Positions 1 to 64,000 of a stretch of DNA of 64,000 nt are shown in pieces; positions within the stretch are counted from its first letter, which is position 1; every line of letters begins with the position of its first letter. A model generated the notes under the pieces. It was not told the DNA's origin. It searched no databases and saw nothing but the letters and a program-made list of their open reading frames with translations. The translations under genes and the position numbers were made by a program. This stretch comes from Mobula hypostoma (Eukaryota). The stretch is taken from positions 21,328,001 to 21,392,000 of the forward strand of contig NC_086108.1 of assembly GCF_963921235.1 (NCBI RefSeq), in the 5' to 3' direction.

Positions 1-1065
1 AGAGTGATGGGGCAAAATTGAGTGTAGTTGCTATTATTAAGGAGAAGGTGCTTGGAAAGCTGAAAGGATAAAGGTAGATAAATCAGGGTTCTGAAAGAGG
101 TAGGTGAAGAGATTGCAGAGGCACTAGTAGTGATCTTTTAAGAATTACTAGATTCTGGAAAGGTTCCGAAGGACAGGAAAATTGCAAATGTCACTCCAAT
201 CTTTAAAATCTTTAACATCTGCCGGACGATGCTGAGGATGCTCTACCAGTCTGTAGTGGCCAGTGCTATCATGTTTGCTGTTGTGTGCTGGGGCAGCAGG
301 CTGAAGGTAGCAGACACCAACAGAATCAACAATCTCATTCGTAAGGCCAGTGATGTTGTGGGGATGGAACTGGACTCTCTCACGGTGGTGTCTGAAAAGA
401 GGATACTGTATAAGTTGCATGCCATCTTGGACAATGTCTCCCATCCACTACATAATGTACTGGTTGGGCACAGGAGTACATTCAGCCAGAGACTCATTCC
501 ACTGAGATGCAACACAGAGCGTCACAGGAAGTCATTCCTGCCTGTGGCCATCAAACTTTACAACTCCTCCCTTGGAGGGTCAGACACCCTGAGCCAATAG
601 GCTGGTCCTGGACATATTTCCTGGCATAATTTACATATTACTATTTAACTATTTATGGTTTTATTACTATTTAATTATTTATGGTGCAACTGTAACGAAA
701 ACCAGTTTCCCCCGGGATCAATAAACTATGACTATGACTATGACTATGAAAAGGGAAAGGTGCAGAAGAAAGGAAATTTACTTGGATTTTTAGAAGGCTT
801 TTGCCACACATAGGCTGCTTATCAAGATGAGAGCCCACAATAGTACAGAAAAGTTACTTGCATAGATAGAAGACTGGTTGACTGGTAAAAGGAATAAGGG
901 CATAGACTATTTTCTAAATGGGGAGAAAATTCAAAATTCTCTGGTGCAAAGGGACTTGGGAGCCCTTGTGCAGAATTCCCTAAAGGTTGGCTTGCAGGTT
1001 GAGTCGGTGGTAAGGAAGGTAAATGCAATGTTAGCATTCATTTCGAGAGGACTAGAATATGAGCA
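1..1065 (+). mobile_element. Degenerate CR1 LINE ORF2 remnant, split by a Rex1-like insertion (206-748)
   Basis: The sequence and ORF 878..1087 (YFLNGEKIQ..VQRDLG..NAMLAFISRGLEY) resemble the CR1 RT region of better-preserved copies in this window; many deletions. Confidence 0.75.
206..748 (+). mobile_element. 5'-truncated Rex1/Babar-like LINE 3' end with (ACTATG)n tail
   Basis: ORF 229..600 is nearly identical to the C-terminus of ORF 31689..32288, followed by AATAAA and (actatg)x4. Confidence 0.85.
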
Positions 1066-1624
1066 AGAACATAATCAAATCAAATGAAATCAAGTTTAAT
1101 TGTCATCTAAACCATACATGGATACAGCCAAATGAGACAGTGTTCCTCAGGGGCCAAGTTGCAAAAACTTACCCACGCATTCAAAATAACAAGAAAAAAA
1201 GTTATTTAAAATAACAAATTTTAGACCAAGATCCTGAGTTCCGAGTTCCAAGTTCCAAGTCCTGCTAATGAATGGTTCCCGGCAGTCCAGCTTATAATTC
1301 CACTGATCTGCCACTTGAGGTCAGTATCAACAGGAGTGGCCGCCCCCCACCCCCCTCCCCCCGTCAACCGAGCGCAGATGCCACTCTACAATGCAAGCCC
1401 GAAAACTGAGGCCTCGTTCTAGTACAACTGCAGTGGCACTGCCCCCACACCTCATGACCCCCACCAAACACGGGAAGCAGGATTGCAGCAATCAATGTCT
1501 AACAGGTTTCTGTGATCGCAAAACAAACATCTAAGACAGTCATTTACGATTTTACTGCACGCCACCTTCACAGCAACTCGAAGGCACCCCAACTCCAGTG
1601 CCTCCAAGTAGCATGCAGCAGCAT

Positions 1625-2092
1625 GGTCTCCACGCTGAGGCTTTATAAGCATTGGTCAGACAGTACTTGGTGTATTGTGAGCAGCTTTGGGCCCCGTACC
1701 TAAGAAAAGATGTGCTGACATTAGAGAGGGTCCAGAGGAGGTTTATGACAATGATCCCGAGAACAAATGGGTTTACATATGAGGGGCATCTGAAGCCTCT
1801 GGAGTTCAGAAGAATAAGAGAGAATCTCATTGAAACCTATTAAATATTTAAAGGCCTAGTTAGAGTGGATGTTGAGAGGATGTTTTCTATACTGTGCGAG
1901 TCTAGGTCCAGAGGGCAAAGCCCCAGATTAGAGGGACATCCATTTAGAACCGAGATGAGGTGGAATTTCTTTAGCCAGAAGACAGTGAATCTGTGGAATT
2001 CATTGCCACCTGCAGCTGTGGAGGCCAAGTCATTCTGTATATTTAAAGCAGAGATTGATAGCTTCTTGATTAATCAGGGAAAGGGTCTGGGG
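1625..2092 (+). mobile_element. Older CR1 3' fragment, continuing at ~5481-5575 after the nested young CR1
   Basis: ORFs 1652..1843 and 1865..2125 (YCEQLWAPYLRKD; FFSQKTVNLWNSLP); the 3' end resumes as ggcaggtgaatggg... at ~5480. Confidence 0.8.
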
Positions 2093-2196
2093 AGAAACAT
2101 AGAAACACAGAAACATAGAAAATAGCTGCAGGAGTAGGCCATTCGGCCCTTCGAGCCTGCACCGCCATTTATTATGATCATGGCTGATCATCCAAC

Positions 2197-5100
2197 TCAG
2201 AACCCCGCCCTAGCCTTCCCTCCATACCCCCTGACCCCTGTAGCCACAAGGGCCATATCTAACTCCCTCTTAAATATAGCTAATGAACTGGCCTCAACTG
2301 TTTCCTGTGGCAGAGAATTCCACAGATTCTCCACTCTCTGTGTGAAGAAGTTTTTCCTAATCTCGGTCCTAAAAGGCTTCCCCTCTATCCTCAAACTGTG
2401 GGCCCTTGTTCTGGACTTCCCCAACATCGGGAACAACCTTCCTGCATCTAGCCTGTTCAATCCCTTTAGGATCTTATACGTTTCAATCAGATTCCCCCTC
2501 AATCTTCTAAATTCCAACGAGTACAAGCCCAGTTCATCCAGTCTTTCTTCATATGAAAGTCCTGCCATCCCAGGAATCAATCTGGTGAACCTTCTTTGTA
2601 CGCCCTCTATGGCAAGGATGTCTTTCCTCAGATTAGGGGACCAAAACTGCACACAATACTCCAGGTGTGGTCTCACCAAGGCCTTGTACAACTGCAGTAG
2701 TACCTCCCTGCTCCTGTACTCGAATCCTCTCACTATAAATGCCAGCATACCATTCGCCTTTTTCACCGCCTGCTGTACCTGCATGCCCACTTTCAATGAC
2801 TGGTGTATAATGACACCCAGGTCTCGTTGCACCTCCCCTTTTCCTAATCAGCCACCATTCAGATAATAATCTGTTTTCCTATTTTTGCCACCAAAGTGGA
2901 TAACTTCACATTTATCCACATTAAGTTGCATCTGCCATGAATTTGCCCACTCACCCAACCTATCCAAGTCACCCTGCATCCTCTTAGCATCCTCCTCACA
3001 GCTAACACTGCCACCCAGCTTCGTGTCATCTGCAAACTTGGAGATGCTGCATTTAATTCCCTCATCCAAGTCATTAATATATATTGTAAACAACTGGGTT
3101 CCCAGCACTGAGCCTTGCGGTACCCCACTCGTCACCGCCTGCCATTCTGAAAAGGTCCCGTTTATTCCCACTCTTTGCTTCCTGTCTGCTAACCAATTCT
3201 CCACCCACACCAGTACCTTACCCCCAATACCGTGTGCCTTAAGTTTGCACACTAATCTCCTGTGTGGGACCTTGTCAAAAGCCTTTTGAAAATCCAAATA
3301 TACCACATCCACTGGTTCTCCCCTATCCACTCTACTAGTTACATCCTCAAAAAATTCTATGAGATTCGTCAGACATGATTTTCCTTTCACAAATCCATGC
3401 TGACTTTGTCCGATCATTTCACCGCTTTCCAAATGTGCTGTTATCACATCCTTGATAACTGACTCCAGCAGTTTCCCCACCACCAACGTTAGGCTAACTG
3501 GTCTATAATTCCCCGGTTTCTCTCTCCCTCCTTTTTTAAAAAGTGGAGTTACATTAGCCACCCTCCAATCCTCAGGAACTAGTCCAGAATCTAAAGAGTT
3601 TTGAAAAATTATCACTAATGCATCCACTATTTCTTGGGCTACTTCCTTAAGCACTCTAGGATGCAGACCATCTGGCCCTGGGGATTTATCTGCCTTTAAT
3701 CCCTTCAATTTACCTAACACCACTTCCCTACTAACATGTATTTCGCTCAGTTCCTCCATCTCACTGGACCCTCTGTCCCCTACTATTTCTGGAAGATTAT
3801 TTATGTCCTCCTTAGTGAAGACAGAATCAAAGTAATTATTCAATTGGTCTGCCATGTCCTTGCTCCCCATAATCAATTCACCTGTTTCTGTCTGCAGGGG
3901 ACCTACATTTGTCTTTACCAGTCTTTTCCTTTTTACATATCTATAAAAGCTTTTACAGTCAGTTTTTATGTTCCCTGCCAGTTTTCTCTCATAATCTTTT
4001 TTCCCCTTCCTAATTAAGCCCTTTGTCCTCCTCTGCTGAACTCTGAATTTCTCCCAGTCCTCAGGTGAGCCACTTTCTCTGGCTAATTTGTATGCTTCTT
4101 CTTTGGAATTGATACTAACCCTAATTTCTCTTGTCAGCCACGGGTGCACTACCTTCCTTGATTTATTCTTTTGCCAAACTGGGATGAACAATTGTTGTAG
4201 TTCATCCATGCAACCTTTAAATGCTTGCCATTGCATATCCACCGTCAATCCTTTAAGTGTCATTTGCCAGTCTATCTTAGCTAATTCACGTCTCATACCT
4301 TCAAAGTTACCCCTCTTTAAGTTCAGAACCTTTGTTTCTGAATTAACTATGTCGCTCTCCATCTTAATGAAGAATTCCACCATATTATGGTCACTCTTAC
4401 CCAAGGGGCCTCTCACGACAAGATTGCTAATTAACCCTTCCTCATTGCTCAAAACCCAGTCCAGAATACCCTGTTCTCTAGTTGGTTCCTCGACATGTTG
4501 GTTCAAAAAACCATCCCGCATACATTCCAAGAAATCCTCTTCCTCAGCACCTTTACCAATTTGGTTCACCCAGTCTACATGTAGATTGAAGTCACCCATT
4601 ATAACTGCTGTTCCTTTATTGCACACATTTCTAATTTCCTGTTTAATACCATCTCCGACCTCACTACTACTGTTAGGTGGCCTGTACACACTCCCACCAG
4701 CATCTTCTGCCCCTTAGTGTTACGCAGCTCTACCCATATCGATTCCACATCTTCCCGGCTTATGTCCTTCCTTTCTATTGCGTTAATCTCTCCTTTAACC
4801 AGCAACGCCACCCCACCTCCCCTTCCTTCATGTCTATCCCTCCTGAATATTGAATAACCCTGAAAGTTGAGCTCCCATCCCTGGTCACCCTGGAGCCATG
4901 TCTCTGTGATCCCAACTATATCATAATCATTAATAACAATCTGCACTTTCAATTCATCCACCTTATTACGAATGCTCCTTGCATTGACACACAAAGCCTT
5001 CAGGCGCTCTTTTACAACTCTCTTAGCCCTTATACAATTATGCTGAAAAGTGGCCCTTTTTAATGCTTGCCCTGGATTTGTCGGCCTGCCACTTTTACTT

Positions 5101-5228
5101 TTCTCCTTAGTACTTTTTGCTTCTACCCTCACTTTACACCCCTCTGTCTCTCTGCACTGGTTCCCATTCCCCTGTTGTGAACTAACCTCCTCACGCCTGG
5201 CCTCTTTAATTTGATTCCCACCCCGCAA
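2197..5228 (-). pseudogene. CR1 ORF2 (APE endonuclease + reverse transcriptase) with one frameshift and one nonsense codon
   Basis: ORFs 4599..5228 (NARSIRNK, GITETWL), 2848..4689 (GDFN, SDH, YLDFQKAFDKV, GVPQGSVLG, KFADDTKL) and 2197..2832. Frameshift near 4690; TGA at 2848-2850 where the sister copy has CGA. Confidence 0.93.
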
Positions 5229-5480
5229 CCATTATAGTTTAAAGTCACCTCAGTAGCCCCCGCTAATCTCCCTGCCAGGATATTGGTCCCCCTAGGATTC
5301 AAGTGTAACCCGTCCTCTTTGTACAGGTCACACCTGCGCCAAAAGAGGTCCCAATGATCCAAAAACTTGAATCCCTGCCCCCTGTTCCAATCCCTCAGCC
5401 ACGCATTTATCCTCCACCTCATCGCATTCCTACTCTCACTGTCGCGTGGCACAGGCAGTAATCCCGAGATTACTACCTTG
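5129..5480 (-). pseudogene. C-terminal part of CR1 ORF1, SGNH/GDSL esterase-like domain
   Basis: ORF 5129..5515 contains KVVISGLLPVPR...INAWL...DGLHLNPRG, typical of the CR1 ORF1 esterase, directly upstream of ORF2. Confidence 0.85.
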
Positions 5481-5619
5481 GCAGGTGAATGGGATTGAGA
5501 GGGATAATAAATCACCCATTATAGAATGGCGAAGCAGACTCAATGGGTTAAATGGCCTAATTCTGCTCCATTGTCTTTTAACAAAGATCTGTGAAGAGTT
5601 GTATTAGATTAATAACCAT

Positions 5620-6110
5620 ACATAAAACAACAGCAGAAGGCAGCAACTTGACCATTCCTGCTTGTACTGCAAATTAATCATATCTCACAGTTTCATATCG
5701 CTTATTTCTCTTTATATCTGAACATCTATTTATCTCTGTTCTCAATATACAATGATTCAAAATTCACAGCTTTGAGAAAAAGAATTCCAGAGCTTCACTA
5801 CCCTCTGGGTGAAGAAACTTTTTCTCAACTCTGTACTGAAGGGTCTGCTCTCTGTTTTGAGACTGTGACCCCTAATTCTAGATAAGCCTATCCTTACATC
5901 TACTCTAAGAAATCCTGAAATTATTTTGTACATTTCAATGTGGTCACCTCATTTTCTTAATCCCAAAGTATGCTTAATCTCTCCTCAAAGAATAGAATTT
6001 CCCCACTTCCAAATTCTGCAGAGCCTTTGTTGCATTCCCTTTCCTTAGGGAGACAGATCAGAACTGCACACAATTCGGGTACAGACCTATGCAGGGTAGC
6101 ACGATTGCCT
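5620..6110 (-). mobile_element. Old CR1 3' fragment
   Basis: agaattccagagcttcactaccctctgggtgaagaaac and aactgcacaca match the antisense CR1 3' region. Confidence 0.6.
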
Positions 6111-7329
6111 CTTGGTGACCATTCGACTGGAGTGCATATTAAACAGAAGAAGACATTTAGTGTGCATCTGCAAATCATTTTGCCAATATGTTTGACTTCC
6201 TAGGCTCTTCTTTAACTTCATTATTTTTCCCGTCTGCAATGTTACCATTTCAGATAATGCCCACACACAAGGCAGCAGGCATCAACAGAGTACAACCAAT
6301 AAATACCAATGATTAGCAACTGTGACCTATTTACTCTTTTGTGCTGCAAATTCCTTAATTAAAATTCATACTCAACAATTGACAGACTTTCATATAAACA
6401 AAAAAGTGGCTGGGAAATCTGAAGCTTTGTAGACTTGCAGTGTTCTTCTCAAATTATGGCTTTTTATTCTGTCATAATAGTACTTAAATAAAAGAAAAAG
6501 CAATTGCAAATATTTCATTCTCTATTGAATTTTAAAACACTTAAAATAGAGAAGACATAGCAAGTGAGCATATGATCTGATATCTTCATGTGTTAGGTTG
6601 TGCATTTTTTAAATTGATTTTTGGTTAGGTTCTCCTTGCATGGAGCCTGCACAATAATGTCAAACAATTTAAAATGCTAGTTTTTATGGCATTTATGCTA
6701 AATCCTAATACAAAAGTGACACTTGTTTCAGTTAGGCCTTAAAATTGGAGGGTTGAGACCTGCTTTTAAGTTTTCCAAAACAATAAACAATCTTAGGAAG
6801 AACTCATTAGGTCAAGCAACATCTGTTGCAGAGTTTCAACACAGAACACCAATAATTCCTTCATCCCTACCGTGGGATACACAGAGAGTTTATTACTCCA
6901 GATTATAGCACCTGCAGTTCCTTGTGTCTCCATTTGAGTTTTCTATGGTAGCCAACATTATCTGGGCCTATGACTGGGAGCCCAAGGTGGTCTTCTGTAA
7001 GGCAGGATCTTTCTTTATATTTTATAAAATGGATGGATTGTACATAAGACAACCAGTGAAGTTTCTTGCTTTCTAATGTCTTGCTCCATTGATGGATTCA
7101 TAACTGAGCCCAGAGCTGGTTCCAGATTGGCCTAAATTGAAGAGCCAGACACACTCCAGATCTGGTTTTCAGTTCAACGCCAACTACTCACACTACCGTA
7201 GAATATTTATATACAACAGTAAGTATGGTCATGACTTGCACAGCAAAGTGAACTAAGGCTGTATTGTCGTATTGGTATACTTTATTTTATTTATTTCTAT
7301 TTTTAATACTGTGTGGAATAGGTTCTTCC

Positions 7330-7570
7330 AGTCCTTTGAGTCATGCCGCCCAACAATCCCTAGCAACCCTGATTGCCCCCAACCTAATCACAGGACAATT
7401 TACAATGCCTAATTAACCTACCCGATGCACCTTTGAACTGCAGGAAGAAATTGGATCCCCACAGAAAACCCATGCACTCCACAGGGAGGACACACAAAGA
7501 CTCCTTACAGAGGATGTCGGGTTTGACCTCCGACATCCTCTCAAAAACGTTGCTGTGTAACACTGTGAAT
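7330..7570 (-). mobile_element. V-SINE/HE1-like SINE
   Basis: ctaatcacaggacaatttacaatgcctaattaacctac is the reverse complement of the core at 38590-38630; V-domain-like core recognised from memory. Confidence 0.6.
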
Positions 7571-7734
7571 TCAGATTTGCTGCTTCGCAGCCAAACAAAA
7601 AGGAACATCAAGCTCAGACATGAGTCACAGATTCTAAAGTTGAAAAGACCCTGTTAGACATTGGTAATGTAAAATACTGCAAGTCCATTTTCTTTTTATT
7701 GGGGAGACAGATGGCAGGTAGCTGCGCATAACTG

Positions 7735-8290
7735 ATAGTTCTGAGAAATTACCTCATATATGCAATGAACAAAAGGTAATAAAAAATAGGAAAAAAACCA
7801 GCATAAAACAAAATTGAAGATCTCGAATGTGTATTGAAAGAATGGATTCGTCAGCATCTGAGTGGACATATGCTGATCATGAAACAAAGGAAGATTTATC
7901 ACAAAGAACTGAAAATTGAAGATAATTGTGAATATTCAGCAGATTGGCTGCAGAAATTTAAGAAAAGGCACAGCATTAAATTTTTAAAGATGAAAAAAAA
8001 GTTAGAAGTAATGCGTTTGCTGATCAAGAAGCAGCAGAGAAATTCATTGATGAGTTTGTGAGGAGCGTTGCTGATGAAAATCTAACACCAGAACAAATCT
8101 TCAATACTGATTGTTTTTATACCTTCCATAAAACCTACAAAAACGGTAAAATACAAATACTGTAACCTTTTAATCAAAACACAGCATCGTAGTGGGAGAC
8201 TGAAAGCCTGCCGTTGTTTGTTGTTCAACAGCTGATTCAGATACTCTCCTGATGCTGCTGAGCTGCTTTTGTTACCCCCACACATTATAT
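7735..8290 (+). mobile_element. Tigger/pogo DNA transposon remnant (CENP-B-type HTH)
   Basis: ORF 7834..8061 LKEWIRQ...SADWLQKFKKRHSI, followed in another frame by AAEKFIDEF...ENLTPEQIFNTD. Confidence 0.75.
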
Positions 8291-9078
8291 GTTCATTATA
8301 TTAATGGGAACATTAAATTTACGTACAAACAGTATGAACAAGTGTAAGGCCTCAGGGTTTTGATAAAGTTCACCTCCAAAAAATAAGGGCTTGGGTATCT
8401 GTTGAAGGTCATTATCATCATGTGCACCAGAGAACTGGAATAGTTTGTCAGAATTTTTAAAGACACACCAGCACAGGAAAGCAAAGATCAGCGTAAAAGG
8501 AGTCTTTTTTTTGCAATTTTTCATCAAGTTTCACAAAGAAATGACTCTGTGCTTATCTTAATTAGCATTTATCATAAATTAATGACAGATATGGTAAACA
8601 AAATTAAGAAAAAGTGTCAGTGTTTATGTTTTCCACAATTTTATTCTGAAATGTGTTCAAACCAATAGTGAATAACAGCACATAGGCAAAATCTTGCGTA
8701 CATCTGAAAGCATTAACTGTAAAAACAACAAAAACAATTTGTCTGTATTATCATGACACAAATAGATCTAACTGGACTCTGGCATGATGTGGGAAGTTGA
8801 GCAAATTAGATAATTTAAATTTCCAACATCATATATATGGTTAGCCAAAAGGATCAGTGTGCCAAGAAAAGCATGGGTAGTGTTTTTCTATGGTCCTACA
8901 CCTTTTTTGATGTGCTTTCTTCGGTGAGTGTATGGGAAAAGCATCTGGAAAATCCAGCATTACATCTGGAAAAATAGAGGGAAGACATGGAACTATCTGA
9001 TAACATCTACCCGTCAGATGGCGCTGGAAAGTGACGAGTCTTTGTGTTATTTGACCCACAATACGGGAATCAGCAAAT

Positions 9079-10100
9079 ACAGTGGATTCCAGATAAATGG
9101 CACACATTGGGATCATATATTTTGGATCAATTAAGTGGCTGTCCCAATTAGCCAAAATTTCATGGAAATAGTTAAAAGGCATAATAAAGACAAACTACCA
9201 TTCAATACAGTAACAAATTACACATTTAAATCTTCTTCATGTGCCTTGTGCATTACACGCTTGGGCGATCATGGCATTCCACATCAAATGATCCCATGCA
9301 GCGTCAATGATATCTCGCACACTTAGATCTCTTAGTTCTTTTACAGTGTCCATATATTTTCTTCTTTGCCTTCCTCTTCTGCGTTTCCCAGGCATACGGC
9401 CTTGTAATGTAAGGCATTCTATTTCTGATGACATGGCCCAGGAATTTAAGTTTCCTTTCATTTAATGCTCTCATTAAAGACTTCTTTTGTATGGGCACGT
9501 TGGAGTACTGTCTCATTAGTTACTCTATCTCTAAATGATATTTTCAACATTCTTCTAAGAAACCACATTTCTGTTGCTTCTAAGTTTCTTTGGAGTTCTG
9601 GTGTTATAGTCCATGTTTTGGAAGCATACAGCAAAATTGACCAGATGTAACATTTTAGTAGCCTAAACCTTGTTGTCATAGAAATGTGTCCGTTTGTAAA
9701 AATGGGTTAAATTTAAATTTAAATGAATGCATTTAAATAAAATACAGAATAAATTAGAACACTACCACAGTATTAGAAAACTATGTATTAGTTCCTAATG
9801 GTTATTGACAATGGAATTCATTGCTGCTATGTCCTTTTGATTGACTATAAATGAACAAATTCAGCGCAGACGCCTTATGTAGAAAATGAACTACCTTTAT
9901 TGCCTTCCTGCATAAAGTTAAAATAAACAAAATTATCAAAAAATTACTGCTTTTTGAATTGGCGTCCTTTGGCCCAAATGGATAACATAACACAAGCACA
10001 TATGACTGATGCTTTTTCAAAATGGTTTGCTCTGTAATGTCGAACAACCGCTTCTGGCATCTCCAAGCCTGAATGCTTGAAACCACAGAGAACATAACAG
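9079..10100. mobile_element. Probable TcMar/Tigger-type non-autonomous DNA transposon, interrupted by an RTE
   Basis: Begins TA-CAGTGGATTCC with subterminal caatta repeats; the right TIR was not found. Confidence 0.4.
9231..9705 (-). mobile_element. RTE-clade LINE 3' fragment with (GAA)n tail
   Basis: ORF 9458..9679 (ILLYASKTWT...EMWFLRRMLKIS.RDRVTNE) and 9237..9461 (GKRRRGRQR); atttaaat occurs on both flanks as a likely TSD. Confidence 0.85.
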
Positions 10101-10119
10101 ACCTGAATTTATGCACACT

Positions 10120-11060
10120 TTGAAAGGGAGAATAAACCTACTTCTATATGAACCCCTGCTGCATCCAGTGACCCTGTGATCTTTGTCTCAGAGTCTGACG
10201 CCAGAACATCTTTTAAAAAGGTGAATTCTCACAAGGCGTCAAGCCCTGAAGACGTACTTGGTAGGGCTCTGAAAACCTGTGCCAACCAACTGGCGGCAGT
10301 GCAAGGACAACTTCAATCTCTCACTTCTGCAGTAGGTGGTTCCCACCTGCTTTAAAAGGGCGTCAATCATTCAGTGCTCCAATCATTCCGTGGTGAGCTG
10401 CCTCAACAACTATTGCCCAGTATCAATCACAGCTATTGTGATGAAGTACTTTGAGAAGTTGATCACGGCCAGAATTAACCCCTGTCTAAGCAAGGACCTG
10501 GATCTGCTACAATACCACCACAATAGGTCCACATAAGATGCAATCTCAATGGCTCTCCACTCAGCCCTAGACCACCTGGAGAACAGCAATAGCTACATCA
10601 GGCTGTTCAACATCATCATTCCCTCAGAACTAATCAACAAACTTCTCCTCACTGAAAATCAAAACATGTGCACATGCACTTAGCCCGCTTCTCTATTCTC
10701 TCTACACTTATGACTGTGGGGCTAGGCACAGGTCAGACGCCTTCTATAAATTTGCTGATGACACAACTGAGGTTGGCAGAATCTCTAACAACGTACAGGA
10801 GTGAAATAGAATGGCTGGTTGAGTAGTGTCACAACAATCTTGCCTTCAACATCAGTTAAATCAAGGAACTGATTGTGGACTTCAGAAGGGGGAAGTTGGG
10901 AATGCACACAATGGTCCTCATTGAGGGGTCAGTACCGGAAGCAACACGTTCCTGAGTGTCAGGATCTCTGAAGGTCTATCCTGGGCTCAATGCCCAGGAA
11001 TTATGTAATTATGAAGAAAGCACACCAACAACAATATTTCATTAGGAGTTTGAGATTTGA
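10120..11060 (+). mobile_element. Degenerate Rex1-like LINE RT region
   Basis: ORF 10336..10536 (VPTCFKRASII..LNNYCPVSIT..MKYFEKL) and aaatttgctgatgac (KFADD). Confidence 0.7.
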
Positions 11061-13409
11061 ATGTGGCAGACTGGCACATCCCAAGGTATAAGGAATACAT
11101 GCTGAAAGACTTGCTGAAGCTTCGTAGTAAATACTGTGTAAGTAAAGGATTCAATGTAGGGACTCCTATCACTAGACAGTGAAGAGCTGGGCTCTGTGTA
11201 ATTCAAAAAACCTTCCAACTTTATGACTGATGAAAAAATAATGTCATAATGTAAATACTGTGAACATCTGTGGCTAGATGCTAGTGGGAGCGAATGTCCT
11301 CTATTGTGAAACTAAATTTTATGAATGAATTGCATTTTTGGAAATAACGCAGAATAGAAAGTAATTTACACAAGATGCTCAAGGGCAAAGCGCATTCTAT
11401 TTATTTACTAAGTGAAATGGCGCTTTAAACCACTTTTTATAATGTTGATTATAAAACATTTATAATGTACATACTGGTATTTAAGCACATTTATTCCATA
11501 TCCATACTTTAAAATCTAACTTTATTTTTTCATTCTTTATTCTTTAGAATTGTTGAATGTTGTTTTTGTTGCATGTTGTACCATCACACTACAGCAAATT
11601 TCTAATACATGTTAATGTATGTACAGTATGGGGAATAAAATTGATCCTTTTGATCCTTTGGTTCTTGTTCCTTCTGGTAGAGATTGCTTCATGCTGTAGT
11701 GAGCAAACTATATCAACAGAGGATCTATAACCTCACCCATTTACCTCTACCTTAAGGGAGAGTCAAAATGCAACAGGGTCGGACAAGCATTGATCCTCTG
11801 AGTAAAAAGGGTGATTGGAGAAACACTGAGTTATAGGAAAGGGTCTCTAACCCCATTTGACTTTCATGGATGTTGAAAAGCTTAAGACCAGGGATCAGAC
11901 TGACACTAGAGAATGCATCAACATACTTGCTCATAAATTTCCAGTAGTTACAGGTAACTGTTTACTAGAATATTCATTGATTTCATTTCCACATCCTTGG
12001 ATTAATTACAACATCTTTATCACTGTAACTATAGTTTCCAATTGGTTAACAATTGTGAAACAAACAGTTCATTTTTTTCCAGAGATATTGCTTTGGACTG
12101 GGATTAATTGAAATACGTTAACAAAGCATTAAATTCAGCAATTACCATTAAAAATGCAAGTCAATCAATCTTGCTATTAGTTTTCCAAAGGATGGAATAA
12201 CTTACTTGCCATCTTGAAAGAGAAAATTACATCAGTATAAGTTGGAGTTGATTGATCAGAGTTAACAGTGATAAATGAATACATACGGAACAGTTTTTAA
12301 AGCTACAAAATCATTGGTGTGTACAATATGATGCATGAACAGCTATCGTTCAATCTGGATAAAAGGATGAATTTTGAAATGCTCAGAAACCTCACAATGT
12401 ATTTTTGAACACAAAGTATTTTTCTCATATTCATGGCCACAGCTTAACAAGAACCATATGAGGTTGCCTTTGATGACAAATATAACAGTCTCCAAGAATT
12501 GTACTGTTGACATTAATAAAGTGTGTTACGAGTACCCTTTTACCATAAGAAATAGTTAACTGCTTCGAGTAAGAAGCTTTACAACTGCCATGCAAGAGTA
12601 GTTAGTATTTTGCAGAAAATAAACCTGCTGTATAATAAAGATTTTAAAAAAACCTTTGCTAATATTTGTTGAATTAATCACACTTCAACCACGAATTACT
12701 TTCAGTATGCAAAGGTAACAATGGAAAAAAACTCACTCAAAGTGAAGAGAAAAACAGGCAAGGAAGTGGAAATGAATTTATGACATAGAATGGGAAAGGG
12801 AGATTCCAGGGGCAGCAAGAAAGAGAAATTATGGGGAAGCATCTTGGAGAGGAAAAAGTGGGAGGACAAAGAGAAAATGAAGCAGGAGAACTGAAAGTAA
12901 AAAGCACTGAAGGGAGAAGAATCAACGGTAAGAGGAGAAGGGCAGAGGCAAAATAAGCATTAAGATTAAAATTTTGCAACATAATTTACCAAGAAGCAGA
13001 ATGTGAAAGGAAATAAATAAAGAGACAAAAATGAAGACAAAAGCAGAGCTCTCAGTTGCTCCTATTCTGGCTTCTTCCCCCTCTCCTTCAGGTCCTGTTG
13101 AATGATCTCAGCCTGAAACATCGACTGTTTATTCCTCTCCATAGGTGCTGCCTAACCTGCTGAGTTCCTCCATCATTTTGTATGCAACTGCACCTTTTTG
13201 TTCCAAAGTATTATTTTTTTCTTTTCTGCTTCTAACTGCTGGTTTTCAAAGCAATTGTTTTCATTTCAACTTTGATCCACACCCTACTGCAGACATTCCT
13301 TCTGGTCACTCTATTCCCTGCCATTTTTGAAACTTAAAACTGAAATTTTTTCTTACTTTTCCAGTTTAGATGAAGGGTCTTTGACCTGTAACTTTGGCTT
13401 TTACTTTCC

Positions 13410-14440
13410 CCACTAATGCTGGCCTCACCCCATCCTCCCAGCACCACAACAGGGACAGAGTTCCCCTTGTCCTCACCTATCACCCCACCAGCCTCCGGAT
13501 CCAGCACATTATCCTCCGCAACTTCCACCACCTTCAACAGGACTCCACCACTAAGCACATCTTTCCCTCTCCACCACTCTCCGCCTTCCGCAGGGATCGG
13601 TCCCTCTGCGACTCCCTGATCCACACGTCCCTCCCCATGGAACTCCCACCCGGCACTTATCCCTGTAAGTGTAAGTGCTACACCTGTCCCTACACCTCCC
13701 CTCTTGCCACCATTCAAGGCCCCAAACAGTCCTTCCAGGTGAGGCAACACTTCACTTGTGAGTCTGTTGGGGTCATCTATTGCATCCAGTGCTCCCGGTG
13801 CAGCCTCCTCTACATCGATGAAACCCGACGCAGACTGGGGGACCGCTTCATCGAGCACCTCCGCTCCATCCGCCACAACAGATAGGATCTCCCGGTTGCC
13901 ACCCACTTCAACTCTGCTCACATTCACATTCGGGTATGTCCATACATGGCCTCCTCTACTGCCATGATGAGGCTAAACTCAGGTTGGAGAAGCAACACCT
14001 CATACACCGTCCAGGTAGTCTCCAGCCCCTTGGTATGAACACTGAATTCTCCAACTTTGGTAATTCCCTTCTCCTCCCGTCCCCCATCCCTCTGCCCCCT
14101 CCCCCAGCTGCCACATGGTTCCACCTCCTTCTACTACCCATTCTGGTTTCCCCTATTCCTTCTTCACCTTTCCTGCCCATCCTCTCCCTGCTTCCCCTCC
14201 CCCACCCCTTTATCTTTCCCCTTACTGGTTTTTCACCTGGAACCTACCAGCCTTCTCCTTCCCACCCTCCCCCCACCTTCTTTATAGGGCCTCTGCCCCT
14301 TCCCTCTTCAGTCCTGACGAAGGGTTCCGGCCCGAAATGTTGACTGAGCATTTCCATGGATGCTGCCAGACCTGCTGAGTTCCTCCAGCGTGTTGTGAGT
14401 GTTGCTTTGACCCCAGCATCTGCAGACTATTTTGTGTTTA
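13410..14440 (+). mobile_element. Penelope-like element (Neptune-type) 3' part: Cys linker, GIY-YIG endonuclease, pseudo-LTR
   Basis: ORF 13394..13885 has PLVLTYHP, CKCKCYTC and GVIYCIQCSRCSLLYIDET..RL..RF.EH; ORF 13936 has RLEKQHLI..LQPLGMN; then a pyrimidine-rich tract and a hammerhead. Decayed pLTR upstream at ~13060-13190. Confidence 0.9.
14309..14346 (+). ncRNA. Minimal type I hammerhead ribozyme motif in a PLE pLTR
   Basis: cagtc-CTGACGA-a-gggttccggccc-GAAA-tgtt-gactg: stem I cagtc/gactg, stem II ggg../..ccc, intact core. Confidence 0.8.
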
Positions 14441-15134
14441 CACATACACTAATCTCATTGCTTTACTGAGATAAAGTATCTTGGGAGATTTTGGGCATCT
14501 TGTCAATCAACAGCATGGCCAAAAGCAAATTACAGCAATACGACTTATTTTGCCAACACACAACCTTTGCTCTCTTCCATCAAGTTCTGAATTGTATTTT
14601 TAGGCTTACCAGTCAGAATCTTCTGACAATAAACTCAACTTTGACTTTGAATTTATTTTTAAAATGAGGAAGCAAAGTGCTGAGAAAATTTACTTTTCAA
14701 TCCAATCTATTAAAATATGGCCAAAGGTAGACTGAAGCTTCATCATTGCAGTATCACATTCAATAGCATTACCTCAATCGAGAGCTTAACTTGATATGTA
14801 CTGGGAGCTTCCCAGTTTCTCGAGCCACACACTATTACAGTTGACCTGTGGAAACAATTTGTATCCAATAGCCTCTGGGCATAAGTTAACCCAATTAACC
14901 TAAAACTCTTCCTTACAAGCACAATGAACTCAAACCCAAAATGCAATCCAAGGCTCTGAAGAAAAAGAGGACGAGCATTTTCAAATGCAAGTTGTTTTAA
15001 CTCAAACATGTCTCCTTCTCATGTACACAACTACAATAAAGCCAGCAACGTTTATAAAGTCAAACATTTCCAAGACCTTGATTCTAGTTGAGTAAACTGA
15101 AACCAGTCTCAACGTTATATAACTAAATGTGTTA

Positions 15135-18100
15135 AGTGTGTCCAGGATAGATTCCTGTCACAGCGGGCCAACTAGAGGGAATGCCATACTAGATCTAGTA
15201 TTAGGTAATGAACCGGGTCAGGTCACAGATCTCTCAGTGGGTGAGCATCTGGGAGACAGTGACCACTACTCCCTGGCCTTCAGTATTATCATGGAACATA
15301 AAAACGGACTGTAAAAGCTTTTATAGATATGTAAAAAGGAAAAGACTGATAAAGACAAATGTAGGTCCCCTGCAAACAGAAACAGGTGAATTGATTATGG
15401 GGAGCAAGGACATGGCAGACCAATTGAATAATTACTTTGGTTCTGTCTTCACTAAGGAGGACATAAATAATCTTCCAGAAATAGTAAGGGACAGAGGGTC
15501 CAGTGAGATGGAGGAACTGAGCGAAATACATGTTAGTAGGGAAGTGGTGTTAGGTAAATTGAAGGGATTGAAGGCAGATAAATCCCCAGGGCCAGATGGT
15601 CTGCATCCCAGAGTGCTTAAGGAAGTGGCCCAAGAAATAGTGGATGCATTAGTGATAATTTTTCAAAACTCGTTAGATTCTGGACTAGTTCCTGAGGATT
15701 GGAGGGTGGCTAATGTAACCCCACTTTTTAAAAAAGGAGGGAGAGAGAAACCGGGGAATTATAGGCCGGTTAGCCTAACGTCGGTGGTGGGGAAACTGCT
15801 GGAGTCAGTTATCAAGGATGTGATAACAGCACATTTGGAAAGCGGTGAAATGATCGGACAAAGTCAGCATGGATTTGTGAAAGGAAAATCATGTCTGACG
15901 AATCTCATAGAATTTTTTGAGGATGTAACTAGTAGAGTGGATAGGGGAGAACCAGTGGATGTGGTATATTTGGATTTTCAAAAGGCTTTTGACAAGGTCC
16001 CACACAGGAGATTAGTGTGCAAACTTAAAGCACATGGTATTGGGGGTAAGGTATTGGTGTGGGTGGAGAATTGGTTAGCAGACAGGAAGCAAAGAGTGGG
16101 AATAAACGGGACCTTTTCAGAATGGCAGGCGGTGACTAGTGGGGTACCGCAAGGCTCAGTGCTGGGACCCCAGTTGTTTACAATATATATTAATGACTTG
16201 GATGAGGGAATTAAATGCAGCATCTCCAAGTTTGCGGATGACACGAAGCTGGGTGGCAGTGTTAGCAGTGAGGAGGATGCTAAGAGGATGCAGGGTGACT
16301 TGGATAGGTTGGGTGAGTGGGCAAACTCATGGCAGATGCAATTTAATGTGGATAAATGTGAAGTTATCCACTTTGGTGGCAAAAATAGGAAAACAGATTA
16401 TTATCTGAATGGTGGCCGATTAGGAAAAGGGGAGGTGCAACGAGACCTGGGTGTCATTATACACCAGTCATTGAAAGTGGGCATGCAGGTACAGCAGGCG
16501 GTGAAAAAGGCGAACGGTATGCTGGCATTTATAGCGAGAGGATTCGAGTACAGGAGCAGGGAGGTACTACTGCAGTTGTACAAGGCCTTGGTGAGACCAC
16601 ACCTGGAGTATTGTGTGCAGTTTTGGTCCCCTAATCTGAGGAAAGACATCCTTGCCATAGAGGGAGTACAAAGAAGGTTCACCAGATTGATTCCTGGGAT
16701 GGCAGGTCTTTCATATGAAGAAAGACTGGATGAACTGGGCTTGTACTCGTTGGAATTTAGAAGATTGAGGGGGGATCTGATTGAAACGTATAAGATCCTA
16801 AAGGGATTGGACAGGCTAGATGCGGGAAGATTGTTCCCGATGTTGGGGAGGTCTAGAACGAGGGGTCACAGTTTGAGGATAGAGGGGAAGCCTTTTAGGA
16901 CCGAGGTTAGGAAAAACTTCTTCACACAGAGAGTGGTGAATCTGTGGAATTCTCTGCCACAGCAAACTGTTGAGGCCAGTTCATTAGCTATGTTTAAAAG
17001 GAAGTTAGATATGGCCCTTGTGGCTACAGGGGTCACGGGGTATGGAGGGAAGGCTGGGTTCTGAGTTGGATGATCAGCCATGATCATAATAAATGGCGGT
17101 GCAGGCTCGAAGGGCCGAATGGCCTACTCCTGCACCTATTTTCTATGTTTCTATGTAAAAGGATAGAATCAGACAGGACAGGAAAATTTTTAATTGGGGA
17201 AGGGCAAATGGTGAGGCTATAAGGCTAGAACTTGCAGGTGTGAACTGGGATGATGTTTTTGCTGGAAATGTACTATGGACATGTGATCGATGTTCAGAGA
17301 TCTCTGGCAGGATGTTAGGGATAAATTTGTCCCGGTGAGGAAGGTAAAGAATGGTAGGGTGAAGGAACCATGGGTGACAAGTAAGGTGGGAAATCTAGTC
17401 AGGTGGGAGAAGGCAGCATACATGAGGTTAAGGAAGCAAGGATCAGATGGGTCTATTGAGGAATATAGGGCAGCAAGAAAGGAGCTTAAGAAGGGGCTGA
17501 GAAGAGCAAGAAGGGGGCATGAGAAGGGTAAAGGAAAACCCCAAGGCATTCGTCAATTATGTGAAAAACAAAAGGATGACAGGAGTGAAGGTAGGACCGA
17601 TTAGAGATAAAGGTGGGAAGATGTGCCTGGAGGCTGTGGAAGTGAGCGAGGTCCTCAATGAATACTTTTCTTCGGTATTCATCAATGAGAGGGAACTTGA
17701 TGATGGTGAGAACAATATGAGTAAGGTTGATGTTCTGGAGCATGTTGATATTAAGGTAGAGGAGGTGTTGGAGTTATTAAAATACATTAGGACCGCTAAG
17801 TCCCTGGAGCCTGATGGAATATTCCCCAGGCTGCTCCATGAGGCGAGGGAAGAGACTGCTGAGCCTCTGGCTAGGATCTTTCTGTCCTCGTTATCCACGG
17901 GAATGGTACCGGAGGATTGGAGGGAGGCGAATGTTGTCCCCTTGTTCAAAAAAGGTAGTAGGGATAGTCTGGGTAATTATAGACCAGTGAGCCTTATGTC
18001 TGTGGTGGGAAAGCTGTTGGAAAAGATTCTTAGAGATAGGATCTCTGGGCATTTAGAGAATCATGGTCTGATCAGGGACAGTCAGCATGGCTTTGTGAAG

Positions 18101-18747
18101 GGCAGATCGTGTCTAACAAGCCTGACAGAGTTCTTTGAGGAGGTGACCAGGCATATACATGAGGGTAGTGCAGTGGATGTGATCTTCATGGATTTTAGTG
18201 AGGCATTTGACAAGGTTCCACACGGTAGGCTTATTCAGAAAGTCAGAAGGCATGGGATCCAGGGAAGTTTGGCCAGGTGGATTCAGAATTGGCTCGCCTG
18301 CAGAAAGCGAGTGGTGGAGGGAGTACATTCAGATTGGAGAGTAATGCGGATTCGGATTTGGAGTGAGAGTAATGCGCTCGGCACAGACTAGAAGGGTCGA
18401 GACGGCCTGTTTCCGTGCTGTGATTGTTATATAGTTATACGGTTATATGGAGGGTTGTGACTAGTGGTGTCCCACAAGGATCGGTTCTGGGAGCTCTACT
18501 TTTCGTGATTTTTATTAACAACCTGGATGTGGGGGTAGAAGGGTGGGTTGGCAAGTTTGAAGATGACACAAAGGTTGGTGGTGTTGTAGATAGTATAGAG
18601 GATTGTCAAAGATTGCAGAGAGACATTGATAGGTTGCAGAAGTGGGCTGAGAAGTGGCAGATGGAGTTCAACCCGGAGAATTGTGAGGTGGTACACTTTG
18701 GAAGGACAAACTCCAAGGCAGAGTACAAAGTAAATGGCAGGATACTT
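15135..18747 (+). mobile_element. Older CR1 subfamily ORF2, interrupted at 15291-17157 and ~18339-18447
   Basis: ORFs 15129..15314 (PTRGNAILDLVL..SDH), 17290..17604, 17519..18391 and the start of 18424 (GVPQGSVLG, KFEDDTK). Confidence 0.9.
15291..17157 (+). mobile_element. Young CR1 LINE copy 2, 5'-truncated, with uninterrupted RT and C-terminus
   Basis: From NIKTDCKS onward, ORF 15208..17064 is almost identical to copy 1; tail ttctatgtttctatgt. Confidence 0.95.
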
Positions 18748-19320
18748 GAACAACAGGAATTCTGCAGATGCTGGAAATTCAAGCAACACACATCAAAGTT
18801 GCTGGTGAACGCAGCAGGCCAGGCAGCGTCTCTAGGAAGAGGTGCAGTTGACGTTTCAGGCCGAGACCCTTCGTCAGGACTAACTGAAGGAAGAGTGAGT
18901 AAGAGATTTGAAAGTTGGAGGGGGAGGTGGAGATCCAAAATGATAGGACAAGACAGGAAGGGGAGGGATGGAGCCAAGAGCTGGACAGGTGATTGGCAAA
19001 AGGGATACGAGAGGATCATGGAACAGGAGGTCTGGGAAGAAAGACAAGGAGGGGAGGGGGGGAACCCAGAGGATGGGCAAGGGGTATATTCAGAGGGACA
19101 GAGGGAGAAAAAGGAGAGTGAGAGAAAGAATGTGTGTATAAAAATAAGTAGCAGATGGGGTACGAGGGGGAGGTGGGGCATTAGCAGAAGTTATAGAAGT
19201 CGATGTTCAATCCACGGCCTCCTCTACTGTAAAGATGAAGCCACACTCAGGTTGGAGGAACAACACCTTATATTCCGTCTGGGTAGCCTCCAACCTGATG
19301 GCATGAACATCGACATCAAC
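18748..19320 (-). mobile_element. PLE pLTR (minus, 18748-~19208) with an inverted endonuclease-end fragment (plus, ~19209-19315)
   Basis: Hammerhead at 18845-18881 (minus), then plus-strand IHGLLYCKDEATLRLEEQHLIFRLGSLQPDGMNID. Confidence 0.88.
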
Positions 19321-20639
19321 TTTACTGGTGCTGAAACCGATAGATTAATTTACATTTATTTTGTGCAAGTCACAAAACTGTGTGTGAAAACTGCTGATGC
19401 AAATTATTCATCAATTTCTCCATCTTTCCCATAATCTTACCCTTCATGGTGTTCAACTTTTACTTCAAACCCTACTGTATGGAACATGAAGGGCATCACT
19501 ATGTGACAGCATTCAAATCACAAGCAGTGCTCTGTCAGTGTGGGGGAGGTTGGGTAACTTCAGATCTACAACTGTAGCCTTTAACCTTTGCAATTTGCTC
19601 TGCTTTATTCTTTATAACAATCTATGGCTAACTGCTTTGGGATTAGAATTGCAAACTGAGGTGAAAAAACCAGGACATTCTCCCCTTTGGCCTTCAGTTG
19701 GGCAGCTCACTACTTGTCAAAGATCACAAAGTCATGCAGCATGTAGCCACGTAGCTTGGGCTCACCGAGTCCATACCAAACACCAGGCACTCACTCCATT
19801 AGACTTACACAAATATCAATTTTTAAAGTTCTTTCCACAAGCCCCTCAAATACTTCCATTTTCTACCACTCACTGATACACCAGAAGCAATTTACAGTTT
19901 AAAATCTACCATTTTTGGGATGTAGCAAGGAGAAATTTTTTGTGGTCACAGGGAGAACATGCAAATTTCCCACAGATAGCCCTCAAGGTCAGGTTAGAAC
20001 CCAGGTTACTGGTGCTCTGAGGCAGCAGTCATGCTCACTCTGCCAATGTATAATACAATGATACAACTGAAATTTTTTAAAAAACATCAATTGCTGCTGA
20101 TATAAGTAACTGCAATTTCAAAATTTTCAACAACTTTTCCATTCCATTTTTACACATGCTGGTTTTGTATTGCAAAAAAAACAGAAGCAATCACTTGGGA
20201 CGAAATGGAGAAAATTTTGAGATCTCTTCCCACAACTGCAGGCTTAAGTGAATGACTACACTACAAGTGCTGTAATGGAACAAAATAAAAACGAATTAAG
20301 ACAACAGATGCACTCAGCATGTCAGGAAGCCTTTGTAGAAAGAGAAATAAGAGTTTAATTTCAGATCCAAGACCTTTCATCAGACTCTCATTTGAAATAC
20401 TGATGAAGTGTTTCTCCTTCCACAAATGCTGTCTGACATGCTGAGTGTTCCTAGAATTCTAATTATTAAATAGTAAATCTTTAATCTTACTTTGGTATCT
20501 CAGGGATGGAGCCTTTACTTATGCTCTACTATAAGAACACAGTGTCCTTTATGGGGTTGATATCAGCCAAATCTGCTTGGTGCAACCTGCACTGCAAAGA
20601 TATGTCTTTCAGTGAATAAGTTTCATAAATGTACCATAG

Positions 20640-21343
20640 CTATACTCTCTCTACACTGATGACCAAGAGGCTAGACAAAGCTCAAATGCCATCAACAGAT
20701 TTTCTGAAGACACCACCATTGGTGATGACAGCACAATATCTGGTAGTGAAAAGGAGAAGTACAGGAGTGAGATAGGTTGGCTGGTTCGGTGGTGTTGCAA
20801 CAGCAAGGTCATGCTCAAAATCAATAAGACCATGGAACTGATCGTGGACTTCAGGGAGAGGAAGTTAAGAGAATACACACCAGTCCTTGTTGAGAGGGGT
20901 CAGTAGTGGAAAGCAGTTTCAAGTTCATGGATATCAACATCTCAGAGGATCTCTCCTGGGCCTAATACATTGATGCAATCACAAAGCTTTGCACACCAGC
21001 GACTTTGTTTCATTAGGAGTTTGAGGAGATTTGTTAAGTTACCAATGACTCTTGCAAGTTTCTACAGATGTACAGAATAGAGCATTCTGACTGGTTGCAT
21101 CACAGCCAATATGAAGCCTCCAATGTACAGGAATGCCAGAGGCTGCAGAGAGTTGTAGACTCAGCCAGTTCCATCACAAGCACAACACTCCTTGTCATCA
21201 AGGACATTTTCCAGGGGTGTCGCCTCAAGAAGGCAGCACCACCATTAAATATCCTCACTACCCGGGATATGCCCTCGTCACATTACTACCATCAGGGAAA
21301 AACAGGAGCTTGAAGACCACACTCAGTATTAGTAACAGCTTCA
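20640..21343 (+). mobile_element. Degenerate Rex1-like LINE 3' part, resuming at ~22506 after a PLE insertion
   Basis: aagaccatggaactgatcgtggacttcagg (KTxELIVDFR) and ccatcagg motifs shared with the other Rex1-like copies. Confidence 0.7.
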
Positions 21344-22505
21344 CACACAAAAAATGTTGGTGAACGCAGCAGGCCAGGCAGCATCTATAGGAAGAGGTAC
21401 AGTTGATATTTCGGGCCGAGTCCCTTTATCAGGACTAACTGAAAGAAGAGATAGTAAGAGATTTGAAAGTGGGAGGGGGAGGGGGAGATCTGAAATGATA
21501 GGAGAAGACAGGAGGGGGAGGGATGGAGCTAAGAGCTGGAAAGTTGATTGGCAAAAGGGATACAAGACTGGAGAAGGGAGAGGATCATGGGACAGGGAGG
21601 CCTAGGGAGAAAGAAAGGGGGAGGGGAGCCCAGAGGATGGAGAGCAGGCAAGGAGTTATAGCAAAGTCAAAAGAACGGCAATTGCAGGCATGGATCCGAT
21701 GACAAAGTCAAAAATACGGCGATTGCAGACAAAGTCAAAAAAATGGCGATTGCAGACAAACAGGGCAATTGCATATAGTGAGAAGGACAAAGGGAGAAAA
21801 AAAGAGAAGAGGAAAAAAAGGGGAAGAATATTAAAAATAATAAATAAATAAATAAGGGATGGGGTATGAAGGGGAGGAGGGGCATTAACGGAAGTTTGAG
21901 AAGTCAATGTTCATGCCATCAGGTTGGAGGCTACCCAGATGGAATATAAGGTGTTGTTCCTCCAGCCTGAGTGTGGCTTCATCTTGACAGTAGAGGAGGC
22001 TGTGGATAGACATATCAGAATGGGAATGGGATGTGGAATTAAAATGTGTGGCCACTGGGAGATCCTGCTTTCTCTGGTGGACAGAGCGTAGGTGTTCAGT
22101 GAAGCAGTCTCCCAGCCTGCGTTGGGTCTCGCCAATATATAGAAGGCCGCACCGGGAGCACCAGATGCAGTATATCACACCAGCCGACTCACAGGTGAAG
22201 TGTCGCCTCACCTGGAAGGACTGTCTGGAGCCCTGAATGGTGGTGAGGGAGGAAGTGTAACGGCATGTGTAGCACTTGTTCCGCTTACAAGGGTAAGTGC
22301 TGGGAGGGAGATTGGTGGGAAGGGATGGGGGGGATGAATGGACAAGGGAATTGCATAGGGAGCGATCCCCGCAGAAAGCAGAAGGGGGGGGAGAGGGAAA
22401 GATGTGCTTTGTGGTGGGATCCCGTTGGAGGTGGCAGAAATGACGGAGAATTATATGTTGGACACGGAGGCTGGTGGGGTGGTAGGTGAGAGCAGATGTG
22501 CGTGA
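21344..22505 (-). mobile_element. Penelope-like element 3' part with a 10-bp TSD
   Basis: ORF 21885..22211 GVIYCIWCSRCGLLYIGETQRRL (GIY-YIG); aacagcttca at 21334-21343 and 22506-22515; decayed hammerhead at 21400-21436. Confidence 0.9.
21662..21773. repeat. 27-bp tandem repeat insert (about 3.7 units)
   Basis: Units of the form gacaaagtcaaaaa(t/a)a(c/t)ggcgattgca at 21701 and 21728, with variants at 21662 and 21755. Confidence 0.85.
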
Positions 22506-22609
22506 AACAGCTTCATGCCCTCTACCATCAGAGTTCTGAACAATCTATGAACCCATAAACACTACTTCATAATTAGTCTTTTGCTTTTATTTATTTTTGT
22601 AACAAATTA

Positions 22610-23312
22610 CAAACACTCCCCCAATACTCCCCCAACTCACTATACCCAACAGTATTGTGTCTGCTGTGGAGACCTTCAGGTTTTTGGGTGTCACAATCTC
22701 CCAGGACCTGAAGTGGACACTCTTAACAAAAAGGCTCAGCAGAAGTTGTATTTCCTTTGTCAACTCAGGAAGTACAACCTGCCTCAGGAGCTGTTGATTC
22801 AATTCTATTCAGGAATAATCCAGTCTGTTCTCTGTTCATCCATCACTATCTGGATTGGATCAGCTACCAAACAAGACAGGAATAGACTCCAAAGAACCGT
22901 CAGGGCTGCGGAAAGGATTATTGGTGTGAAACTGCCCTCGATCCAGGACTTATATGCATCTAGAGTCAGGAAGCGAGCAAGCAGCATCATTGTAGACCCA
23001 TCACACACTGGACATCACCTGTTCCAACTCCTTCCTTCTGGTAGGCGCTTTAGATCACTGTATGCCAGGACAAATAGGTACAAGAACAGTTTCTTTCCGT
23101 ATGCCATCAGTCTTATGAACACTTGAATTTTAGTCTATTATAAACCAAGTCCACCTGTACATACACAGGTATACCTCACTGTATATAGTTCATGATTATT
23201 TGCACTATTGTTTTGTTTACTTTTTGATTCTGTACAGCGAGAGCTCAGGGAAACCAGCATCAAATTCCCTGTATGTATCCACATACTTGGGGATAATAAA
23301 GGATTCTGATCC
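22610..23312 (+). mobile_element. Rex1-like LINE 3' end (different subfamily)
   Basis: ORF 22581..23126 KKAQQKLYFL..LLPSGRRFRS..NSFFPYAI; AATAAA and a ttctga-type tail. Confidence 0.8.
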
Positions 23313-23639
23313 TGAAATTATTTTTTAATGTCTTGTAATGTTGTCGTAAAGCAACACATTTCATGATGTAGGTGATATTAAACCAGATTCTTAGTCTGTT
23401 TTCACTGAACTCCAATGGTTTTAGGTATTAGTACTTATTAGTATCTTCCCAGTACTATTGGGGTTTATTCCATATCTTTCCAGAAATCCCAGATGAGACT
23501 AGAAACTCACTGGGTGGGGAATATCACGAACTGGACTAATGGACTTGTCTAGCCTTCTCTGTAGTGCATCAATATTCTGCTCCAAAAGCATGCGTACAAC
23601 TCTTTACATTTCATCAGACTGGCCAGTTTTGATGCAATC

Positions 23640-24550
23640 CATAAAAGTTGTTGATCTGAAATAGGCCAAATCAATAATAAATCATGAGGATTGTAAAGTA
23701 CCATGCCAGAAGAGCAAGTACTGCTCCTTGACCTTAACATGGGCTGTAATAATACAAGTGCACAGAGAAGTTGGAGTGGAGAGAGATGAGAAATTAAACT
23801 GACAGCCAACTGGAAATTCAAACATACTGGTGCCATACATTGCATCTGGCGCTCCTGGCGTGGCCTCCACTATGTTGGTGAAATCCAATGCAGATTAGGG
23901 GAATCACTGAATTGAATACCTTCATTGCGTCCACTGTAACAGTCGGGATCTCCAGTGGTCACCTATTCTAAAACCACTTCCCATTCCCATGCTGACATGT
24001 CTGTCCATTGCCTTCTCTACTGCTAAATTGAAGCTAGACATAGATTTGAGGGACAACACCTCAAATTCTCTCACAGTAGTTTCCAACACTGATTTCTCAA
24101 AATGCTAGTAACTGATTTCCCCTGTTCCACCCCCACATCCACGTCTCTTTCCCTTATCCTTTTGGCCTTGTTTCCCTCCCCAACTCTCATGACCTGCCCA
24201 TCATTTTCACTTTTCTCCCTCTGGTTCCTAACCTCCTTCTCTTATTTCAAGGCTTTCTGTCCTCTCCTGTCAGATTCCTTCTTCTTCAGGTCTTTGCCTT
24301 CCCTGCCTAACACCTCTCAGCTTCTCACATAATTCCCCTTTTTATTCCCCCTCCCAATTTATTATCTGCTTGCTCCTGCTCCTCCCCCTACTCATTTATT
24401 TTGGATTCTGCCCCTGCTTTTTCAATCCTGATGAAGAGTTTCAGCCTAAAACCTTCATTTCCTTCCACTTATGCTATCTGACATGCTGACTTCCCCCAGA
24501 TTTTGTGTGTGTTGATCCAGATTTCCAGCATCTGCAGGGTTTTATGTCTA
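23640..24550 (+). mobile_element. Old PLE endonuclease/pLTR remnant with an inverted upstream piece
   Basis: tgcatctggcgctcctggcgtggcctc and cctgatgaag motifs on the plus strand; ~23640-23825 resembles the endonuclease end on the minus strand. Confidence 0.65.
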
Positions 24551-26551
24551 AATATATTTCAACGGCACAGAATGCAATATATCACTGGAGTTGTGTACCA
24601 AGCAGATAAGGCAAGAAATTGTGGTTGATGATACCAAAATGCTTGATAAATTAGCACATTGTTTCCATGATTATTATTTCAAAAGAGGCACTAGACCTAG
24701 AAAACCGTGCAAGCTATGGGATCATAATGGACAGAGTAATCTCACATCAACCTGCATAAGGATACCACTGAATAAAATTTCTAGCCCCAATTATTAAACA
24801 ATGTATTTCAACCAAGCTAAGTTCTCGTAAATTAGAATAATACATAAACAACAGAAAAGCAAGTGCATATATTAGGTTAAAGTATGAGTGATGTAAGTCA
24901 CCAAATATTTGGCATGACTGGGAGACATGGGAAAATATGTAAAAAAAAATTCAGTTTATCAATTCTGAGTTCTGTACTATGGCAATTGCAGAACAGCCAG
25001 GACGGATCAGTTTTAAAAGAACCAACATCAGTAATAAAATAAAGCCAAATTTCCCAACTTGACATGGGATTAACAGCGGTGCAGAGCTTTCCTCCAAATT
25101 TTGAAGGCCACAGAGTCTCTGAAATCATCTCTGAGCTAAACTGCTCCACCTAAAGGGCATTTGCTGCTCCAGGTCCATTGCTAAGTGGGTGTTCGTGCAT
25201 TCAAATATTTTCTCAAACCTCATAATTCATATAATCAAAGGAATATCCCAAGAAAGCCGAACATTCAGCCATATTCAATAAGAACCAGGTGCAGCAATCA
25301 AAAAGTAACAAAGACAGTCATAAGAAGGGAAGGCAAAGCCAATTAAAAGAAAATCTTAATGCAAAAGTTTAAAATTCATCCACCAGTCATCCAGATGGCA
25401 ATTGCAATGCCGATGTCTTTATAACAGGGGAGTACCTCTGATTATCCATTTAAAAAGTGGATTGTAACAATAGCATTGCTTATGTATTCTTCAACACAAG
25501 TACAACAGTTGATGTCGAACCAGACAGACCCTCATGTTTTTAATAAATGTGTTTTTGTTTTCTACTTTACACTTAAAGTTGAAAATGTCAATACATTTCT
25601 CTTAAGAGATGTCGATTTCCTCTTCCTGAAATATTTTATACAGCCATGACTGGAACTTTTAAAATAGATAATGAATGCATTGGCTTTGGGAGTGAGTAAC
25701 ACTGTGCAACACAATGTGGTTCATAGAAAAATGCACAAAAAAAATCGATGACTGAATCTGCAATGACTATATGTTAATAGCTATAGGCAGTGAATTAAAT
25801 GCAGTAGGGTTAAAGTGCTTTGCCATTTGCAACAGATGTAATTGTACTTTAATCCAGCTGTAGGGTTCATAAAAAGTACATCATCATCTTGGCGGCCTGT
25901 AGAATGAAATGGTTGAAATTGGTCATTCAATAATGTAAAGACCATATAAATGATAAGGTAGCAGTTATACCACAAAATGCAGCTCCAAGACACCAAATGG
26001 ACATATTTTTGCAGTCACATAGTTTGGCAAACATAAATGTTTTGCAAAACAGGACCATTGCATGGCCTTAATACATTATTGATGTGCTTCTGCTTTTACA
26101 ATATTTTCCAAATAGTTTTTCAGTAATGTGTGGATTTGTCTGCACTCCCTTCAATTAGTATAAGAGAACACTTGATGATAATGTATATCTGGACAGCTAC
26201 TTCCAAACAAATGGTATCTGTCAGAAAAAGGAGCTTGAGACTAATAAGACTGATGAAAAAGTTTGAAGTGGAAAGAAAATACCTATCCTAAGAAGAATGA
26301 TGTTTCTCTGATCCTTGTGAAGCCCAGTGACACAAACCATTTGCTAACAAATTTTGTCACATGGCTAACTATTGGTCATATTCAATTCTGTGGAGAAAAT
26401 TGTTAATGTATGGGTACATTATGCTGTACATTATGACCTAATTTTTAATGAAAATGAAAATTATAAAATTGAATCATAGCTTGACCAACAAGTTTAGTTT
26501 AAGATACACAAAGTAATCAAATGAAAGATAATCAGGAAGATTTAAACCATG

Positions 26552-29069
26552 CAGAGAGATAGCAGGCAACTGCAGGAAACATAAAGTTGTGGTGGTAGGG
26601 GATTTTAATTTTCCATACATTGATTGGGACTCCCATACTGTTAGGGGTCTAGATGGTTTAGAGTTTGTAAAATGTGTTCAGGAAAGTTTTCTAAATCAAT
26701 ATATAGAGGGACCAACTAGAGGGGATGTAATATTGGATCTCCTGTTAGGAAACGAGTTAGGACAAGTGACGGAAGTCTGTGTGGGGGAGCACTTTGGTTC
26801 CAGTGATCATAACACCATTAGTTTCAATTTGATCATGGACAAGGATAGATCTGGTCCTAGGGTTGAGGTTCTGAACTGGAAGGCGGCCAAATTTGAAGAA
26901 ATGAGAAAGGATCTAAAAACCGTGGATTGGGACAGGTTGCTCTCTGGCAAAGATGTGATTGGTAGGTGAGAAGCCTTCAAAGGGGAAATTTTGAGAGTGC
27001 AGAGTTTGTATATTCCTGTCAGGATTAAAGGCAAATTGAATAGGAATAAGGAACCTTGGTTCTCGAGGGATATTGCAACTCTGATAAAGAAGAAGAGGGA
27101 GTTGTATGAAATGTATAGGAAACAGGGAGTAAATCAGGTGCTTGAGGAGTATAAGAAGTGCAAGAAAATACTTAAGAAAGTAATCAGGAGGGCTAAAAGA
27201 AGACATGAGGTTGCCTTGGCAGTCAAAGTGAAGGATAATCCAAAGAGCTTTTACAGGTATATTAAGAGCAAAAGGATTGTAAGGGATAAAATTGGTCCTC
27301 TTGAAGATCAGAGTGGTTGGCTACGTATGGAACCAAAGGAAATGGGGGAGATCTTAAATAGGTTTTTTGCGTCTGTATTTACTAAGGAAACTGGCATGAA
27401 GTCTATGGAATTGAGGGAATCAAGTAGTGAGATCATGGAAACTGTACAGATTGAAAAGGAGGAGGTGCTTGCTGTCCTGAGGAAAATTAAAGTGGATAAA
27501 TCCCCGGGACCTGACAGAGTGTTCCCTCAGACCTTGAAGGAGACTAGTGTTGAAATTGCGGGGGCCCTGGCAGAAATATATAAAATGTCGCTGTCTACGG
27601 GTGAGGTGCCTGAGGATTGGAGAGTGGCTCATGTTGTCCCGTTGTTGAAAAAAGGATCGAAAAGTAATCCGGGAAATTATAGGCCGGTGCGTTTAACGTC
27701 GGTAGTAGGTAAATTATTGGAGGGAGTACTAAGAGACAGAATCTACAAGAATTTGGATAGACAGGGACTTATTAGGGAGAGTCAACATGGATTTGTGCGT
27801 GGTAGGTCATGTTTGACCAATCTATTGGAGTTTTTTGAGGAGGTTACCAGGAAAGTGGATGAAGGGAAGGCAGTGGATATTGTCTACATGGATTTCAGTA
27901 AGGCCTTTGACAAGGTCCCACATGGGAGGTTAGTTAGGAAAATTCAGTCGCTAGGTATGCATGGAGAGGTGGTAAATTGGATTAGACATTGGCTCAATGG
28001 AAGAAGCCAAAGAGTGGTGGTAGAGAATTGCTTCTCTGAGTGGAGGCCTGTGACTAGTGGTGTGCCACAGGGATCAGTGCTGGGTCCATTGTTATTTGTC
28101 ATTTATATCAATGATCTGGCTGATAATGTGGTAAATTGGATCAGCAAATTTGCTGATGATACAAAGATTGGAGGTGTAGTAGACAGTGAGGAAGGTTTTC
28201 AGAGCCTGCAGAGGGACTTGGACCAGCTGGAAAAATGGGCTGAAAAATGGCAGATGGAGTTTAATACAGACAAGTGTGAGGTATTACACGTTGGAAGGAC
28301 AAACCAAGGTAGAACATACAGGGTGAATGGTAAGGCACTGAAGAGTGCAGTAGAACAGAGGGATCTGGGAATACAGATACAAAATTCCCTAAAAGTGGCG
28401 TCACAAGTAGATAGGGTTGTAAAGAGAGCTTTTGGTACATTGGCCTTTATTAATCAAAGTATTGAGTATAACAGCTGGAATGTTATGATGAGGTTGTATA
28501 ATGCATTGGTGAGGCCGAATCTGGAGTATTGTGTTCAGTTTTGGTCACCAAATTACAGGAAGGATATAAATAAGGTTGAAAGAGTGCAGAGAAGGTTTAC
28601 AAGGATGTTGCCAGGACTTGAGAAACTCAGTTACAGAGAAAGGTTGAATAGGTTAGGACTTTATTCCCTGGAGCGTAGAAGAATGAGGGGAGATTTGATA
28701 GAGGTATATGAAATTATGATGGGTATAGATAGAGTGCATGCAAGCAGGCTTTTTCCACTGAGGCAAGGGGAGAAAGAAACCAGAGGACATGGGTTAAGGG
28801 TGAGGGGGGAAAAGTTTAAAGGGAACATTAGGGGGGGCTTCTTCACACAGAGAGTGGTGGGAGTATGGAATGAGCTGCCAGATGAGGTGGTAAATGCGGG
28901 TTCTTTATTAACATTTAAGAATAAATTGGACAGATACACGGATGAGAGGTGTATGGAGGGATATGGTCTGTGTGCAGGTCAGTGGGACTAGGCAGAAAAT
29001 GGGTTGGCACAGCCAAGAAGGGCCAAAAGGCCTGTTTCTGTGCTGTAGTTTCTATGGTTTCTATGGTTT
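26552..29069 (+). mobile_element. CR1 LINE, 5'-truncated in the endonuclease, (TTTCTATGG)n tail
   Basis: ORFs 26589..26969 (GDFN, SDH) and 26991..28991 are in the same frame, separated by one TGA. Confidence 0.95.
26991..28991 (+). CDS. CR1 ORF2 reverse transcriptase region (666-aa open stretch; element non-autonomous)
   Basis: KSPGPD, NYRPV, QHGF, YMDFSKAFDKV, GVPQGSVLGP, KFADDTK, LEYCVQFWSP. Confidence 0.9.
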   Translation: MRVQSLYIPVRIKGKLNRNKEPWFSRDIATLIKKKRELYEMYRKQGVNQVLEEYKKCKKILKKVIRRAKRRHEVALAVKVKDNPKSFYRYIKSKRIVRDKIGPLEDQSGWLRMEPKEMGEILNRFFASVFTKETGMKSMELRESSSEIMETVQIEKEEVLAVLRKIKVDKSPGPDRVFPQTLKETSVEIAGALAEIYKMSLSTGEVPEDWRVAHVVPLLKKGSKSNPGNYRPVRLTSVVGKLLEGVLRDRIYKNLDRQGLIRESQHGFVRGRSCLTNLLEFFEEVTRKVDEGKAVDIVYMDFSKAFDKVPHGRLVRKIQSLGMHGEVVNWIRHWLNGRSQRVVVENCFSEWRPVTSGVPQGSVLGPLLFVIYINDLADNVVNWISKFADDTKIGGVVDSEEGFQSLQRDLDQLEKWAEKWQMEFNTDKCEVLHVGRTNQGRTYRVNGKALKSAVEQRDLGIQIQNSLKVASQVDRVVKRAFGTLAFINQSIEYNSWNVMMRLYNALVRPNLEYCVQFWSPNYRKDINKVERVQRRFTRMLPGLEKLSYRERLNRLGLYSLERRRMRGDLIEVYEIMMGIDRVHASRLFPLRQGEKETRGHGLRVRGEKFKGNIRGGFFTQRVVGVWNELPDEVVNAGSLLTFKNKLDRYTDERCMEGYGLCAGQWD

Positions 29070-30244
29070 ATGCTCTTGGGAATAGGGTACACTAGTAAAT
29101 ATTCTTATGTGATTTGCCTTTTCATTGTAATTACATAACTTCTTTGTTACTCTATTCAGACAAACACTAAAAGTTTCAAGTCCTTCGTATGACCTATACC
29201 AAAGGCACTCCTTGGAGAGAGTCAGATGTTTTAACAAAGTTACAGTCTCTCCTTGTGGAGAGACACAAAATTATTTGTCCATGTAACAGTCAAATTTGAA
29301 AGGTAGTTTCATGTGCAAACTACTTTGATTTGCTTTGGGATACTGTACACCATAAATCCAGATAGTACTACTTCAGCTTCACTTCACAATTTTTCCTCAA
29401 ATGAGCAAATTAGTCTAATGAGTAACTCTTGTAATTCAGTAACTCCTGAATTGTATTTACATTTACAGGTCTATTTGCATAAAATCACATTAGATGAATT
29501 TTGTTTTTAAGACATGAAACATCTCCACTTGACTTTCCCAAAAAGTGACCATCTAAGAGAAGGATTTCGATTCAATATATTTGTTTCTTCTGTATTCAGT
29601 CTTTTAATTTCAGTTCAATAGGATGTGTAAAGATATACTGTCAGTGAATTATCTTATTTGAAATCTAAAATGCTCATTATAAGGACAAGATAAAGGTGTT
29701 ACACCTGCCTAAAGATCTAACCTACAAACTATAGCAAACAAAAATCTGTATTTTTGTCATTAGAAAGCAATTTCCCAATTTCCTCAAGTACAATCATCAC
29801 AAGATTATGATAAATGTTCTAAGAAGTTGTTTTATTTACTCAGAAGAATGGTTTGAACACTTGTAGTCTTTAGATTATCTATTCCTTACCAGGATGCTGA
29901 GATATATCCTAGGTTGCACTGGGCCACATCATCAGTAATGTAACCTGGGGTCATCAGGTGTTTTGAGTCTTTCAACATCAGACACTCTCACCCAGCTGAC
30001 CCATTTGGAACATTTGCAACAATCCACAAAGAACGTATTACATTTTGAAACATGGAGTACATCCACTTCAGTTTCCACATTAAAGAATGTGAACTTTAGA
30101 AAATACTATTGATACAGGTCTCTGCAACTGACAACATTCCACCAAAAATACTGAAGATTTGTGCTCCATAACTTGCTGCACCCTCGGCCATGCTGTTCCA
30201 GGACAGCTACAACAGCGGCATCTACACAGCAGTGTGGAAAATTG

Positions 30245-30780
30245 TCACATGTATATATAGCTAGGGTGCCCAAGACTTTTGCACAGTACCGTAGTAATTT
30301 TATGTTTTGCACTGTAATGCTGCTGCTGCAAAAAAAACAAATTTGATGACATATGTGTGACGATAAACCTGATTCTGATATGGATCTCTATTGTAAGCTG
30401 AAAGTGGGAGGGGGATAGGGAGAGGGGCTCATGGACCTCCAGTTTCCTCCTCCGTAAGCCAATAATCATCATCTTGGTCATCCTGACATTGAAGTGATAG
30501 GTTGTTGTGGGAACACTCAGCCAGATTTTCAATCTGCTGATTCAATATGCTGATTCATTGCTACCTCTGATTTGGCCAATGACAGTGGTGTGCTTAAATA
30601 TGACACTTAGCCACACAGTCATAAGTGTAAAGTGAGTAGAACAGGGGGCTAAACTAATAGCCTTGTGGTGCATTTGCACTGATGGAGACTGTGAATGAGA
30701 TGTCGTTGTCAATCCAAACTGACTGGGGTCGGCAAATAAGGAAATCAAGTAGGTACTGAGGCCAAGGTCTTGAAACTTTG
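30245..30780 (-). mobile_element. Degenerate Rex1-like fragment
   Basis: Antisense to TKMMII..RRRK.EVHEP, with a 3' UTR resembling the copies at 39.2-40.6 and 45.5-46.5 kb. Confidence 0.55.
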
Positions 30781-30914
30781 AACCTCTCCTAGACTGCCTA
30801 TCCTTCAATACACTGTGGGATGTTTATATCTATTTTGTGAAACTGTCAAAAGTCTGCAAAAAGCCACAGCTAAGAAACACCCTATTGAGCTGTAAGTAAA
30901 CAATGTACAATGTA

Positions 30915-32442
30915 CGTCTCAACCCAAGCAATGCTGCAGGATCGGATGGTGTCAGTACCAGGGTGCTAAAAGCCTGTGTCCCTCAGCTATGTGGAGTACT
31001 TCGCCATGTATTCAACCTGAGCCTGAGGCTCCGGAGGGTTCCTGTATTGTGGAAGACGTCCTGCCTCGTCCCTGTGCCGAAGACGCTGCACCCCAGCGGC
31101 CTCAATGACTACAGACCGGTGGCTTGACCTCCCATATCATGAAGACCCTGGAGATACTTGTTCTGGAGCTGCTCTGGCCTACGGTCAGGCCACACTTAGA
31201 TCCCCTCCAGTTCGCCTACCAGCCCCGACTAGGAGTTGAGGATGCCATCATCTTCCTGCTGATCCGTGTCTACGCCCACCTGGACAAGCCAGCAAGCACT
31301 GTGAGGGTCATGTTTTTTGACTTCTCCAGTGCGTTCAACACCACCCGCCCTGCTCTGCTGGGGGAGAAGCTGACAGCAATGCAAATAGATGCTTCCCTGG
31401 TATCATGGATTCTTGATTACCTGACGGGCAGACCACAGTACGTGTGCTTGCAACACTGTGTGTCCAACAGAGTGATCAGCAGCACTGGGGTTCCACAGGC
31501 GACTGTCTTGTCTCCCTTTCACTATTTACACCTCGGACTTCAACTACTGCACAGAGTCTTGTCATCTTCAGAAATTTTCCGATGACTCTGCCATAGTTGG
31601 ATGCATCAGCAAGGGAGATGAGGCTGAGTACAGGGCTACGGTAGGAAACTTTGTCACATGGTGTGAGCAGAATTATCTGCATCTTAATGTGAAAAAGACT
31701 GAGGAGCTGGTGGTAGACCTGAGGAGAGCTAAGGTACCGGTGACCCCTGTTTCCATCCAGGGGGTCAGTTTGGACATGGTGGAGGATTACAAATACCTGG
31801 GGATACCAAGTGACAATAAACTGGACTGGTCAAAGAACACTGAGGCTGTCTACAAGAAGGGTCAGAGCCGTCTCTATTTCCTGAGGAGACTGAGGTCCTT
31901 TAACATCTGCTGGACGATGCTGAGGATGTTCTACGAGTCTGTGGTGGCCAGTGCTATCATGTTTGCTGTTGTGTGCTGGGGCAGCAGGCTGAGGGTGGCA
32001 GACACCAACAGAATCAACAAAGTCATTGGTAAGGCCAGTGATGTTGTGGGGATGAAACTGGACTCTCTGACGGTGGTGTCTGAAAAGAGGATGCTGTCTA
32101 AGTTGCATGCCATCTTGGTCAATGTCTCCCATCCACTACATAATGTACTGGGTGGGCACAGGAGTACATTCAGCCAGAGACTCATTCCACCGAGATGCAG
32201 CACTGAGCATCATAGGAAGTCATTCCTGCCTGTGGCCATCAAACTCTACAACTCCTCCCTTGGAGGGGCAGACATCCTGAGCCAATAGGCTGGTCCAGGA
32301 CTTATTTCATAATTTACTGGCATAATTTACATATTACTATTTAACTATTTATAGTTCTATTACTATTTATTATTTATGGAGCAACTGTAACGAAAACCAA
32401 TTTCCCCCGGGATTAATAAGGTATGACTATGACTATGACTAC
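30915..32442 (+). mobile_element. Rex1/Babar-like LINE, RT to 3' end, frameshifted
   Basis: LNDYRPVA, QFAYQP..VEDAI, FFDFSSAFNT, aaattttccgatgac (KFSDD); tail (tatgac)x3; same family as 206-748. Confidence 0.92.
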
Positions 32443-34069
32443 AAGTGAGGATACAATGAAAAGTGATACAGTTTTGAATTGTAGACCATCTCAGCTCAGC
32501 TCTATTCCATGTACTGACCAAACATAGAGAAACTTGTTCTCAATGGGAATACTACTCAAGTCAAAGTTGAGTTTATCATCTTCTGCATAAGTACATTTAT
32601 ACAGAGGTGCAACAAAAAAGTTACCTACAGCAGCACCATAGGCACAGAGCATTAGACAAATGTTCAAAAGATACTAAAGACAATGCAACAATATCACTCC
32701 TTTAATACTGTATATGAAAAGACAATTATTTTTGGATGTTGATAGATTTTTGTTTGATATGCAAGGTGATATACTTCACATTAAATTGAAGGGTATTGAA
32801 GGGTATTCAAGGGACTAAAGTAACCTCTTTAGTTCCTATTGTTTAATTTTCATGACAAACAAAGGCACAAATTTGCCGAAGAACAGATTTCCAATGCCAC
32901 TCTAAATCAGCTAAAAAATTTTTGATTTGACTTCTCTTAACCCAGACTCTAGTTGAGGCCATTGCCGGGCAAGGAAGTGAGGTTCATATAGTTTTAAGAT
33001 TCAACTAAACTCCACTGGAGTGGATGATTTAGCTTTAATGTAAATAACATGTGACCTGGTTCATGAGTAACCTAGCCCTCACTTGCTTGAATCCATTGTA
33101 AATGATAGTTGCTACACAAGCTAATTGTGTGCGCACTTAATAGTAAGTTCCAACTGAAATTTGATCAGTACACAATGATAAATTCATTGATATGATCAAG
33201 TAGTACAAAACTCACAGGAATACCATGACATGCAGTTCTCAGCAACTTCTAAAAACATAGAAGACATCAGAGTTCTGTTGCGAAATGCGCACAAATGACT
33301 CCACCATAACAACTCCATGAGACATCCATAGGAACTTGTCAGAGAAAAGTTATTTTCTGTCTTTGAAAAAGTGAATGCAACCCTCGCTTTATATTATTCA
33401 ACCTTCATTATTTTGCCAGGCATTCAAGCAACTTATGTCTAATACACATCGTAATCACATTGAGTTTAAATAATGATAAATTTTTGTCCCTTTGCCAACT
33501 TCGAGAGAACCATGGAGAACAGAAAACCTCAGCAGTTGCACTATTCAGAACAAGAATCACTATTGCCAGTGCATGAAACACACCAGAATTGATTGTTGTT
33601 CAGCGCCAAGCATAAGACAGGCCAATACCATAACAGACAGCATAATAGCAACCAACAGTTTACAAGACAATAGGGCAAACATCGTGAACAATCAACAATC
33701 AAACTGAAATAAATGTGAACGTGAATACATTAAGTAATTATCAACAAAACAAGGAAAGCAGGAAAACCCATTTAACAGATGTTGTGGAGGGACAATTAGG
33801 ATATTACACCAAAGTAAGTTTTGTTGAGAAACTGGATAGCTACAGGAAAGAAGCTTCAGAGATGACGTGTAGTCCTGGTTGTAATGGACTTGTAGCATCT
33901 CCTTGATGGCAATTTGGCGAATAGCTGATTGCTATGGTGGTGGAGTCAGCAGTGATTTTTTTCTTGTTCTGGCGAGGAACAGTTCTTTTAATGTCAGTAG
34001 CAGACAGTCAATGACCTGGACTTAAGAGGGAGGAGGCAGTGGGAAACCAAATAGTGATAGAGATGGTCA

Positions 34070-36330
34070 CAACACTCTCAATGATGGTTGAAATTTATCA
34101 GGGTACTACTTGAGATATTAAGTTTCTTGAGATGGCAAAGGAAAAACAATCTCTGCTGGGCTTTCCTGTGATGAGTGTAATGTGATTGTCCCACTTCAAT
34201 GTACTGGGTTTTGTAGTCCTCAAGAATCTGAATGACTTGACCACAGACACAGCCTGATTATTAATTTCTGTGGGAGGGTGTGGCAGGTAGGAGGGTTGTT
34301 GACAGAAGTTAATCCTCATTTCCACTGTCTGGATAGCATTAAGCTCCAAGCTGTTATAAGTACACCATGCTGCAAGACGGTCTACCTCTCTTTGATAGCT
34401 TGTCATATTATTATTAGAGATGAGACCAACTACAGTTGTGTCATCCGTGAACTTTAGCATTTTAATTTATTTGTCTGTGGAGGTAGTCATTTGTATAAAG
34501 AAAGATCAGGAGGGGTGAAAGAACACAGACCTGGGGAGAGCTTGTGCTTATAGACATTGGATCAGACAAGCAGGAACCCAGTCTAACAGGTATATGGAGG
34601 AATTTAAGGTGGGGGGGGGGTTATATGGGAGGCAGGGCTTAAGGGTTGGCACAACATTGTGGGCCAAAGGGCCTGTGCTGTGCTGCACTATTCTATGTTC
34701 TATGCTACTTCCTTCCCGTCAGGAAATTCATAATCCACTGGCAGATACTGTCGGCTACAGCTGGCTGGGTTAAACTTGCTGTGGAGCAACTCGTCCGTAA
34801 TGGGGGGAGAGGTGGGGGTGGAGTCCAAATGTTGAAGAATGTGATGAAGGCACATGTTAACTGCATCCTTAACTGAGCGACTTGCTCTATAAGCAAACTG
34901 TGACAGGTCAGGAAGAGATCAGTAATGGACTTAAAATAGGCCAACATCAGACATTCAAAAGTTGTCTAACTACTGAAGTCAGAGCAACTGGCCCCTAGCC
35001 CTACCTGCCACCCCGCTCCCCGGAAATTAATAATCAGCCTGTGTCTGTGGTCGAATCATTCAATTTCTTGGGGACCACAATTACCAGTACATTGAAGTGG
35101 GACAATCACATTACGCTCATCACAGGAAAGCCCAGCAGAGATTGTTTTACCTTTGCCAGTTCAGGAAAATTAAAATCTCAGGTTATATCCTGATAAATTT
35201 TTACTCAGCCATCATTGAGAGTGCTGTGACCACCTCTATCACTATAATTCAGTGATTCTGTCCTCCTTGGGAACTTGCACAATTGTAGAAATTGTAAAGC
35301 AGTCTGGAACCCTACATAATTGCAGGGAGGTGTTAAATAGCTCAGTGGCAATAAAACTAATGGAGCTAATTAGCCAAGGTAAGGGAGAGGAAGATTTGGG
35401 AACACTTCTGTTTGAAACTGGTAAGACTTTGAGTGGAACTTTAGACTCCCCAGCTATTGTTGTTGAAGTCTCTCTCTAGCTGATCCTTGTAAGTGGCTTT
35501 TGCTACTTTCAGAGCTTTATTAAACTATCATTTTACAGAATTATATTCCTCTCTATTTTCAGATCTGTAGGCATGATCCTTTGCAAATCCTAGAGTCCTC
35601 AACTCCTTGTGAACCACAGCTTGTCACTGTTAAACCTCAGCATGATCTCTTTAGGAAGACACACATCTTCATAGAAGGACATTACAGTGTCAGCATATTC
35701 ATCTATACTGCGACATCAACCTTCCATGGTCTTCCAATTCGTAGAGCCTAAGCTGTCTCTTAGCCTTCCAAAAGCCTTAGGATCCAGCATCTTCCGACAC
35801 TCCCAGTTAGTTTAGACTGCTCCAGTTTTTGTTTACAGATGGGAACAAGCATGATCATGTTATGGTCAGAGTTGCCAAAGGTGCCCGAGGAAAATGGCAG
35901 AATGCCCCTTTAATGTTGGTAGAGAAGCAGTCTAAAGTTCTGTCTTCACATGTGGGGCAGCTAATCATCTGGTGGTATTTGGCCAGATCATATTTCACTT
36001 ACAATGGTTAAGATACCCCATAATAAAAATGACAATAATAAATTTTCTAAATCATCGATGTTATCAGCCAACAGCCGTTGTGTAGACCAAGTGTTCGTGT
36101 GGCGGGGGGGGGGGATGTAAATTGGATCCAGCCAGGATAACAGAGTGAAAATCTCTGGGTAGGTAGAACAGTTTACAATGAATGAAAAGAGCTTCTAAAA
36201 CAGCAGAGGAAAAAAGAATGGTGGACACGTCCCTGCACCATCTGTTACTTATAATCATGCACAAGCCACCACCACATGACTTGCTGTGTAATGCGCTATT
36301 ACGACCTGTTCAAATTAGCTGGTATCCTGG
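34070..36330 (-). mobile_element. Rearranged old Rex1-like LINE with an inverted internal duplicate (~35000-35250) and a nested CR1 tail (~34590-34703)
   Basis: ORF 34098..34460 (KFTDDTTVVGLI), 34705..34947 (WIMNFLTGR) and 36064..36264 (CKLFYLPRDF). Confidence 0.7.
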
Positions 36331-38230
36331 CATCTGAACAAAGCTGTCTGTTATGTCCGAGTTAACCACGCCTTAACAAAAGGCAGAAATACAGGAATAA
36401 AGTAGAAAGCTCTTTGAAATCTCCCACATGTCTGTCTGAAATGTTGCTCAAATAACATTTAAATGTGAGTGGCGATCATTCTACTGTACTTGCTGAGGCC
36501 TTCTGCTGTGTTTGCAACATTTTACAATGGAAAGTCTAAGAGTGGACTGAAGCCATGCTGTGGAGCCAAAGCAGCTGCTTCCTTCACAACCGGGTATTTG
36601 GCACCAGTCTCACTGCCTACCATTAAGCCATTTAATAGACACTTTTGCAGTACATAATCAAATGTAACAGCAGAATGAAAGAGTAAGCTTCTCATAGCAG
36701 GCCTTTCAACATCCCTCTACCAGCCACGAATTTCCGTTACCTCCATTTCAATTGAAGTACTTTGGCTTTCAAATAGTTTGAGTTGCAATTCAATCCAAAA
36801 GTTAATCATTGACCTGGGACCAGCTGGCCTCAGTGAGAACAATGATGGAATGTTATAAGATTCCCTCCCCAACACCAGATGTAATTCCAGCAAGCCAACA
36901 ACAGAGTTGACTTAACAAGAGAAACTCACTGAAGTGAAAGAAATTCAATTTATTCTCCTGGGTAAAGCAATATTTGAAACTGCCCAATAAGAAACAACAC
37001 AAAACATTATCACTGAATATTGAAATTGGGATTCACAAGGTATCTTTAAAAAAAGAGGGCAGCATATCAGAGTAACTTAAGTAAGTGCCATCCCATTATT
37101 GGCATGTTACCTCACCGGCAAGTTCCTGGAAAATTTGAGACCAAAGAGATTTTTAACATTTTAATTTTCAGAATGAGAGAAATTGTAAAAATAAAAACTT
37201 TTTTTTAAAAAATCCAGTGTTACATCATGATTTGCACCCCTCCACTGAAGGTTTTATAAGCAAACAAACATTGGTGGTTTGACTGCACTTCGAATCCGAA
37301 AAACAACACCACTTGCAATTTCAGTTTAGAGGAGATCTGGATGACATCAACATTTTAAAAATTACTTTTGAGGATTAAAATTTTTAGAATAACAAAGGCA
37401 ATTTTAAAGAAGATAAAGAAATTGCATTTATACTTTCACAACTTCAAGATGCCCCAATTATGTTTCCTAATATATATCGTTTTGCTTTATGCCAGAGACT
37501 GTGAGAATATCAAATGTCTTTGTGGTGGTCAAAGCCTTCAATTAGACCTTTCTGCACAGCAGCAATTAAGCAGTATACATCTTCTCCCAGACCCCATGTT
37601 TATCTTCATTTTCCATTTGCCCATATCCATTGAACTACTTTGTTTCAGTTCTTGCAGGAATTGCAGTTTGCTTACTTTGGCTTACCAAATGATGAACTAT
37701 CATTGTAAAAACATTGCAGTAGTTCATTGTTCAAAGTAGTCTGTTATATATTGAAGACACATGAGAGACTGCAGATGCTGGAAGTCAGGATCAACACAGA
37801 CAAAATGCTGGAAGAACTCAGCAGGTCAGATGGCATCAGTGGAGGAAAATGAATAGTTGGCGTTTCAGGAACCTTCATCAGGAGTCCTCCAGTGTTTTGT
37901 GTGCATTGGTCTTACCTATTCAAAGTTAGTTCTTGACTACACAGAATAACAATGACATAGTTCCAGATTCCCTGAGGTGTTGGAAAGAAAGACTTGTATT
38001 CACACAGTGCTTATCACTGCTTTGGGACTCTGCAGAACTATTTTAGAGTCAATGTGTAACGTTTGAAGTTGTTGCTTGTATCTGATAACATTTCACCAAT
38101 AGTACTGAGATGAAATTCTGCATTTTTAATGACAGCATAATAAATTGAAAAATAATGCCAATTTCCTGTTTGCCTTTGCATATGAGCCATGATAATTAAT
38201 ATCAACCTAGAGGCCACACAAAGCTTTATC

Positions 38231-38310
38231 CAGGGATTCCCAACTTTTTTTATGCTATGAACCCCTACCATTAATTGAGGGGTCTGTGGACCCCATGTTG
38301 GGAACCCCTG
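38231..38310. mobile_element. 80-bp hAT/Charlie-like MITE
   Basis: TIRs cagggattcccaac / gttgggaacccctg; sister copy at 49505. Confidence 0.75.
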
Positions 38311-38554
38311 ACTAACAGAAAGTTCATCTGAGCAATTCCTTGATACTGCATAGAAGTGCTATCCCTGATAATACGTAAAAGATTGAAAGAACAAAATATT
38401 GATGAATTGAGAGTAACTTTTAGAACCAAACACTAAACTCATTCTATAATCAGGTCATTCTGAGCTAAACTGTAGCCTCAAGCCACCAATTTCTGGTTAT
38501 TTTCTTTCCTGATTCATGTTCCTTATACTTGTAATTAAGTCTGTAAATACATCA

Positions 38555-38730
38555 CGTTTCCTCCCAGAGTCCAAAGACGTACTGGTTGGTAGGTTAATTG
38601 GTCATTGTAAATTGTCCCGTGATTAGGCAAGGGTTAAATCGGGGGGTGGGGGGGTTGCTGGGGCGGCACTGCTTGAAGGGCCGGATGGGCCTATTCTCCG
38701 CTGTATCTCAATAAATAAAATAAATGAATA
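38555..38730 (+). mobile_element. V-SINE/HE1-like SINE 3' half with a CR1-like tail
   Basis: tttcctccca..tccaaagacgt..gtaggttaattggtcattgtaaattgtccc, then gaagggccggatgggcctattc and (aaat)n. Confidence 0.65.
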
Positions 38731-39526
38731 CTTGAAATCATTTCAATTGTCTCAGGGCTCTCAATCATTACTGGTTTAAATGTAACGTTTGACCACTGCT
38801 TCATTACAGATGAGTCTTATGTTGCCATCTGAAATCATGACAAACAACCTTAAAAATGTTTGCCAACTCAATCAAATCAGCAGATGGCTTTTTTACTCCC
38901 TCTTCTCAAGTAAATTTCAACCCATCATTTGGACTGCCTGATATAATTTGATTCTTTTTCAATGATACTCAATAGTAGAAGCCAACTGGCTGAGATAATG
39001 ACACTGAAGAATCTTGTTGGCTTTAACACTTACAACTAATCACAGCCATCACAAAAATAGGCAAGTGCATATGTGCATGTCAGGAGACAAGAGGATGAAA
39101 CTTCCTAGCAGTGCCTAGCTGTGCCAAGGGAAGTGACTGAGTAACAGATGGTACAATATTTATCATTTGCTTTACGCTTACAACTGTGTGGCTAAGCTCA
39201 GCTCCAATTCCACATCTAAATTTGCTGATGACACCACTATTGTTGGCTGAATCAAAGGTGGTGATGAATCACCATGGTGAGGAGGGAGACCGAATATCTG
39301 GCTGAGTGATGCCACGCCAACAAACTTTCACCTCAATGTGAGCAAGACCAAGGAGATGATTACTGACTTCAGGAGTAGGAAACCAGTGGTCCATGAGCCA
39401 GTCCTCATTGGGGGAATCAGAAGAAGTGGAGAGGGTCAGCAACTTTAACTTCCTCAGTGTTATTATTTCAGAGGATCTGGACCTAGCACATAAGTGCAAT
39501 TATGAAGAAGGCATTATACACCAATG

Positions 39527-40005
39527 CAACATACATCAAAGTTGCTGGTGAACGCAGCAGGCCAAGCAGCATCTATAGGAAGAGGTGCAGTCGACGTTTC
39601 AGGCCGAGACCCTTTGTCAGGACTAACTGAAGGAAGAGTGAGTAAGGGATTTGAAAGCTGGAGGGGGAGGGGGAGATGCAAAATGATAGGAGAAGACAGG
39701 AGGGGGAGGGATAGAGCCGAGAGCTGGACAGGTGATAGGCAAAAGGGGATACGAGAGGATCATGGGACAGGATCTATCCCTCCCCCTCCTGTCTTCTCCT
39801 ATCATTTTGCATCTCCCCCTCCCCCTCCAGCTTTCAAATCCCTTACTCACTCTTCCTTCAGTTAGTCCTGACGAAGGGTCTCGGCCTGAAACGTTGACTG
39901 CGCCTCTTCCTATAGATGCTGCCTGGCCTGCTGCGTTCACCAGCAACTTTGATGTATGTTGCTTGAATTTCCAGCATCTGCAGAATTCCTGTTGTTTGCG
40001 TTTAA
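39527..40005. mobile_element. Fold-back PLE pLTR mini-element: 190-bp inverted repeat, 14-bp TSD
   Basis: Arms 39526-39715 and 39773-39962; attatacaccaatg at 39513-39526 and 40006-40019. Confidence 0.92.
39864..39900 (+). ncRNA. Minimal hammerhead motif (right arm of the fold-back element)
   Basis: agtc-CTGACGA-agggtctcggcct-GAAA-cgtt-gactg. Confidence 0.75.
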
Positions 40006-43000
40006 ATTATACACCAATGGCCTTGAATAGAAAATCCTCCAAAATGTAGTGGAAAGGTCTCAGTCCATCACAGCTAAAGCCCTCCCAACCATTGAGCACA
40101 CCTACACAGAACATCGTCGCAGGAAAGCAGCCTCCATCATCAGGGACCCCCCACTATCCAGGTCATGATTTCTTCTCGCTGCTGCGATCAGAAAGAAGGT
40201 ACAGGAACCTCAGGACTCAGACTACCAAGTTCAGGCACAGTTACTACCCCTCATCCACCAGGCTCTTGAACCAAAGGGGATAACTTCACTCAGCACCACT
40301 TGCCCCATCACTGAAATGTTCCCACAACCTATGGGCTCAATTTCAAGTACTCTTTCATCTCATGTTCTTTATATTTATTCCTTATTCATTATTATTTCTT
40401 TCTTTTTGTATTTGAAGTTCATTGTCTTTTGCACACTGGTTGAATGCCCAAGCTGGTGAGGTCTTTCAATGATTCTATTATGGTCATTATTCATTATTCT
40501 ATTACGCAATTAGAGTATGCCTGCAAGAAAACGAATCTCAAGATTGTATATGGTGACATATATGTAATTTGATAATAAATTTACTTTGAGTCTTTGAACC
40601 ATTGCTGCTTATTGTCTGATTTCACATGGAAATTCAAACTCTCAATCTCAATTCAGAGTGCCTTTCGGGGCAACTTGAAAGAAAGGAAACAGCATGCTGT
40701 CACTGAGTCATTACCAAGAGTGCAAACAACCAACAAGATGGTGTCAGCATCAGGCCTAGATGATTGCAGGATATGTGCTCTGATTCTCTATTTAGATTGA
40801 AAATAGATTGAAAAACTGTAACAACATTGGAGGTGAATTCATCCTAAATCTACTTTTTTTTAAAACTTGTGCTTAATTTTATTTGTGCAGAATGGCTTAA
40901 TTCAGTCAGTATTTCAAAATTTCTAAATGGATTTGAAAATTTTCCTGGCATCTATAGATATGAACAGCTTTATAATCAGGTGATTCTGAGTCAACCTGAT
41001 CATGTGTAATAACAGGCATCCTGATATCATCACTGCTGTACAGAGGCAATCCAAATATTTCAGGAGCTCCATTCTTTAAACAATATTTCTTAACATCCTG
41101 AATGTTTTATCCTTTATTTTGGCTTTCCCTCTAATCTAGTATCTTTCCTCATTTCCAATTTGTCTGGTTTTAAGATCAGGTTTGAAGATGACTGAAAATC
41201 AGGGCGAGGATGGCCAATTTGGATGGTAGGTATACGTCAATGACCTCTCATCATTCCTGACAGCATGCAAGCCAGATCAATAGAACTTTCCAAGAAAACA
41301 TCAATTATTAATTTCTTAGAAAACACCTAAAGAATGCAATTACATTCATCCTTTTCTTTAAAATAGAGGGTGACCAGACCAAAAAATTCTTAAAATTCAA
41401 TTATTTTTAAATGACTGGAGCATTCAATTACACAGGCCTTCCTGACTGACTGCTCTGCTGATGTCAGTTATTAGACACATGTTGGAGTAGGTCCACTCCA
41501 GGCAGAACTCTGTGCAGATTCAAATTGGCCAAAACTATCTGACTCAGGAAATCCTATGATTGGCTGAAGAGTATTCTTTCTTAGATTGCAGCTTGTGGCA
41601 GTCCAGAACTGCTGATGCTCCACCACAGACTCCAAAGGAGCTGTTTTGGAATGTTCCCTGTAAGTGATGCCATGGCAGTGACTCAACACTTGAGTGAGTT
41701 TCAGAAAACATAAAAGGCCTCTTTGAAAGGCTCTTCTTTGGTGATAAAGCTTGGGTATTTTAAAAGTATACACTACTCAGGCTTTAATAAATGGGACCAC
41801 AGTAAATTAAATGATACTCATTGATAAACCAGGCAGCTTGCTAGTTTCTTGAAGCATGTTAAACAGAGACTGTGCCTCAAAAGATCCATTAGAAGAGAGA
41901 TATATCTAAGAAATAAACTAAAAATTAGGGAAAAGAAATTGTAGTGTTCCTTGTAAGGACTATAATTTATTGGTACAAACTTCCGAAAAGCATTTTCTCA
42001 TTAAGTGATATCAACCAGAATGTATTGGGCAAATCAGAGATAGTAGGTAGCAAGGAGGTAAACTTAACTGATGATCAGAAAATTCCATTATACTAACAAT
42101 CTGAAAATAAATTCTTAGACAGGGCAACGCAAGCAATGCAAGCAACAAGCAAACAAGGAATTCCAAAAGTTTAAAGCTCATGCAGAACCAACATCCACAG
42201 TTACTCAAGGTCAAAGATTATGGGTTTTTCACATTCCATCCTGACCCCATGAATACCATGACTCCTGCCACTGGTTCTCAGTGACTGGAATTTAGAAAGA
42301 CCTATTTGACAACATATCAAGTATCAATGCAATTAAGTCTCTTTTATATTGCAGTAAAGGAAGATGTAGGCACTTTAAAATGGATTTGTTATCTTAAATC
42401 CCATTGAGAATTAAGTGTAATTACTTAAGCAGCGTGCTCACAACTAATATCACAGCTGGCCTCTTGCTGGAAGGAGACTATGTGTCCAGTGACGACCAAG
42501 CTCATTAATACAAGGTCAATGAATATGCAAGCTTCCACCCACACGGACTATCACTGGGGAATTTTAAATCATCTTTTTATCCCCCTTGTGAACTGCAATT
42601 TTGAGTGAAATACACAAAGTGCTGTTTCCTTCTTCTGATTAATCCAGGACATGTACTTCCAGAGATAAGTAGACTGAAGGTGGTTAGCAAACAGCAATAG
42701 CATCACGGCGGTTATGCTAATAGTCAAATAATCTTGGAATCTAGATCTGGAGATGAAATTTCTTAAACACACCCTGTGGTAACAGCCTCTGCAAAGTATT
42801 CAACCAATAATTACTGTATTCTTACACAGCAATCTAATTATTTTCCAAAACTGATCAAACCAAACTGATTATGTGGACCTACTAATTCTTTTAATTTGAT
42901 TTAAAATCAGGTTAAATCATAAAAGATTCACAGCAATAAATGGAAAGCAGGCTATAGACCAAACTTTCAGCATTAATTGCTTTCATGCAATGAAAATATT

Positions 43001-44699
43001 GTGAAACATAGTAATAATATTAGGCTTCCCAGCTGTTCTCAAGTGACTCATGCCACCTGCAACTAAGAGATTGGCTTAGATTATTAAGATTTATTGTTTT
43101 CCTTGGCAAACAAGCTCTTATACAGAGAAAGCAACTCCATTTTGTCCAAGTATGACAATTTTCTGAAATGCCACTTCAGCCTTGCATCTCACATTTCCAA
43201 CAAGCAGTTTTATTGCTAATTCCAGATCTCTTTCACCTTCTTCTATATAGTCTTCCTTTTTGTTGGTCACTAGTCTTTACCACCCACTTTTTGGAGGCTC
43301 GTCACTGTTTGGATCATTTGGTCTCCACTAGTTTTCACTCTGTCCCTGACCTTCCTTTTGTTCTTTCTGATACTCTCTCTTCCTCTGTAAGTTAAGACTT
43401 GTACTATCTCAAACTTTACCTTGTTCTAATGAGAGGTTAGCAACTTGGGTTCACTCTCTCCTCTGGTGGTGGTTAATCTGTTGAATATTTCAATCAGTCA
43501 TTATTTCTGAACTTTTGAATAATAAGCAACACACACAAAATGCTGGAGGAACTCAGCAAGTCAGGCAACATCTACAGAAATGAGTAAACAGTCTATGTTT
43601 TGGGCCAAGACACTTCTTCAAAAATAATCATTTTTGATGAAAGATAAATAACTGTGTTCACTTAACGTTTGTGTTTTTCTGGATGGATAAGTTGAAATAT
43701 TCTGCAACTATGTTTAGATCTTCATAGTGTGATTCTCCTTTCACTTGTTACTAAAAGCACACAGAAAGCTTCTATCTGATGGACAGTTCCCTCAGCTCCA
43801 ACAATCACATCACCCACTTCTTGCATGTTCAAAACTTTCATTAAGTACTAATTAAAAGAGAAAATAAAAATGCTAATTGCTTCACATACTGATTTAAGAA
43901 TTTGAAGTCCATTTATCTATAATTCTATTGTCCTCACTTGGTTCCAGCAATTACAGAAACACAGAAAATTAATGTTCATTCAAATGCAATGTCAGATTCT
44001 CAAAATTCGACATTGCTTCAATCTTAGTTTCTTTGTAAATATTTGCAGGCATCTGGATGACAACTTGTTTTTGAAATTGCATTTATTGCAAGGAGTGAGT
44101 CGTAATAGCAAAATCAACACAACGAGACTGGCCACTTCAACTGGGAGAGGCTAACATGGCATCATGTGGAAGGGTGAGAGAGGGATAGGGCAGTGAAATA
44201 AATGCTTTTTGTGCTACTGCAGAGAGATACACACTTGTCTGGAATTTACTATGGTAAATGGAATGAAGAACTTGTGGTGATTGGAAGGTGTCAGAATAGC
44301 AGTTTCTGCCAAAGGAAGCATAACAGTTGCTCGAATTTTAAATTACCTGAATCTTACTTTACTTTTACTTTGTTAATTTAGCAGGATAAAGTATTCGAAG
44401 GTTAACTTACACCATATTCTCTCGAGTTCTCCATTAAAGGAAGACAGTAAGCTATTAAAATCCATTTGAGTGATCACTTTGAAATCATTTTCTTCAAAAA
44501 TTTCCATCAACCAGACTCCAATTTACCATTAGTCTGAAGCAGATTGCAATTCCAATCATTCCAGTTCACAAGACCTGGGAAAATGAAGAGCTAACTGCAG
44601 GACTTTCAAACCTTCTATCCGGTAAATCATAGCAATCAGACACTTGATCCAAAAATCACATATTTACAGAAGAACTGTACACCTTGTGTTGCCAGATGT

Positions 44700-45530
44700 T
44701 GTGCTAACTCCACCTGCAACTCTGCAGATACACCACTGTTGGGCACTACAGCTCAAATAATGAGTCAGACCATAGGAAGGAGATAACAGAGCTTAGCAAC
44801 CTGGCGTCATGACAACAACTATTTCCTCAATGTCAACAAAACAAAGGGCTGATCAGTGACTTCAGAAGGGAGGGTGGTAGACATGCTCCTATCTACATTA
44901 ATGGCTTTGAGCTTGAAAGGGTTGAGAGCTTCAAGCCCTATATGTGAACATGATCAATAGTCTGTACGGTCCAAACAACTGGATGCCATGGCCAAGAAAG
45001 CTCACCAACACCTCTACTTCATCAGGAAGCATTCCCCATTGACCCTTAACAATTTTTATCGTCGTATCACAGACACATTCTTTCTGGATGCAAATGATTT
45101 GGTATGGCAACTGTTCTACATGTGACACAGCAAGAAACTGTAGAGTTGCGGACACAACTCAGCACATCACTGATATCAGCCTCCCCTCTATGAATTCTGT
45201 CTACTCTTCTTGCACTCTCAGTAAAGAGGCCAGCATAATCAAAGATCTCATCCACCCCGCACATTCCCTATTCTCCCCTTTCCGATCGGGCAGAGGATAC
45301 AGAAGCCTGAAGAGCCTATACCACCAGGCTGAAGGACAGCTTCTATCCCACTGAGCTCAGTTTTACTGTTTAGATGTATCGTACTTTTTTGGTAGCTCAT
45401 ATACTTCATTCTGCACTGCTACTTTTTTGACTTTGTACTACTTCAAAGCACAGTGTAATGATTTGATTTGGATGAACTGTATGCAAGATAAGCTTCTTCA
45501 CTGTAGTCTTGGTACATGTGACAATAAACC
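44700..45530 (+). mobile_element. Degenerate Rex1-like LINE 3' part
   Basis: ORF 45088..45354 (WYGNCS...HPAHSLFSPFRSGRGYRSL). Confidence 0.7.
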
Positions 45531-45539
45531 AAAACTAAA

Positions 45540-46505
45540 GCAAATTCAAGTTTGCTGATGACACCACTGTTGTAGGCCAAATCAAGTGTATTGATGAATC
45601 AGCATCTAGGAGGAAGATTGAAAAACTGGCTGAGAGGTGCCATAGCAATAACCTCTTTCTCAATATCAGCAAGATCAAGGACCTGATTATTGACTTCAGA
45701 AGGAGGAAACTGATGGTCCATGAGCCTGTCCTCATTGGGGAATCAGAGGTGGAGAGGGTTAGCAACTTTAAATTCCTCTGCGTTATCATTTTGGAGGATC
45801 TGTCCTGGACCCAGCATATGAGTGCAATTATGAAAAAAGCACGGCAGTGCCTCCACTTCCTTAGATGTTTGCGAATATTTGGCATGACATCTAAAACTTT
45901 GTCAAACATCTATAGATGTGTAGTGGAGAGTATGCTGACTGGCTGCATCACAGCCTGGTATGGAAACACAAATGCCCTCAAATAGAAAATCCTACAAAAA
46001 GTAGTGGATATGGCCCAGTTCATCACGGGTAAAGCTCCTCTCATCATTGAGCAGATGTACATGAAGCGTTGTCGCAGGAAAGCAGCATCCATCATCAGTG
46101 ACCACACCACCAAGGACATGCTATCAGGAAGAAGGTACAGGAGCTTCATTCAACACCAGGTTCAGGAACAGTTACAATCATCAGGCTCTTAAGGAGGTAA
46201 CTTCACTCAACTTCTTGGACCCTCATTGAAATGTTCCCACAACCAATGGAGTCACCTTCAAGGACTCTTCTTAAGTTTTTGATATTTATTGCTGCTTTAT
46301 TTATGATTATTATTTTTTTTTCTTTTGCATTTGTACGGTCTGTTGTTTTTTCCACTTTGATAGTTTGTCTGCCCTATTAGGTGTGATATTTCATTGTTTC
46401 TATTATGGTTCTTAGATTTACTGAGTATGCCCGCAAGAAAACAAATCTCAGGGTTGTATATCATGACACATCCGTACTTTGATAATAAATTTACTTTGAA
46501 CTTTG
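45540..46505 (+). mobile_element. Rex1-like LINE 3' part
   Basis: aagtttgctgatgacacc (KFADDT); ORF 45713..45985 (VERVSNFKFL..KKARQCLHFLR..CITAWYGN). Confidence 0.8.
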
Positions 46506-48341
46506 TTTGAGAGTATTTGAAATTGAAGCAGAGCAGAGCTACTTGGAATATGAAAGACAAACATTTAAAAGCTTTGAGTTGTAAACATCTTTATTTGTTC
46601 CTTTTCTTTCTTTTGGTGCAATAATGAATAAGTAACAATATCAGTGAATTTTCAAAGTCATCAGAATTGGAGAATCATTTTGGCTCAGCAACTACAGGTT
46701 TATCTGCAAGTTAAATTTCACAGCTCCAGTCTCATCCAGGACTGCCTACAAATTTGCCTGGTACTTCAAAACAGCTCCACACCGTCAGAGATAGTAATAT
46801 TCAGCATGCCCATTGAAAAAGATTTTAAAAATACTCTTACACCATCTGAGAAAAAAAAATTCTCACTGGATCCTGCCTGTTAATTATTTTTGCATTGATG
46901 CCAGACAAAATAACTGGGAGAGCATTCAACGTTCTTGGTCTTTGCAAGATCTTCCTGTCCACTATTAGTCCTGTGTTTATCAAACAGTTGAACCGCTAAT
47001 TAGCTTAAGAAAGAATGGCAGGCTAAAAATGCAGCCAAATTATTTATGAAGCCAGAAATAAAATTCAACAGAAGTTAGATTCTGCAAAAGACGAGTGTTT
47101 TGGGTGGATTTCCTTCATTAGGCATGAATAAGTATCTTAGGAAAAGGGGAGGTATGGGATAGATTGAGAAACAAAATATTCCATCACAGAGTTGACCAAT
47201 TTAAATTTGCAATCCCATTCAAGACTTCCCAACATCTTCTTTTCAAGTACAAGGCAACAGAAGGGATGAACACAAACTGCGAGAGAGGTCCCTAGAAAAA
47301 ACAAAGTAAATCCTCAAGTGGGAAGTAAAATAACTTGCCCAATAGGAGAGCAATATTATCAATTTTATGCTCCTTTTATTGGAGAAGGATGGTGTGTCTG
47401 TTTGATTTAATACACCATTCTGGTTATACATGAATACTATACTTCACAAACAGTTTCACTGTTTCAAGCTAATTTATTCTTTGACACATAATAACAACCA
47501 CAAAAAATCTTGAAACCAGATGTAAAAATTTCAGTTTTCACTTTCCCCTTCCTCAATAGCAGCAACCCGCATCACCATCAAGCAAGTTACTTCATTTCAT
47601 CCAAAAACATAATGATAAGACCTACCTCTTATAACCCATCTTGATGGATTCATATCACCGATAAGCGTAACGCTTGGCCATTTCAGGCAACCAACATATG
47701 GTTTAACTTTATAAACCTCCACTTCAAATTCTTTCTTTAGATCCTAAGCCACTTCTCATGTCCAAATCACTCTGATTTGATCTCACTGAGGCTTGAATCT
47801 GTCAACTGATTTCGTCTGACTGAGGTTTAAAGCTGGCTTGTAAAGTTAACAGCAGTAATAGCCATAGCAGTTCCTGGAGATCTGCATTCAGTGTCTTCTT
47901 CTCACTGTCAAAGCACTCCAACAAAACCTAATTTTTAGGCAATATTAAAGCCTTAACTGGAACACTTGCAAGGAGATGCTCAACGCAGAGCCCTCTAAAC
48001 ATAATTTTGTCAATTATCTTTCATACATCCAGATACAATCACTGCTGAGTTTCCCGTGTCCACTTTTGATATCATTTCTTGAAAAGCAAAATGAAGCAGA
48101 TTTCTTTTTAAACAGTACAGATTTTTGTTACCCCTTTTGTTGAAAGCTGTCATTCACCTGCAACTAAGCCATCTTCCAATCAATGACAATACTGTTATTA
48201 ATTTCATCATACAAGTGTTCTCAATCAATAGCATTCCTTGCTAGAGGTAAGATATTCTGCAATATTTTTGTTTGCAAGTCATTCATACACCTGGGACTAC
48301 CACTGTTCAGGTAACAAATAATACTTGTCTTAAGCAAACGG

Positions 48342-48392
48342 AAACTAATACTCCAAAGCACAGTTATAGATAGGGCGGGTTTCCTTGCCAAT
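48342..48392 (-). promoter_or_regulatory. Candidate promoter (CCAAT box, GC box, TATA-like, Inr-like)
   Basis: Read on the minus strand: ATTGG (48388-48392), CCGCCC (48373-48378), TATAAC (48363-48368), TTAGTTT (48342-48348), within repeat-free DNA. Confidence 0.3.
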
Positions 48393-48774
48393 CCACTTTC
48401 ATTTGTAACTGTTAGCTGTTTATGCTGTTCCTGCAGCTGAAGGACACTAAACCTCAGCACAGTTTAATCAGAATAGTCACCAGACAGCCTGTAACGCTAC
48501 ATACAAATTTCATAAATGTACTGACTTGATGCAATAAAGAACAGGGCACACAGCAAAACAGTTGGTACATTGCAGAAGGAAAGAGAATAAACCTTGCTGA
48601 TTAATAATCATCCATCAAAATGAAAGTTATTAATCTGTAACATTAAAATTCTCTCTCCCCCCCATCTGCTCAGTGTTTACATTCTTTGTTTTCATTTTAT
48701 ATTTATGGTATCCACAGAATTGTTTAATTTATCAACCAGAATGGTTATTCCTTCATATATAGTTACATCTGACT

Positions 48775-49300
48775 ACTGCATGGCACAAGAAAATAGGAGC
48801 AGGAATAGGCTACCTTGGCACCTCAAGACTGTCCTGCCATTCAATATGATCATGGGTGATCTGCCCCAGGCAACAACTACTCTTCTGTGACGGATCCCCA
48901 TAATCCATAACGCCTAGTCTTTCAAACATTCATCGACCTTCACTATAAATGAACAAGCCTCGGCAAGTGTCTTGGGTAGAGAATTCCAGAGATTCATCGC
49001 CCACTGTGAGAAGAAATTACTACATACCTTAGTTTTAAATGATTGGCCACTTATCTTGAAACTATGACCCTTTGCTTTAGAATCTCCCACAAGTACAAAT
49101 ATCTCAACATTCACCCTGTCGGAGTTCCTTATGATTTTATAGTTTAGTATGATTACCATCATTTGTCTCCAATAAATATAGACCAAAGCTGTTTAGCCTC
49201 TCTTTATAGGAATTAACCTGCTGAATTTCCTTTGGACTACCTCCGATTCTACTATATTGTTTCTGAGGTGGGACTGAGACAAGGTACCAAACAGAGCAGA
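48775..49300 (-). mobile_element. Old CR1 3' fragment
   Basis: ORF 48914..49186 (KGHSFKI..NFFSQWAMNLWNSLP). Confidence 0.7.
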
Positions 49301-49504
49301 GCACATACCCGACTTTAATAACACAGAAGGAATGCATTACCATCATACTCCACAGCTCCACATGCACTTCCCCAAATAGGTTATTAATGAGAAAGTTTCA
49401 GAATTCAAAGCAGAAGCAACACATTGATAAGGAAACAGAAAGTAGAATATGAATTTGGGCTAGTGAGAAACACAAATACAGATACATGCAGGTTCCTTAT
49501 AGGC

Positions 49505-49585
49505 CAGAGGTTCCAAACCCGGGGTCCACTGACCCTTTGCCTAATGCTATTGGTCCATGGTATAAAAAAAGGTTGGGAACCCCTG
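49505..49585. mobile_element. hAT/Charlie-like MITE with an 8-bp TSD
   Basis: TIRs cagaggttccaaacc / ggttgggaacccctg; flanks ttataggc (49497-49504) and ttctaggc (49586-49593). Confidence 0.8.
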
Positions 49586-49618
49586 TTCTAGGCCGACAGA
49601 GAAGAAATTATATTGATG

Positions 49619-50054
49619 TGTAACTCTCGGTTCAGCTAGCGGCTTAATCTAGGGGATGATAGCCCCCTGCCCGATGTATCCCCATTATAAATCAGTACCA
49701 TGAAATAACAAACAGTACACAATATGTGATTAAACAACTGAGCCCAAACATTGGAGCTTACTGATAAGGCCGTTCGTCCACCATCAACCTCCCCCAATCA
49801 TCACTGACCTTCGGACTCTCGCTCCAAGTCCACTCTGTCTGGCTGTCTACTAACTCTCTCCATTCACGTCTTCTCTCCTCATCTCTCCCCAGCAAAAGAC
49901 CGCGAAATCCCTGCTCCCAGACTCACAAAAAGAACAACCTCCCTCTCACTGGAGAGCCCCACATTCCAAAGTCCTGTTATCTCTAGTCATAATCCAAACA
50001 TTACTGCTATAGAGAAACCATTACATTAGCAGTGAAACCATACAGTGCGTTACC
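49619..50054. mobile_element. Probable solo LTR
   Basis: Begins TGTAAC and ends GTTAC(C); imperfect 4-bp flanks gatg/aatg; no coding capacity. Confidence 0.45.
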
Positions 50055-51799
50055 AATGTTAAAATGGAATGGCAGAGAAAATAAGTATTTTGTATCTGCA
50101 TTAATGGAAAACAAGGAACCCTTCCAGATATAGTGGAGAACAAAAGGTCAAAAGGCCATTAATGAAAAATGTATCCTGAAGATTTCAATAACTCTGAAAA
50201 GCAATAGATCTCTTGATGACTCACATCCTGGAGTTTTAAAGGAGATATTTATGGAGGTGGTGGATTCATTGGGTGCTGTCATGAAGATGGCAAGTGACAC
50301 CCCACATTATAAGTAGGGAAGTAATCGAATTTATTATTAAGAAGTAATCAGACTGGTGAGAACCAATATGGATTGATAGAAGGAAAATGATGTTTCACAA
50401 GACTTTTGGACTTTTTCCAGAGGTTGTATTTGGCAGAATAGACACACCACTACCCTCATTTCTTTTAAACTTACCTAGGACCCTATTCTCTTTCTTCTTC
50501 CAAATTCACTGGGGCACATTCACATGCTTTTTTCCCTCAAAACCCTTTAAGTGGCCTATTTTCACATTCATTTTTAAAGTTTACTGAGCCCTCATTTTCA
50601 GGCTCCTTTTCATTCTGTTCCCTATGTTCTCTTTGGAACTCACCTAGCTCATTGCAGCATCCATTACACCACTGTGTAAAATCAGCAGGGTTAGGAGATA
50701 CATAGGTTATCATCCAGTACCCAGAAAAACTAACAGCCTGGTACCATTGTCCTAAGAGTATCAAAATACTGCAGCGTGTTGAATCATTGCTTCTGTTTCT
50801 TGTGTTTCTTTTATTATGTTTCAATATAAATATCATCATTATTAAACAAGTTCTGAATATAAAAGTACTTAAAAAAAAAACTCTAGTCTGATGAGTCAAG
50901 TCCCCTGGTTTATTCTGGAGATTGAAGCCTTCAAAACATTCAATAACACAGCAAAACAATTAAAATAATTAAAACCATTAAATTAAAAGTAAAACCAAAA
51001 ATTTAAATATACTAAAAAGAATTATAACATTAAAATAAACTAAAACAGTTGGAAAAAAATTACAACTCCATTCCTCGCAACCAAATATCTCCATTCAAAT
51101 AAATGGCCATGTTGGACCTGGTAGAGGTTTTAAAAGCAGAATTTCCACCATAAATACAAGGAAAAAACTGCAACTATTGCTGCCGTCCGCTTGGAGCCTA
51201 GTTCTCTGGCAAACAGTTGTAGCAAGTTTGAACTAATGCATTCAAGTGCCTATACATGAATCCGGAACAAGTGGTACTTACATAGGGAATATTTGCAGGG
51301 GTGGAAATGCCATATAGTTCAATAAGACTCAGCTCTTTTTACAAACTCCTGTGAGACAGGAATTTAACACCAATAATCTGAAGCAGGTAACATTTGAGAA
51401 ACATCTCACTTCCGTTCGAAGTTCACAAAAGTTATAAAAGCTAAATTTCACTGTCAACCTATCTTCCTGCAACAGGAAATCAGCAAATTTACTGTACCTT
51501 GACAAAAAAAGGATGTTTTCACATATCTATTTTAAATATTTTTTATTATTATAACTGAACCTACTAATTTAACTACTGAAAAGGATGCAGGAGTTTAAAT
51601 AAAATGTACCTGAATTTTCAAGTTGAGCATTTTCTGGATATTATGACAATGCTGTAAATAAGAACTTGGTGACTAAAATACATTCAGTTCACTTGCGCTT
51701 TCTCTGCTTTAATATTTTGATTCAGGACTGAATATCAGTGCATTACCCTGAGGGTTGTGAGAACATAGGGGAGAGAAAAAATGAGGTCAGACTGTATAT

Positions 51800-52122
51800 T
51801 TGTTCTTCTGCCATCAGGCAAACATTACAGGAGCATCAAAACTAAAACCACAAAGCTATTAAAAAGCTTCCTCTCACAGGCAATCAGACTGCTAAATAGC
51901 TGCTCTACCTGACTCTGCTTTGGACACTTTTAACTTGGACACTTATAACTTGATTTTAACTGACATGTGGCTGTTGTGTTTTACTATTTATTGTTATGTT
52001 TATTATTTAGTGTTGCGTTTGTTATGTTATGATTGCACTGCTCCTGAGAAACGCTGTCTCATTCTGCTCTGCAGAGCTGATGTACGGTTAGAATGACAAT
52101 AAAGTTTTTGAATCTTGAATTT
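51800..52122 (+). mobile_element. Rex1-like 3' end/UTR
   Basis: Near-identical to 61055-61380. Confidence 0.8.
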
Positions 52123-53011
52123 TGAGTCTATTTGATGGGGTGGGAAAGGTAACCAAAAGTACCCATGGCTGAAACTTTTAACTCATTGTATTTACAAAAT
52201 CAAAATGAAAATGGAATAGGAATAACATAACTTTTCTGACACATTGCTTGCTTATGTGCAGCATAGGAAATTATTGTAATCCAACACCATGAGCTATACA
52301 GAAGGAATTGTCCACCACAAAATTCAAAACTGTCCACTACAAGTTCAAAAGTTAAAGGGATTTGTTACCAATTCTTGGTCAGAAAAGGAAAGAAAGGCTT
52401 AAGGAAAAAGTGGAAGAATTTCTTCTTGGCATGGAAAGCTGCATATGGGTATTCCAGCATGAAATCACTAAGAAGTTAAACTAGAGAACAGCTTGGATTA
52501 TAACAGTTTTAATTAAAGAAATGCAACCAACTTGTATTAAAGGGTGGTGTAACTTATTGTTGTGGTGACTGATGTTCAGTTTGCAGTTTCTTGTGCTAAC
52601 CAAAGTATCCCAGGGGGATTTCCTCTGCGTTGAAGGGGGCAGTGGGGCTCAGTCACAACGTTAAGCAAATGCATGTAACAATGACTTACCTAAAAGTACT
52701 TAGCAGTTGTCAGTGAGAAGTAATCTAATCCAATTAGGTATGAAACAATACAGCTGAAACACACTCACATATTATCAGCAATACATTGATGCTGAATTAA
52801 ATTTTCTTCATTAGATCTGATATTCTTCTGCAATTAAACCCAAAGGTGTTACACAATTGGCGCATCACTGATTGTATGTTGAGTTAGTACTTCAACAAGA
52901 TTACACCTTAAAACAAATCAAGTTAGGTGCAAAATATTAATTGATACCGAAATGATATATTTCTTGCAGGAGAAGTGCAAGGTTCAGGCTGAAAATTTGA
53001 AGAGTCATATA

Positions 53012-53630
53012 AAGGCAGGAGGAGAAGATAGCAGCGCGCCATGTGCGCGCAGCCCTCCGGTAAAAATGATATCGTATGTGTTAAATAGGGGCTGTGGACA
53101 ATTCTGATTTGATGGAGACAGATGTGAAAGCACAGAGGAACATCTGGAGAAATTTCTGAAACGCAGGTTCGCTGCTGTTGTTACTGCGCGATCGAGAAAT
53201 CTTTTGGAGGGAAGACCCCAAAATCCCCGGCTTTGCCTGCTGCTGGCAACCGAGATTGAGGTCGAATCGCTTGGATAGAAATGGTGCTCAGTACTCGGTG
53301 TTGGACAGCTGATCGGAGGCTCGAAGTTTTCCGATGACTCAGAGTCGGACCGTGGTCGGGCATGGCAGGGAAAGTTTTCTTCCTTCTCCCGTCTGCGTGA
53401 GATGTGGGACATTTGAGAGACTTTGAACTTTTTACTGTGCTCATGGAATTCTTCATCAAGTTATGGTATTGTTGCACTGTTGTAACTATATGTTATAATT
53501 ATGTGGTTTTGTTTTTTCAGTCTTGATTTGCCCTGTGTTTTGTGATATCACACTGGAGGAAATATTGTAACATTTCTTAATGCATGCATTACTAAATGAC
53601 AATAAAAGAGGACTGCATGTCTTCATAATC
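53012..53630 (+). mobile_element. CpG-rich non-coding interspersed element (probable non-autonomous retroposon)
   Basis: A sharp CpG-rich block followed by a TG-rich LINE-like 3' UTR ending gacaataaaag; family not identified. Confidence 0.45.
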
Positions 53631-54144
53631 ATATTGGAAAAATCAATAGCTTAAACTACACCGGTCATTCAACATGACAACATTTAACAAGCATTTCAAA
53701 CCTGCATAGGAGTTGAAATTTTAAAATAGATAAATACTATTTAAATATTATTAACAATTGTATTACAATTAACATCAACTTTTTAATTGTCACATTAATT
53801 GATTATTCTTATAGACCTTAAACTGATAGTGAAGGGGAAAAAGTCATGACTCAATTTCTTTAAATGAGAACTGAGATTCAATTTTTAACACTTGCTATAC
53901 TCACTACCCAGGACGTGGCTCTTCCTATTGCTACTACCAGTTGGGAGGTACAGGAGCCTGAAGATGCAGAGCTTCTTCCCTCCATCAGATTTCTGAATGG
54001 TCCATGAACACTACCTATTTTGCTCTCCTTTCATACGTCTTATTGTAACCTATAGTAAATGTGATGTACTGGAATGTACTGCTGCTGAATAACATTTTCA
54101 TGACATATGTCAGTGATAATAAACCTGATTCTATATTCATTTGA

Positions 54145-54917
54145 GAGTTCACTTCCCAGAATCACTGATATCAATAAATGTTAGGTAACAGAACTGCTCT
54201 GGATTACATAAATAATTTAGAGTCATCTCCTCACAGTTCATGAGTGAGGTGGGGTTGTTGAAGTGAGATATCATCAAACCTGAACAGTTAGTTGACCTAA
54301 CCAATGTAGGAATGACCAAGACAATGACAGGCCATCTCGGCCCTTCTAGTCCGTGCCGAACACTACTCTCACCTAGTCCCACCGACCTGCACTCAGCCCA
54401 TAACCCTACATTCCTTTCCTGTCCATATACCTATCCAATTTTTCTTTAAATAATAATATCGAACCTGCCTCTACCACTTCCACTGGAAGTTCATTCAACA
54501 CTTACTTCAAGCTCCCTTGTCCTCCTCTGATAATTGACTTATCACTATATTCATGTGAGGAAAATATGCGCTGTGTGTTTAATATTAAATTTGTTAGATA
54601 AACACTTTTAGAAACGAAATTGAGTGTATTAGCCATTTATCACATACATTCTGGTTGTGATTAACACCCGCCCCCCCCACCCGAACAGAATCGCCAAAAA
54701 CGATTTGTAGAAAAAAATCGGCACGTACACACATGCGCACATAGGTGCCCGCGCAAGGCTTAATGGTCATGGTAGTCTTTCTCGGGGTAAACACAACGTA
54801 CTTGACTGCTACTCTTGTCCATTGGCAACCCTACCCCGCCTCCCCCGGGTCGGCTGGTCCGCAAGAATATTGTCAATAGTAAACCGGTCTGCAGTGCAAA
54901 AAAAGTTGGGACCCCTG
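54145..54917. mobile_element. hAT/Charlie-like remnant with a nested CR1 3' fragment (~54320-54500, minus)
   Basis: Ends aaaaaagttgggacccctg, the same TIR type as the MITEs. Confidence 0.5.
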
Positions 54918-55094
54918 CCTTATATAAGATAAATAATTGTTATATTTATGTATACATTACCTCCGGCTATTTCATATTTTAAGTAATTCTTTGTTACCCA
55001 ATTTAAATAGATCTTCAGTGGTATAACACTTGAACCACATGTTAATCACTATTTTCCTATTATTGAAAATCTCACATTCCTCACAGAATGATAG

Positions 55095-57083
55095 AAATGA
55101 AACATAGAAACATAGAAAATAGGTGCAGGAGTAGGCCAGTTGGCCCTTCGAGCCTGCACCGCCATTTATTATGATCATGGCTGATCATCCAACTCAGAAC
55201 CCCGCCCCAGCCTTCCCTCCATACCCCCTGATCCCTTTAGCCACAAGGGCCATATCTAACTCCCTCTTAAATATAGCCAATGAACTGGCCTCAACTGTTT
55301 CCTGTGGCAGAGAATTCCACAGATTCTCCACTCTCTGTGTGAAGAAGTTTTTCCTCATCTCGGTCCTAAAAGGCTTCCCCCTTATCTCAAACTGTGACCC
55401 CTCATTCTGGACTTCCCCAACATCGGGAACAATCTTCCTGCATCCAGCCTGTCCAATCCCTTTAGGATTTTATAGTTTCAATCAGATCCCCCCTCAATCT
55501 TTTAAATTCCAACGAGTACAAGCCTAGTTCATCCAGTCTTTCTTCATATGAAAGTCCTGCCATCCCAGGAATCAATCTGGTGAACCTTCTTTGTACTCCC
55601 CTTATGGCAAGGATGTCTTTCCTCAGATTAGGGGACCAGAACTGCACACAATACTCCAGGTGTGGTCTCACCAAGGCCTTGTACAACTGCAGTAGTACCT
55701 CCCTGCTCCTGTACTCGAATCCTCTCGCTATAAATGCCAGCATACCATTCGCCTTTTTCACCGCCTGCTGTACCTGCATGCCCACTTTCAATGACTGGTG
55801 TATAATGACACCCAGGTCTCGTTGCACCTCCCCTTTTCCTAATCGGCCACCATTCAGATAATAATCTGTTTTCCTATTTTTGCCACCAAAGTGGATAACT
55901 TCACATTTATCCACATTAAATTGCATCTGCCATGAATTTGCCCACTCACCCAACCTATCCAAGTCACCCTGCATCCTCTTAGCATCCTCCTCACAGCTAA
56001 CACTGCCGCCCAGCTTCGTGTTATCCGCAAACTTGGAGATGCTGCATTTAATTCCCACATCCAAGTCATTAATATATATTGTAAACAACTGGGGTGCCCC
56101 AGCACTGAGCCTTGCGGTACCCCACTAGTCACTGCCTGCCATTCTGAAAAGGTCCCGTTTATTCCCACTCTTTGCTTCCTGTCTGCCAACCAATTCTCTA
56201 TCCACATCAATACCTTACCCCCAATACCATGTGCTTTAAGTTTGCACACTAATCTCCTGCGTGGGACCTTGTCAAAAGCCTTTTGAAAATCCAAATATAC
56301 CACATCCACTGGTTCTCCCCTATCCACTCTACTAGTTACATCCTCAAAAAATTCTATGTGATTCGTCAGACATGATTTTCCTTTCACAAATCCATGCTGA
56401 CTTTGTCCAATCATTTCACCGCTTTCCAAATGTGCTGTTATCACATCTTTGATAACTGACTCCAGCAGTTTCCCCACCACCGACGTTAGGCTAACCGGTC
56501 TATAATTCCCCGGTTTCTCTCTCCCTCCTTTTTTAAAAAGTGGGGTTACATTAGCCACCCTCCAATCCTCAGGAACTAGTCCAGAATCTAAAGAGTTTTG
56601 AAAAATGATCACTAATGCATCCACTATTTCTTGGGCTACTTCCTTAAGCACTCTGGGATGCAGACCATCTGGCCCTGGGGATTTATCTGCCTTTAATCCC
56701 TTCAATTTACCTAACACCACTTCCCTACTAACATGTATTTCGCTCAGTTCCTCCATCTCACTGGACCCTCTGTCCCCTACTATTTCTGGAAGATTATTTA
56801 TGTCCTCCTTAGTGAAGACAGAACCAAAGTAATTATTCAATTGGCCTGTCATGTCCTTGCTCCCCATAATCAATTCACCTGTTTCTGTCTGTAGGGGACC
56901 TACATTTGTCTTTACCAGTCTTTTCCTTTTTACATATCTATAAAAGCTTTTACAGTCAGTTTTTATGTTCCCTGCCAGTTTTCTCTCATAATCTTTTTTC
57001 CCCTTCCTAATTAAGCCCTTTGTCCTCCTCTGCTGAACTCTGAATTTCTCCCAGTCCTCAGGTGAGCCACTTTTTCTGGCTAA
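55095..57083 (-). mobile_element. Young CR1 LINE copy 3, 5'-truncated and frameshifted
   Basis: ORFs 55854..56873 and 55462..56088 are near-identical to copies 1 and 2; tail gaaacatagaaacatagaaaatagg. Confidence 0.95.
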
Positions 57084-57617
57084 GGAGAAGGATATTGAAT
57101 TGTGTAAGATAAAGGAAACAGGTAGGGAAGTTATGGAAACTATGATGATTAAAGTAGTAGTAGTATTGGAGGTTTTAAGGAATATAAAAGTGGATAAGTC
57201 TCCGGGTCCTGACAGGATATTCCCTAGGACCTTGAGGGAAGTTAGTGTGGAAATAGCAGGGGCACTGACAGAAATATTTCAAATGTCATTAGAAATGGGG
57301 ATTGGCATATTGCTCATGTTGTTCCATCATTTAAAAAGGGTTCTAAGAGTAAACCTAGCAACTATCAGCTTGTGAGTTTGACGTCAGTGTTGGGTAAATT
57401 GATGGAAAGTATTCTTAGAGATGGTTATGTATAATTATCTGGATAGACAGGGTCTGATTAGGAACAGTCAACATGGATTTGTGCGTGGAAGGTCTGTTTG
57501 ACAAATCTTATTGAATTTTTTGAAGAGGTTACTAGGAATGTTGACGAGGGTAAAGCGGTGGATGTTATCTATATGGACTTCAGTAATGCCTTTGACAAGG
57601 TTCCACATGGAAGGTTG
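57080..57617 (+). mobile_element. Internal fragment of another CR1 subfamily, head-to-head with copy 3
   Basis: ORFs 57100..57375 (KVDKSPGPD) and 57498..57680 (YMDFSNAFDKVPHGRL). Confidence 0.85.
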
Positions 57618-57924
57618 AAAGTTAAACAAAAATTATTATCAATATATATGCCATCAGTTCTACATCTCAGCCAAACTTAATGTGTAACTGGAAGACAGTG
57701 TAGTAACCAGAAGAACATTTGCCCAAAGGTTTGAGGCTCTTGTTAATTACTTTGGACTGAAGTTCTTATCTTGGAGTCAATGTCATTTGAATTGGAGAAG
57801 ACAACTAAATGCCATTAGAAATCAGCATTTGGAATAATCATTTGCATCAGTTCTGCTGGCTACACAAAGGGAGTCATACATTATATTGCTTTTGGCAGTT
57901 AGCCCCTCATCATTTATACACAGA

Positions 57925-60345
57925 CATGAGAGATTCTGGAGATGCTCGAAATCTACACGCACAAAATGCTTGAGGAAATCAGCAAGGCAGCATCAGTAAA
58001 GGGAAATGAATAGTTGATGTTTCAGGCCAAGACCCTTCAGCAGGACTGGAAAAGAAAGGGGGAGAAAGTCAGAATAAGATGGTGGTCTGAGGAGAGGGGG
58101 GATACCAGCTGGCAGGTGATAAGGCATGAAGTAAGAAGCTGGGAAGAGATTGGTGGATAAGGTAAATAGCTGAAGGAGGAGGAACCTGATACGAGAGGAC
58201 AGTGGACTATGGGAGAAAGGGAAGAAGGCTGGGAACTAGAGGCAGGTGCTGGGTAGGTAATGAGGATGGGGGAGAACAGAAAAGGTGAGAAGGCTACCAG
58301 AATGGGAAAAACAGGGTGCAGTGGTTTCTGCAAATTCGAGAAATCTATGTTCATGTCTTCAACCGTCATCAATGAGACATCTACAATCTCAACTTTAACA
58401 TTTCTTTCTCTAATCCCAAGCTCACCATCAAACATGCAGATAAAGCGGAGCGGGGTGCAGTAGTAGTCTGGCAGACTGGCCTCTACCTTGTTAACTCTCA
58501 GACACCTCCTCTTATTTACCCCTTGAATAAGACCCCACTAAGGAGCTTCAGGCCATTGTCTCCTGCACCATCACTGACCCTATCAACCCTGGGGATCTCA
58601 CACCTACTGCTACTAACCTCTTAGTTCCTTTACCGTTTCTATCTCCTATCCAAGATACACAAACCTGACTGCTCAGGTAGACCCATTGTTTTTGCCTGCT
58701 CCTAGTCCACTGAACACATGTCTGCTTACCTCGACTCTATTTTATCCCCCTTGGTTCATTATCCCCCTTCCTACCTACATCTGTGACACTTCATACATCT
58801 CTTCAATGACTAAATTCCCTGGCCTCGATTGTCCCATTTTCATTATCGATGTCCAGTCCCTGTACACTTCTATCCCCCATCAGGAGGCCCTTAAAGCTCT
58901 CTGCTTCTTTCTGGACAACAGACCCAACCAGTTCCCCTCCACCACTCCTCTCCTCTGTATGACAGAACTGGTCCTCATCCTCAACAATTACTCCTTGCCT
59001 CCTCACACTTCCTTCAAACACAAGGTGTAGCCACGGAAGCTCGCATGGGTCCCAGCTATACCTTATAAGACCATAAGAAATAGGAGCAGAACTAGACCAT
59101 TCAGCCCATTGAGTCTGCTCAACCCTTCCATCATAGCTGATCCTGGATCCCGCTCAACCCCACACACCTGCCTTATAAGATCATAAGATATGGGAGCAGC
59201 CTTTTAGTTGGCTACATGGAACAGACCATGTTTCAAGCCTACACTGGCATCACTCCCCAACTTTTTCTATGCTATATTGATCAATGCATTGGTGTTACTT
59301 CCTGCACCCATGCTGAGCTTGTCAATTTCATCAACTTTGCCTGCAACTTTGTCCTTGCCATCAAATTTACTGGGTCCATTTCTGACATCTCTCTCCCCTT
59401 TCTCGATCTGTCTCTATCTCTGGAGACGGTCTATCTACTGATATCTTTTATAAACCCATTGACTCTCACAGCTAAATGGACTATACTTCTTCCCACCTTG
59501 TTGCTTGTAAAAATGCCATCCCCTTCCCCTTCACTCAGTCCCTCTGTCTCTGCTGCATCTGTTCTCAGGATGAGGCTTCTCATTCAAGATTAACTGAGGT
59601 GTTCTCCTTCTTCAAAAAAAGGGGCTTCTCCTCCTCCACCATCAACACTGCCCTCTCCTGCATCTCTTCCATTTTGTGCATATCTGCCCTTACCCCATCC
59701 TCCTTCACTATCATTCAGGGCCCCAAACAGTCCTTTCCGGTGAGGTGACGCTTCACCTGCAAGTCTGTTGGAGTCATCTACTGTATCTGGTGCAGCCTCT
59801 TGTATATCAGTGAGACTCAAAGTAGATGGGAGACCGCTTTGCAGATTTTTGCTCCATCCACCCCCAAAAGTAGGACCTCCCAGTGGCCAAGCACTTCAAC
59901 TCTATTTCCCATTCCCATTCCAACATGTCAGTTTATGACCTCCCTTCATCATTCCCCATTCTTGTTTTTCTCTCACACCTCTTCTTTCATGCCCATCACT
60001 TCCTTCTGGTGCTCCTCCCCCTTCCCCTTCTTCCATAGTCTTGTCAGGTTCCCCCTTCTCCAGCCCTTTATCTCTTTCACCAATCCAATTCCCAACTCCT
60101 TACTTCACCCCTCCCCTGGTTTCACCTATCACCTGCCACCTTGTACTTCATCTACCCTCTTCCCACCCCACCCCAGCTTCGTATTTTGACTTCTTCCCCC
60201 TTGTTATCCAGTCCTGATGAAGGGTCTCGGCCCGAAATGTCGACTTGTTTATTCCCATCTTTAGGTGCTGCCTGACCAGCTGAGCTCCTTCTGCACTTTG
60301 TGTGTAATGCTCCAGATTTCCAGCAACTGCAGTACCTTGTGTCTA
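57925..60345 (+). mobile_element. Decayed Penelope-like element: inverted 5' pLTR (~57925-58360), RT, GIY-YIG, 3' pLTR
   Basis: atgcagataaag (ADK), DVQSLYTSIPH, MGPSY, FLCYIDQCIG (YIDD-like), LPFLDL, IQGPKQSF; pLTRs in opposite orientation at the two ends; CR1 tail fragments nested at ~59062-59200. Confidence 0.85.
60210..60245 (+). ncRNA. Minimal hammerhead motif with intact core and GUC site
   Basis: agtc-CTGATGA-a-gggtctcggccc-GAAA-tGTC-gact. Confidence 0.8.
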
Positions 60346-60579
60346 CAAAAATCATTTATGTTCTCATTTACTTCAGCCTCTTCTGTTGAAACTGATGGCA
60401 AAGAGATGAAGAAATGACAGCCAGAACTTCCACAGCTTGTCTGTCCTGCCACTACCACTTATATGCCCCAGGGTTCCATGCCTCTGATATCTGCCAGTTG
60501 GTTACTGTTCATTATGAGATCCAAGTCGTTTTTTTAACACAAAACTTTGTAAAAACCCTGAAAGATTGGTTGAGGAGGT

Positions 60580-61380
60580 CAAACATACTGAATGTCACCA
60601 AAACCAAGGAGATGATCGTTGATTTCAGACGGTCTCAGCCTGAGCACACACCCCTCAGCATCAGCGGTTCCACAGTGGAGAGAGTGGAAAACATCAAGTT
60701 CCTTGGGGTGCAGATCTCAGATAATCTCACTTGGTCCAGGAACACCACTGGGATTGTGAAACGGGCCCAGCAGAGATTGCACTTTCTGAGGAAGCTTAAA
60801 CAAGCATCACTCCCCACTAACATCTTAACTACATTCTACAGAGGCGTGGTTGAGAGAGTGCTGACCTTTTGCATCACGACCTGGTACTCCAGCTGCAGTG
60901 CTGTTGACAAAAAAGCCTTGCAGAGGGCGGTTAGGGGAGCAGAGAAGATTATTGGGGTCTCCCTACCTTCTGTCCAAGACCTCTTTCAGAGTTGATGCCT
61001 CCAGAAGACACGGTACATCATTAAAGACCCCTCACACCCTCTCCATGAACTGTTTGTTCTTCTGCCATCAGGCAAACGTTACAGGAGCATCAAAACTAAA
61101 ACCACAAGGCTACTAAACAGCTTCCTCCCACAGGGAGTCAGACTGCTAAATAGCTGCTCTACCTGACTCTGCTTAGACACTTTTAACTTGCACTGGACAC
61201 TTATAACTGATTTAACTGACGTGGCTGTTGTGTTTTACTATTTATTGTTATGTTTATTATTTAGTGTTGCGTTTGTTATGTTATGATTGCACTGCCCCTG
61301 AGGAACGCTGTCTCATTCTGCCCTGCAGAGCTGATGTATGGTTAGAATGACAATAAAGTTTTTTGAATCTTTTGAATTTG
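60580..61380 (+). mobile_element. Rex1-like LINE 3' part
   Basis: ORF 60414..60995 LNVTKTKEMIVDFRR..IKFLGVQI..KRAQQRLHFLRKL. Confidence 0.88.
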
Positions 61381-62026
61381 AAAGTCACTCAAGTTTCTTC
61401 AAAGTAAATATTATTATCAAGGTACACATGTCACCATATACAACCCTCAGCCTTATTTTCTATAGTGCTGTGGTTATTATTTGTTCATTTTGCCCATTCA
61501 CCTTGTCAGATAGTTGTAGAAAAAGAAGAGATCATACAAACATTCACAGAATGTTGAGTGAAATTCCTCTGCTACTCTCTTTTGCCAGGATCATTATTCA
61601 ATTGACTTTACCAAACCTAAGCTTCAGTGGTCATGAACCTGAAAGAAGTGGCAGTTTTTATGTACTCAGCTAGCATAAATGACTTCTGAAAGGAAGCTGG
61701 TACACAAAAAAAAACAAGCAGCTGTAGTGGTCATGCATTATCTAAAGAGGGAAATGGTCATTTGGAGTTTCAGGTCAAGAAAGATTCACATGAAGGGACT
61801 CGAATCAAGGACACAGCTTAGAAACAATTCCATTTCCTTTGGCTTTAAGTCTATTACTAGCTCAAGTTATGCTGGGATAATTGAACTTTCCTGCTGTTTT
61901 GTGTTCTCTGCTATTCCCCTGAATATATATGATGGAGATACAATGTAAAATGCTGGTATGTAACTAACCATTTCAAAGTTTAAGCAAAATTAAATATGGT
62001 TGATATTCTCAAAGTAACTGAACCCC

Positions 62027-62593
62027 CCGGGGTGTATGGGGTGTCAGGGAGGGGTAGCACCTCTGGTGGGGGAACATGTCGCGTCCTTTTCAGGGCGGTT
62101 AGTCCACCTTTGGTCCCCACCTGGCACTCAGCTCTCACCTGTGGCTCCCTGTAGCTGTTTGCATGCGACAGCGGCCACACCCCAGGCAATGGCTTCGACA
62201 AGCCGGCTAAACCAGGTGAGGGTAGCCGACGGGTCTCAAACCCTCGGTGAGATAGGGAGTTGTCTATCCCAGCATGTGAAGACAGACTCCGGCGGATTGA
62301 GTGAACGAGACCTATGGAAGGTCCAACGGTCAAGAAGGCGGTCTCTACAAGCGTCGTGGAACGTGTAGAGCAGGACAAGACACAGAAGACGTCTCAGTCA
62401 TCCACTGCGCCTAGTCCCATCTCCAGCCGTCTAGACTCTGTCTTGCCACTGGATCCAGATGGGAATTGGGAAGAGAGAGTGAGGCTGACGCTGCGCAACT
62501 CTCCCTCACTTAAATCCAAATCACGCGCTAGTCTTGACACCATCATAATGGTGTCGAGGTCTTCATCGACGTCAATGATGGACGAACAACAAC
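62027..62593 (+). mobile_element. Complete non-autonomous retroposon (RTE-type inferred), (CAA)n tail, 11-bp TSD
   Basis: aactgaacccc at 62016-62026 and 62594-62604; tail aacaacaac; GC/CpG-rich body with no credible ORF. Confidence 0.85.
62029..62220 (+). ncRNA. HDV-like ribozyme candidate with an expanded L3
   Basis: P1 GGGGUGU/ACACCCC, P2 CUCACCUG/CAGGUGAG, P3 GGC/GCC, P4 UGGCUU/AAGCCG and J4/2 GCUAA, in canonical order. Confidence 0.65.
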
Positions 62594-63134
62594 AACTGAA
62601 CCCCAAACCCAAGCACAAAATAAACTACAAATAGCATTCATCGTTAACAATCTGAACCCAAGCTATGATTTCAAGAATTTAGTAAAGAAAAAAGATATAA
62701 TTAAAAATCAGCTTTTAAAGTTGTACATAAATTAGTTGTGATATCTGGCTTAGTGAAGTCACTTAACTCATCAGGGCAGAAAAGGAGAGTTTTCAAAATT
62801 TCACTGAACTCCTCATATCACAACCCACTCTTAAAAACACAGGAAGAGGCCACTGGCACAATTGCTTTATGCTAGTGCTTACATTCCACGTGTTCAGTCC
62901 AATCTTGCTGCATCACAGCTTATCAACCTATCCTGCCATTTCCTTTTCCTTTCAATTTTCCTTGGATTACACTAAAATTAATGTGTTGTTTACTTAAATA
63001 CCTTTACATTATATTTTTGAGTCAGAGGCTGTTTGAGATGCACACCAATGGGAGGATTTAATAGGTGGTGGGAGCTCATTGCCACTGCCCCCTGGCTATA
63101 ACAACCTTAACAAACCAATTATACCAAACTTAAG

Positions 63135-63642
63135 GTCTCAGATAAGCTCTGACAACCACGTCCAGCACCAGGCATTCACACGTGGCTAAGCTACTAAGCC
63201 TGGCAGAACCATTTCTATTGACGTGAGAAGGGGTAAACGTGGGTTATTGGCACCTTAAGACCAATCTCTTCAGGCATATGAGGTTCATCAGTTGTGGCTG
63301 ACAGCTCATCTAGGAGAAGGAAAACTCTGATCTCAAACCTCAGCTGCCTTGCGGCTATACCTGCTCATGGGAAAAGCTTCAGGAGTAAACCCCGAGGAAA
63401 AATCCAGAGATTGAGTCCCTAACGCAGTCCCATGTCAAGTTCAACGCTGACTGGCAACTCCTGCGACGCTGCTTGCGCCAAATTGTATCGGTCTGTCCCG
63501 TTCCTTTGGATTTATCAGCTGCATGGAGGGTGGAGCCTGCTACATGGGCATCACTTGCTCTCCACATTGAATTGACCTCACTTACATATCATGCAGACAG
63601 CCAGGATGCAACGTCCATGGTCAACCCTGACCAGCGGAGCTC
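63135..63642 (+). mobile_element. Older RTE-related non-autonomous element
   Basis: ggagaaggaaaactctgatctcaaacc resembles RTE/Expander 5' UTRs (recalled, not searched); higher GC than the flanks. Confidence 0.4.
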
Positions 63643-63719
63643 AGCTTTCTCACTGCTTTCTAAATAATGAAGTTTCACTTCAATACTTTTACAAGTTGAT
63701 TAGTGACCACCTTGTATTT

Positions 63720-64000
63720 ATGAACTGAGGGGTGACCTGATAGAGGTGTATAAGATGATGAGAGGCATTAATCAAGTGGATAGTCAGAGGCTTTTTCCCA
63801 GGGCTGAAATGGCTAACACGAGAGGGCACAGTTTTAAGGCGCTTGGAAGTAGGTGTAGAGGAGATGTCAGGGGTAACTTTTTTATGCGGAGAGTGGTGAG
63901 TGCGTGGTTTTAGCTAAGATAGACTGGCAAATGACACTTAAAGGGTTGATGGTGGATATGCTATGGAAAGCATTTAAAGATTGCATGGATGAACTACATA
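63720..64000 (+). mobile_element. CR1 3' fragment
   Basis: ctgaggggtgacctgatagaggtgtataag (LRGDLIEVYK) and acgagagggcacagtttt (TRGHSF). Confidence 0.8.

Follow-up and report, generated by a model that had tools for sequence, protein, structure and literature searches.

An RTE-derived retroposon family of Mobula hypostoma with a predicted HDV-type ribozyme and a putative hairpin insert in its L3 loop

The F1 element and where its copies begin

The window considered here, i.e. the whole stretch of 64,000 nucleotides of the Mobula hypostoma genome that we analyzed (contig NC_086108.1, positions 21,328,001 to 21,392,000), contains near its right end two retroposon copies from different families, which we call F1 and F2. 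Their features, all on the plus strand, are as follows.

62016..62026 (+): left target site duplication (TSD) of 11 bp, AACTGAACCCC, followed by two extra C
62029..62593 (+): non-autonomous bipartite RTE-derived retroposon of family F1 (562-nt consensus plus (AAC)n tail)
62029..62035 (+): 5' strand of P1, with G62029 as G1 and the predicted cleavage site immediately 5' of it (element 5' ends; forced-fold energies)
62036..62130 (+): structured J1/2 domain (P1.2), its base formed by the second GGGGTGT unit, 62039-48 with 62120-29 (pair probabilities 0.93-0.99; covariation)
62131..62142 (+): 5' strand of P2, 12 bp with 62211 and 62213-23, one bulge (98% of cells paired)
62143..62145 (+): 5' strand of P3, pairing with 62174-76 (invariant in seven lineage consensuses)
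62146..62152 (+): canonical 7-nt L3 head, consensus UCCCCGU (equivalents of U20, C21, C22 and G25), which fits TYYHCGY
62153..62173 (+): 21-nt L3 insert, consisting of A, a predicted 6-bp stem (62154-59/62167-72), a 7-nt loop and G (lineage comparison, shuffles)
62177..62185 (+): 3' strand of P1 plus the P1.1 partners (GG in the consensus, AG in the window copy)
62190..62205 (+): P4 hairpin (two-sided changes between lineages)
62206..62210 (+): J4/2, GCUAA, with the putative catalytic C62207 (30/30 copies; C in all seven lineage consensuses)
62211..62223 (+): 3' strand of P2, pairing with 62131-42
62224..62535 (+): rest of the part derived from an RTE 5' UTR (68-76% identity to autonomous APE-RT 5' UTRs, L136 and L142-L191)
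62533..62558 (+): 11-bp hairpin where the 5'- and 3'-derived halves join (analogous long-range duplex in family C)
62559..62593 (+): RTE 3' tip and (AAC)n tail (15/16 nt match the 3' end of intact family C)
62594..62604 (+): right TSD of 11 bp, the same sequence as on the left
63021..63639 (+): older retroposon copy of family F2, with its first ~100 nt inverted at 63021-63116; the F2 consensus starts with an HDV-like fold that has a different L3 hairpin

As judged from its sequence, F1 is a young bipartite non-autonomous RTE derivative, which unites the 5' UTR and the 3' tip of an RTE LINE. A first look at the 3.48 Gb genome yielded at least 2908 candidate copies, 40 of which were scored, and the 562-nt consensus was built from the 30 best. 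Most of these 30 lie ~2% from the consensus, 23 long copies picked by their 3' end have a mean identity of 96.9%, and the window copy differs from the consensus at 13 of 562 positions. TSDs of 7-14 bp flank 39 of 45 near-full-length copies, and the tails are (AAC)n or (AACC)n. At the window element, tblastn gave no match to endonuclease or reverse transcriptase (RT) coding sequence, and no tRNA head was found; a protein-coding role was rejected, as was, for want of the tRNA, the identity of F1 as a tRNA-headed SINE.

The first-pass annotation had proposed that an HDV-like ribozyme defines the beginning of the element, and had predicted that the 5' ends of the copies would cluster at GGGGTGT. 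This is what was found among 30 copies, including the one in the window, that were selected by their last 91 nt: nt 1 is the start of 14 and nt 2-5 that of four, which makes 18/30 at nt 1-5, while four start at nt 9-14 and eight deeper. No base intervenes between the TSD and G1 in 20 of the 39 copies with a TSD, and 1-10 extra bases do so in 19. In a few cases, the extra bases correspond to the last part of a third GGGGTGTAT unit; one copy, L021, has three units. The base before G1 is T in 27 of 45 copies, compared to ~29% in the flanks. The extra bases and the preference for T may result from target choice, from junction repair, or from RNA that carries upstream bases.

The repeat of GGGGTGT reported at 62038 is indeed present, but its role in closing the P1.2 domain had not been recognized. 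This unit was considered as the main P1 and rejected: it is paired in P1.2 with a probability above 0.9, and the fold with the first unit forced into P1 is 8.3 kcal/mol better than the one with the second. The same data bear on the possibility that cutting occurs mainly, or also, before the second unit (62038), the first one being a 5' duplication as modeled for R2. That model permits cuts at either duplicate P1, and would agree with the four copies that begin at nt 9-14, with about half of the lineage B copies, which appear to begin near the second unit, and with the copies that have a third or partial unit (L021, L028). However, the majority of starts at nt 1-5, the energetic penalty, the covariation of the second unit within P1.2 and the retention of both units in metagenome relatives ~70% alike make this alternative very improbable, and we retain cleavage before G62029 as the preferred reading. 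A whole or partial extra 5' unit was seen in L021, L028, L006, L010 and L237. In lineage B, a change from T to C is found in both GGGGTGT-type units together, which hints, at the level of sequence comparison, that the 5' unit duplication is regenerated or homogenized.

Fit of the F1 core to the HDV topology

The HDV-like strands that the first-pass annotation had assigned within 62029-62220 were all recovered: P1 (62029-35/62177-83) with the repeat at 62038-44, P2, P3, the 28-nt L3 (62146-73) with GCTGTT/GACAGC, AG at 62184-85, P4 (62190-205), and GCTAA with C62207. Beyond this description, P2 is longer (12 bp, interrupted by one bulge), and J1/2 forms an extended domain with a structure of its own. 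F1 has the nested double-pseudoknot order P1-P2-P3-P1.1-P4. Its P1 starts with G and is 7 bp long (6 bp in F2), P3 comprises three Watson-Crick pairs (GGC/GCC in seven lineages, GCC/GGC in F2), and the position of the catalytic C62207 in J4/2 (CNRA) is occupied by C in 30/30 F1 copies. The rule that is broken concerns L3, expected to have 7-8 nt (TYYHCGY) and found here with 26-28 nt. In its sequence pattern, F1 appears to work like an HDV-type ribozyme, but it fails the L3-length rule.

We used a descriptor of the HDV topology that allows for an L3 insert and that was written after the sequence had been seen. It gives a single match on the 562-nt F1 consensus (P2 of 12 bp, P4 of 6 bp), while among 3000 dinucleotide shuffles two match at all and none as strongly. 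With the L3 insert limited to 1 nt, the F1 consensus has no match. This agrees with the earlier claim that standard descriptors miss the long L3, given that the published one fixes L3 at 7 nt. When the catalytic C in the descriptor was swapped for A, G or T, no match was obtained in 1.08 Mb of collected loci, whereas the version with C gave 53 family cores and one other match. Searches of Rfam returned no ribozyme match, either for window positions 61000-64000 at E<=10 or for 11 loci at E<=1. Plain minimum free energy folding of the window sequence gave no signal (z -0.30), which is uninformative and expected because the fold is a pseudoknot. The family consensus, by these sequence comparisons, is compatible with the HDV double pseudoknot.

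Owing to A62184, the window copy does not match the descriptor. The consensus had been predicted to have G at this position; G is present in 24/30 copies and all lineage consensuses, as well as in the contigs of 4/4 outside public runs, and it restores the GG of P1.1 that the window copy lacks. The consensus also has C at 62150 (22/30 copies) and C at 62190 (21/30). With G at 62184 and C at 62190, the family retains both P1.1 and the first P4 pair, which have decayed in the window copy; having lost one P1.1 pair (G38A), this copy is probably slow or dead as a ribozyme.

Seven lineage consensuses were derived, with correction for CpG decay, from 29 of 30 loci for F1, 3 of 5 for A, 11 of 12 for B, 6 of 12 for D, 10 of 12 for E, two for M1 and one for M2, the remaining loci having been missed by the extraction pattern. 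They are 65-87% alike, with A and E near-identical, and all seven keep P3, the 3' strand of P1, GG, the catalytic C and P2, as well as the equivalents of U20 and G25. Pairing in the core, measured on 14 real copies, amounts to 96.8% and drops to 30-49% when slid. Covariation had been predicted for the stems, and it was found in P4, where three pairs are changed on both sides between the F1 and the lineage A/E consensuses (two such in alignment A1), but not in the L3 stem, which among 14 aligned sequences has one-sided changes only and is 97% paired. P2 exhibits no two-sided change and 98% of its cells are paired. Across six lineages, J1/2 has 30 pairs, 13 with two-sided and nine with one-sided change, and 169 of 179 cells paired, although this structure was derived from the same alignment on which the pairs were counted. 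By analogy to Agam-2, the second GGGGTGT would close a covarying J1/2 domain. The consensus core, the 5' ends and the P4 changes support the original claim of an HDV-like ribozyme at the element 5' end, and we regard it as likely that the head of the F1 family is an active self-cleaving ribozyme of the HDV type.

The L3 insert and its parallel in family F2

In F1, the L3 loop comprises the 7-nt head followed by A, a stem, a 7-nt loop, the second side of the stem, and G. The head fits TYYHCGY in F1, in lineage B (UCCUCGU) and in F2, while its position 5, where the descriptor fixes C, is A in lineages A, D, E and M1; an inactive R2 ribozyme has C-to-A and G-to-A changes in L3. The insert is present in all seven lineages found, the autonomous RTEs included, and has 21 nt in F1, B and D and 19 nt in A, E, M1 and M2; in the shorter version each strand of the stem lacks one base, and the 7-nt loop is kept. 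A short-loop search of the whole genome gave nine matches, all different from one another (four were inspected); an 8-nt loop occurs in two of them, both decayed single copies from lineage D. In HDV, the 3' end of L3 faces solvent. At this end genomic HDV exceeds antigenomic HDV and CPEB3 by one base, according to the accessible part of a preprint (bioRxiv 10.1101/2022.09.22.508989).

Shuffling gives p values of 0.02-0.06 for the stem per lineage, the lineages being kin, and of 0.5 for the autonomous lineage A, in which three of four aligned copies have a C-A mismatch in the stem. Inspection by eye of 81 A/E-type matches, for which the insert had been left unconstrained, revealed this mismatch in none. 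In the pseudoknot-free ensemble, the probability is 0.37 for the L3 stem and 0.28 for P3, which indicates that misfolding competes.

Family F2 provides a parallel case. It has 8942 candidates in the genome, is ~590 bp long and non-coding, and its copy in the window lies 600 bp from the F1 element. F1 and F2 have no BLAST similarity to each other, and their global alignment over the first 200 nt merely ties the best of 200 shuffles. The 5' ends of F2 fall at GGTTCC (at nt 1 in 14/30 copies, at nt 1-4 in 19/30), and this putative P1 strand pairs with GGAACC after the GCC/GGC P3. The L3 head reads UUCACGU and J1/4 is GU, and at the position of the F1 insert there is a perfect 7-bp stem (shuffle p 0.009 for the stem and 0.001 for the energy). 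The length of the F2 L3 loop is the same in 65/72 matches, and none has a 7-8-nt loop. The F2 fold, with its weak P2, is the result of manual parsing, and both the HDV descriptor and model R1 miss it; across 14 sources, the R1 search recovered only the window F1 copy. No autonomous partner was found for F2. The predicted F2 hairpin constitutes the strongest support for a real helix at this place in L3.

It is possible that the ribozyme is active but that the L3 insert has been tolerated as a neutral passenger, without selection for a helix; this would be compatible with our main reading as far as cleavage is concerned. The lack of two-sided covariation, the stem broken in one lineage and the modest shuffle p values would all be expected of such a passenger. 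However, the insert is kept in 7/7 lineages, F2 has a hairpin of its own at the same place, and versions with a short loop are limited to the nine unlike matches, among them the decayed lineage D pair. We consider a neutral insert unlikely, though far from negligible, and prefer a helix that is maintained.

Several of eight broken F2 copies that are near-identical (L260-L262, L269 and four others) lie near contig starts; the eight likely represent one dead copy spread by segmental duplication. A motif downstream in F2 occurs in Ingi-3_AC and several RTE entries in the accessible part of the supplement of PMC5786205.

RTE partners, mechanism and relation to known ribozymes

A metagenome scan with an 18-nt motif gave 13 matches, nine of which are due to chance and four, on three contigs, are relatives of the element. 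In the relative L136, nt 1-505 are shared at 68% and are followed by an ORF for an APE endonuclease. A search of the Mobula genome with this protein retrieves autonomous families, lineages A and B, with 5' UTRs that match nt 1-507 of F1 at 70-75%. Of 7756 candidates 139 were scored, and in the 30 loci taken from these the autonomous 5' UTRs most similar to F1 reach 70-76%; no direct, near-identical autonomous parent was found among them.

Family C (L172-L183, e.g. G000:C50:39668500-39674500), a young family retrieved with the same L136 protein, encodes an intact APE-RT ORF of 1129 aa with Exo_endo_phos and RVT_1, and its copies are 95.5-96.7% alike. Its 3' tail is identical to that of the F1 element at 15/16 nt, and it shares F1 nt 232-510, while a GC-rich 5' part replaces the ribozyme; family C may have swapped self-cleavage for a promoter. 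The putative RTE affiliation of this partner LINE rests on similarity to Repbase RTE fragments. Strands from the 5' UTR and the 3' UTR of family C (L172-L182), 3.2-3.6 kb apart, match the junction hairpin of F1. This long-range pairing beats 98% or more of other windows in 7/10 copies, one copy being weaker and two mis-anchored, and the same 5'/3' pairing is seen in L132. The latter (L132:1329-1945) is a non-autonomous metagenome relative of ~610 bp, located where a ubiquitin-hydrolase (UCH) reading frame begins.

We propose that the first 195 bases of F1 would self-cleave just before G62029, freeing the element RNA from read-through transcripts, presumably by the usual C75/Mg mechanism, and that the P1.2 domain and the 12-bp P2 could pinch P1 and P2 together, as shown for Agam-2. 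The extra hairpin predicted on the 3' side of L3 would leave the seven catalytic-loop bases in place, the insert folding on itself and pointing away from the core, and it may be kept because the folded insert limits L3 mispairing or aids folding or protein binding. The freed RNA would then be copied in trans by an RTE protein via the 3' tip, for which the intact family C is the best candidate.

Alternatively, the fold could be real but non-cutting, with the 5' end set by the transcription start and the structure serving protein binding, stability or translation. An L3 three to four times the known length, the altered conserved L3 base in several lineages, the amplification of family C without the ribozyme part and the extra bases before G1 in 19/39 copies could be read in this way. 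However, lineages no more than 65-87% alike have all retained the catalytic C, U20, G25, P1.1 and P3, and in each of two dissimilar families the element starts with its own P1 strand; a role without catalysis would not require the two together. This explanation is therefore improbable, and self-cleavage remains the preferred one.

HDV-like ribozymes were reportedly described at the 5' ends of non-LTR elements by Ruminski in 2011. They process the 5' ends of RTE, R2 and Ingi elements, according to the accessible parts of three sources (PMC3774820, PMC6765202, PMC5786205), and those of R2, L1Tc and RTE give the RNA a fixed 5' end. F1 resembles the R2, R4, RTE, Ingi/L1Tc and LOA/Baggins ribozymes in its place at the element 5' end, in helix order and in the U20/G25/C75 equivalents; however, in what these same three sources make available, the reported size variation is in J1/2 and L4, and L3 is highly conserved. 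With drz-Agam-2-1, in which P1.2 and a 12-bp P2 speed the reaction, F1 shares the long structured J1/2 (P1.2), the 12-bp P2 and P1 at the start of the motif, but the accessible part of PMC4908430 mentions no L3 insert for Agam-2-1, whereas L3 of F1 has 26-28 nt with a stem, and in F1 a duplicate of the P1 5' strand contributes to the base of P1.2. F2 is similar to the CPEB3 ribozyme in its L3 head U-U-C-A-C-G-U and J1/4 G-U, but CPEB3 has an L3 of 7 nt (genomic HDV 8, antigenomic 7) and F2 adds 20 nt with a 7-bp stem (comparison with the accessible part of bioRxiv 10.1101/2022.09.22.508989). As in WALLSI3, RTESINE1/2, MAR4_MD and RTE-N2_Lch, an RTE 5' UTR is joined in F1 to a 3' tip without an ORF; however, in the accessible part of that work (Kojima 2018, PMC5786205) some RTEs are merely predicted to carry a ribozyme, and the ribozyme motifs searched for were not found in the corresponding part of its supplement. 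HDV variants were also reported by Weinberg in 2015, and differ in P4 according to a second-hand description.

The HDV-like ribozyme at an RTE 5' end and the bipartite RTE derivatives are already known. What appears to be new, as far as sequence can tell, is the predicted hairpin insert within L3 of an HDV-type fold; no such variant was found in the literature searched, which covers the core ribozyme surveys in part, so it may have been described earlier. L3 of HDV contributes to the active site, and its length is regarded as invariably 7-8 nt. A natural 20-nt helix in it, if true, would change the structural rules of the HDV-like family, indicate at which points the core can accept additional domains (of use in aptazyme design), and imply that censuses of ribozyme-headed retrotransposons are too low. 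Constructs are at hand in a consensus 2-3% from its copies, seven lineages, the unrelated parallel family F2 and the sister LINE C that replaced the ribozyme, and the set of F1, F2 and family C makes it testable whether RTE mobility needs 5' self-cleavage.

In the accessible part of the supplement of PMC5786205, the turtle element RTE-11_PSi (positions 370-519) differs from F1 consensus nt 356-505 at ~10 of 150 bases, counted by eye, and window positions 62384-62533 have ~93% identity to it, also by eye; the 3' end of RTE-1_PSi is similar to F1 as well. The likeness to RTE-11_PSi could reflect horizontal transfer. We suggest tentatively, at just short of an even chance, that active HDV-like ribozymes with a functionally required fifth helix in L3 are used by a whole branch of RTEs and kindred LINEs of this genome and other animals, probably including the turtle and marsupial RTEs that share the 5' UTR, and that this helix occurs with at least two unrelated sequences. 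This would be a large class missed by descriptor and Rfam searches, with L3 as a natural site for added domains.

Elsewhere, the results were negative: DUF6451-bearing RTE loci (30 plus 8 extended) have no similarity to F1, a second RTE family set (30 loci) revealed no convincing HDV fold, viral contigs contained neither a motif match nor a related protein locus, prokaryote genome contigs contained four RT loci with the ribozyme in none, and a PDB sequence search with the endonuclease gave no match. In a different RTE family (L275-L284, L289), the 5' end, located ~260 nt upstream of the endonuclease match, is short, conserved and sharply delimited, and contains complementary segments; it gave no HDV descriptor or Rfam match and is possibly another ribozyme type. 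Finally, the window contains six decayed RT fragments of other LINE types (2638-4251, 9476-9685, 15370-16629, 17618-18217, 27459-28670 and 56097-56894), with 22-33% identity to the family C protein.
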